A stretch of DNA of 59,581 bases, the filler included, from Squatina squatina (lineage: Eukaryota): NCBI GenBank assembly GCA_031763465.1. It is 3 parts of 2 records of this genome, joined end to end, with 100 filler letters (N's around TTAATTAATTAA, not from the genome) between each part and the next. Parts side by side here need not be neighbours in the genome. Positions count along the whole stretch, not along the records: positions 1 to 30,782 come from JARFOE010000176.1; 2 more parts are not named here. One strand, given 5' to 3'. This document shows positions 1 to 59,581 of the stretch, piece after piece (the stretch's first letter is position 1; every line of letters begins with the position of its first letter). The notes under the pieces were generated by a model. The model made no database searches and was not told the DNA's origin. It saw only the letters and a list, made by a program, of their open reading frames with translations. Both the position numbers and the translations under genes were made by a program.

Positions 1-223
1 ACTTACTGTGACTTTATTAATTATTAATCCTACTCAATACTGTAATGTACAGTATGGATAAACAACTGCGCTGCTCAAATACAAATGAAAACCTTTATTT
101 TATTTTCCATTCAGTTTTCTGGATATTGCAGTATCATCGCTAAAGATTCCTGAATTAAACGGGGTCTGCAGCCATAATACTCGTATATGCCAGGATTTTG
201 CACAAATAGTGTCAGCCTTCATT

Positions 224-385
224 CAGTGGTAGTACCCTCGCCACTCAATGCAATTAGAAAGTTGTGGGTTCAAGCTCGACTACAAACTTGAGCAAATAAT
301 CTAGGCTGATGTTTCAGTGCAGTACTGAGGAAGTGCTGCACTCCAGAGGTGCTGTTTTTCAGATTAGATGTTAAACACAAAGTGC
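224..385 (+). mobile_element. tRNA-derived SINE (Deu-domain/SacSINE1-like), degenerate
   Basis: tRNA-like head (tcagtggtagtac...gttgtgggttcaag) followed by cagtactgaggaagtgctgcact, matching the fuller copy at 55864-56215. Confidence 0.7.
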
Positions 386-1016
386 GAGATTGAGAACGAG
401 TACGTGAGCAAGGAAGGGAAAAGGTAAATAATTGGGGTGTTGGGACAGCAAAGTGAGAAATGGAAATCCAGGGAGAAAGAAAATGGAGAAAAAACAAAAC
501 AAAAAAAAGCCAGAAATCCAGGAAACAGGAAAAAAAGAATCAACACAATAAAAGACAGACAGTAAATACTTAATGAGGCAACANNNNNNNNNNGCAAATA
601 GTAACTTAAATATGATTATACAATCCTAGCTTTTTTTCTATTTGCAGATGGAGGAGCATACAAAGTACGAGGAGAATTCAACTGTATGAATTTTCTTTGC
701 ACCCAGAAAATGCGCAGGCCAAAACTGAAGGCCAATCATGATAGGCAGTGTGTATGCCAAAACTGTTTTGTGAAGTTCAGTATCTTGCTACAAATTTAGT
801 AAATAACATGTGAGAATAGATTTGTTTACATTTATTAAGAAACATGAATCAATATGTAGCCAGTAATGCTATTTATTACCAAAACATTTATCACAATGAA
901 TTATACAAGCTGCATTCATACATCATATTTAATGAACATGATGCAGGCTGACCATAGATAAACAACATTACTAAATATAAAGTTGACGGATGCTATCCAT
1001 ACAGCACAAAACTCAC

Positions 1017-1161
1017 CTCATGATGTATTCGTTGGTAAACTTTCTGCTCGTTGTCTAATACTATGAAAGATTCAGAGGGTATTGCATCACCATTGAAAAT
1101 GAAACTCAAATCTCCACGTTGACACTTCATATCAGTAAAGTCTATTAGAGTTGTGTCAAGC
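1017..1161 (-). CDS. ANKRD13C: ANKRD13C internal exon (LDTTLIDFTDMKCQRGDLSFIFNG...YQRIHHE)
   Basis: 145-nt exon bounded by tattttcag and gtgagt; translation matches the ANKRD13 family domain. Confidence 0.93.
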
Positions 1162-1777
1162 CTGAAAATACACATTCAAGTCATAAGGATTTGGCATTTA
1201 TTAACATATGTACTGTGGTAGCCTATAATCCAATTTTTTTTTTGTTCTCACAGGTGGCACAGCAGTCTTTAGTTCATGTACATTACTATTTATGAACTTT
1301 CAGAACTTCCTGCATTAAGATATCAGTGATCTCGTATACAGAAAATCTTTCACCGGATAACATTATCTTTATTTGTATGGTTTATGAAGAAAACTCAACA
1401 AAAATCTTGTGAATAAAATTTATTTAGAATAATGTGATTTTGTTGAACTATGCTAGAANNNNNNNNNNNNNNNNNNNNNNNNNNNNNNNNNNNNNNNNNN
1501 NNNNNNNNNNNNNNNNNNNNNNNNNNNNNNNNNNNNNNNNNNNNNNNNNNNNNNNNNNGGGAAGAGGCGGAGAGGGGATCAGAGGGTGTGCACGGGGGAT
1601 CAGAGGGAGCGGGAGCGAGCACGAGAGACCAGAGGGAGTGCGCGTGGGCGAGAGAGAGAGAGACACACACAGACAGACAGACACTGGGACGTAGAAAGAG
1701 AAAGAGAGAGAGAGACAAATAATGCAACTGGATTTACTTCAAATTTAAGCAATTGAAACAGAAGTAGACTGCCATAC

Positions 1778-1882
1778 TCATTTGTCGGTCTCCATAGCTG
1801 ATGGCTTCTGCCAGCGGGCTCCATCCCTGAGCATTTTTCACCTTTACTAGAGCATTGTGAGCTAGAAGTAGATGGGCACATT
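1778..1882 (-). CDS. ANKRD13C: ANKRD13C ankyrin-repeat exon (CAHLLLAHNALVKVKNAQGWSPLAEAISYGDRQM)
   Basis: 105-nt exon bounded by ttttattgcag and gtatgg; translated by hand, not in the ORF track. Confidence 0.92.
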
Positions 1883-2973
1883 CTGCAATAAAAAAAAAGT
1901 GTTTATTAAGTACAGTGATTCAGTAACTAAAATGCACAATTAAGTGTGGATAACAACCTCCAACTTCACTTGGATGACAAATACTTGCCAACAGTATTCA
2001 TTACTTGCAGTTAATACAAACGAATCACTAACAAGGGTATTGACATCATTCTCAGCTTGTGTAAGTATGAGTAACAAGTGGTTCATCATTACTTAGCAGT
2101 TTTGAAGTATCAGTGTGTATCTAAGGGCGGGCTATAAAAGTGCATGAGTTAAAGGGAAACCAGAGTCGAATAAATATCTAATCTACAGAACAAGATGTCA
2201 ATTCCCGCCTTCCGGTCACCACTGTCATTTGTTAACTTCAAAAAAAAAATGATCGCTATATTAATTAGGATTCAAGTTGAGAATTTCAATCAATAATTGA
2301 ATTAGTAAAACACCGTGCTAAATGGCCAGACAGATGGAGGTANNNNNNNNNNNNNNNNNNNNNNNNNNNNNNNNNNNNNNNNNNNNNNNNNNNNNNNNNN
2401 NNNNNNNNNNNNNNNNNNNNNNNNNNNNNNNNNNNNNNNNNNAAATACACAAAGTAGCACTGACCATCCCTACAACTTCCTAAATGTGTTTGAAAATTGA
2501 ACAATTCTCTGTTACAGATGAACAGTTTACTAAACTCAAAATGGGCTTATCTTCCAATTAATATCCAAGTAACCTCCTGTTTACAGCACACAATTAATTG
2601 ATTTATCTATGCAGAATTAATCAGGACTGTAAAAGTGTTTTCATTGATTCTGAAAACTATAACTCCAAAGTTCTCAAAAATCAGAATTTTAGCATATTTG
2701 AGATCTAGTACTAAATAGATCTAGGATTGATTACTTGTAATTTATATTTGGACAACTTTGTATGTTCCATTAAAAAAGGTGAAAACTGCTTAGCAAAATG
2801 ATAAAAACTGGAAAGGTATACATTTCACTATCAAATCCATTACAGTCAATTGTGAAATTTCACAACAACCAAGACTAAGTATACATTCAACTTTGATTTG
2901 CAATCGCTACTTAGGGCAACTAGTATCCCATACTCCCAAAAGAGTTGTACAGCGATGTACTAAACAAACTCAC

Positions 2974-3268
2974 CGTGGAGATCTTTTTGAGCTATGTTGT
3001 GGGTCCTTATTGATGACGATAATCTACGGACATCGCCTTTAAAGACGCACTCGTGGACTGGAAAATCCTCGGCTCTGGTCGCGGACGCCTCCGTGGTGAA
3101 AGCCGGACTCTTGATCAGTTTGTGGTTCGCAAATAGTTTAGCCCGATTTTTAGTCCTCCCCGCCTCGTCGTCCTGCTCAGCCTCAGCCTCCGCCTCCTCT
3201 TTGAACAGCCTGTGATCCCTACGCACCGCGCGGCCGTTGGCAATCCTTTCCGCCTTCTCTCCTGTCAT
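2974..3268 (-). CDS. ANKRD13C: ANKRD13C first coding exon (MTGEK...FPVHECVFKGDVRRLSSSIRTHNIAQKDLH)
   Basis: ATG at 3268, donor gtgagt at 2973; the MTGEK start and FPVHECVFKGDVRRLS motif are typical of ANKRD13C. Confidence 0.93.
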
Positions 3269-3596
3269 GACGACGAGGGAGATAGTAAAGGGGACGGCGG
3301 CAGTGCTGCTGCCGCGGACCTCGCACAAACTCGGAGGCTGACGATAGCACTTTCAGCTGCTGTTGCGCCGCGACAGCCACACAACGACATGTAGAGCAGT
3401 CAAACGCGGGGCTCGGAGGCTGCGGTAACATAGGAATAACACAGCGGCCTGATGGGATGGGGGCGGCACCAGAGAGAGAGAGAGAGAGCCCGAGGGAAGG
3501 CAGTAAGTACGGAGGAGATTGTCCTGGCGGAGGAGGGGTGGGAGAAACACGGCTAAAAAAATAATTGCGGGCACATAAAAAGTCGGAAGGCCGCTG
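3269..3596 (-). promoter_or_regulatory. CpG-rich 5' UTR/promoter region of ANKRD13C
   Basis: High GC and CpG density immediately upstream of the ATG in an AT-rich background; GGCGG and CGGAAG motifs present. Confidence 0.55.
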
Positions 3597-3696
3597 NNNN
3601 NNNNNNNNNNNNNNNNNNNNNNNNNNNNNNNNNNNNNNNNNNNNNNNNNNNNNNNNNNNNNNNNNNNNNNNNNNNNNNNNNNNNNNNNNNNNNNNN

Positions 3697-3775
3697 TCCA
3701 CAGGTTCACCACTCTCTGGGTGAAGAAATTCCTCCTCATCTCAGTCCTAAATGGCTTACCCCTTATCCTTAGGAG
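3697..3775 (-). mobile_element. CR1 LINE ORF2 3' fragment
   Basis: Translates as LRIRGKPFRTEMRRNFFTQRVVNLW, the CR1 ORF2 C-terminal motif. Confidence 0.85.
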
Positions 3776-4052
3776 CTTACCCTGTATCCTTAGAAAATCA
3801 GTATGGAGCTGGGTATGGTAGCTAATCAATCAGCCATACTCCCCGTCCCCCGGTCATGCCAGGCTCCGAGACTTTCGTAGGAAGACCCAATAAACAACAC
3901 AAGATCCATTTTGACCTCTGTCATAGCCTTTGAGAAACCTGTACACTACCTTTTTCACGCTGCCAGCACCCCCCACCACCCCGAAAAAAACAAACAGGAG
4001 TGCCCTTTTGGAGAAACCTCTGCCTCTAATTAGTTTATGGTTCTTTTCACAG

Positions 4053-4184
4053 CTTGTCTGGATTGAGACTCCTACTAACCCTATGATGACAATTGTTGAC
4101 ATCAAAGCTTGTGCAGAAACTATACGCAAGCATGGAGACATAATTCTGGTTGTGGATAACACCTTCATGTCAGCCTATTTCCAG
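4053..4184 (+). CDS. CTH: Cystathionine gamma-lyase exon (LVWIETPTNPMMTIVDIKACA...LVVDNTFMSAYFQ)
   Basis: 132-nt exon, cttttcacag / gtaatg; ETPTNP and VDNTF motifs of the Cys/Met metabolism PLP enzymes. Confidence 0.95.
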
Positions 4185-4779
4185 GTAATGGTGGTGGCCC
4201 AAAAATATCCAGGCTACTGGATCTAATATTTGACGTGGGTTAATTTCTCTTGACATGAGTAGCACCTTTTTCTTTGCTGACCTCTTTGCACATGGTTCTT
4301 GGCATGCCTGACTACTTTATTCTGTAAAATTATCACTGTTACTGCAGTCTTAATTGAAGGCATATGTAAAATGATTGTGTGTGTATATACATGATTATAT
4401 GCACAACCATACATTGTTCATGCTACCTGACAAGGACACAAACATAGAACAATAAAGCTGCATCATTCTACAGCTGTTGCAGAAACAGCTGCACCACCAT
4501 CCTAACTACATTCTACAAAACATTGTGCAACTGTAAAGTTTTACATATTGCAAACTTTACAGCTTCATTGGTCATTGAATATAATGGTTTCTATAAATAA
4601 TTCGAGATCCAGGACTCCTTGAGATAATTTTGTTTAATGTTTTAAGGAACATATGATAGAATTTGCTAATTTTAATAAACTTGCCCATAATTAAATGTTA
4701 ATCATTTTACAGTCTTTGACATCAAACCTGTTACTGAAAGGGCAGAAAAAGACCCATTTCAGTCCATCTGCTCACTCAT

Positions 4780-5740
4780 CAAATCATAGAATGGCTACAG
4801 CACAGAGGCCATTAGGCCTGTCAAGTCCGTGCCAGCTCTCTGCAAGAGCACTTCAGCCAGTCCCGCTCCTCGCCCTTTCTCCGTAGCCCTGCAAATATAT
4901 TTCCTTCAGGTATTTATCCAGTTCCCTTTTGAAAGCCACAGTTGAATCTGCCTCCACCACCCTCAAGCAGTGCATTCCAGATCCTAACCACTCACTGTGT
5001 AAAGAAGTTTTTTTTTCTCGCGTTGCATTTGGTTCTTCTGCCAGTCACCTTTTAAATCTGTGTCCTTTGGTTCTCGACCCTTCCGCCAATGGGAACAGTT
5101 TCTCTTTATCTACTCTGTCTAGACCCCTCATGATTTTGAACACCTCTATCAAATCTCCTCTCAACTATCTCTGCTCTGAGAACAACCCCAGCTTCTCCAG
5201 TCCCAAATTTCAAAAACTGAATACATCGTTCACAACCTGTGTCCCTCATTTGAACTTTCTTGCCAAATTCTTGACCTATTCATTTTTCACATTTTCATCC
5301 TCCACAACTTTCCTGGGCAGTCCTTTCCATACTTTCACTATCCCCCTATGTGAAATAATTATATCTGATCTGTGCATTCACTTTCCCTCTTTTGAATTTC
5401 ATTTTTATGCCCCTCTCATTGTCCTTCTTGGAGTTAAGATAAACATTCTTTTGCTGATGCCCTTGAGAATCTCCCAATATCTCAATAAGACCCCTTCTGA
5501 CTTCTCTTTTAGTGCAAACAAACTTTTCTGTAGTCTTCCCTTGTAGCTCAAGTGTTTGCCAAGTATTGGATAGCCTTTTGCTGCATCTTTTCCAGTGCCA
5601 TGATGTCCTTCCTATAGTATGGTGACAGAAACTAAATACAGCATTGCAGATGGAGATGAACCAATGCCCTGTCTAGGATCAATATCTCCTGTAATTTGAG
5701 TTCTGTTCCTTATGCCATATAATGCAGACTCCTATTTTCT
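4780..5740 (-). mobile_element. CR1 LINE 3' fragments (younger copy about 4780-5200 followed by an older copy)
   Basis: Typical CR1 3' end on the reverse strand (agacccctcatgattttgaacacctctatcaaatctcctc; gagaacaaccccagcttctccag); boundaries approximate. Confidence 0.75.
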
Positions 5741-6559
5741 TTATTTACTGCTGTCACACCGTGGGTTTAGCTGCAGAAATTAGCTATTTGATATTCAGCT
5801 GGAAGTGCATGTGTGGATGCACTTGAAGATAGAATCCAGCTCGACTGTGGTGCTGCTCGGGTTAAGTAGCCAGCCAACGTTTTCTATTTAGATTACATAT
5901 GTAAAGTATCAATTGCTTGAAGTACCAGAGGCTACTGCAGGAAGAGGTCAAATGCTTCAGGATGTAAAATGAGAAAATAGGGCTGTGGACAAGAAAGGGA
6001 AGAGAAAACCAGACATTTTGATGTGCTATGTTTTCTGGTATTTTGTGTCAGCTGCCCTCGTTAGAATGGAGTTGACCATCAATCCAATGCAGAATCACCA
6101 ACTTGAAGTGTGGGAGGTTTGTGTCAGAATTTGTGCTTACAGTTGTGGTTGGGTGAATGCAGCTTTGCAGTATAATAACTATTTATTTAACCAATGTTCC
6201 TTCTAATTGGGAATCGGTTGGATAACCCCATTTGAAATTATTATATCTAATTTAATGTTTCACTTTAAAAGGAAAAAAGTGTGTCTCCACAGCAATAATC
6301 TTTCTCCCTCTTCTTTAGCGTCCTTTGGCCCTTNNNNNNNNNNNNNNNNNNNNNNNNNNNNNNNNNNNNNNNNNNNNNNNNNNNNNNNNNNNNNNNNNNN
6401 NNNNNNNNNNNNNNNNNNNNNNNNNNNNNNNNNGTTTGCCATCATTTCACCTTTGGAACTAAACGCAACATCAGGATTTAGCACATGCGCAGCCTAACGT
6501 GGAACTCCTGAACTTGTCTGTCATTCACTGCTCCTCTACAGGCTGTGCTGTGGACTCCT

Positions 6560-6662
6560 TCCTAGAGTTGGCAATCAGTGTAATCTGTCAAATCATAGAA
6601 ACTGACAAACTTTGACTCTTCCGCAGTAATGCCACTGAAATACCCCATTAAAAGTTAAACCC
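6560..6662. repeat. Copy of an unclassified interspersed repeat, also present at about 18924-19027
   Basis: Both loci share ggcaatc.gtgtaatc...caaatca...ctcttcc...ccact...ccccattaaaagttaaaccc. Confidence 0.65.
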
Positions 6663-7788
6663 TTTTGGATTAGGTGTAACGGGTTTTAACAACATATTGT
6701 CTGTTAAACATAGGTTATGGCCCTGAAAAACTCATTTAAATTTTGTGGAATGTGGAATTTATCCATTTTAATTTAAATCTTTATGAAACTTAAAGAAAAT
6801 TCTTAAATTTGGTCATCTTTATTTGAGGTTTGCCATTTCCACTCATGTGAGCACTAATCTTTGTTTTGCTCTAACAATTTTTAAAATCAATTTAGAATCA
6901 AAGGAGTTTACCCACTTTCTGGTTTGCTGTCTGAGAATTCTGCATTTTGATTGGCTGCTTAAACAGCTTGTTCATGTCACAGCAGCTCGAGTTCGGGATT
7001 CCCCATTAACTAACTTGCGTTGATGTCAGTTACACTTCGGAAAAGCCGAACTTCTAGCCACAGAAATTGCGATCTTTGTGGGAAGCTTACTTCGTGTCCA
7101 GAGGCAATCTTTTTGGTTCGCCGTCGTTAACATAAGTCATTTCAACCTGAGCTGGATTTAACACCCTGCTTTATTGCAAACCCTTCTGATGTGTTCTCAG
7201 CGTTATGGTGATACCTATTGTAAAATGCAGTCGGAGATTGCAGAGGTGATGTCTATCTGAGAGTTAATTCAGATTAAAAAGTTTTTACATTTTTTTGAAA
7301 GTTTGGGAGAAAACTTGCTTGCTTACCTGCCCCCTTGCCCCTTCGATATACAACTGAGTATGCTTGCTATGCAAAGGTCGAATCCAATTTTCCCCCTTCC
7401 CTCGTCAGCCTCTCAAACTCAACTGGGTTCTTAATTGTGCCGGCATTGGTGTGGTTAGACACCTGAGGAAGCTAAACCACCATCACAGGGAGGCAGCGAA
7501 ATCATCAAACATTCAACTCTGACTTATTTATACATGTATCTTGGTTGTGGGGTGGAAAAACTGGAAGGTAAATCCCCCTTGATTGTGCACTAGCACCCCC
7601 CCTCCCCAGGTAATAGATTGCAGTGTTCTCCAACACTGCAGCTTATGGTTCTCAAAAGTTGCAGAGAATTTTGTTTCAAAGTCAACTGTTGATGTGGGAA
7701 GAGTCCCTTGAGTGTTAGTGGCTTGTATTCCTTTACACCTTTTATGTTGTAAAAATACCTCCTTTTTCACCAAATGTATTCTTTTCAG

Positions 7789-7910
7789 GTCTCCCTTCTC
7801 ATCCACAATATAAACTTATGAAGCAGCAGTGCACTGGAAGTTCCGGCATGGTGGCTTTCTTGATTAAAGGAGAACTGGAAAATGCCAAGACATTCCTTCA
7901 AAACCTAAAA
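7789..7910 (+). CDS. CTH: CTH exon (GLPSHPQYKLMKQQCTGSSGMVAFLIKGELENAKTFLQNLK)
   Basis: 122-nt exon, cttttcag / gtgagt; translated by hand. Confidence 0.93.
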
Positions 7911-8376
7911 GTGAGTACTTTTGACATTCCATTCACAATTCTTCATTATTAATATTGCCTGGGTTATTGTTTGGTGGTCCACTTCTAAAATAAGTGGGTA
8001 TGTTACTTTATGTCCACTTAGATTTCTGTCCACAATATGACCAAGCCCTATTTGAGCACTGAAACATATGGGCCTTTAAATGGTAGTTGTTCAACTTTTA
8101 TTTGAAGGGAACTTTTTTTTTCCTAGTGAGGGGTGACGGTAGAAGAATAAGACACTGCCACATTTGGGCAGAGCTGCTTGATGATGTGCTATTTCAGGAT
8201 TTTAGTAATGTATTTCAATGGAGGAGATAAATCTGGCATATTTCATTGCTTATCCTCCAATTCCATTTATGTAAATAGACATCTTCTGGTTCCCACTGGG
8301 GCATTTTCCACGATCTGTACCCAGAGTGAGATTCTGAGCAGAATGACGTTTTCATGCTTTACTGTTTTTCTTTCAG

Positions 8377-8429
8377 CTGTTTGCCCTTGCCGAGAGTTTG
8401 GGAGGATATGAAAGTTTAGCGGAGCATCC
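8377..8429 (+). CDS. CTH: CTH exon (LFALAESLGGYESLAEHP)
   Basis: 53-nt exon, tttctttcag / gtaagg; AESLGG.ESL motif; phase compatible with the preceding exon. Confidence 0.93.
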
Positions 8430-9599
8430 GTAAGGAATCTTTTTTTCAAATTATATATACTTTTAAACAGATTATTGATCCGACCCTGGCTGGCGAGCTG
8501 CTGTAGCAGTCCCTATTTGTATTTCTATTTAATATTTAAAAAAAATATATATATATTTTTAAGCTTGGAAAGACTGGCTTTTCAACATGCAAAGGAAAGT
8601 ATAAATTGGGAACTGGCAGTAGTCATGGGTCTCTTTTAGCAAAATGAGGAATAAGTGTGCACAGAGGACCATTAATAGGAGCTATAGAGTTACGAGTTGC
8701 ACTACTCTGACTTAAAAGATAATGGAATTTAAGGATGGGTTATTTGAAACTGTATATTTAATTGTTATACAAGTAATGCAAGAAAACACAACATTTATTC
8801 ACAATGTGTGTTGTAATATGTTTACAGAAGAAATATTAAATGTCAATTACAAAAGGATTGCTAAGCACTGCAAGAAAAGCCCTGTAGTAATGTTCATTGT
8901 CCATGTTCTTTTAAAAGCCTTTATGCTGGTGACCAGATTAAAGCCCTCAGGAAGTGTTGCAAGGTATAAGGTAACAGTTGCACCTGTTTGAAGGGAAATG
9001 CTGTACTGTGTAAACACATTTATATACAGTAAAATAGTTGTGTGCTTAAAGCAATTCTGTAATAAAATTCAAATTCATTTTTTTCATTAACCTGGACTGA
9101 GGATGGTGTGAAAAACATATGAGGTTTTGTATAAGTGTTTCATCTATATTTCAAAATCTGTTGCTCTGATGTTTCTCCATTTAGTGCTATTGGATCCGTG
9201 AGAAGCATGTGTCTACCAAATGTCCTCATGGTCCTATTTCTTTGGTCAGTGGCAATCTCCCTCCCTAACCAATTAATGGTATTCTCAAGGCAGCCATCAG
9301 TGAGAAACACTAACGGATAACTTTTTTTAACCATAAGATCATATTTATTCTTTGACTACAGAGAGCAATTTTTGAAAAGTCTTAATTTTTTACTCATTTA
9401 CTTACAAGGATTTTTGAAACATTTTTATTAGTTATATATTTGAATATTTATTTTGAAGGATTTTTTTCAACAGATTTTTATTCAAGGGTGCATTCATGCA
9501 GAAATAATTTGTGACTTTTGACTAAAATTTGAAATATTTTTATTACTTTAATTCCTTCTCTTCTATGTATGCACTAAGCCTCCCCTTAAGTGCATCAAT

Positions 9600-9922
9600 A
9601 CTTATCTGCTTCAATCACTCCACGTGGCAGCGAGTCCTACATTCGCACCTCTTAAATTCTTCATTTGATCTGTTAGAGGCTATCTTATATTTGTACCTTC
9701 TTATTCTGGACATCCTCAAGTGAAATCAGTTTCTCCACATCCATCCTATTGAACCCCTTTATAATTTTAAAAACCTCTTTCAGGTCTCCTCTTAGACTTT
9801 GTTACATTAAAAGGAGCAAAGTCTGCTCAATATTTCCTGATGGTAACATCCTCCTAAATCCTTTCTGCACTTTCTCCAGTGCTTCAATATCCTTTGTGTA
9901 GTATGGCGGCCAGAACTACACA
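9600..9922 (-). mobile_element. Degenerate CR1 LINE 3' fragment
   Basis: gaacccctttataattttaaaaacctct...ctttctgcactttctccagtgcttcaatatcc...ggccagaactacaca pattern. Confidence 0.65.
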
Positions 9923-10957
9923 NNNNNNNNNNNNNNNNNNNNNNNNNNNNNNNNNNNNNNNNNNNNNNNNNNNNNNNNNNNNNNNNNNNNNNNNNNNNNN
10001 NNNNNNNNNNNNNNNNNNNNNNTTTAACTGAATCTCTGGCTTGTTAACTGCCATATGACAATTTGAGTGTCTGTCTGTGTCTGTCTGTTTCTCTCTCTCT
10101 GAGAATGAGAGAGATAAAAAATGGTTTGCACACACCATCACACATACAAAATGTCTGTCACACAAGAATACTGAGCGAGAGTCGGAGATGGTGAACTTAG
10201 TGAGAGTGCAAAGAAAGGAAGATATTGCAAGGTGAAGTCTTTGGAATTTAGGAGGACCAAGACGGGAAAGTTCAAAGGAGTAATGAGCATCGTACTGATG
10301 ATGATAAAATGAAGACACAAACACTGTTATGATTGAAGTGACAAAAGAACAATCTATCAGGAATTTACTCTATTAATATAGATTAATTAATATCTAGGAA
10401 TGCAAACAAAGTTGTATAAAATGAGTATTATAATCCAGTACAAAACATGTTATTTTTCAGTAAAGTACTCGTTTTCTCCCACCACACAGTAAGGTCGCCA
10501 TTCTATTCTTAAGTTTTTTAAAAATTGCTTTTTCTGTCATGCAATGTGTAAAACTTCAATCCATAATAGAGAAAATAATAAAATTGGCAGTCGTCTCACA
10601 AGATACAAACTCAAATTGATCAAGGGTGTTCATGAATGGAAAATAATGGTGAATGTAGACTATCAAGAAGAAAAAAAATCTAGGAATATGTTTGACAGTG
10701 TCTGGATAATGTTATAAATCACACAAGTATTTTTAAATATCAGCTGAATCACTAAGTGCATTAAATCCTTGAAATCACAGACGTCTGTTATTCTCTGTAT
10801 AATTCAATAAGTCTTGTTACAAACCTAACATTCTCTTTCATATGTATATGAAGACATTTTTTGGTCTGCACCAGTTCCTCCAGCTATATGAGCACCTTTG
10901 AAATTGTATGATTAGCTACAGTTTTTCTCCAACTCTTAGCGGGGAATTTTAACCCTA

Positions 10958-11135
10958 GCTGCAAAAGCAAATTGCTGCGGTTGCTGAAAATTTGAAATAA
11001 ACACAGAAAACGCTGGAAATACTCAGCAGCATCTGTGGAGAGCGAAACAGAGTTAACGTTTCAGGCTGATAACCTTTCATCAGAGTTTTCTCCACAGATG
11101 CAGCCTTACCTGCTGAATATTTCCAGCATTTTCTG
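10958..11135. repeat. Palindromic non-autonomous repeat (related copies at about 47035-47168 and 52525-52600)
   Basis: Inverted arms cagaaaacgctggaaatactcagcag ... ctgctgaatatttccagcattttctg, with internal catctgtggaga / tctccacagatg. Confidence 0.75.
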
Positions 11136-11340
11136 NNNNNNNNNNNNNNNNNNNNNNNNNNNNNNNNNNNNNNNNNNNNNNNNNNNNNNNNNNNNNNNNN
11201 NNNNNNNNNNNNNNNNNNNNNNNNNNNNNNNNNNNCTTGATGTGGGCCAGTAGTAAATGGGAAACAGACCAGCAGACAACACATAGTGGTGTGCATACTT
11301 GGGTTATCTATCTGCTAAGTGGTACTGTTGATAGCCTTAC

Positions 11341-11500
11341 CTGGGTAGCCTCTTTAAGGTGCGCGACCTTCTTTCACATCTGTTCCCAGGTCATACAGAT
11401 GCTCTACGCAGTGCTGAGCCTAGTTGCCACTTCCTGCCAAGTACACTGCCATCCTCCAGCAAGGGTGCCCTTGAGGGGTAGACACTTTGCCAGCCATCAA
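11341..11500 (-). mobile_element. Decayed Harbinger-type Myb/SANT-like ORF fragment
   Basis: Translates as WQEVATRLSTA*SICMTWEQM*KKVAHLKEATQ followed by gtaagg; W.EVA...TW.Q..KK...L trihelix pattern with internal stops. Confidence 0.5.
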
Positions 11501-11686
11501 ATGTAGTGCAAATTAAACAATCTCTAAGGAATATCAACTAACTTATAGATTCACTAAATCAGCAGCTCAGATAAACAAATGAATGAACGCAGAACCATAA
11601 CAAGAGTTGCTTTACATGCACATTTCACAGTCGAAAGACAACCGAGGACTACATCACATAATCAACCAGATTGTAGTTTGTCTCAT

Positions 11687-11986
11687 TTATGTTACTTGTT
11701 CTGTCAAATAGCCCCTTGCTTCTACTGTTACAGGAATTTCTTTGAACCCCTCCACTGAGCAATTAGTGACAGCATTGGCTACCTGACATACCTTCCTTAA
11801 CAGGATTTCTCGCAGCAGTAAATAAACCCAGGGGTCAAGGATCTGATTTAAAGATGCCAGTCTAATGGCTATGAGGAGAAAATTGCAATCATCTTGCAGC
11901 TCAGTGTTTGGGGACGATGGCTTGTCTGGAGATGTGTAGCAGTGATCTGAAGAGCTTTCAGTGTAAATCATTTTCAACATCAGTAC
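11687..11986 (-). CDS. PTGER3: Prostaglandin E2 receptor EP3, exon 2 (TM6 end, TM7 and read-through C-tail)
   Basis: Acceptor tctttcccag; [26 protein letters not shown] prostanoid-receptor TM7 motif; stop at 11687. Confidence 0.93.
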
Positions 11987-12986
11987 CTGGGAAAGACATG
12001 ATTAAGCAGAAAAAAAAGCAATTAATGATATAGTATGTCTAATTGTACACTTACTTTTTCCCTTNNNNNNNNNNNNNNNNNNNNNNNNNNNNNNNNNNNN
12101 NNNNNNNNNNNNNNNNNNNNNNNNNNNNNNNNNNNNNNNNNNNNNNNNNNNNNNNNNNNNNNNNGCCGAATGGCCTACTCCGGCTCCTATTTCTTATGTT
12201 AAAAATTACACTCCTATCTGTGTATTTATCGATGTGTGCATATGTGCCTTTACATTTGTAAAGTTAACTGGCTATCATGTCAACATTTTATTTTCAGTTG
12301 GTTCATTTGGATGGAGTTTCCCGTCCAACCGATGAATGAGTCTCAGTTTTTATCGGTGCGCTGATGGGAACAGAGTCCTGCCCTGCATCTCATGTCCCGC
12401 CGCAAATAATGCTTCAGTTAACGCTCTTCACATAACTCCGCGCCCAGTACAGCACAGCACGTCGTGGGGAACTGAAGTGCAAGCAAGAACTCAGTATTCT
12501 TAGTTACAAGGAAATAACTTCAAACTGAAAAATGTTTCCTTCCAGCTTAAGACCCCAGTATATCAAAAGGCATTCTGCAAAAATGAATAAATTTGAATGC
12601 GCGCACTAAGACACTAAATTATTTCTAAATCTTTAAACCACGAAATAAACTTGCTGCAGTTATAAATGTAGACGGTAATTCGGAATGTCTATGGTATAAA
12701 GGTCTTTCAAATTTCATTTTTCTTGGCGAGATGATTTGTTTTAAATGTGTGCGTTAAGTTGCCTCGCAGACTTTAGCCAGACGTTCACACTTACTGACAG
12801 CACAGAAAGTCGGGGGACAGGTTACTGGATCATCAATGGGGCAAGTCGCCAATTTCATCTTGCCTCACCATCAGATAAACAGCTCACTGAAACCACTGCC
12901 CGCTCGATTTCTAGCTATATTTAATACAATTAATCGTACCCTTTAGTTACTAAACGTTAATCTTACTGGAAGATCTATTTACTTAC

Positions 12987-13844
12987 CAGGAGAGGGGACC
13001 AGCAGACACAGAGCACGCACATGATGCCCGTCAGCTGGATCAGTGTTTCCACTGTGATCCTCTCCCATTGCTTGTTGGCGGACGGTATCTTCTTCTTACA
13101 GCGAACTAGCAGTCCTCGAATAGTTGCGACGTTGCAGCTCAATGTGACCAACAAAGAGGTGATGCCCAACACGGTGAAAGTCGAAGCAAAAATGGTGTTG
13201 CCCAAGATGTGGTTGCCGGTGTTGATGAAGCACCAAGTCCCCGGCCATTGCAAAGTGTATCTCCCAACCCCGGCAGTGGGCAGCAAGGCGAAGATGACCA
13301 CGCCGACCCAGATGGACACCACCACCAGTTTAGTGAGCCTGGTGGTCAGATGGTTGGAGTAGTAGTGGGGAGCGTGGATGGCCAACGTCCTTTCAACCGC
13401 CATAGCACTGGCTAAAAACAAGGGGCACAGCCCAAATGTGGTCATGGAGACCCCAAAGAAGGCGCACAGGGTGCCGGATGGGTCTACTCTGCTCCACTGT
13501 CTGTTGGCCAGGTACACGGAAATAACGACGGGGCTGATAAGAAGTTTGCCAGTCAGATCGGTGAGAGCCAGAGCTCCAATAATCAGCAGGAAAGACTTCT
13601 TCCTCTTGTTCTCCTTCATATGATACGACCTGTACACCAGCAGCAAGGCGAGCGTGTTGCCCACGATGCCGGTGACCATCATGGTGACTGGGAAGACCAC
13701 GGACACCGACACACACTCCGCCGCGCTCACCGACGACTTGTTGCTGCGCTGCCCGGAGCTGGAGTTGTTGCTGCCGCCCCACATGGTCTCCTCCACCGAC
13801 TGGTTCCACTGGCCGGGCTGAGAGTCGAAGCAGACCGAGCCCAT
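12987..13844 (-). CDS. PTGER3: Prostaglandin E2 receptor EP3, exon 1 (N-terminus to TM6)
   Basis: 286 codons; [25 protein letters not shown] and CWSPLL|gtaagt; intron at the conserved TM6 position; start ATG inferred. Confidence 0.95.
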
Positions 13845-14483
13845 CACCGGTATCGGAGAGCTGAGTTGCAACCCAGTTTTATCCCGCTTGGCGACCTGTT
13901 GGTTTGGAGCCTGGCACTTGCACAGCCAATGACCGCGGTGTTCGCTTCCGAATTATAACCGAGGGAGGCGTGTTCTCCAACACAGCCAACCTCGTCACTT
14001 GGATCGATCAGAGAGCAGCGGATCTTTTAGTGGAGGGGAGGAGGCGGGTCGGAAGAATGGGTCAACTATAATTGACACAAATATTTTCAAATTACAACAG
14101 TGACTACACTTCAAAAGTACTCCACTGGCTGCAAAGAGCGTTGAGACATCCTAAGGTCTTTAAATGAACTTTCGAAGAGATTAAGCATTAGATCACACTG
14201 ACCGGTATCAATGACATGCTACATACCCCACCCCCACGGCAATGCTCCTTAATGATGATGCCTGTGTCCAACTTACATTCCAGCTTCCAGCAACCAATAC
14301 TTTAACACCAGTCATCATCTGGTGCATTTTGGTACAGTTCGTTATTCCGTTCACAATCATCTTGGGGCATATTTAATCGGCTGNNNNNNNNNNNNNNNNN
14401 NNNNNNNNNNNNNNNNNNNNNNNNNNNNNNNNNNNNNNNNNNNNNNNNNNNNNNNNNNNNNNNNNNNNNNNNNNNNNNNNNNN

Positions 14484-14620
14484 GCCGCGCTCCCTCAGTA
14501 CTGCCCCTCTGACACTGCGACACTCCCTCTGTACTGCCCCTCTGACACTGCGACACTCACTCAGGACTCCCCCTCCGACAGTGCGACACTCACTCAGGAC
14601 TCCCCCTCTGACAGTGCGGT
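14484..14620. repeat. About 33-bp tandem repeat derived from the SINE core (cactccctcagtactgcccctctgacactgcga)
   Basis: About 4 visible units abutting a gap; unit resembles the reverse complement of the SINE motif cagtactgagggagtgctgcactgtc. Confidence 0.8.
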
Positions 14621-14819
14621 GTGTATTTAATTGTATTTTGAAAATAAATATATAGATCAAAAGGAGTGCATATCTGAAGCATACCCAATTTCTCCAGCAA
14701 AACATTAGCCTCACTTTAATAAGCCACAGCAGAAAGAACCACCTCACCAAGAATATTTTTGTTTTAAGAAAAATTACTCAACTCAAAACACAATAAATGC
14801 AATTAGACAAATTTAATTC

Positions 14820-16335
14820 AAACCACTTATTTTTTCTTTTTATTGGTGCTTGAACATGACATGTGATAAAGAACGATTGGAAGATTTATTTACATACACA
14901 TGGTCTACAAAGTATTTTTCTGGTCTCCAATGAAAACTATTACACAGGGCTAGATGAACAAGCTGATGACCTTAAGCAAATTAAGTCACTTTTACCATTT
15001 ACAAATATCCCAAACTTCTAACTAATGAAGTTACCAAAGCCCCACCCAGATATTAGCATCCAATTAAGTGGCCTCAGCTAAATTTCTCTTTAAATACAGG
15101 AATAGACTATTATAGGCAGTCAAAATTTAAAGGCAGACAAAATTCTGTAGAATTTTGAATACAACTTGTTTTGATAAAACTACAGGCTTGAAAATGCAAT
15201 GAAATTATTTTCCACTCCTTACTTCATGTGATCCTGTAAATTTAACTACAATGCACATTAATGCCACTGTCTATGAAGATCTTGTTGCCCATGAAAGTCA
15301 CTAATACATCTATGCTCAGAGGAATCCTGCACAAATCAGATCTTCAATATTTCTGGAGTTGAATCCCAAAAACTGCAATACTGGCCACCTGTTCAAGTTG
15401 ATTTTATACAAACTACAAATAGGAACGGAAGGGTAGATTTGCTGGTTCTGAAAGAAGGTGTTAGAGATTAAAACTGTAAAATCTTAAGAAACTAGATCAC
15501 TTATGCAATAAAGTGTATGCCCTGAAATTAAAAAAGCAAACCCTTACTTGTCTAACTTGTCTGGTGCCTGTAAAATAATCAAACAAAACAAAAACTGAAG
15601 AAAAAAGATCCAACAAAAACAATGTCTACATTTGCACCAAGCAGGCAATTAACATTTACAAACAAAAAATGTTAGCATTTTTGCAGAATACTTACCTTCG
15701 TCTACCATCTAAAATAGCTGAAACCACCTTTGGAGTTCTGAAAAGCAGAGCTTCTGTTTGATGGTGCAAATACTATTTTCTTCTAACCAGGTTTAAGATG
15801 AGGTATATTAAGCCATAACAATTCATCAAGAATGGAAGACAATTGATGATTTATTTTGAAAGATAAAAAAATCCTCAAGATCTGTCAGATATACTCAATG
15901 TTTTAAACATTTAAAAATGGTTGCAGATTGAAAATACACTAATGCATTCAGAGAGGAAAATGGTTTTAAAAAAGTGTAAATATCAGATATTGTGTGCTCA
16001 ATTGGTCAAATGTGGAACACTTTTAGTTTTTTATTTTTTTATTTTATTTTTAAGATCAGTGTCAGCATCCCCAGATGTGTAAAGCTCTGATTAGCTAGCG
16101 CCATTCTGTCCCAAAAGTGGATCTGAAATTATTGTTCTAGAAGACTTTTCCTACAATATCCATTTCTTACACCAGCCGCTGTGGCTTCTGTGCCAGACTG
16201 ACCATCAGTAGGCAATTTTTGCTGTGGTATCCACCAAGAACTGCATCAAAACTGCTCAAGCCCTTTTCACTTTGGCACCTATGTTTAAATCCAGTCCAGG
16301 ACAGTGTGAAAAACACCCCCCTGAATTCAAGGATC
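14820..16335 (-). other. Probable non-coding terminal exon / 3' UTR on the minus strand (ZRANB2 side)
   Basis: Acceptor ctccttttatttcag at 16336; AT-rich, repeat-free sequence; AATAAA on the minus strand at 14839-14844. Confidence 0.4.
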
Positions 16336-17054
16336 CTGAAATAAAAGGAGAACCATTCAATGCCGTTCCATACAGTTTTTTAAAACTTAAATTTTAAATC
16401 TAAATTTCTGTTTCCAAGTACATCAAAAATAACTGAACACAATTTAAAAATTAAGTATCCTCATAAGGCTGCAGATTTCTGCAATTTTCCCTACCAACCC
16501 TTTAGAGGGCAAGGTAAATGGAAAGCTGCAAAGCTGTTTTATAATCAACAATAGGAAGATGCTGCACACAGAAATAATAACTTAATCAAAAAAAAAATGA
16601 ATATAAACCATTACTGATCAATGTGCTATATATATTTGTGATGATCTTACCCAGAAATTCATACTGGTTTTGAGCACAGACATGAGCTGAGGCTCTCACA
16701 TAACTGTGAGGCTGCATCATGTCAATCTATTGAGTACTGGCACTTTAAAACATCATTGAGTGCTCATCCCGATTAGGAATTAAATGTGGGAGCATTTAGC
16801 TAATTATACTCTGATCCTTCCAATAGCACTTCCTCTCAAAGAAAACTTGCATACATGCAGAATCAGTACTACAGATCTCATATAGCGCTTTGTGTGCATT
16901 GTGATCAATTATTCATAAGCTATTGTGATGTTTTTGTTACCGTTGTAACACTTCACCAGCAGAAACCTAAATTCTGCATTTGGCACAAGAACAACAATCT
17001 ATATCTTGGAGAAAGAACTAATGTGTTTAGGAACGCACCTCTGGCACAAAAATA

Positions 17055-17169
17055 AAACAGGAAAGGTGGCTCAACCGTGGCTTACAAGGGAGGTTAGGGA
17101 TAGCATTAGATCCAAGGAGGAGACATATAAATTGGCCAAAAAAAGCAGTAAATCTGAGGATTGGGAGCA
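17055..17169 (+). mobile_element. CR1 LINE ORF2 fragment
   Basis: QPWLTREVRDSIRSKEETYKLAKKSSKSEDWE, the CR1 linker region between endonuclease and RT. Confidence 0.8.
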
Positions 17170-18047
17170 NNNNNNNNNNNNNNNNNNNNNNNNNNNNNNN
17201 NNNNNNNNNNNNNNNNNNNNNNNNNNNNNNNNNNNNNNNNNNNNNNNNNNNNNNNNNNNNNNNNNNNNNAGAGCTACAGGATTCTGGAAAACATACTATT
17301 TGCTGGAGATTCAGATTTCCCAACTGACAGCATGATTTTCCAGGGTCCTACAACTCTGGTGTGCCTCTCAGACTGGTTTCAATTTGCTTTCTCTCCAGTC
17401 TCCTATGCAAAGCACAAGGATCACTTTAAAAAAGTGAGCATAGAGGGAGTCCTGATGCAAAGGTGAGAATCCTGGTAAAAACAGATACATTTAATGAAAA
17501 TGGCAATCAAAATTCTGCTGAGTCCAATATTGTATTCTGGTTCACAGTGTGGCAAAGTATTTTGAACAAGTACTCCCCTAGAGTTTCCTATCCCGTTAAA
17601 ACTTCATCTCCTCTAAAGGCCACCTGTAGTTCTGCCACATTTATTGTGTTATTGGTGGTCTGGAAATTGAACAGAAACCCTCTGCACTATGATGCTGTAG
17701 GTGTACAGGTCTATACATAACATACACTTTAAAATTCACTAATCTTCATAGTCCATGTAACGAAAATGCATCAAAATCAGTTTTATGTAGTCCCATGAGA
17801 AAAAATTATGGCTTAATATACAAATTTAACACACCGGGGTACAATTTCTAACAAACTTCTGAAAGCAACAATAGGTTTAAGATTACATCAGCAAGACCTC
17901 ATCAGGAAATAGGCCCAGATTTGTTTTTAAATGTCTTCACAACATCAGATGAATTTGCTCAAGACACTAATAATTTTAAAATAAGTTTCATGCATTTTCC
18001 AGAAATTACTGATTTTTTTTTTTTTAAAAACTGCAGATCTTAAAACA

Positions 18048-18111
18048 TTATTTCTGCTTAGAACTTGAACAGGAGCCTGAGTGAGAGGATCCAGAAGACG
18101 ATCCACTGCGC
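18048..18111 (-). CDS. ZRANB2: ZRANB2 last coding exon (RSGSSSGSSHSGSCSSSKQK*)
   Basis: Acceptor tgtcttttgcag; matches the recalled vertebrate C-terminus RHRSSSGSSHSGSRSSSKKK. Confidence 0.88.
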
Positions 18112-18388
18112 CTGCAAAAGACAAAAAAATCAACAAGGTGCGCAACTGAGTTNNNNNNNNNNNNNNNTGCAGTTCCATCTTGCAAGAAGTAACCCGTCTA
18201 AATTAAGATGCAGAAAATATGCATCATTTACATTATAAAGCTCAACCTGTGAAGCATCCTTCTGACATTTTAATTCCAATAATCTCGTTAACAAAAAGAC
18301 GAGTTTGTGTTATAAATGGGATGGTTTCTGCAGTCCTGTTAAATTCTATTAATCCTGTACGCTAATCTTATTCTACAGAAGCCCAAAC

Positions 18389-18556
18389 CTTTCTGCAGAC
18401 CAAGATCTTGAGTCAGAACGTCTAGTTTTTTTGCGGCCACTGGAGGAAGATGACCTGGAACGGCTTCGTTTTTTGCCTCTTTCAGAGGAAGATGATGATC
18501 GAGAACTTGAGCGAGACCTCTTCCTTGGAGATGAAGACCCCCGGCGTGATCTGGAG
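18389..18556 (-). CDS. ZRANB2: ZRANB2 RS-domain exon (SSRSRRGSSSPRKRSRSSSRSSSSSERGKKRSRSRSSSS...AER)
   Basis: RS-rich translation with the RGSSSPRKRS motif; donor AG|gtttgg; first usable AG at 18558-18557, although homology extends to 18562. Confidence 0.85.
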
Positions 18557-19033
18557 CTGGATTTTGATTGATTGGGAGAAAGTTAGATTTATGCCAAATA
18601 ATATTCCAACAGAATATAGTTTACCTGTTCCTTCAGGGCCCTGCAGATGATGGTTGGTGTCTCCATGATGGCGAACTACCAAACAGCCCTGAAAATCGCA
18701 CAGGTGACATGAAGATAGGTNNNNNNNNNNNNNNNNNNNNNNNNNNNNNNNNNNNNNNNNNNNNNNNNNNNNNNNNNNNNNNNNNNNNNNNNNNNNNNNN
18801 NNNNNNNNNNNNNNNNNNNNATCCCGAAATTGCAGTCAGTCATTGACAGCTCCGAAACAAGCTGTGTTGTGTCTCTCCTTTCTCTCTCTCCTTTCCCCTG
18901 CCCCCCAACTCCCCCGGCAACCACAGAGTCGGCAATCTGTGTAATCAGCCAAATCAGGGAACCTGACTAAAACATCGGCTCTTCCACACTAAGTCCACTG
19001 TTAAATTCCCCATTAAAAGTTAAACCCAGAGGG

Positions 19034-19411
19034 CAGGGTGACCAAACATCTCGATTTTGCCGGGACAGTCCCGGATTTTCAGGAAATGTCCCGGTGTACC
19101 GACAATTGTTTCAAAATTGCACAAATGTTCCATTTTCTGTGCTCACTCGACTCCCGGCAGAGAACTCACAGTACATGCGCAGTCCCGGCAGAGAAGTGAC
19201 TGCATATGCGCAGTCCCGGCGGAGAAGTGACTGCGTATGCGCAGTCCCGGCGGAGAACTGATAGCGCATGCGCAGTCCCGGCAGAGAAGTGACTGCATAT
19301 GCGCAGTCCCGGCGGAGAACTGACTGCGTATACGCAGTCCCGGAGGAGAACTGACTGCGCCTGTGCAGACTGATTGTCCCGGTTTGCCAATGTTAAGGTC
19401 TGGTCACCCTA
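19034..19411. mobile_element. hAT (Blackjack-like) MITE with internal minisatellite
   Basis: TIRs CAGGGTGACCA ... TGGTCACCCTA; subterminal gggacagtcccgg / tgtcccgg motifs; imperfect 8-bp TSD ccagaggg / gcagaggt. Confidence 0.75.
19152..19368. repeat. 7 x 31-bp tandem repeat ([31 protein letters not shown])
   Basis: Seven contiguous units counted directly. Confidence 0.92.
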
Positions 19412-20528
19412 GCAGAGGTGAGGCTGCTATCCACTGAGCCAAGGCAGTAAGGACCAACGCAAACCTCTACAAAAGGAAAAACGGAGGGGGGGGGTCCACA
19501 GACACCTGCTGTTCACACATCACACTGTGGGCCAAATAACAATGTGGTGGACCTGTTGGCCAATCAACAAATGCACATTGTTGCTTACACATGTGAGAGT
19601 CGGTGATACAGAATCCTCAAGGGTTTAAGTGCAGGATTTCACAAAGTGGTCATTGTCTTCCTGCAGCGAGGTTGTCAGTTCATAGTGTTCTCTAATGGAA
19701 CTGTCTGGTTCTTATCTGTGAGCAGCTTGTCAACAAATAGAACATGTTGTCAAGGGAGACCTGAAAGGGAAAGAAACTTGCTGTGTGTCAGAAGATCACA
19801 TTGTCCTCACTGAATATGTCTGCTGGATGCACTTGTTGGAGCTTTCACAACAAGTCATGCAGCTGTGTGTTACTTATTGAGGACAGGATTCATCTTTAGC
19901 AAAAACGTCCTTCCCTCACTGTAGGAGGGAGTATAGCCATTTGCCTTTTCTAAAAATCCATCTTCACTTGCACTAAATTTCAGGCATTTTCGCCAATATA
20001 TACTATTAGTGTGGACAACTCCAGCAAGCATCTGGTGACACTGCTAAGTGTGCATGATTTCATTCTCTAAATAGACATACTAATGCAGCAGCTACTGTTG
20101 CATTGTCACACCGTCCATAAATTAACATACAAGGAAACTTATTGGCTATGGTATGTGTGCTTGGAACTCCCACATCCTCACTTGCCTAGGTTGCCATGAC
20201 AATCCCATTTTGCTTCATCTAGATGCCATGTAATAAGCGTTTTTAAAAAAGGTTTCAACTATTTTTGCCATTTCTTTAACACTACATTCAATTGTCATTT
20301 ACATTACCCAACTAGTAACATTGTCACATTTAACTGTTATTCATGCAAAATTTTATATGCACCCACTAGATAAATACCACACTCAGCATACATCCAACAA
20401 GTGTAAATATTTATAGTTTATGGTCCTAAAAAAGTTCATTAAAGCTACACCAATCCAACTAGTTTTACTGCTTCAGTATTAAAATTATGCAGTAGAGACA
20501 TACAAGGAAAAAAGTTGAAGAAACTTAC

Positions 20529-20624
20529 TGTAAGGTTGTCTCTAAGCAACTGCATAATGAGGGTGCTGTCTTTATAGGAATCATCACTGATAATATCCAG
20601 ATTGCCAATAGCCAGATCAAATGC
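20529..20624 (-). CDS. 14-3-3 family exon ([32 protein letters not shown]), beta/zeta/theta-type exon structure
   Basis: 96-nt phase 0-0 exon, tttgtttgtctgctag / gtaagt; contains the invariant [17 protein letters not shown] signature; not in the ORF track. Confidence 0.92.
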
Positions 20625-21103
20625 CTAGCAGACAAACAAAATCAAGGATGTTAGACAAAGAAAATTGCATAATTTCTTCTGTAGATACTACTGCTACTTC
20701 CTGTCGATTCAGGTTACCAATCTTGAAGGACTTGGCTGTGGGAAGGGAAGGTCAATAACACTTGACACGGTTAAGCCAGATTAGTCATGTACCAGGTGCA
20801 TTCATCTATAGTCCTCAGACTATAGGGTACAAAGAAGGGAGCTGGGGAACAGTGCTGAGACTGTTGAATGATTTGGCAGGGATAAGGATGTTAAATGTTG
20901 AAAAGAAAGAGCAGTTTAGCAATAGAGTGATGTTATGACAGGAGGGCAAGCTGGAAGTTAGAGAATGAATTGGTGAGGGAGCTGCAGGGCAGTTCTTCCA
21001 GGGGCGAAGGACACGGGTAACAGGGTTTGAAAAGGCGGAGTGACACGGAAAGCAACTAAGATGAGTAAAAAGGACAGACAGCTACATCTGTGATCGAGAC
21101 AGT

Positions 21104-21258
21104 ACATAAGAAATAGGAACAGGAGTAGGCCATTCAGCCCCTCGATCCTGTTCCGCCATTCAATAAAATCATGGCTGATCTTCTACCTCAACTCCACTTG
21201 CCTGCACTATCCCCATATCCCTAGATTCCCTCAATATTCAAAAATCTATTGATCTGTC
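21104..21258 (-). mobile_element. CR1-type 3' tail fragment (similar copies at about 54830-54968 and 57935-58052)
   Basis: acataagaaataggaacaggagtaggccattcagcccctcga...atcatggctgatc motif repeated across the window. Confidence 0.75.
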
Positions 21259-21551
21259 AAAACTGCATCAGGGGCTCTCGTTTCTGGCCAGTGTCCGCNN
21301 NNNNNNNNACCATGCCCAAATTTGGGAATCTTCATGTTACAGCAAAATAGCAGTTCTCCCGGGAGTCCAAAATCGATATTTCAACAAGTAAAATTTCTTC
21401 AAATCCTGCCTATTAAAATAAAAGCATCCCTAGCGCTAATTCTAAAACAAGCAGAACTAGCATTGGTCGGAAACCAGCATTACTGTACAAGGCCATTACA
21501 TCAAGTTGTTTTACATTAAAAAAATTGTCTCCTAAAATGTCTACGTATTAC

Positions 21552-21628
21552 CTCATCATACTCATCATCAGATTCTTCACGCTCAATGTATTCTACATTT
21601 TCTCTTTCATTAAATCCACCTCCGTATC
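21552..21628 (-). CDS. ZRANB2: ZRANB2 exon (GYGGGFNERENVEYIEREESDDEYDE)
   Basis: 77-nt exon, tttctgacag / gtaata; nearly identical to the recalled vertebrate ZRANB2 sequence. Confidence 0.95.
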
Positions 21629-24600
21629 CTGTCAGAAATGAAAAGATAATACAATCATTTTTTTAAAAAATTGATCAAATGTAGTTTAAGGATTAAGCTA
21701 ATGTTGCAAAACTACATTCCAAAGACATTGTACATTTTACTAGGGGAGATTATTATGCATACGGGATCTATTTTTTTTTTTAATATAAAAGTGCCCAGGG
21801 AATAATGAGTCTAAATAAGTATTCGCAGATTATTATTTGATTATGCATTGACACAACAAAGATTAAACTCTCAAATGCAAGATCATGTGACAAATAGNNN
21901 NNNNNNNNNNNNNNNNNNNNNNNNNNNNNNNNNNNNNNNNNNNNNNNNNNNNNNNNNNNNNNNNNNNNNNNNNNNNNNNNNNNNNNNNNNNNNNNNNTAC
22001 CCGTGCATGTTTTGGGGGCTATCAAATTTAACCCCATACATTTTTTATATATATCCTTTCCTTCATAGCAGTGTTAAAAATAGAGAAATCCTGTAGGTGG
22101 CGCTCTTGTGGTAACATCTGCCCAGAGTAAACAAAATATGAAAGGTCATTTGTACCCAGTATGGTTTTCTATATGGGAAAATGATGTCTTGTTAAAGAGA
22201 ACTACAGCTAATTTCCCACAGCCTTTAATTTATTCTGCACACAGTGTTATTCTCAAACCTTAATTTGGTGATATTTGCATATACATAGCTTCAGGTATTT
22301 TTTCAGATATTTTTTGGTCCATGTCAAGAATCCTAATTCTATTCTCGAGCCCTAGACCTGTAATTTTTCCTTATATTTACATTTCCAGTTAAAGCTTCTG
22401 ATGCTCAAACCATATTGTATATAATGGTAACTGGTGGAGACATTTCGTTACAACCAATTTAATCTTCTGTCATGATTGTTTTGCTTGGCTTAATCTGATC
22501 CCAGTAAGGTTCTGTCCAGGATTATCCATTTATATTGTAATCTACTGATTAATTCGAGAGGATTAAACTCTGATTTGTTAACAACCCTTCATCCTTTGTA
22601 GGAGGTCAGTACTTGAGCTGAGGTGTGGCACATCATACAGTCTACTGCAGTAATGTGCATGTTACAGCTGAAATGTCATATTCTGCTTTTTGAAAACAGC
22701 TTTCCATTTTAATACTGAGTTGCTATGGAGATATTTTAACAAGTCTGTTTACAGCACAGGGCTTGTGATCNNNNNNNNNNNNNNNNNNNNNNNNNNNNNN
22801 NNNNNNNNNNNNNNNNNNNNNNNNNNNNNNNNNNNNNNNNNNNNNNNNNNNNNNNNNNNNNNNNNNNNNNTACTTTGTGCGCACTCTATAAACTGCGATC
22901 TTAAAAACATTTAACTGTAATTCTAAACTGCACTATACAACAAGAATTGCTGCAGTAACATTGCAAAACAGTGCAACCCTACACTTGTCAAATCGATTCA
23001 AACTGTACATAGATAGGGCATTTTACATTTATCAACATCACCATCACCTTACAGTAAAGCAATAATGAACTCCAAAGGTGTGTATTACTGGGATGTAAGG
23101 CAGAGCAGAATTTACTCTTTATTTGTTGGAGTAGTGGTATTCATAAGACAGTTGGGGTGATTTGCAGCCCCCTTTCTTCCTCATCTGTTAACCTTTAGCA
23201 GATTTGCTGTTCCCTTTGCCTCTGGGCCTTTGTTCATGATCTGCCCTGTTATGGGATGTTGCCGAAGGTTGGACTGAATGCTGTTCCTGCTTGTTTTCTT
23301 GCTCTCCAGCAAAAGAAGGTAAGGGAGTGCTATTAGGAGGCAGAGTTAGCTCAGATTTCATACAGCAAGTATCCTATTAAAATAGATCTATTTAATAAAA
23401 CTTTATTAGTCCTGCTTTCTTCCTGTGGGGAAGTGTATGATGGCCTTCACTTGGCAACTACCCACAGTGACATGATTTAAATCAGGAACTCACTGTGCGA
23501 GGAATTACAAGTACAGATGTGCAGCCCTTCACCTCATGGTGAGTGGCCCTTGAGCAAGGTATCAGTTGGATTTGAGGCTCTGAATTAAAGTTAGTAACAC
23601 TGCACTGAAGTTGTCTTGTGTTAGTTCATTTGCCAACTCAGACTTACACTTAATACTTAAAATGAACTGGAATCCTATCGAATACAAATGCTGAATATCA
23701 TAAGTAATAAATGGCACAATACACCAGAAAGTAAACTTTTCGATAGTGTTTTCATGTTATCAAGATCCAAGTCTTGTGAAATGTTACTTAACAACAAGAT
23801 GGACGAGCTCATTTTATAGCCTTTGAACATTTGGCTTTACAAAAATGGTATTTATTTTCTTTTCTTATTGGAATTTCAACAGGTAATATTTATTATGGGT
23901 GCGGAATAATCATAAAATAATGTCGTGATTTCTCACTTAAAGTGTCAAAAATCACTGTTTTGATCATAGTGTTTTCAGTAGGTGTATTGTTTTGCACATT
24001 TCCATAAATATGCTGTCGCAAAAAGTTGTCCTGAAGCCAACAATGCTGTGTGAGATGCTTCTTGTGATATATAAGATATTCTGAATTCATAGAAATATAG
24101 AAACAATCACCTCAATTGCTTCCATCATCAACACAACGAGTGAAAGGTCTGTAACCACCAGCACACTTGAACCTTGAGCACACTTGAGTTATACAGCTCA
24201 AAATACTCTTTCAAAGTTTGGAAGAACAACAGCCTATAATTTTTCATAGTGCTAGCAAACTAATATGAAAACTTCACATCCCTGCCATTGGGATTTAATG
24301 AAATCTTAACAACAACATTAATTCCATTTAACGATAAATGACTTTTCTGCAACTTGCCACTACATGTCCATTCTGTATACTTGTATAATATGCTCTTTCT
24401 GCTTCTTGTTAGTTTTGTTTACTTCTAGCAATATTGCAATGAAATAATAAACCGATGCTGCAAATCAATCATGTAACACACACATCACCGATAGTAATAG
24501 CAAGGAGTACAAGAAGTAATGTGGTATCCTGTGGTTACACTACAAACATATGACCTGCAATACCTTATTATAGACTGCTACTTTAATCTAATGCTCTACT

Positions 24601-26364
24601 TTTTCTTCACTTACCACCATATTGCTGCAATGTACCAGCAAGCACCATTGAGTTAAAGCTTTGCACTGTGTGGGTCCTATTTACCTCGATATCAACACCT
24701 TTTTGCTACAATTCTATTACCTGATTTCCTAAGTGCATTGCAGTTCTAATCTTATTTTGAGATTAAAGCCCGAGTCTTACCCCTTGTAATAGAAGCACAG
24801 TGTGATTCCCATGTGTAATTGTATAAGATGGCTGTGGAGGATATAATCAGGTAGCTGATATATGTTACACGTTTAGTGGAAATATTAAATGGCAATTTAT
24901 AGTTCTATATTGGCTGTTACAAAAGATAATAAACATATTGACATAGTAAATGTTTCCCACCGTTAAGTATCACATNNNNNNNNNNNNNNNNNNNNNNNNN
25001 NNNNNNNNNNNNNNNNNNNNNNNNNNNNNNNNNNNNNNNNNNNNNNNNNNNNNNNNNNNNNNNNNNNNNNNNNNNNNNNNNNNNNNNNNNNNNNNNNTGC
25101 CTGTTTGACAATCACACACATGCACTTTACAAGTGTCAGTGGATAGAAATTAGGAGTAAGAACCCTGGATGGTTTTTACCCTATTTATCCGCAGACATTG
25201 AGATCAGTTGTAGCACCCCAACTGCTGCTCCAGGTAGGACGAGCTAACTCAGCACAGCCTTGGAGTTAGAACGTTTTGGTCCATATGGCTTAGTACCACA
25301 TCACACTGTGTATTTATCCACCAAAGCCACTGGGGAAGTGAGTTTATGCTGAATATTTGNNNNNNNNNNAGACACCAGGTTCAGGATATGTCAGTCCTAA
25401 TATATTTTACATTTTATGTACATATTTTACAAATGTTGCTATTAAGTAGAATAAATTGCAGTGACAACCTTTTCCAAAGAAGCCAAGGATTATCCTCCAT
25501 TCTTGCATTTCTTTATAATGCTGTCCTCAGCTATTACCTTTGTCATTGGTGAAATGCTTTGCATATACATAGTCTCATTACCAATGTATTATGGTTTCAA
25601 TGGCGTTCTCACTCACACTCCATTCATCACTGCTTGTCGCATCAAATTGCTAAAATTGGACTGTACTTTTTCTCAATCTAGAAGCTTCACAAAAAACCTG
25701 CTGAGATTATATTTAGCATATACATTCCAGCCGCATGCGTGCACCTTAATGTTTGACTCACAGAATACATGTTAGATACAGAGCTCAGCCTACAAATAAT
25801 AATTCAGAAGCAGGACAAACTAATGCATTTCTAGTAATCCACATATCAAAATAGATTTTCATACTTATTCCATAGGACAACTAAACCTTAATTATTTGGC
25901 ATGTGAGCTTTATATTCACTCATCATTATTGCCAGTTTTCTTCCAGCTAGGAAACACAACTGGTACCGGGCACAACACATAGCCCAAGGAGGATGGGGGA
26001 GTGGGGGAGGATACTAGAAACAGTCTTCATTGGTCCTGAATATCTCGCAGTAGTTGTGCCGGAGAGATATGCTATTCATTAAAAGAGGGAGTTGCACGCA
26101 AGCTTCCTGGTGTAAGCTAATTTAAACATTCTTGGCGCAGCCCTGGTGTAACTTGAGTGTAGCAACTATGGAAGTTGCTGAGTGCTACTAAAGTAATTCC
26201 ACTCTACGGACTTCCAGCAGTAGCAGAACACTGTTTGACAGGACAGTAGCAGCCGACAAGTGTTTGTTCTGGCAATTTCTACCAAATCACTTGACGGCAT
26301 CTCTCACCTGCAGCATCAATCCAGACGAGTACCATCATGCCCACTTAGGTGCCAGCTGTGCCCT

Positions 26365-26513
26365 GGGCAGCAAGAGAAGCATAACCATCTTCTCTGATGA
26401 AGCCTTCCAAACCCTTCTTCAAGAGGCACAAGGCTGGAGCCTCAGACTCCTGGGTCTCTGATTCACCAAGCCAGACACCAACATCATCAAACCTGCAGGG
26501 AGCTGGCAGCACT
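26365..26513 (+). mobile_element. Possible decayed Harbinger Myb/SANT-like ORF N-terminal fragment
   Basis: SKRSITIFSDEAFQTLLQEAQ...LLGL* resembles the R..FSD..L..LL..V start of Myb/SANT-like transposon proteins. Confidence 0.3.
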
Positions 26514-29500
26514 NNNNNNNNNNNNNNNNNNNNNNNNNNNNNNNNNNNNNNNNNNNNNNNNNNNNNNNNNNNNNNNNNNNNNNNNNNNNNNNNNNNNNNN
26601 NNNNNNNNNNNNNAGAACTCAAGACATTGTCAGATCATTCCCCCAAATCTCCAATTGGTCCAGATATAACACCAGCTGTAGATTTCAGAGATTCTAGGTG
26701 GTGTCACTTGGATTTCAATGAAGTGTTATGCTTGATTTGTAAAATATTGATCCAGGCTCACTCAAACTATGAAATACACACAATAGTACAATTATAAATT
26801 TTGTCCGTCCAAACGTTGGCTGTGTCTGGACAGAGCATTTTGAGCTGTATAATGTTAAGTAAAGGTTACAGATGTGTAACTGGTGTCACTCGTGGTGGAT
26901 GCAAACTGAGGTGATTAAAGAAAATCATTGTCAGCATTGGCTCAACAGGAAAACATATTGACCCAAGTGATATTTTCCTGTATTATGTTCACAGCTAAAC
27001 ATTAACTAACGACAGCGCTCCATTTTCTTCATTGTTTCCTGGTCTATTTCTGCTTTATTTTTAAACCATAATTGTATTATTTCAAATAGTTTTGGAATGG
27101 AAATTGTATTGTTGTATGATTTTCATAGCTTGAGCGAACCTGGTATGAATATTTCACACAGACAGCATTTCAAACAACACTTTGTGGCCGAAAGTTGGTA
27201 TCATATCTGGGATGATTGGAGGTTTCTTTCCCCAGAAAAAAAGTGTATTTGATCTGCTGTACACCTTTGTCATAGGGCAGTTATAAACAATTTTACCATT
27301 TGCACCATTACAGTTAGTCAACTAAATTCGTCATGTAGAACCATAACACATACATACATGAAGGGGCACAATCTTCACAAAAAAGTGTTTGTAAACCAAA
27401 GCAAAATTGCCAAACACATGACTTAATGTAAACTGCATCAGAAATGTATCGCTGCTTGCACTTGAGGTCACCATGATTGAAAACGATGCACAGCTTTTGG
27501 ACTTCACTCCCTCCTTCACAAGTAACAAAAGGTTTGCCAAATGCTCCTTTGTAAAGATAATGCACTGTAGAGGTGGTCTGACCATGGGATTGGGGAAGAA
27601 CATCTGCGCATCATTTTCTTCAAGATGGAATTACAAACACATTATATTATTTGCAGTGAACTGCATCATCACAATACCTGCCAACCAAATCAAAATGAAA
27701 TCAATTTAAACATTTGACTAAGGACAGTTCCATTTTAATAAATTGAGATTATAAAGGTATTCCTTAATGAACACGACTTTGCTGTTCTAGCTCCTGTAAA
27801 CCCCAGCTCTGACAAACCAGGTACAATTGTATAATTACTTATAGTTGTTTTTGTTCTTTAATACAAGCAACATTTGATTTTCTTTCCTCCTTATTCCAGG
27901 TTTTTTTGTAGGCAATTTTTTTTGGAGTAAATTAATATCTTAATACATTGCATGCTTCAGCGCTGAAGATGCGATTAGAACAGAGATCATACCAAGGGCA
28001 GCGTTACTATTGAAGCTGTGCCATGCATGTGTAAACGCTACAGGGTTTGGCACAGATTTTTGTTTGAAGCATTGAAACCTAGATTAGATTTTTTGTTTTG
28101 TTGCACGAGACACACAGCCACCTGGGCAAACAATTGAAAGGTCGAGTTTTTGTAACATATAATTGGAGGCTTCCATTCTTTACTTATTCCTGGCCCTAAG
28201 ATGAGCTAGAATTAAAAAATAACAATAATAATTTCTTGTTAACTTTCATATATAAACAGGTGTCATTTTTATGTGCTGCAGCTTCATACAAGTCACAACC
28301 TATAGATGGAAATGCGATTAAAGAGACAGTCCACACAATAGGTAATAAAGCTATACTAGTAGCCAGCCAGAATTAACGCAAGTTGGGAGGATATACAGAG
28401 CTCAACCATNNNNNNNNNNNNNNNNNNNNNNNNNNNNNNNNNNNNNNNNNNNNNNNNNNNNNNNNNNNNNNNNNNNNNNNNNNNNNNNNNNNNNNNNNNN
28501 NNNNNNNNNNNNNNNNNNNNNNNNNNNNNNNNNNNNNNNNNNNNNNNNNNNNNNNNNNNNNNNNNNNNNNNNNNNNNNNNNNNNNNNNNNNNNNNNNNNN
28601 NNNNNNNNNNNNNNNNNNNNNNNNTTCAGATGCTGTTTACTTCCAAAAAATTGGGCTATTATATCACATTTCCAGTATTTTCAGGCTTTTTTCCTACTTA
28701 TTTCAAAATTACAATGGAAGGGGGCAGGACATAACTAAATAATCACAAAATAATGAAGTGAATACCATTTTCTTTAAAAGACATCTCCTGATCACTTTAA
28801 GTTTGTGTGAAGGGGAAAAAATAAAAGAACGGGGAGGTAAAATACATGATTGACCTATTCTTTCTCATTTTCTTCAGCTAAATTATTCTCCAACTGCATG
28901 GAATTTTAGAAGAAAGCTGGAATGCGTTAAAGGGAATTCCTGTGGCATTCATTCTAATGGTTTGACAAATGATTATTTGAGATAGATGCTTCCCTTGTTG
29001 CCAGTCTCTTCAGTCATAGAAATGGGCTTCCCTGATTTATATTTTTACACATTTCTGTTAAAACTTTGGAACTACACACACGAGGCTCATTTTCACTGAA
29101 TGCCCTGTGATGCTATGATACAGTGATGAAGATTAAATCATATTGTAGGCTATGAAATCTCATGCAAGTGCCATATCATTCTTACATGTATTCAGCACTT
29201 TGGGTGGGGTTAACCTAGTTTGTGAAGCATTGCAGCTTATATGCAAGATATTACAATATATGTTTTCAAAAAATAACTTCCACAGCCTACAAAGCCTAAT
29301 AGAGGACAATGAGTTCAACGTTAGAACTTGATGATAACCTGAAAAGAATATAATTTGTACATTTACATAATCAGTATTCTAGGAAAGGTTCACATCCCTG
29401 TGTTTGCACTGCTGATTGATTCTCACACTTTTCCGTGAATGAACTGTACCAGATTGTATCCAGTTCCCAGCAGTTAGAAGAGACTCTTGAACTTCTTCAT

Positions 29501-29541
29501 GGTTCTTTATGTTCACTGCGGCTTGCACAATTCCCCCTCTG

Positions 29542-29642
29542 TTAGTATATGCTGACCAGGCAGGATAATGCCATTTCCAGACACCACCAGGATAAAATTA
29601 CTTCGGCACTTCCGGTAATCCCAGAATGCTCTGTGCTTGGCA
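29542..29642 (-). CDS. NEGR1: NEGR1 terminal coding exon, GPI-signal region (PSTEHSGITGSAEVILSWWCLEMALSCLVSIY*)
   Basis: Acceptor cttattttcacag; aligns to recalled human PSTAQYGITGSADVLFSCWYLVLTLSSFTSIF; expected syntenic position and strand beside ZRANB2. Confidence 0.85.
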
Positions 29643-29755
29643 CTGTGAAAATAAGNNNNNNNNNNNNNNNNNNNNNNNNNNNNNNNNNNNNNNNNNNNNN
29701 NNNNNNNNNNNNNNNNNNNNNNNNNNNNNNNNNNNNNNNNNNNNNNNNNNNNNNN

Positions 29756-30782
29756 TCCCATCCGGTCCTGGTGACTTATCAATTTTAAGTTCAGACAGCC
29801 TTTCTAGTACCTCCTCTTTATCAATTTTTACCTCATCCAGTATCTCCACTGCCTCCTCTTTCACTATGACTTTGGCAGCATCTTCTTCTTTGGTGAAGAC
29901 AGATGCAAAGTACTCATTTAGTACCTCAACAATGCCCTCTGCCTCCATGCATAGGTCTCCTTCTTAGTTCCTAATCAGCCCCACCCCTCTTGCTACTCAT
30001 TTACTATTTATGTGTATGCAGAAGACTTTTGAATTCCCTTTTATGTTAGCTGCCAATCGGTTCTCATACTCCCTCTTTACCCCTCTTATTTTCTTTTTCA
30101 CTTCTGCTTTGGACTCTCTATATTCAGCCTGATTCTCACTTGTACTCTCAACCTGACATCTGTCATATATGATCTTTTTCTGCTTCATCTTACTCTCCAT
30201 CTCTTCCGTCATCCAGGGAGCTCTGGGTATAGTTGCCCTACCGTTCTCCGTCTCGGGGATGTACCTCGACTGTAGGCGAACCATCTCCCCTTTAAAGGCA
30301 GCACATTGTTTGATTACAGCTTTTCCTGCCAATCTTTGATTCCAATTTACCTGGGCCAGATCCATTCCCAACCCACTGAAATTTGCCTTCCTCCAATTAA
30401 GTATTTTTAATCTAGATTGCTCCTTATCTTTTTCTATAGCAAATCTCAACCTTATGATACTATGATCGCTGTTCCCTAAATATTCCCCCACTGACATTTG
30501 CTCCACTTGACCCACCTCATTCCCCAGAACCAGATCCTGCAATGCCTCCTTCCTCATTGGGCCAGAAACATACTAATCAAGAAAGTTCTCTTGAACACAC
30601 TTCAGTAGTTCTTCCCCCTCTCTGCCTTTTACACTATTATTATCCCAGTCTATATTAGGATAGTTGAAGTCCCCCATTATCACTACTCTATACTTCTTGC
30701 ATCTCTCTGTAATTTCCCTGCAAATTTGCTCCTCCAAATCCTTCCCACTAGTTGACGGCCTATAGAATACACCTAGTAGTGT
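29756..30782 (-). mobile_element. CR1 LINE ORF2 fragment (endonuclease end through linker), disrupted
   Basis: DLVLGNEVGQVE...LGNSDH, PWMT, LNEYFASVFTKE and KSPGPDG motifs in split ORFs. Confidence 0.92.
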
Positions 30783-30882
30783 NNNNNNNNNNNNNNNNNN
30801 NNNNNNNNNNNNNNNNNNNNNNNNNNTTAATTAATTAANNNNNNNNNNNNNNNNNNNNNNNNNNNNNNNNNNNNNNNNNNNN
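30783..30882. other. Artificial scaffold linker N44-TTAATTAATTAA-N44
   Basis: Exactly 100 nt; palindromic stop-in-all-frames 12-mer at 30827-30838. Confidence 0.95.
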
Positions 30883-31420
30883 TCCCTTATGGAGGCCGCT
30901 ATTCAATCTGTATCCACCATCCAGGCAGTGCATTCCAAATCCTAACCAATCGCTGCATAAAAAGGGTTTTCTTCATGTTGCCTCTAGTTCTACTGCCCTA
31001 AATTTTAAATCTGTGCCCTATCAATCCTTCAGCTACTGGAAACAGTTTCTCATTATTTACTTTATCTAAACCCTTCATGTTTTTAAACATTTCTATCAAA
31101 TCTCCTCTTAGCTTTCTCTGCTCCAAGGAGAACAACCCCAGCTTCTCCAGTCTATCCACAGAACTGTATTCCCTCATTCCTGGAATCATTCCATTAAATC
31201 TCTTCTGTACTCTCTCCAAAGCTTTCACGTTCTTCCTAAAGTGTGGTGCCCAGAATTGGATAATACTCTAGCTCAGATCAAACCAGTGCTTTATAAAGGT
31301 TTAGCATAACTTCCTGGCTTTTGTATTCCATGCCTCGATTTATAAAGCCCAGGATCCCATATGCTTTAATAACTGCTTTATTAATCTGTCCTGTCACCTT
31401 CAAAGATTTTTACATGTAAA
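30883..31420 (-). mobile_element. CR1 LINE 3' fragment
   Basis: KALERVQKRF...RLEKLGLFSLEQRKLRGDLIEMFK. Confidence 0.9.
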
Positions 31421-31717
31421 ATTAGCATTGGGACTAGGTACCCAAGGGCTCTGTCAACTGTTGGCTACTGTAAGATACACAAGAGAGTCTTATGAACACC
31501 TCCAATTTTCCCTTCCATTTCGCACCTTCTACAGTGAAATCCATAGACTGGTGAAGAGGGCATTGTCAGAAAGAATATCCGGGCAAGAAACGAATCTGTG
31601 TCCTAACACTCTTCTACACTGCATATCTGTGATCCAATGCATCGCCAACACAACAATCTACTGAAAGCAGGTTCAGTGTAGAAAGCCTGTTTAAACAAGA
31701 AATCCATTAGTGCTCAC

Positions 31718-31824
31718 CTCCATGTGTTTGCATCTGGATCGTAAACTTCAATAGTTTTTAAGTAAGTAGTGCCATCAAACCCACCCACTGCCATCAACTG
31801 CCCGTTAACAACTGCAAGGCCAAC
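31718..31824 (-). CDS. KLHL20: KLHL20 Kelch-repeat exon ([36 protein letters not shown])
   Basis: 107-nt exon, ctctttcacag / gtgagc; translated by hand. Confidence 0.93.
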
Positions 31825-33682
31825 CTGTGAAAGAGAATTGGTTGTTTGAGGTGTGAAAATGCTGTTCGTTTGTACATATACAGCATCTCCATTTATGTAA
31901 ATTGGATACTTTCACCACAATGCCTAACCAATATAAAATTTTAATTTGAGAGAACCATACATTTTTAGGTATTGTAGCATTTTTAGTTTAAACAGCAATT
32001 CCTGAGCAGAATTTTATCAATTTATAATTAGAAAGTGTTCTTGTCTCAAATATGCTGCCATGTGCAGAATGTAGCTGAATAAATACTGTTAGCTATCTCT
32101 ACTAGTCTAGAACAGGGATTTCAAATAACGAGAAGCAAAAGTATATACTTGTCTGAACTTACTTGGACTATTTTTCATTGCCATGCTTGATAATATAAGT
32201 AGTTCGCAGCTGGAGTGCCCATTTGCTTCTGCTGGCAGCCTATTCAACTGGAGCAGAGTGGACAGATTCACCAGGATAATAGAAACTTGTGATGCACCAG
32301 CTGATCTCTTCAGCCAATTGTGCCTCATCCAGCGAATAATACAGTATTTCACTTCTATTTATCATTATAGTATGGACATATCTGTTGCAATTCCTTGAAA
32401 TATTTACTCACCGGCATCACCATTGTATGCAAACCAANNNNNNNNNNNNNNNNNNNNNNNNNNNNNNNNNNNNNNNNNNNNNNNNNNNNNNNNNNNNNNN
32501 NNNNNNNNNNNNNNNNNNNNNNNNNNNNNNNNNNNNNATAACAGGCGTTGTTACATTACATGTTGAAGTTAATTACACAAGAGGTTGCTGTATTCTACTC
32601 TTGTCTTAGAATGTTTCCAAAGTTATTATTTGTATACAAGTCTCTTTGTGGCCAGCCTGGTGGTGAAGCACATTGGTGTACCAACTTGCTGTACTACAGA
32701 GTGGTCGGTAAGAGATGTCAGGGAAGAGAGGCGAGCACCAGAGATGCCCGACTGCACAGGGAAGAAAATAAATTAAAACTAAAAAGGCAATTCAACCCAG
32801 TCACTCTCATGACCTAACAGCATCAGTCACAGAGCCCAGCTACACTCACACATCTCTTCGGAGCCAGTCACAGAGTAGTACTGAGAGAAGTCTAGGAATT
32901 TCTTTTTTGGAGGGGTGACTGGGGCTGGGGTGGGGAGGGAGGGATGGACAAAAGGAAAAAGGTGCATGGGAAAGGATAACAAAAATCTTTTGCAAAACTT
33001 GTTCATCTTAAATAAAGCAAAACATCAAGATGCATTACTGAAGTAATACATTTCATATTTTGCACTTAAATTCATTGAACTGAATACTCATGCCAAACTT
33101 TGTTTACATCCACCTACCAGACAGCATAAGGGTCTAACAGTTGAGAGGGAAGAGGGGAGCAGGGAAAAACACACATGCACACCCCTCGCAACACATAGGC
33201 AAGTATACTATCTTCACCATGAGTGCGCTTTCAAGAATAAGCATTTTTAGTTTTTTAAAAAAGTTTCCAATGAGGACTACTAACTTCCATGGAGGCAACA
33301 CTGTACCAGACTGCCAGTGATGCACTCCCTCATATATATGGCTAAAATTCAAAGCTCCCGTCAAGATGTGGATTTACATTGGTTGGGAGACCATGCAGCA
33401 TGCTTCTGTAGCTTTACAAACACTGCTTTATAATCTAACTGGAGAAGGGGCATGAAAGCAGCGTAGAATTATGCCCGATAGAGAAGCATCTTGCTTCTAC
33501 TTTGTCCCTCCCACAACAGCCTGTGTGAGAGCAGATCCCAGAGTGAGGAATTACAACCACACACCTGTGCCCTACCACTCCATAAGGCAGCATGTTGACA
33601 GGCTAACTTTGCTATGCCACTTACTGCACCACACGATTACTGCTTTCAGACCATATTAGGAAGAAACACTCCACAAGTTTAC

Positions 33683-33741
33683 CTTTCCACAATGTTCAGA
33701 CAAGAGACGCCATCCTGGCCACCTACAGCATACAGATACCC
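33683..33741 (-). CDS. KLHL20: KLHL20 Kelch exon, partial (GYLYAVGGQDGVSCLNIVER); 5' part lies in a gap
   Basis: Kelch GG motif; donor gtaaac. Confidence 0.9.
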
Positions 33742-34800
33742 NNNNNNNNNNNNNNNNNNNNNNNNNNNNNNNNNNNNNNNNNNNNNNNNNNNNNNNNNNN
33801 NNNNNNNNNNNNNNNNNNNNNNNNNNNNNNNNNNNNNNNNNNNNNNNNNNNNNNNNNNNNNNNNNNNNNNNNNNNNNNNNNNNNNNNNNNNNNNNNNNNN
33901 NNNNNNNNNNNNNNNNNNNNNNNNNNNNNNNNNNNNNNNNNNNNNNNNNNNNNNNNNNNNNNNNNNNNNNNNNNNNNNNNNNNNNNNNNNNNNNNNNNNN
34001 NNNNNNNNNNNNNNNNNNNNNNNNNNNNNNNNNNNNNNNNNNNNNNNNNNNNNNNNNNNNNNNNNNNNNNNNNNNNNNNNNNNNNNNNNNNNNNNNNNNN
34101 NNNNNNNNNNNNNNNNNNNNNNNNNNNNNNNNNNNNNNNNNNNNNNNNNNNNNNNNNNNNNNNNNNNNNNNNNNNNNNNNNNNNNNNNNNNNNNNNNNNN
34201 NNNNNNNNNNNNNNNNNNNNNNNNNNNNNNNNNNNNNNNNNNNNNNNNNNNNNNNNNNNNNNNNNNNNNNNNNNNNNNNNNNNNNNNNNNNNNNNNNNNN
34301 NNNNNNNNNNNNNNNNNNNNNNNNNNNNNNNNNNNNNNNNNNNNNNNNNNNNNNNNNNNNNNNNNNNNNNNNNNNNNNNNNNNNNNNNNNNNNNNNNNNN
34401 NNNNNNNNNNNNNNNNNNNNNNNNNNNNNNNNNNNNNNNNNNNNNNNNNNNNNNNNNNNNNNNNNNNNNNNNNNNNNNNNNNNNNNNNNNNNNNNNNNNC
34501 CAAAGTCCATTAAAAAGTGGAATTTGGCTGGGCAAGTGATTTTGCAGTTGGAAAGTTTGAGAAAATAGAAAACGGAGAACAGACACATTTCAGTTTGCAG
34601 CCATGCTGAACATGGGTTACTTAGAGGAATTATTAACTCGCTGCGTAGCATTAATTAAGTAAAATATGCAGCCATTAGTAACAATTTAATTGACAGGTTT
34701 GTTTTGTACACATGTAGTTACAGGAGTTGTGTATGAGAGATAATACGAGGAGGGGAAAAATGTGAAAGTGTAGAACCATACACGCAATACTGCAGCTTAC

Positions 34801-34984
34801 CTCTCCACGCTGTTTAGATAGGACGAGCCATCATGTCCACCCACTGCATAAAGGAGGTCATCCAGCACACTAACCCCTACGCCACACCGCCGTTTGCTCA
34901 TGGAAGCTACCATTCGCCACTCGTTGGTCTGAGGATCGTAGCGCTCAACACTAGAAATCGCGTCCCCGCTGCACCAACCTCCAA
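34801..34984 (-). CDS. KLHL20: KLHL20 Kelch exon ([23 protein letters not shown]...[10 protein letters not shown])
   Basis: 184-nt exon, ctcttgtttag / gtaagc. Confidence 0.95.
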
Positions 34985-35910
34985 CTAAACAAGAGTTCAC
35001 AAGTGAAATCTTTTGCCAGATTAATTATTCAGTCATCCGAGTGAGCAGCTCACTGTTAACTGCCCGTATCCATGACATTTTGTTGAAAGTGAAGGTCAAT
35101 TGAAAATAGGAGTGTTATAATACTCTCATGTAATACTTTCTAAATAGCAGGCAAGCAAGATAGCGGAGTAACCTAACGACACTCATGCAAAATGCTGGGA
35201 AGGACGGAGAACAACCACATCTTCAAAATAGTTCGAGAATAGTTCATCTTATCTTTCAATTCTTTTCGGCAATCCTCAAGCTGGCAAGAAAGTGTTTAAA
35301 AACTGGGCACACATGTACAATCCCACAGTACAAGTGTCCAGTTCGGTCAGCAGCATTTTATAATTCAATGCATTCCTACACAAGTAATGTAAAGATACTA
35401 TAGAAAAATAACCAAGAACATGCATACTGGCTCAATTCACGAGTGGCTGTTTACTCTTCATTTTTGTGAGCTTTTAAAAGCTGATATTTTAATAACAATT
35501 ACAAGATAAATATTACACAAGATTAACACTGAGAAATGGACCATTATTCATGCTGGTATTGTCAATAGTGAATCCAGTTATATCCAGTAAATTATTATTT
35601 GCTGGTCATGAGGAAAATTGGTATTGAGGCCTGAAGATAGAAGCCCAGAAAACCTGGAACTAAATTTCATTTCAGGAGTAAATTCTTCACCATCAGAGAC
35701 CACCACCCAGCACAGTGAANNNNNNNNNNNNNNNNNNNNNNNNNNNNNNNNNNNNNNNNNNNNNNNNNNNNNNNNNNNNNNNNNNNNNNNNNNNNNNNNN
35801 NNNNNNNNNNNNNNNNNNNTTATTGCACCATGAATATGCGATTGTTGATTGTGGTACAATACTACTACTGCAGCCCCACATGGACCTTGTTTCTTTTCAT
35901 TAGCCCTTAC

Positions 35911-36484
35911 CTCTTGAAAGTTGTGCTGAGTGAATTTGTCAGCGATGCGTAGCAGTTCTCTGCAGGAATGGGTGTCTGCAAAAGCTCTGATTCCCAGGCA
36001 GTTGGAGGGATCAAGTTGTCTCTTCAGGAACTCACAGCATGCCTCCTGGATTTCAGCCAGTTGCAGGAGGCAGGCAGCCGGCAGCAAGGTCTGCACGTTC
36101 CCCTCCTCGACTGTGATCTGAGACGTGTACGCAAAGTCAATCAGAAGTTCCATGGCCCGCTCGTCGATGTCACGAATCACCACCTCTGTCTGCCGGCTCT
36201 CCGCGAGCTCACCCGTGAACATGGCTCGAAAGTAAGGGCTGCAGGCTGACAGAATCACCCGATGTGCATAAATCTTTTTCGCGCCCACAACCAGCACCAC
36301 GTCGCAGAGTTCCCGGTGCTTCCTCAGGAGGTTGATCACTTCTAAAGTCTGCCGAGGGTGCTTATCTGATACGAATGGCATCCTGGCTGGTTGCGGTACT
36401 CCCTCGGGAAGTTTGTTGGGGTCGCCGAGTGTACATCGGCTAGTGACATCCATTCCTATCTCTCCTGGTCGAGTGCTGATACAC
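35911..36484 (-). CDS. KLHL20: KLHL20 BTB/BACK exon
   Basis: 574-nt exon, cccaccactag / gtaagg; [26 protein letters not shown]...HNFQE. Confidence 0.96.
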
Positions 36485-37137
36485 CTAGTGGTGGGAGGCA
36501 GGGAAAGAGGAAAAGAAAGTCATCCCATGTTGTTAAATTTATACATTATTTACATATGGGTTTCCATTGTGTAAACTTTAACCTTTGTGACTGCATTTTG
36601 CGATCCATCGTATAGTAATAGATATTCAGTAAAAAGCTCCAACCGTAGCAGGGCAGTCTCGGATAGGTGGAGGTGGGAGGAAGGAAGGAGAAGGAAGGCT
36701 GTGATCGTGCTCAGTGTGGATGACAGACATCAGAGGAAGGATGAATCCACTTTACTACTGAATACCTTCCAGCAGCTACTCAAGATCAACACTGATAAAG
36801 GTTCGTGAGCACGTCAGCCNNNNNNNNNNNNNNNNNNNNNNNNNNNNNNNNNNNNNNNNNNNNNNNNNNNNNNNNNNNNNNNNNNNNNNNNNNNNNNNNN
36901 NNNNNNNNNNNNNNNNNNNAAAAAAAAACTGTTGCTAAATGTTTATTATTCACTTGCAAACACACACCCATGTTACTTGAATGCGGTATCATCACGATGA
37001 AGCTAAGGAAAAAGATGGGCTTAACAAACAGTTCTTTAAAATGGTGCTCTTTGAATATTTTAGGCTGCCAATTTTTGTGGCATTTTATACTGCACTAACA
37101 AATAATGCATTTTTTATTTGTCACTTTTTAACTGCAG

Positions 37138-37232
37138 AGGGCAAACTGATTTTGGAGTTGTATATTAATAACATGCAGGAAACTATTGCAGATCTTGAAA
37201 AGACACATGGCAAGCTGAGCAAGCAAGACAAG
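37138..37232 (+). CDS. ANKRD45: ANKRD45 exon (EGKLILELYINNMQETIADLEKTHGKLSKQDK)
   Basis: 95-nt exon, ctgcag / gtaagt; aligns to recalled human DARLTLKKYIAKVSLAVTDTEKGSGKLLKEDK; head-to-head with KLHL20 as in human. Confidence 0.8.
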
Positions 37233-37349
37233 GTAAGTTCTGTCATTCTTGGGTTGAAAGGGGAGCACTGTTCTCTCTGTCCATTTCTTTGTTGTGCAGT
37301 GACTGCACATTGGGTTTTTGGATTCAAGAGTTTTTTTATCATCTTGTAG

Positions 37350-37433
37350 GCTGCCTTTGTAAATGCCTGCCGTGCAAAATCCGAATGGTTGCATTCGGCA
37401 CAGAATGCTTCCATACAGGAATTCGAGGAGCAA
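37350..37433 (+). CDS. ANKRD45: ANKRD45 exon, partial (AAFVNACRAKSEWLHSAQNASIQEFEEQ)
   Basis: Acceptor atcttgtag; matches recalled SACRAKNEWLETHTEASINELFEQ; runs into a gap. Confidence 0.8.
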
Positions 37434-37533
37434 NNNNNNNNNNNNNNNNNNNNNNNNNNNNNNNNNNNNNNNNNNNNNNNNNNNNNNNNNNNNNNNNNNN
37501 NNNNNNNNNNNNNNNNNNNNNNNNNNNNNNNNN

Positions 37534-37680
37534 TCTGCCCCCCTCTCTCTCTCTGCCCCCCTCTCTCTCTCTGCCCCCCTCTCTCTCTCTGCCCCCCTCT
37601 CTCTCTCTGCACCTCTCTCTCGCTCTCTGCCCCTCTCTCTCGCTCTCTGCCCCTTTCTCTCTCGCTCTCTTCCCCTCTCT
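37534..37680. repeat. CT-rich simple repeat with an 18-bp unit (tctgcccccctctctctc)
   Basis: Directly visible tandem units. Confidence 0.9.
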
Positions 37681-39882
37681 GTTATATCTACTTCTGTCTC
37701 AGGATAGCCTCTCTCAATTGCTTTGCTTCTTCCCTTCAGTATAAGGGTCTCAGTGTTGTGCACACACAGCCTCTAAGTCTCAACTGTAACAGTGTTTTCT
37801 AAAGGTACTAGGGCTGGGTTGCTTAGCATTTTGTGTTCCAGGTTCTGATGATGTGCATTCACAGTAACCTGTGCTCCAGTAGAAGCCTTTGGCTTCTGAG
37901 GGCTGCTATAATGGTGGAGTGTCTTTAATTGTAACTGTGTCAAGTCTGAAAACATGGTCTGTTTAAGAAGCTATTAGGTCACTGGCTGTAGTGAGCTCTT
38001 CATTAAGGAACTGTTCAAATACAATTAGCCTTAACTGTGTTCATCAGTTCTTATCAATGTCAGTCATGTCAATGAGGGGACGTATTATATGTGTGTGTGT
38101 GACCCCCCTCACTGACCGTGAATTTTAATTGCTGGACCTTTACTGGTGGGTTGCAATGTAATGCCCCAGTATGCATTGTATTAAAGCCAGATGGAGCATT
38201 CTGAGGAGTTACAGCATGATCACTGCTTGAATTCACACCTATAGAATTGGCATTAGGGTGAAGCACAAGAGACTACTGGTGTCTCCCAGCAAAGGGTCAG
38301 TCAGCACCTTTGAGAGAGGAGGAAACTGGTGGTGGGGGGTCGGAGTGGATGAGCCAAATGTCTAGATTAGTGGAGAGGCAAGATGTACAATGAGTATCTA
38401 CAGATCCCTGCTATGGTGGGGTGCAAATCAGCCAGAGAAGCCGCACAGCACTGGCAGCTCTCAGCGAGATGACTTCGACCCGAGCTTTCTGCTTTGCAGG
38501 GTGCAGGAGTGATGTGGAGCAGTGTTGATTGGGCCAGGAAATAGCACGAGAGACATGATGGAAGGGAGCTGGAGGATACCCTCACACCAAGAGTCACGAG
38601 GTTGTGATCCTTTGAAGAAATCCCTCAGCCACGCATCTGGGCTTCCCAGTGCTTTCATTACAAGATTAACTGATCTACTTTTGTACGTGGACAGAAGTTG
38701 CAGATCCGGATTTCTGTGGTCGTTAATCTGTTCACTGGGTCCTGGATCCTCCTTGAACGTTCTGCTCGATGGGTCAGCAATTGATCCTTGTTTGAAATTC
38801 CAGCGAGATATTTATTTTTTGTTGCTTAGGACAGTGTTGACAACTTGGTTTTGTTCTGTTTTGAGATGTATTTTTTCTTGTAACACTCTGTACCTCCTTT
38901 ATTTCTTTTTCTTCCACTTTTCCCCCTCATCTCGCACTTACTGCGATGCAGTTCCACAGGAGCCACTCATCCTCTGATCCCTCGTCCAATTATTCATGCG
39001 AGTTCCTTGTAGGCGAGTGCAGCAGGCTCTCTGACCAAGCCCATTGAATTCTCATCTAGCAACCACAGGCAGACTTCCAGTACAGATGCGCTATATAACA
39101 ATCAAGAGCAGGAATCCTGGAGGATTGTTTCCCTCTCCGCCCCCGCCCGCCCTAGCTCCGGGCAGCCAATTACAGCACTGCCAACTTCTCTTTGATATCA
39201 TTTAACTCAGCACAGAACGGGATCAAATCTGGGACCTTCCTACTCTGTATGATTCAGAGACTGTCATGATTACTCCTATCTTCTGTGTGACAAAGCCAAT
39301 TTTCCACTTTGCTATTTTTAGATTAAACTCCACTCGCATTATTAAGTTCTCCTATTACATTTAATCACATTTAATGGTATAACAATCATTTCTGGTATAA
39401 CCTTGCTACACGTTGCTTTATGTGGCAAATAAATAGCTTGAAAAAAGAATTAATAGAATGGAGAATAGATGCCGGCTGACCAGCTGTTTGGGTAGTGATC
39501 TCCAATAAAACTATCTGCTAACCGGTAAAGTCGCTCAAGTTATTGAATAAATTAATAGTTCCAGGTAACTTGGCGTAACANNNNNNNNNNNNNNNNNNNN
39601 NNNNNNNNNNNNNNNNNNNNNNNNNNNNNNNNNNNNNNNNNNNNNNNNNNNNNNNNNNNNNNNNNNNNNNNNNNNNNNNNNNNNNNNNNNNNNNNNNNNN
39701 NNNNNNNNNNNNNNNNNNNNNNNNNNNNNNNNNNNNNNNNNNNNNNNNNNNNNNNNNNNNNNNNNNNNNNNNNNNNNNNNNNNNNNNNNNNNNNNNNNNN
39801 NNNNNNNNNNNNNNNNNNNNNNNNNNNNNNNNNNNNNNNNNNNNNNNNNNNNNNNNNNNNNNNNNNNNNNNNNNNNNNNNNN

Positions 39883-40318
39883 CGGTAAATTTCGAGATGT
39901 TGCTCATATCTCCAGTGGCTCCCTGAAAGGAGCCATTAGCGTAGAGGTTGAGGGCTATTCCACTACAGAGAGAGCTGTCCTGACTCTAGTTTGTGGCTGG
40001 AGATCTGGAGCGAGCAAATGGCAGAGCTCCGTTGTGATGTCCCGGAAGAATCGTAGTCTTCTCACACAAAGCTCCTCAGATAAGTTGAGGTAACTGAACT
40101 GCTCTTGTGAGACCCTGCGTGGGCAAGGCCTCCTGTGAATGTTGCCACGGGCCCCTCCTCTACCTTCCCTCTGTTGCTGGTCTGGTGCTGGTGGGTCAGC
40201 TTGTGGGCGGGGCTGCCTGCCCCTTGCTCTGTTTTCTGGCCTCTGCCTGTGCCCATCTGCTGGCACCTCTGCAGGCTGTGGCTGTTGGATTGATGGCGCT
40301 GGGGCTGCCTCAACTGGC
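39883..40318 (-). mobile_element. PIF/Harbinger transposase N-terminal relic, frameshifted
   Basis: RRVSQEQFSYLNLSEELCVRRLRF...TELCHLLAPDLQPQTRVRTALSV, then ALNLYANGSFQGATGDMSNISKF in another frame; HARBI1-like motifs. Confidence 0.85.
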
Positions 40319-41260
40319 CGCCTGCTGAAGCCTTTCCCGCGCGCGCCTCACGCCCTCTTGCTCTACGATGTCAGCAGTCTCTCGGAGTCCTGCCGTGTCA
40401 CTCAGAAGAACGGGGTACCCTCCGATGTTCAGGGCCGTCTCCACAACATCCCGCGTTGTCCCGGCTATCGGCGACACGATGGCGGCGGGCTTCTGACAAA
40501 TTGCATTCAAAAGGCTGCTTTTGCCAGCATTTGTCGCCCCAACAATCGCAATGTGGACTCCGCCCCTCAGCCTTTCACCTCGGCGACTGTCACATAAGTG
40601 GCTGTCGATTTCCCCTTGCAACGCATGCACGTCACTGTCCACTTTACCAAGTACTCCCTCCTCAATGTTGTCATCTTCACTGAAATCAATGTATGCTTCT
40701 ACATGGGCCAGACATCGAGTTAGCCTCTCACTCCAGCCACGATACAGTTGTCCCAGGTCGCCAGCCATCTGTCGTAAGGCCTGCCTTCTCTGGGCTTCTG
40801 TCTCAGCATGAATGAGGTCTCCCAGACCCTCGACCTCCGTCAGGTCCAGCTTCCCATTCTGAAAAGCACGTTTTGTGAACTCCCCTGCTTCAGCTGGCCG
40901 TAGCCCCGCTAAGTAACCCAGGGCTTGGAGAACTCCACTGACCACCGCTGATCCACCATGGACATGAAACTCGCAGCAATCCTCTCCGGTGAAACTGCGT
41001 GGGCCTGGGAACCACAGCACGAGCGCCACATCCAGGCGCTCCCCAGACCTGGGGTCCAGCAATGGCCGGAGGATCGCGGCCCTGGCCGGGGGTAGAGGGC
41101 TCCGGCCAGTCAGGCAGCTCAGCGTGTCGCTGCTGGCGGGACCACTCACTCGGATGACTGCAACCCCACACCTGCCGTGACCCGAGCTCAACGCAAAAAT
41201 GGTGCTTCTCTCTCGGGAGTCTGAGCACTGCATCCTCACGAAGTTGACCCGAAAATGATG
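40310..41260 (-). CDS. GTPBP3: Mitochondrial tRNA modification GTPase GTPBP3/MnmE, one large exon, C-terminally truncated
   Basis: [32 protein letters not shown]1 [14 protein letters not shown] and G3 DTAG; acceptor ttttcctcaaacag at 41261; homology stops at ARERLQQA. Confidence 0.9.
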
Positions 41261-41435
41261 CTGTTTGAGGAAAATTAAAAGTCTATTACTTCATTTAAAC
41301 ACTTGAACGGAAGAGATACGCTGTATGTAATAGAGNNNNNNNNNNNNNNNNNNNNNNNNNNNNNNNNNNNNNNNNNNNNNNNNNNNNNNNNNNNNNNNNN
41401 NNNNNNNNNNNNNNNNNNNNNNNNNNNNNNNNNNN

Positions 41436-41660
41436 CCGGTCATGGACAGTCAACATATCTCCAGTCCCAGTCATGGACAGTCAACACACCTCCAGTCCCA
41501 GTCACGGGCAGTCAATATATCTCCAGACCCAGTCATGGAGAGTCAACACACCTCCAGTCCCAGTTATGGAGAGTCAACACACCTCCAGTCCCGGTCATGG
41601 ACAGTCAACACACCTCCAGTACCGGTCATAAGCAGGCAACATATCTCCAGTCCCAGTTAT
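41436..41660. repeat. About 7 x 31-bp minisatellite (ccagtcatggacagtcaacacacctccagtc)
   Basis: Seven units counted, abutting a gap. Confidence 0.9.
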
Positions 41661-44600
41661 ACTGATAACTAAGCCTCTGATAACCACTTGATGCGTCAGT
41701 CCCCCCAGGTCGTTCAATATATTATAGTACAAGGAGTTTGTTCAGAGCCAGCTGTCAGGTTATTTTATTTCATTATTCGGGTTAGTTTTACTGCTGTGCA
41801 CATGGGGCATTAAATGTAATAAGCATGTCTTATTTTATTTTCTATAAATGCTTTGGATCGAAAGCAGCCCGAGAGCTAACAGCTATTTAAAATAACTCAC
41901 ACTTATCCATCCAGAGCAACTTACCTCAGTGTGCTTGAGTGCAACTGAAGGCAGTCGCTGGACCTCGAGTGGCTTTTTCAGCTCGGTACACCGCGCTGCT
42001 TGGTACGAATGCCCACAATCTGTGGCACAGCTGGTGCCAATCCCTGCCAGTCCAGTTAGTTTCCTTGCTAAATGATTCCTCCTGTGCAAAGGAACTAAAG
42101 GTTACATTCAATCTAGCACAGGATCATAAAGCGCAAACTGAACCTCCGGGTGGCTGTTAACAATCCATCAGCCCTGTAACTCCAGTAATATTTCTACTGT
42201 TGGGATAGTGAGAGTTGCTGTAATGAAACCAAATCTATACANNNNNNNNNNNNNNNNNNNNNNNNNNNNNNNNNNNNNNNNNNNNNNNNNNNNNNNNNNN
42301 NNNNNNNNNNNNNNNNNNNNNNNNNNNNNNNNNNNNNNNNNCACATTTTGTGTGTTGCTGTACTTTTGTTTGCAGATGTTAAACAATTGGAGACAGCTGA
42401 ATTTCTCAACCATAAAAACAACAGACCAATATCCATTTTAAACATATGTTACATTTCATACTTCATGTATAAATCACAATCTTCAAAAATACTTTTCTGT
42501 AGAAATCCATTTGAAACGACTTTTCTCATGAAAAGCTTTTAAGTGTAAAAATTAAAAAATAGTATTCCATCTACTAGTTCAATGCATTCAATCATTCATC
42601 TAATATGAATAAGCGTTTTGTTTTAGTACACATACATTTAAAAGACAGCAAAAAGGTACAAGTTTGTCAAAGATACAATTTGTCATACAAAGTTAGCTTA
42701 TTTACATCAATTCATCAGCTCCGTGAGGCACGAACCATTGGTTCTGTAGATTCACTGTAGTTGAGTGTGTGTTACACACACAAGTTATTGTTACATGATT
42801 GTCTGTATGAAATACATCCTCCTTCAACACTCGGACATCTCCATTTCTAGCTTGCTGTGAGAAGAGGCAAGGAGTGGATTAAAGGAAGTCCAGAGGCTTT
42901 TTTGGTGTATTTTGCACTCAAGAAGGGACGTTAGTGCTAAAGGATGGATGGAACATTTGGGCATCAGTGCGAACAAACACACTGCAGGTTAGGTATGACA
43001 TGGGTTGTACACAAAGTGGATAAGAGCTCCACCCTGTGACNNNNNNNNNNGAAGACACATATTAAACTAGACAAGATTGAAGGGAGTGGTCAAGAAAATT
43101 ATTATTTCTATTATATGCGTTCTGTATTTACCTTCACGTTGAGTCTTCACAGTTTTGTGGTCTAATCTTGAAGAAATATTGAGAGAGAATGCACTATTGT
43201 AAAGTCAAAACAGCATCGACTCCTTTGATCATGTTGAATGTTTCTTAAGGTTGTTCAGATCGAAGAGCTGAGAGTGTTCGGCTGATGGATTTAAAGTGCA
43301 ACATTCTATAGAGGGCAAAAAACATGTGTGCCAGAATAGTATCAGAGGAATGGACAATGAAACTGGTCCTTAAATGGACTTCATATAGGCATTTATTAGA
43401 AATTACCTGGGCTCGATCATATTTTTAAAAACAGTGTACAAGGCTGGTTTGGTACGATATTATCCACCATCCAACAGACTGTGAGATTCTCACATAAATT
43501 CTGTTGAGAAAATTGCTGTAAACAGGGTCAATTGCTAGATCTAGGCTTTGGTAATGTTTGCAAGGACTGAAAGTGAAAGGTGCAGATTCAGATCTTACGG
43601 TTCACTTACAGAAAATGTCATGAGGCCTAAAAAACTGATTAAAATGCCCAATTTGTAACATCGAACAACACTCGCTTTTGACTGCTAACACAGGCCATTA
43701 ATCTTACTTCAGGAGCAATCTGTATTCAACTAGGGTCATTTTTTTGTTTTCCCTGCAGTGGGATGGCCAATTTAGTTCCATTTAGATTGTGCATTGGCCA
43801 TTTGGCTCACCCAAACTTTACAAGTTCTGGCTGAGTTGGCTCCAATGCACCAGTATTTGTGCATTAATGGAGTGGTTTGGAGGGGCGGGGGTGAATGTGG
43901 AAGAGGGGGAGGATGAAAGGGAACTTAAATTCATGAGATATAATAAGATAAAAATGGAAATGTCCATCAGTGCTACAATTCCACTCATATTCTAACTCCT
44001 GCACAATTTTATTAAAATCTGTTTATAAAGCTTAATAAGCAGAAATTTCACAGGTGCCTTTGAGACCATAACATCTGTAGATGTCAACTTACAAACTGAA
44101 ACAGGATTATATTGAATGGAATTGGAAAATTACCTTCCTTTTTCATAGCATTCAACAGTTTCCTTCACAAGTTGTTTTTGAGCAGGTTTGTTTGGGAGCT
44201 AAGTCCCAATTGGTGAAGGCCTACCTTTTTCATTCAGTTATTTACAGGTTATGTCCTTTGACCTAGCTGTGACATCACAAGTAATTCAAGAACAAGTGGC
44301 TAAAACATAGCTGTCTNNNNNNNNNNNNNNNNNNNNNNNNNNNNNNNNNNNNNNNNNNNNNNNNNNNNNNNNNNNNNNNNNNNNNNNNNNNNNNNNNNNN
44401 NNNNNNNNNNNNNNNNNNNNNNNNNNNNNNNNNNNNNNNNNNNNNNNNNNNNNNNNNNNNNNNNNNNNNNNNNNNNNNNNNNNNNNNNNNNNNNNNNNNN
44501 NNNNATCTTAAAAATAAAAGCACAGACTCTAAATATCTTCTGCGGTGGTAGAACAAGCCTACAAAACCATTTCTACCTCAAATCTCTCAGACACTAGCAA

Positions 44601-45395
44601 ACAATCTAAGTACCTGTAAATTTTACAGATTGAAGATTTTTCTATGTGTTTCATAAGTACAGTGAAATGTTACAACCCCAAAAGATTTCCTTCTCAAAAG
44701 TGGGATTTTTTTCGATTTAACACTGTTTCTTCATCTTAGTATAAAGTACAACTTTTTGAAGAAAAAGTTAGAATTATTACAAACGGAAAAGAAATTAGTT
44801 CAGATCCAGAAATTGGCAAAACTTAAGTTCAAAAAGTACAGCTTCCAATGGGAGTGAAGAAGGGTGAAGCAGTGAAGGGTGGAGGATGTACAAGTTGAAT
44901 CAATTCCACCCAAGACCTCACTTGAGGGAACGGTACCCTGGAAAGTGGTGGTGGGGGAGAAAACACATTTAGGTTTCTACACTTCTGCGGACCGTGGCAT
45001 CCCCCAAACCCCTGACCCTGCCAACCATCTGAAAGTTTGGCGCGTTTGATGGACCAAGTGGCAAAAGCAACATTTCCTGCGGCAACTGGCAATTGTACCC
45101 CTCTGCTGACCGGAGATCGAAGTGACAACATCAGCAGTTGGGGGAGGATACCCTAACCCATCCCTTAACCAGCCTCTTAATTTTAGTACAGACAAAAGAT
45201 TCTTTCTGCAGGGTGAGTAACCAAACTGAGGAAAATTGTCCCTAGAAAAGGTCTGGGGCAGTAATTACTTCCAGAGTACAGACCATGCGGATTGCCCACA
45301 TCTATTCTAATTGTAGCAGTGAATAAGTCTTGCCGTTAAACTCCGTCATTTATCACTTCTCTTAAGCTGGTGAATTCATTCTAATAATTATGGGA

Positions 45396-45495
45396 NNNNN
45401 NNNNNNNNNNNNNNNNNNNNNNNNNNNNNNNNNNNNNNNTTAATTAATTAANNNNNNNNNNNNNNNNNNNNNNNNNNNNNNNNNNNNNNNNNNNN
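45396..45495. other. Artificial scaffold linker N44-TTAATTAATTAA-N44
   Basis: Same 100-nt structure as 30783-30882; 12-mer at 45440-45451. Confidence 0.95.
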
Positions 45496-45722
45496 GCCGC
45501 TCTTGCTGCTCTCGGGCCTCTGCTGCTCCTTATACCCACGCAGCTCTCACTGCTCTTGGGCCTCTGCTGCTCCTTATACCCGCGGTGCTCTCGGGCCTCT
45601 GCTGCTCCTTATAACCATGCTGCTCTCACTGCTCTCGGGCCTCTGCTGCTCCTGATACCCATGCCACTGTTGCTACTCTCAGGCCTCTGCTGCTCCTTAT
45701 ACCCGCTCCGCTCTCGCTGCTC
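45496..45722. repeat. Tandem repeat, about 35-45-bp unit (gctctcgggcctctgctgctccttataccc...)
   Basis: Five copies of the core ggcctctgctgctcct. Confidence 0.85.
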
Positions 45723-47430
45723 TCTTTGACTTTTTAAAAATAATTCCCTTTATATCTGCTTTTTTCAGCAATCTGCAGACTTTGAAACCTACCCCTCAAG
45801 GTTGGTTTCACCTAATCATTGCTACTTGATTTCCCATGGCTTCTTCTCAGCTTTTTTCAACCTAGGTGCCCTGCACTGTTAGCCTTTACCCTTCATCTAG
45901 GTTTCACAAAAATATCTGATTTGCGAGTTGACTTTCTCTACAGGTCATTGGGCACCCTCTTCAAGATCCAGACATGCACGCTTCCGAGCAGAGGGACTTT
46001 CTCTTCCCTTTCATTTGCCTGATGATACTAAGGCCAATTCTGCCCCAGCCAAAATCCCCAAAAGTCCAACAATTTAGCCTGCCAGTTACTTTCTTTGTAT
46101 ATTTGTCACAACACACACTGCTTTACCTACTCTGTCACGTGTGGTACATTTTTGCAAACTTCGATTTAAAAGCTAAACGTTTTTTTTCGATCCTGAAAAT
46201 TTTTTACAGCAGTTTTAAATCAAATTGCTATCAATTTCATCCCAGAGAGGCAGTGCGAGTGACTATAATAAGTATACGTTCTGCAAATTACACGTGTTGC
46301 AACCCAATCGTTTTGTCGAGAAACAAGCTGCACAAACTTGTCATACAAGTTACAGTGCCCATACCTTGCATCCTAGTGCATTATGCTGCAGTAACGGGGG
46401 TGCAGACTAGATTAGACAGTCATTGATGTAATTAATGTCTTATTGTGAAACATAGCCCTCGAGTCTGCTACAAGATATATGCACTGATAACTTTACACGT
46501 GAGAGCCTGTTAATAGTACACAGGGTGAACAAGTAGTATAGAAAGCAAGTGCATTCACTGCAGCTACCTTTACTGTTGCACTTTCTGGAATATCTGGATA
46601 GGGAAAGCACAATTTGAAGACAGCTGCTCTCTATTATGCTGTGTTTTGGGTCGAGTTCAGTTTGTACTTACCCAAGCATTTAACAGGAATCACCATATGG
46701 GTGTGACCTCGACACTGTTTCTTTCCCTTTTTACACCAGTTCTCAACGCTGATTGGCTTATTCGCTTCCACCACGTTAGTAATTTGAAGTTCTGGATAAA
46801 CCTAACAAAAAATAAATTAATGTGGAATTTACATCAGAGACATTTATATCTGCAACTCTTAAAATATATGACAAATGCAGTTTAATCAGAAGCAGCTCGT
46901 CAAGTGAGGCAAGAGAGGCAGTGCCACACCGAGACGCCCAGTGCAGGAATTGTGGTCTGTCTCTGACCTGGAGCAGCCGATGCTCCCGACTTCTGACGGC
47001 CAGGTAGCTCCCGGTGCAATATAGTGAACTCCAGTTCTGACGAAAGGTCATTGACCTGAAACGTTAACTCTGTTTCTCGCTCCACAGATGTTGTCTGACC
47101 TGCTGAGTATTTCAACATTTTCTGGTCTGCATTGAGATTTCCAGCATCCACAGTATTTTACTTTTGTTTATATTGATTCAGCTACCAAGGGAGCAAATCG
47201 TATAAACGGGTTCCACAGACAACTCTGTTTCTGAAGAGACGACTGAATGATCACTTGGGAATCACTGAGAAGGAGTTCAGATTAACTAACCAGGGTAAGT
47301 AGGCTTGTTGGGCTCAGTGGCCTCACCCAGTTTGTGAAACTCCTAGATTCTCTCCTGAAAAAGGAATATTTGCCTCACAGAATTCCAGACAGTCCATTAA
47401 TACTGGAGCACAAACCTTTCATAGACTCAC

Positions 47431-47604
47431 CTCTCGACAATACTGCAGAATCTCTTCCTTGGTTCCTAAGCAGCTTTTGGTTCCTGAAGGATCAGGTTCC
47501 CACTTTCCAGTCTGAATATTGACATGCATATTCAGCTTTCCACAGAACATTGAGATCTGTGGCTCTGCCACTGCAAATCCAGCTCCAGTATTGGCCGCTA
47601 ATGC
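47431..47604 (-). CDS. APLP2: Amyloid precursor-like protein 2 exon (growth-factor-like domain start)
   Basis: 174-nt exon, ctgttgcag / gtgagt; [45 protein letters not shown]; divergent from PRDM10 as in human. Confidence 0.93.
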
Positions 47605-48626
47605 CTGCAACAGAAGCAGATTAAAAAAAAACAATTTCACCAGCGATTCTTAACTCCTCAGGAACTCCTCTTCCTTTTCCAACCTAATTCAGCAGGTATT
47701 TGAAATTGTTTCTTAAAGAACAGAAGATGGACCACAACAGTCGAATATATACACCAGGCTTTCAGGTATCACCACCACCACCACATTCCATTCTGCACTA
47801 AGGTTTTAGAACTCAATGTTACCACCAAACATCAATTCCGAGATACTTACCCCATGGTACTCCACACAATGGAATTGCCATTCCCCTCACTCCAATTCTG
47901 CCTTTCATCCGATCTCTTGCCAAAATGTCACCTCATGACACAGTCCACTAACACCAATTTCTTCCTGTCCGACATAAATGGACCTCTCAGCCAAGAAGGA
48001 TTAAGTTCAGTCCCTGATATTTGTTTTGTATTTGTCTTCATTCTTGTGGCTGAGGTATTGTTACACCATTAAGTGTAAAGCCTAAATTTAGGATTGTTAA
48101 TTGTCTGTCTACATCCATTACCTACTTGGGGAGGAGGTGGGGTGCAGCAGTTAACCACAGTGTGGTGGATACTGGAGGTCCCATTTTATCTGCGATCAAT
48201 ACTTGAGTTTTAAACTAACATCCAACAAAACCATACAATGTGATTCAGTGGTTAGANNNNNNNNNNNNNNNNNNNNNNNNNNNNNNNNNNNNNNNNNNNN
48301 NNNNNNNNNNNNNNNNNNNNNNNNNNNNNNNNNNNNNNNNNNNNNNNNNNNNNNNNATCATAATGAGAATGAAGTCAGCAGACGATGGACGTTTGAGGAA
48401 GGAGTAAGTATTTTTAACAATTTTAATAAACAAAAGTAAATTCAATGTAAAAATTCTAAAAATATGAAGTATGCTATGTGTGTTTAAGCTTTATAATTGC
48501 ATAGAACAGCCATGAACTTGAAAAATATATACATGATTTTGTTTCCCTGGAGATTTAAAAGATCAGTCATGGAAGTAACACACTTTGCACTTAGTGTTTA
48601 CAGACTTCTTGAGTTTGTGGTTAGGA

Positions 48627-49301
48627 TCATAGAATCTTGCAGCACAGAAGGAGGCATTCAGCCCATCAGGTCTGTGCCGGCTCTTTGAAAGAACTCTCCA
48701 TTTTAGTGCCACACCCCAGCTTTTTCCCTCTTAACCTTGCAAATTAGTCCTCTTCGTATATATGTCCAATTGCCATTTGAAAGTTCTTGTGGAATCTGCT
48801 TCCCCTACCCTTTTTTAGGTAGTGCATTCCAGATCTTAACAACCCTCTGAAAAAAGTTTCTCCTCATTTCCCCTCTAGTTCTTACGCCAATTATTTTATA
48901 TCTATGAACTCTGGTTACTGACCCACTTGCCAGAGGAAACTGTTCCTCCCTATTTGCTCTAACAAACCCCCTCATAATTTTGTCTATTGGGTCTCTCCTT
49001 AACTTTCTCTGTTCTAATGAGCACAATCCCAGCTTCTACAATCTCTCCACATAACTGAAGTCCCTCATCCCTGGTATCATCCTGGTAAGTCTCCTCTGTA
49101 CCCTCTTCAAGGCCTTACAAACTTCCTAAAGTGTGGTGCCTGGAATTGTACCCAATACTTCAGTTGAGGTCTAACCAAGTGATTTGTAAAGGTTCAGCAT
49201 GACTTCCTTGTTTTTGTATTCCGTGCCCTTTTTTACAAAGCCAAATATCCCATATGCTTTCTTAACAGCATTCTCAATTTACCACTCCACCTTCAAAGGT
49301 T
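48627..49301 (-). mobile_element. CR1 LINE 3' fragment
   Basis: SLEQRKLRRD...TRGEMRRNFFQRVVKIWNALP and the CR1 3' tail. Confidence 0.88.
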
Positions 49302-49401
49302 NNNNNNNNNNNNNNNNNNNNNNNNNNNNNNNNNNNNNNNNNNNNNNNNNNNNNNNNNNNNNNNNNNNNNNNNNNNNNNNNNNNNNNNNNNNNNNNNNNN
49401 N

Positions 49402-49483
49402 GAGGAAGAGGATGATGCAGACTCATCTGATATTGATGATTGGGAGCCAGGTCCTCCGAGGCCCTTTAATCCATGTCATTTAT
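49402..49483 (+). CDS. PRDM10: PRDM10 exon, partial (EEEDDADSSDIDDWEPGPPRPFNPCHL)
   Basis: Matches recalled DLDDWEPDPPRPFDPHDL; donor gtaagt; phase fits the next exon (T|GG = Trp). Confidence 0.88.
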
Positions 49484-49775
49484 GTAAGTGGGAAGAAGCA
49501 CATTGCTATTGCTGTCCTACTAGTGTAGAGGAAGAAATTCTACCACTTGTCATTTAAAAGCACCAACAATATTTTGGTGTTCTTCGCGGTGACGCAGTTT
49601 TTGTAGTAGGGTGCTAATTATAAGATGACAGGGTCATGAAAGAGGCTGTCGATGGGCTACTGTCAAGGTATTACTGTTGGCAATTTCACTTAAAAAGTAA
49701 ATTCCAACATAAATGGAAGTCCCTGTTATTTTCCTCATTGTGGTAATGTGATCTTGCTGCTGTTCTTTTCTGCAG

Positions 49776-50017
49776 GGTGTGAGGATTGTAATAATGCTCA
49801 TCCAGCTGCATGCCTCAAACATGGCACTCTGCACTGCATTCCCAACCGGCCTGTCCTGAGCAGGGCCAGGGCCAGCCTGCCACTTATTCTATACATCAAC
49901 CGATTTGCTGGTGGAATCTTCTCCAAGAGGCGCATTCCCAAACGCACGCAGTTTGGCCCTGTAGAGGGACCATTAATTAAGCAGTCTGAACTCACGGATG
50001 AATACATTCATTTAAAG
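49776..50017 (+). CDS. PRDM10: PRDM10 zinc-knuckle / PR-domain exon
   Basis: 242-nt exon; [17 protein letters not shown]...RARASLPL...[11 protein letters not shown]. Confidence 0.95.
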
Positions 50018-50924
50018 GTATGCCTCTTGGCCTGATCGAAATGCACATGTTTTATTTTGAAATGACGTACAGGTCTACAAGACTTGAAATTTGCTTTGCA
50101 GAATTGCAGTAAATTACTAAAATCAGTCGTTGTCGATAATTTTCAAATTCATGAAGGTAGGAAAGGTTTTCTTTTTGTATTTCTCTTTTCTGCTTTCATA
50201 TTAATGTTGATGCTCATCACAATGAGGGCTGCTGGTGTTAGAGATTTGAACACTTTCTGACACTGTCTGAAATAGGATTATAAACACTCAGATGAGCTTT
50301 AGTATGTTTTGATTCAGAGTCCATTGCCCCAAAAAGTGCCTCATCATCAACCTCCAACTCTACCAGTGTGATATTTTCCACTTCCCATACTGGCTATCTT
50401 GGTTTTTTTGAGGTGAGATTGTTGAATCAGTGCTGAATTCAGGACAGGTGAGGATCTGTGCCGACTGGGTTGATATTTTCCAAACACTTCACACCTTGCA
50501 GACAGCAGTCAGAGGAGGCTTTCCATCAGTCCGGCCTGGATTTGAGATCCAGACCCCGAAACTGAGAAGGACGTCATTGACCAACTGTCACCCAGTCCCA
50601 AGGACATGTAAAGATGTCTTTGAAATGGTGCCTGTTGGGAAAGTGGGCTAAGATTGCTGTTGACCAATCCTGGAAGAAGGTTTTTGTGGGTGTGTTCAGC
50701 TGCTGCAGAGCACCATATGTCTACATAGCTAAAACAGGTCTGCTGTAAAACAGTGAAAATGACTTCCTGTGTGTAACTGTAGAAGGGAGAGCGGGAAGCC
50801 GGTTGCCTTACAGGACATACACCTGATGTGATGTAAACCTGCTTCTCTTGGGCAGGCCTACGATGTGTTAGGTGACCAACTCATGGATGTAAAATCACGG
50901 TTGCCAGTTTGGGTGTTTGTCGGA

Positions 50925-51130
50925 TCTCTGTGATTCAATTGGTAGCACTGGAATCTGGGTCAGAAGGTTTTGGGCACGAGTTCCAGCTCCCGATCTTGAC
51001 TGATTGTCGTGCAGTTCTCAGTGCTGCATTATGGACAGTGCGGTATGTTACAGCGAATATTCAAGATTCCGTGGCACTATTTGGAGACGAAAGAGTTTGC
51101 CCAACATTCCTCCCTCGAAAAAACCTAGGC
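50925..51130 (+). mobile_element. Degenerate tRNA-derived SINE
   Basis: attcaattggtagcactggaatctgggtcagaaggt head resembles the 55864 copy. Confidence 0.5.
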
Positions 51131-51366
51131 ATTTATCCAAGTTAGAACATTGATCAAGTTTCAGGTGAGTTTTGTGTTCAGAGTAATCTATGTAAAGATA
51201 CANNNNNNNNNNTGGTCATTTATGAGGGTGGTCTTTGTGGGCTATTGCAGGAGCAAAATAGCTTTGCATTGCCAACAACATTGCAGTGACTGCACAACAA
51301 AAAAAAAATCAAGCATCAATGACGATGAGGCACTATATTAATGCAAGTTTGTTTTCTTCTGTACAG

Positions 51367-51576
51367 GTTGCTATGGGGGTAGGACGGGAGGACTATAAAG
51401 AGGGGGAGAAACCTGGGGATCTGTGGTTTGATCTCTCTGATGAGAACCTGTGCAACTGGATGATGTTTGTACGTCAAGCACGGAACCATTTGGAACAGAA
51501 CCTGGTGGTGTACCAGTACGGGAAGGAGCTCTACTTCACCACCATCAAACATATCGAGCCGAAACAGGAACTCAAG
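51367..51576 (+). CDS. PRDM10: PRDM10 PR/SET-domain exon
   Basis: 210-nt exon; [35 protein letters not shown]...IEPKQELK|gtaaaa. Confidence 0.95.
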
Positions 51577-51639
51577 GTAAAAGAGTACATGGTGTATAAT
51601 GGGCGGGTGCAAGTGGTGACTGACCAAAACTACCCATTT

Positions 51640-51948
51640 ATTTTGTGACCCCAGCGTCCCATTCGACCGAGAGCTGAGTTTCCAACCCTATACCTGCTCC
51701 ACCACAAAGGCCACCTCATTTCATCCATTATATTGCTGATTTCAGCCCATCCTCAGCTGAAACCCTCGCCTTTGTCACTCCCAGACTCAACTACAATGCT
51801 TTTCTGATCAGTCTGCCATCGTTCACTCTGTGTAAACTACAGCTATCCTGTACTGCGTCACTTTTACATCACCCTCTCGCGGACCGACTATATTTGCTTC
51901 CAGTCTCCCAGCACCTCAAATTTAGAATTGTCATCTTTTTGTTTAAAT
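51640..51948 (+). mobile_element. L2 LINE 3' fragment, degenerate
   Basis: tcctcagctgaaaccctc...gcctttgtcactcccagactcaacta...catcaccc pattern of the L2 ORF2 end. Confidence 0.55.
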
Positions 51949-52048
51949 NNNNNNNNNNNNNNNNNNNNNNNNNNNNNNNNNNNNNNNNNNNNNNNNNNNN
52001 NNNNNNNNNNNNNNNNNNNNNNNNNNNNNNNNNNNNNNNNNNNNNNNN

Positions 52049-52522
52049 TGTAAATCCACTGGCAGGACAAACGCACCAACATCAGCGTCCTCACTCAGGC
52101 CAACATCCCCAGCATCGAGGCACTGGTCACGCTCCCCCAACTGTGATGGGCGGGTCACATCATCTGCATACCTGATTCAAGACTCCCGAAACAAGCACTA
52201 TATTCTGAACTCCTTCATGACAAACGCCTCCGAGGAGGGCAGAGGAAACACTACAAGGACGTCCTCAAAGCCTCATTGAAGAAATGCAACTTCCCTAGCA
52301 ACCACGGGAATCCTTGGCCCAAGATCGCCTGCAATGGAGGAGAAGCATTCGTGAAGGTGCCAACCGCTTCGCTTCGAGTCCACTCGCCTCATCACATACC
52401 ACCTGCCCCACCTGTGGTCGTGTCTGTGGATCCCGCATCGGACTTTTCAGCCACCTCCGAACCTACAACTCTGGAGTGGAAGCGAGTCATCCTTGAACCC
52501 GAGGGACTGCCTGAGAAGAAGA
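52049..52522 (+). mobile_element. RTE (BovB-like) LINE 3' end
   Basis: IHWQDKRTNISVLTQANIPSIEALV...WAGH...RLPKQALYSEL...GGQRKHYKDVLKASLKKC; ends in gagggactgcctgagaagaaga. Confidence 0.85.
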
Positions 52523-53098
52523 CAATTCAGTGGATTCTGCAGGCACTGACAGACCTGCTGTCTATCTCCAGCGTTCACTGTTTCAGATTTCCAGCATTTG
52601 TCGTTTTTCCTTTTCATTCTGTTGGAAACGGTTTGATATGGAATTTATAATGCTGGTGAGCTCAGCGTGAGCTCGCTGGTGCTTGTGAGGTATTGGCAGA
52701 CACTTGATTATGGGATGAATTACCCATGAGTCCTGTCCTGCGATTAGCACATTATCCAGTTGGAGCTGGCCAGAGATGATGAGCAGCCTGATCTTGTGTC
52801 CCCATCCTTATCCAGCAGCTCAGTGGTGTATGTTGCTCACCATCCTGCTCTCACTGATCAATGGGAACAGGTGTTTGGACTTGGGTACCAAGAGAGAAAT
52901 TAATAATAAAATGATTGCCAGAAAATGGAAGAATATTGGCAGTCACTTTTCAATCCATTACCCAGAGACAGCTTGTTTAGTGTAAAGATACACTGCACAT
53001 TACAGATTGTTGGACCTGGTCCTAAGATGATGTGTACAGAATAGGTTATACCTGGAGCACAGACTTTCCATAAAGGTGCGGCTTGTTCTGTTTTTCAG

Positions 53099-53209
53099 GT
53101 GAATCATTTGTCAAAAAGACACCCGGATATCAGGATAGACGATGTGCCAGAGCTAACATTGCCCATCATTAAACCGAACAGGGACTACTACTGCCAATAC
53201 TGTGACAAG
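53099..53209 (+). CDS. PRDM10: PRDM10 zinc-finger region exon ([37 protein letters not shown])
   Basis: 111-nt exon, tgtttttcag / gtaagg; translated by hand. Confidence 0.92.
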
Positions 53210-53659
53210 GTAAGGACAGGGCAGGTGTGACGACTGCCCGTCAATATTCCCTTAACTTTGTTTTGGGTGCACGGTCCCTTTAAAGGGCTGCGGGGCCCAT
53301 TCGGAATTTCGAGCAGGCACGAAATATCACCTTTGAAAAGCTGGTCCTGGGCTGCGCCGGACCAGCAGACAGCTGTGTGGCCAGATGACCACTCAGCTGA
53401 GAGGGAACATTGCTGCCAGTACTGTGGCACGATAAGGACCGTCCCACACCACCCCCCCATCCGCCCAGAGTTTTAATATCCCATGCATTGTTTGTTCAGT
53501 ATGCCGACAGGGATTCCTCGCAAAAGCAACGCTGATTCCCAAGATCCTGCTGTTACTACTAGATTGCAAATGGTAAACCTTGGGTCATGTCATTAGCTAT
53601 ATCTTGCTAATCTGAGAAACACACTCTATCTGTGCCACCACTGCACCTTTAAGTATGCT

Positions 53660-53889
53660 GTGGGGTTCCATGGGGTTGGTATTAGGACCATTGCTTTTCT
53701 TATATATAACTGAGCTGGACTTGGGTATAGGGAATACAATTTTGAAGTTTGTGGTTGATACAAAATGTGGCAACATAGTATATAGTGAACAGAATGGTAG
53801 CAGACTTCAGGAGGATGCAGACAGACTGGTGAAATGAGTAGTCACATGGCAGATGCAATTTAATGCTGATAAGTGTGAAGTGATGCATT
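53660..53889 (+). mobile_element. CR1 LINE RT fragment
   Basis: VLGPLLFLYITELD...KFVVDTK...LQEDADRLVK and WQMQFNADKCEVMH. Confidence 0.85.
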
Positions 53890-55479
53890 NNNNNNNNNNN
53901 NNNNNNNNNNNNNNNNNNNNNNNNNNNNNNNNNNNNNNNNNNNNNNNNNNNNNNNNNNNNNNNNNNNNNNNNNNNNNNNNNNNNNNNNNACCAATCATTC
54001 GAATCGCCTTTTGGCCAAGTAAGCTGCGTGTCACCAACCTGCCAAGTACGTCCGAGAGAGACTGGGCCCTAGATGCACTCCCATTGGATGCAATCCAGGA
54101 ATTTAATGCTAAGGGCTTGGAATTATCCATCAGAACTCCTCTAAAGCTGCAGAGGTGGATGGACAGCGAGCTGAATTCTTGAAGTGTGAACGCTCGTAAT
54201 GAGCCACAGTGTTCAGGCGAGTTTGTAACTGAAGAATCAACCGGTAAATTCATTGCTGGACTTGTGCGTGTTCTCAGGCTGCGACACAGAGGATTCCTTA
54301 TGCAGGTCGTGTTCTTCTCTGGGTCTGTTCCCCCAGAACTGTACAGGGATGAGTGCAATCTGGTCAACTTGAAACTTGACACAAACATGGCAAGCACACA
54401 TGCAGCCCAGCGCATGCACAGGCTGAGAGTCGCATTCTGTTCACTCGTTACAAACAGACTAAGGTGGAAAAGTTTTAGTGAATGAGATTTTAATGCTTTA
54501 TTATTTAAAAGTTTATGTTAACTGTAAATTTCTGTGGTTGTATCATTAGAGAAGCTGTGTTCTATAAACAAGTGTTCAAAAGATCAATAAAAATATAAAC
54601 CTGGACTCACTGACTCTGCTCCTCTCCCCAGCACTTATCCTGCCTGATTGATTGCTGCTTATCCCCAACACCCCAGAATGTGTAAGGAGCCAGGATACTG
54701 CAGAGGAGGGGGCAGGGGCAGGGATTCAGTGTTAGTGCTCTTTATCTGCAATGGTTTAACAATATGTCATTTCTAATTGTGAAATACTTCTGAATGTCAC
54801 TTGATTTTTGTTCTGATTTGCTGTGCGGCAACATAAGAAACAGGAGCAGGAGTAGGCCATTCGGCCCCTCGAGTCTGCCCCGCCACCCAACAAAATCATG
54901 GGCGATCTTCTATCTCAGCGCCATTTTCCTACACTATCCCCATATCCCTTGATGCCTTTAATATCTAGACGGGATGTGCAGTGATAACGTGCTGAGAATG
55001 AAGGTTGGTGCTGATGCAGTAAGAACACCAGGAAATGGGAAGTCGGGAGGCGGAATTTCCACTGCTTCAACAAACAAACTCTTTCAATTTGCTCTTTTAA
55101 TATCTTGGAAGAGTTACTGGGACTTTCTGGATTTTGAATATCTCACCACCCGATGAGTAAAACGAAACATCAATCTGAATCAATCACATGGCACCGTTTC
55201 AATGATTTCTCTCCCACCTGTAACCAAGTGGATTTCCAACATGGTATCGGGATAGGCTTGGTACAGGACCTGAGCTGCAGCCAATGTTTAACTGCTTATG
55301 GACTGTCGCTGGATTTAAAGGAAAAGCCACAGAACCAAAAATGTTGGAGCCTAATTGTGCTTTAAGCTTTAAGTAAAAGATGTAAAGTAATGTAAACCAG
55401 GAGAGAGAAATAAGAAATATGTGAGTAAAACAGTAGAGCAGAAGGACAGGTTAGGGTGCGTGACCCAATTAAGTTCTTC

Positions 55480-55623
55480 ACACAAACACATGGAGTATAA
55501 GGGACAAACTGAATGAATTAGAGGTGCAAATTCATCTTGGAGCCATTACTGAGACATGGCTGCAAGACAGTCAGGACTGGAAACTAAATATACCAGGTTA
55601 TAATGTGTACAGGAAAGATAGGG
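55480..55623 (+). mobile_element. CR1 LINE endonuclease N-terminal fragment
   Basis: AITETWLQDSQDWKLNIPGYNVYRKDR. Confidence 0.85.
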
Positions 55624-55863
55624 NNNNNNNNNNNNNNNNNNNNNNNNNNNNNNNNNNNNNNNNNNNNNNNNNNNNNNNNNNNNNNNNNNNNNNNNNNNNN
55701 NNNNNNNNNNNNNNNNNNNNNNNCCCGTTAAACACCTCTCCCAAGTTTCGAGTCCATTGACTACATGAAAAGATAGCTAGATAGACATCAAGAGTAACGT
55801 GGCTGATTTTTCTCTCTGCCAAAAAGGCATTGGACCATAGATCAAACCTGCGAACTATAATAG

Positions 55864-56215
55864 GTGTCAGTCATGGCTCAGTGGGTAGCACTCTCGCCTC
55901 TGAATCAGAAGGTTGTGGGCTCAAGTCCCACTCCAGAAACTTGAGCACATAAATCCAGGCTGACACTCCCACTGTCAGTACTGAGGGAGTGCTGCACTGT
56001 CGGAGGTGCCATCTTTTGGATGAGACATTAAACCAAGGCTCCGTCTGCCCTTTCAGGTGGAGATCTCGTGACATTATTTGAAAAGTTCTCCAACTTCACT
56101 AAAGCAGATTATCTGTTCATTTATTTCACTGTTTGTGCACAAACTGGCTACTACATTTCCCTTTGAAATTTGGATGTGAATCGCTTTGGGACATCCTGAG
56201 GTTGTGAAAGGCGCT
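55864..56215 (+). mobile_element. tRNA-derived Deu-domain SINE (SacSINE1-like), near full length
   Basis: A-box tggctcagtgggtag, B-box-like gggctcaagtccc, core cagtactgagggagtgctgcactgtcggaggtgcc, tail gctttgggacatcctgaggttgtgaaaggcgc. Confidence 0.8.
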
Positions 56216-57150
56216 TACATAAGTGAACGGTCTCATTATCTTTAAATTTGCCCAAACCCGTATTACACGGCACAAAGATTAAAAGTAGAGGCTGCCTCTT
56301 GCTCAGCTGACATTTGAAGACACCGGTACCCGTCAGCGGCTGGTGTTTGCTCCCTCCTCCAGGAGATCTTTCTCTCTAGTTGCCTCAGTTTATTTCTGCA
56401 CTAAGAATTAATTCATCGCTTTAGTAACATTTCATTGCCTCAAAAATGAACAGATTCCTCGGCCAGTGTACATGGCCAGCACTCTGAGCCCTCTCTGTTA
56501 GTTGGTATGCATTTAACCCAGCAGTTTGGGGATAGCTGAATGAATAGTTTGATTTTGTCTTGTCACAGTTCGGGTGATTTGAAAGTATGGAGCATGTTGC
56601 TGCCCTGAGGCTCATTGTATAATAATCTTCTTAAACCTGGAATGTGACTTACTGCCCTTGCTCCTTTGGTGTGAAAGCAAAGGGAGCTTTCAGTAAATGC
56701 ACTGCTGAGAGCTTGGAGAGACTGTAGCATCACCTGTTACACCTGAAACTCCCTCAGCTTTTCCATTGGCCAAATAGTGTTTAATTCTCTCACCCTTCAC
56801 TATGATTTTGTTGTAGTGGAGAATGACTTCCCACTTTCCAGTATCAAGCTCTGGATCCGTTTGCAGATTATTCGCAATGGCTGGTGTGGAAAATAGAAAT
56901 GAAGAAGGTGCTGTTGATTGGATCAAATTCCACTGTCAGGGTGTGGCTGGGAGAGTTTAACCATCTCGCAATCTGTGACACACCCAGCCTGGGCTCACTT
57001 GACTGGCACTGGCTGCAGAAGTGGAAATGTGTTCCATTCTACAGAAATTCACCAACAATATTTTTGAAAAGCTGTTTTCCAGGGGAATCTGCTAGCATTT
57101 TTGATTATGACACAGTCTGCAAATATTGAGATTTAACTTTGTCTCCACAG

Positions 57151-57352
57151 CCTGATATCTTCTTCGAGGTGGTGAGTCGCAGCACCTGGGACGAGGTCCT
57201 GTCTCAGCCCCAGCGAGATCACTTGAGGAAGTTTCTTCCACAGTTCACTGAGGATAACCTGGAGCGACAGGACAGGATCATCACAGGGCTTTTCAACGGG
57301 GACAACTTCCGCTTCGGTAACCCTCTGTACATCGCTCAGAAACTCTTCCGAG
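57151..57352 (+). CDS. NFRKB: NFRKB (INO80G) DEUBAD-domain exon
   Basis: 202-nt exon; PDIFFEVVSRSTWDEVLS...LFNGDNFRFGNPLYIAQKLFR. Confidence 0.94.
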
Positions 57353-57715
57353 GTAAATTCCTGCAGCACCTTGTGAGTGTACAGCTGTGTAGCAAGAACT
57401 TCATGCTTTACTCAACAAGAGTAATTCGATAGAATAGTAATTCAATAGAAAGGGGATGAATTGCAAATGGTTAGTTCTTTGAAATTCTGTACATTGTCAG
57501 TGTATAGGAAGCATATTTCAGACATTGGAATTCTATAGGATGGAACTGGGAAGGAGTTTGTCCCATTGGAGTTCTGTGGGATGGGACTGAATGGGAAGGA
57601 GTTTGACTGATTGGAATTGAGTACAAGGGGATTGAATTAAGAGTTGCTGGTGTTTTGTTGGGATAGAGGGGATTTTATTTGTTGACTGGAGTGCTCATGT
57701 TGCTTTTGTCTGCAG

Positions 57716-57843
57716 ACGGCCACTTTAACCCAGAGGTGGTAAAGTACAGAAGGCTGTGCGTGAAGTCGCAGTATAAGCGGTACCTGTATTCACAGCAGCA
57801 GTACTTCCACAAGCTGCTCAAACAGATCCTCGTCTCCAGGAAG
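57716..57843 (+). CDS. NFRKB: NFRKB exon (DGHFNPEVVKYRRLCVKSQYKRYLYSQQQYFHKLLKQILVSRK)
   Basis: 128-nt exon, tgtctgcag / gtagga; phase compatible with the previous exon. Confidence 0.94.
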
Positions 57844-58152
57844 GTAGGAGTGACTTCACAGGCGGTGGTGGTGGGGTGGGGGGTCAGACAGTTAGTAAAT
57901 CAGTCAGCTCAGGGAATTAACTGTAATTATTGTAATATAGAAACATAGAAAATATGTGCAGGAGAAGGCCATTCTGTCCTTCGAGCCTGCACCGCCATTC
58001 AACACGATCATGGCTGATCTTTCAACTCAGTACCCCGTACCTGCTTTCTCTCNNNNNNNNNNNNNNNNNNNNNNNNNNNNNNNNNNNNNNNNNNNNNNNN
58101 NNNNNNNNNNNNNNNNNNNNNNNNNNNNNNNNNNNNNNNNNNNNNNNNNNNN

Positions 58153-58545
58153 CAGTATAATGGAGCTGAAAGTGGGTATTGTTTTGTGATGGAGTCGATA
58201 AGGAGTCGAAAGCTCAGCTCAGGGATTAATAGGACTGCGAGATTGCTAACAGTCCGATTCAGCATGAAACAATAGCTGGGGAGAGGGATGGAGACCGTGA
58301 CAAGAGAACAGAGTTTGTACTGTGGGGCCAAAACAATAGCTTTGCCCTTCCCAATGTTTAGCTGGAGGAAAGTGTGGCTCTTCCAAGACTGGATGTTGGA
58401 CGTAGTTTGACAGTGTGGAGTGGCTGAGTGAGGCCATGGAGAAGTAGAGCTACGTGTCATCAGTGTACACATGGAAGTTGTCCCATGTCTTTGGGTGGTG
58501 TTGCAAAGGGCATCATGTAAAGGAGTAAGAGGAGGGAGCCAGGTA
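58153..58545 (-). mobile_element. L2 LINE RT C-terminal fragment
   Basis: SNIQSWKSHTFLQLNIGKGKAIV...TVSNLAVLLIPELSF resembles the L2 WM..NFLQLN..KTE motif. Confidence 0.75.
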
Positions 58546-58704
58546 ACTGTGGGTGGCAGTAGAATCCTGAGCTCAGCTTCCTCCTGTGATACAGGCAGCA
58601 ATGTCACATGGAGTGTACAGTAGCACCTACCCCAGGAGCAGACCCTGAGCTCTGCAGGAGGTGGGAAAATCTGGAATTAATGTTTTGTTCTCTATCCCAC
58701 AAAG

Positions 58705-58885
58705 CTTTATTAGATCTTACATTCCCAAAGAAAAGGGTAAAAGATAAAGAGGAGAGGAAGAAAAAGAAACTGAAAGTGATAAAAACAGAGCCAGAGGAGA
58801 TGGCCGAGTCATCAGGAGCTGAGGGACCCATTGCAGCACCTCCTGAGCAGCAGATCACACCCAAGCCGGTCACGGCTCCTGAACA
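58705..58885 (+). CDS. NFRKB: NFRKB exon (LLDLTFPKKRVKDKEERKKKKLKVIKTEPEEMAE...)
   Basis: Basic NLS-like segment matching recalled KKKVKEKEEKKKKKIKTIKSE; donor gtaagt; alternative acceptor possible at 58714. Confidence 0.82.
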
Positions 58886-59330
58886 GTAAGTAACTCTGCA
58901 CTTGTTGGATGTTTAAACCCCACCTCACGGGATTNNNNNNNNNNNNNNNNNNNNNNNNNNNNNNNNNNNNNNNNNNNNNNNNNNNNNNNNNNNNNNNNNN
59001 NNNNNNNNNNNNNNNNNNNNNNNNNNNNNNNNNNTTCTCCGCCCCCTTTAGTTTGGAATTCCCCCCCAACAATTAGACCCCAGTTGGAACGGTACAATAT
59101 TGTTTCACAACAGAGCATCATACAAGGTTATCAGGTGTGAAGCTGTTTTGTGCCAGATCCTATCTGTCAACAACTGCGAATAAATCAGTGAAGTTGGATG
59201 GTGATTGAGCAGCCAGAAGTTCTCCAGCAGGAATACTGCGTTAGTGTGAGGAGCCCCAGTAACCAGCTGCACCTTGTCTTCCTTTCCATGCAGTGGGAAT
59301 GGATTTTAATGTCATATTTGTTTTCTCTAG

Positions 59331-59539
59331 AAGTCCTCTGGTAAGGAGAGTGTAACAAAGCTCCCTCTGTGTGAGCAGTCTCTGGGGCCCCAGGTGTTGG
59401 CAGACTCCAGCTTGCCCCACACACCTGTAACTCCAGTAACTCCCACATTACCGGCTACGCCTACATCACCGCCAGCATCATCCGATGGCACCAAAGTCCC
59501 AGCAACCAGTGCACCAGAACTGGTTAAATCTGGTCAAAG
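59331..59539 (+). CDS. NFRKB: NFRKB exon (KSSGKESVTKLP...DSSLPHTPVTPVTPTLPATPTSPP...)
   Basis: Acceptor gttttctctag, donor gtcagt; matches recalled DSSMPPTPVTPVTPT; not in the ORF track. Confidence 0.85.
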
Positions 59540-59581
59540 GTCAGTTATTCCTGGTACTCTCTAGTTTCACACAGCAGACTG

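What the first reader, a model, noticed from the sequence alone, without database searches (positions are those of the whole stretch)
20529..20624. Divergent 14-3-3 exon sitting between ZRANB2 exons on the same strand
Seen: a clean 96-nt exon with canonical splice sites encoding [32 protein letters not shown], located between ZRANB2 exons at 21552 and 18556. Only a 10-N gap (21299-21308) separates it from the upstream ZRANB2 exon. Known: vertebrate beta/zeta/theta 14-3-3 genes have this exon, normally AFDEAIAELDTL(S/N)E(E/D)SYKD..., and I know of no 14-3-3 gene in the human CTH-PTGER3-ZRANB2-NEGR1 block. Helix 8 here is unusually substituted while the helix 9 signature is intact. Inference: a fast-evolving, possibly lineage-specific 14-3-3 paralogue. 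It may be nested in or chimeric with ZRANB2 (the upstream ZRANB2 exon ends in phase 0, so a fusion would be in frame), or mis-scaffolded via the repeat at 21104-21258.
Basis: partly seen in the sequence, partly recalled or inferred. Interest (0 to 1): 0.7.

Follow-up and report, generated by a model that had tools for sequence, protein, structure and literature searches.

The report
Misplaced shark 14-3-3 theta exon
The exon is real and matches the already annotated shark 14-3-3 theta gene, whose last exon lies on a different scaffold beside its usual neighbours, so its position inside ZRANB2 is most likely an assembly error and not a nested or fused gene.

Summary
The 96-nt exon is real (AG/GT, phase 0/0). 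It is not a new paralogue. It belongs to elasmobranch YWHAQ (14-3-3 theta), a fast-evolving gene already annotated in many sharks and rays. In this genome the gene's last exon and 3' flank lie on scaffold C4 in the order ADAM17, YWHAQ, TAF1B, GRHL1. Three more exons lie on unplaced contigs. All five pieces score best against elasmobranch theta. In 13 of 13 resolvable species the theta gene and PTGER3, ZRANB2's neighbour, are on different chromosome-size contigs. The assembly is fragmented: the next ZRANB2 exon was placed inside a kinesin gene on a third scaffold. The exon's contig ends in a high-copy repeat 40 bases from the 10-N gap. Verdict: likely mis-scaffolding (0.88). No read evidence across the gap was obtained, and the exon has four private substitutions, so a real stowaway copy is not excluded (0.08). 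Earlier scan notes report similar foreign exons elsewhere in this assembly, none for this gene.

The parts
20529..20624 (-). Penultimate coding exon (helix 8, loop 8, helix 9) of elasmobranch YWHAQ / 14-3-3 theta; 96 nt, phase 0/0, intact
   Evidence: local score 138 against elasmobranch theta, at most 126 against the five other groups
18821..21298 (.). 2,478-bp contig that carries the exon; 19960-21090 is single-copy in this assembly; likely belongs on scaffold C4 upstream of 12,525,238
   Evidence: placement on C4 is inferred
21101..21258 (.). High-copy SINE-like repeat ending about 40 bases from the 10-N gap
   Evidence: 3,522 candidates, 40 scored, top hits 89-95% identical; 30,520-65,110 contigs laid per run, depth concentrated here
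21299..21308 (.). 10-N scaffold gap: the only link between the 14-3-3 contig and the upstream ZRANB2 exon
   Evidence: no shared 10-mer between the two contig ends
21552..21628 (-). ZRANB2 exon (77 nt, ends in phase 0; exon 5 by recalled human numbering) on the single-copy contig 21309-21897
18721..18820 (.). 100-N gap between the 14-3-3 contig and the downstream ZRANB2 exons
18389..18556 (-). ZRANB2 RS-domain exon (exon 9 by recalled numbering); its open frame starts one base after the acceptor, so it is out of frame with the 14-3-3 exon
18048..18111 (-). Coding part of the last ZRANB2 exon, with the stop codon
   Evidence: read from the sequence
19035..19414 (.). Second dispersed repeat with an internal tandem array, in the intron downstream of the 14-3-3 exon
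   Evidence: 5,662 candidates, 40 scored
12987..13844 (-). PTGER3 first coding exon; used as the chromosome marker for the ZRANB2 block
   Evidence: 82-92% identical to shark EP3 receptors

Best explanation
The exon matches the penultimate coding exon of the shark YWHAQ (14-3-3 theta) gene, whose last exon sits on another scaffold, and its 2.5-kb contig was most likely attached to a ZRANB2 contig by a false scaffolding link. Shown: the exon's identity, the location of the other theta exons, the ADAM17-YWHAQ-TAF1B-GRHL1 neighbourhood on C4, and the repeat beside the gap. Inferred: read pairs mis-mapped in the repeat made the 10-N link, and the joined piece was then placed by its ZRANB2 exon. 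The gene would encode an ordinary dimeric phosphopeptide-binding 14-3-3 with an intact groove, an N-terminal extension and a remodelled outer helix 8 and loop 8. That function is inferred from family knowledge.
For: (1) Five separate pieces of G000 each score best against elasmobranch theta: C934592, C524417, C521851, the window exon and C4. None of the other 9 of 14 pieces has that group as its best match. Together they give one copy of each coding exon. (2) The last exon (AG acceptor, stop, 3' flank) is at C4:12,525,173-238, E 3.4e-4. ADAM17 lies downstream, TAF1B 21 kb upstream and GRHL1 40 kb upstream. PMC2227947 (passages read) lists ADAM17, YWHAQ, TAF1B and GRHL1 in one human 2p25 segment. 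The 20,758 bases between the last exon and the first TAF1B hit hold 12,750 N. (3) Theta and PTGER3 lie on contigs of different length in 7 of 7 species named in full on both sides, and in 6 of 6 more assigned from cut names or accession series; 5 species could not be resolved. (4) Tree: 12 elasmobranch rows form one clade (100/99), on the theta side of a 96/94 branch. (5) Only one theta-type copy of this exon was found: 14 of 14 protein candidates and 2 of 2 DNA candidates scored. (6) The assembly separates small contigs from their genes. The next ZRANB2 exon is on C115, between exons of a KIF1 kinesin gene on the other strand. Median contig length in this stretch is 1,031 bp. (7) The last 15 codons differ from each of two paralogous exons by 8 synonymous and 0 non-synonymous codons.
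Against: No read, read pair or transcript was seen that links the contig to C4 or separates it from ZRANB2. No sequence overlap of 14 bases or more was found between the contig ends and the other theta contigs. The exon carries 4 of 32 residues seen in none of 16 orthologous sequences, two of them at otherwise invariant columns, against 4 of 187 in the other four exons (Fisher p = 0.017, post hoc). That could mean a relaxed duplicate. The assembly is incomplete: no matching exon of the beta-type or epsilon gene and no gamma or eta gene appeared, so a native second copy could be missing. PTGER3 is only a proxy for ZRANB2, and contig length only a proxy for chromosome. The window exon itself was not in the tree. 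Repeats also lie within 300 bases of 4 of the other 20 short gaps checked, against a small local library, so a repeat beside a gap does not by itself prove a false join.
Confidence: 0.88

Rival explanations
1. A real but silent stowaway: a 2.5-kb genomic piece of YWHAQ was copied into a ZRANB2 intron (a templated insertion or small segmental duplication), and the native exon is missing from the assembly.
For: Excess of private substitutions in this exon (4 of 32 against 4 of 187). A 10-N gap is probably a read-pair link rather than a reference-based one (inference). The assembly lacks other 14-3-3 exons. Earlier scan notes on this genome read two other foreign exons as such copies (unchecked).
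Against: No stop, no frameshift, and both splice sites intact. All four private changes fall in codons 7-13; the chance that four random changes miss the last 19 codons is 0.02 (post hoc). The same region (positions 198, 201, 207) is the one changed across elasmobranch theta. No second copy was found. No junction with ZRANB2 sequence is assembled at either end. Identity to the sawshark orthologue (27/32) is within the range of the other exons (17/21 to 38/40).
Confidence: 0.08
2. A ZRANB2-14-3-3 chimera: the 96-nt exon is spliced in frame as a cassette after the ZRANB2 exon ending at 21552, adding 14-3-3 helices 8-9 to the splicing factor.
For: Same strand, symmetric phase 0/0 and intact splice sites. 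The upstream ZRANB2 exon ends in phase 0 and the true next ZRANB2 exon (C115) starts in phase 0.
Against: It needs the physical link to be real, and YWHAQ would then lack this exon unless a second copy exists. A join to the next exon present in the window is out of frame. Phase 0/0 is shared with the paralogous exons on C13 and C203, so it says nothing about ZRANB2.
Confidence: 0.02
3. An extra, lineage-specific 14-3-3 paralogue nested in ZRANB2.
For: The peptide is only 24-26 of 32 identical to the bony-vertebrate and invertebrate 14-3-3s compared.
Against: No other 14-3-3 exon stood out in a tblastn of five theta proteins against the window (output partly cut), and none lies on C176. The gene set needs no extra member: a zeta-position gene 45 kb from GRHL2 on C13, a second gene on C203, a beta-type gene on C322086, and theta on C4.
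Confidence: 0.02

Closest known systems
Elasmobranch YWHAQ / 14-3-3 theta (NCBI 'theta polypeptide a' or 'theta-like': XP_048387085.1 Stegostoma, XP_041043838.1 Carcharodon, XP_072354862.1 Scyliorhinus torazame, XP_072417682.1 Chiloscyllium punctatum)
   Same: 25-28 of 32 residues identical in this exon; shared altered helix 8; same N-terminal extension and C-terminal tail in the other G000 exons.
   Different: Four private residues in codons 7-13 (G, N, I, S); one residue missing in the exon on C521851.
Amniote and teleost YWHAQ (human 2p25 block; chondrichthyan YWHAQ recovered in the tree of PMC10075191, passages read)
   Same: Same neighbours (ADAM17, TAF1B, GRHL1), same exon boundary as other beta/zeta/theta genes, same groove residues.
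   Different: Much faster protein evolution: 79.6% mean core identity among 11 shark sequences against 95.4% lizard to mammal; N-terminal extension; changed helix 8 and loop 8.
Templated sequence insertions (PMC5110952; not read, known only from earlier scan notes)
   Same: A foreign exon with its own intron flanks appears inside an unrelated intron.
   Different: Here it is the only copy found, it is intact, and both ends are gaps, so no insertion junction is seen.

Membership tests
14-3-3 (Pfam PF00244) | Profile match over the curated cut-off | tested here: met
   33.6 bits against 33.2 for this exon alone; 52-100 bits for the three orphan exons (99.7, 59.4, 59.2)
14-3-3 (Pfam PF00244) | Groove residues K49, R56, R60, K120, R127, Y128, N173, E180, I217, L220, N224 (their role is recalled) | tested here: met
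   Invariant in 14 of 14 elasmobranch rows; motifs present in the G000 exons
14-3-3 (Pfam PF00244) | Dimer formation and phosphopeptide binding | not tested
   No structure or complex was predicted; binding needs experiment
YWHAQ (theta) orthology group | Lies in the ADAM17-YWHAQ-TAF1B-GRHL1 block | tested here: met
   Met for the gene's last exon on C4; the window exon is tied to it by sequence only
YWHAQ (theta) orthology group | Groups with theta in a tree | tested here: met
   96/94 branch separates all theta rows from beta/zeta-type and invertebrate rows; 25 of 28 rows used, no amniote or shark beta, zeta or sigma included
YWHAQ (theta) orthology group | Window exon is spliced to the other theta exons | not testable with these tools
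   No RNA run of this species was listed and no reads were laid on the exon
Nested gene | All exons of the inner gene lie within the host intron | tested here: not met
   The other four coding exons are on C4 and three unplaced contigs
Chimeric or cassette-exon fusion | Frame-compatible junctions | tested here: inconclusive
   In frame with the true flanking ZRANB2 exons, out of frame with the next exon in the window
Chimeric or cassette-exon fusion | Transcript or protein holding both parts | tested here: inconclusive
   None among the proteins held; no transcript test possible
Templated insertion / duplicated exon | A donor copy exists elsewhere in the genome | tested here: inconclusive
   None found, but the assembly is incomplete
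Templated insertion / duplicated exon | Assembled junctions with host-intron sequence | tested here: not met
   Both ends of the contig are N gaps

The most novel reading that the evidence does not exclude
The link is real: this shark lineage copied the helix 8-9 exon of 14-3-3 theta into a ZRANB2 intron, where it diverged at four residues and is spliced in frame, giving a splicing factor with a grafted piece of the 14-3-3 groove.
Probability: 0.02. Interest if true: 0.7.

Novelty: already known. Interest (0 to 1): 0.12.

Why it matters
Mostly as a caution: in this assembly a foreign exon inside an intron is weak evidence, because ZRANB2 and YWHAQ are each scattered over several scaffolds. What remains real is modest. 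14-3-3 theta, 95% identical between lizard and mammal, is only about 80% identical among sharks while keeping its groove, and 3 of the 6 columns that changed across elasmobranchs lie in helix 8 and loop 8. In plant 14-3-3s loop 8 contributes to isoform specificity (PMC3946203, passages read), so shark theta may have shifted its partners. My four searches on 14-3-3 in sharks listed no paper on this acceleration, but the library lacks most subscription journals. If the chimera were real it would be a rare case of exon capture between two conserved genes.

Tried and rejected
Sequencing runs: no RNA holder listed; the best share of words was 0.11, so no near-identical run was found. Contigs of four public runs laid on the intronic stretch 20640-21545: no listed piece bridged the 10-N gap. 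One contig of run X1 (495 nt, depth 12.2) aligned to 21321-21507 from its base 162 on, but its other letters were not shown, the tables were cut and only about 55% of X1 was read. The small depth at 21260-21290 could be spill-over from the repeat or a second piece. I draw nothing from it. No reads were laid on the exon itself, so splicing partners remain untested. A degenerate DNA pattern for the last theta exon found 0 matches; a protein query then found the exon. The ADAM17 membrane-proximal family search found 0 matches among 19 candidates; ADAM17 was identified by other exons. Contig-end overlaps: none. GC content (contig 44%, unique part 41%, flanks 32-42%) does not discriminate. No shark ZRANB2 protein was recognised among 149 representatives, so PTGER3 served as proxy. 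ZRANB2 exons 1-4, 7 and 8 were not located (30 matches from 38 candidates). Three rows were dropped from the tree (P0070, P0284, P0008) and one from the identity table (P0284) because my start motif did not match. dN/dS was not computed: no orthologous nucleotide sequences were available. No structure was predicted. CTH and NEGR1 were not checked. A literature search for ZRANB2 with shark listed 5 papers, none relevant by title and abstract start. PMC4906603 (passages read) reports selection on shark YWHAE, a different gene. No supplements were opened; figure S13 of PMC10075191 may already show long chondrichthyan YWHAQ branches.

Full report
Observation. The exon is as described: 96 nt at 20529-20624 on the minus strand, AG/GT-bounded, phase 0 at both ends, 32 residues matching 14-3-3 helices 8-9. 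It sits on a 2,478-bp contig (18821-21298) with a 10-N gap on one side and a 100-N gap on the other. The stretch is G000:C176 from 5,971,900, in a 1.5-Gb assembly of 1.15 million contigs. Median gap-free length in this stretch is 1,031 bp. PTGER3 in the window is closest to shark receptors. ZRANB2 exon numbers below are recalled from the human gene; residue ranges come.

What the exon is. A protein search with the exon returned, among named hits, three carpet-shark proteins at 85% identity. A search with one of their cluster members gave the same gene in other sharks and rays, named 'theta polypeptide a', 'theta-like', 'zeta-like', 'beta/alpha-1-like' or '14-3-3-like'. The exon is 25-28 of 32 identical to 16 such sequences and 24-26 of 32 to the other 14-3-3s compared; its local score is 138 against this group and at most 126 against the other five. 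A tree of 25 core sequences puts the 12 elasmobranch rows in one clade (100/99), on the same side of a 96/94 branch as amniote and teleost theta. The tree lacks amniote and shark beta, zeta and sigma, and three rows were dropped. PMC10075191 (passages read) states that its YWHAQ cluster recovered Chondrichthyes, Actinopterygii and Sarcopterygii, so the orthologue is in print.

Where the rest of the gene is. Family and protein searches of G000 gave 14 matches each. Three unplaced contigs of 732-1,125 bp carry the first three coding exons (C934592, C524417, C521851); two of them break off inside the exon. The last exon, with stop and 3' flank, is on C4:12,525,173-238, 120 bases from a gap. These four pieces and the window exon each score best against elasmobranch theta; the other 9 of 14 pieces do not. 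On C4, ADAM17 exons lie 5-13 kb downstream on the same strand, TAF1B exons 21-24 kb upstream on the other strand, and GRHL1 40 kb upstream. PMC2227947 (passages read) places these genes with YWHAQ in human 2p25; the order and orientation in human are recalled. Of the 20,758 bases between the last exon and the first TAF1B hit, 12,750 are N. The C13 gene lies 45 kb from a GRHL2 exon and so fills the zeta position. No extra paralogue is needed.

Other species. Lengths of the contigs that carry theta and PTGER3 differ in all 7 species named in full for both genes: Heptranchias perlo 137.9 and 89.4 Mb, Chiloscyllium punctatum 161.9 and 135.9, Stegostoma 132.2 and 104.1, Rhincodon 120.2 and 81.1, Carcharodon 201.9 and 123.5, Scyliorhinus torazame 376.3 and 323.5, Narcine 254.6 and 257.7. 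They also differ in 6 of 6 further pairs that I assigned from cut names or accession series. Five species (Hemitrygon, Hypanus, two Mobula, Pristiophorus) could not be resolved. PTGER3 stands in for ZRANB2. Nesting is therefore not a shared elasmobranch trait.

The assembly separates exons from their genes. The ZRANB2 exon that should follow 21552 is an intact AG/GT exon on C115:10,960,870-1,007, on a 1.7-kb contig between gaps of 7.6 and 5.9 kb. It lies between exons of a KIF1 kinesin gene on the other strand (2 of 150 open frames hit Pfam, both kinesin). The end of the 14-3-3 contig facing the 10-N gap holds a repeat with thousands of candidate copies in G000 and tens of thousands of matching contigs in each of four public runs, followed by about 40 further bases. 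I infer that read pairs mis-mapped in this repeat made the link. I could not see the reads.

Against this reading. Nothing physical ties the contig to C4: no overlap was found. The exon has 4 private residues in 32, two at columns invariant in 16 orthologous sequences, against 4 in 187 for the other exons (p = 0.017, post hoc). The assembly lacks other 14-3-3 exons, so finding one copy does not prove there is one. Earlier scan notes on this genome read two foreign exons as real insertions (unchecked). On the other side, the four changes cluster in codons 7-13, where elasmobranch theta already differs from bony vertebrates; the last 15 codons show 8 synonymous and no non-synonymous differences from each of two paralogues; and the splice sites are intact. 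I give a silent duplicate 0.08, an in-frame chimera 0.02 and a nested paralogue 0.02.

How it works. The gene would make an ordinary 14-3-3. Eleven groove positions (role recalled) are invariant in 14 of 14 elasmobranch rows and present in the G000 exons. The rest of the core evolves fast: mean identity 79.6% among 11 shark sequences (68.7-99.5), 77.9% shark to ray, 95.4% lizard to mammal. The rate is uneven: Hemiscyllium to C. punctatum is 82.9% against 98.2% for PTGER3, but Heptranchias to Pristiophorus is 89.4% against 87.9%. Three of six columns fixed in seven bony-vertebrate rows and changed in elasmobranchs lie in this exon. A change of partner preference through helix 8 and loop 8 is a hypothesis by analogy with plant isoforms (PMC3946203, passages read); relaxed constraint fits equally well.

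Novelty and score. The gene is annotated and its orthology published; its position in ZRANB2 is probably an artefact. Searches for 14-3-3 with shark, elasmobranch, chondrichthyan or elephant shark terms (listings, plus passages of two papers) showed no study of the acceleration. The scan's index held no note near this place and none with the word YWHAQ. Interest 0.12.

Noticed in passing
L044-L052, L054-L056 (small contigs of G000, e.g. C345904, C878174, C990304, C327930): At least 12 intronless, decayed copies of the 5' coding part of the ZRANB2 mRNA (zinc-finger region), about 66-86% identical to each other. Most stop about 30 nt into the exon seen at 21552-21628 and continue into one shared non-ZRANB2 sequence of 150 nt or more; two (L045, L054) share a different tail. 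In L044 and L046 the 5' part is inverted. The shared tail alone also occurs on large scaffolds. It looks like a retrocopy fragment later amplified within an old mobile element; the element type and copy number were not established.
   Followed up: partly
L053:1501-1638 (G000:C115:10,960,870-10,961,007): Intact ZRANB2 exon placed between exons of a KIF1 kinesin gene on the opposite strand; a second likely misplacement.
   Followed up: yes
L004, L008, L014 (G000:C203:1.28-1.31 Mb): An intron-containing 14-3-3 gene with a short insertion after the first helices, 1.4 Mb from a grainyhead gene that is distant from both GRHL1 and GRHL2. It may occupy the GRHL3/SFN position (mammalian SFN is intronless, recalled), but its first exon scores equally with zeta and beta and sigma is not among the best 60 hits.
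   Followed up: partly
L009:1332-1502 (G000:C322086): The beta-type 14-3-3 gene also has a diverged exon, scoring 196-197 against five groups alike.
   Followed up: no
P0122, P0244, P0246-P0251, P0254: Elasmobranch theta proteins carry an N-terminal extension of about 20-45 residues with short repeated units of variable number; G000 has it too (L007).
   Followed up: no
window 19035-19414: Dispersed repeat with terminal parts and an internal array of about 30-bp units; arrays of several kb occur on other contigs such as C413685 and C11382.
   Followed up: no
window 29756-30782: Degenerate LINE-like sequence at the end of the first stretch, judged by eye.
   Followed up: no
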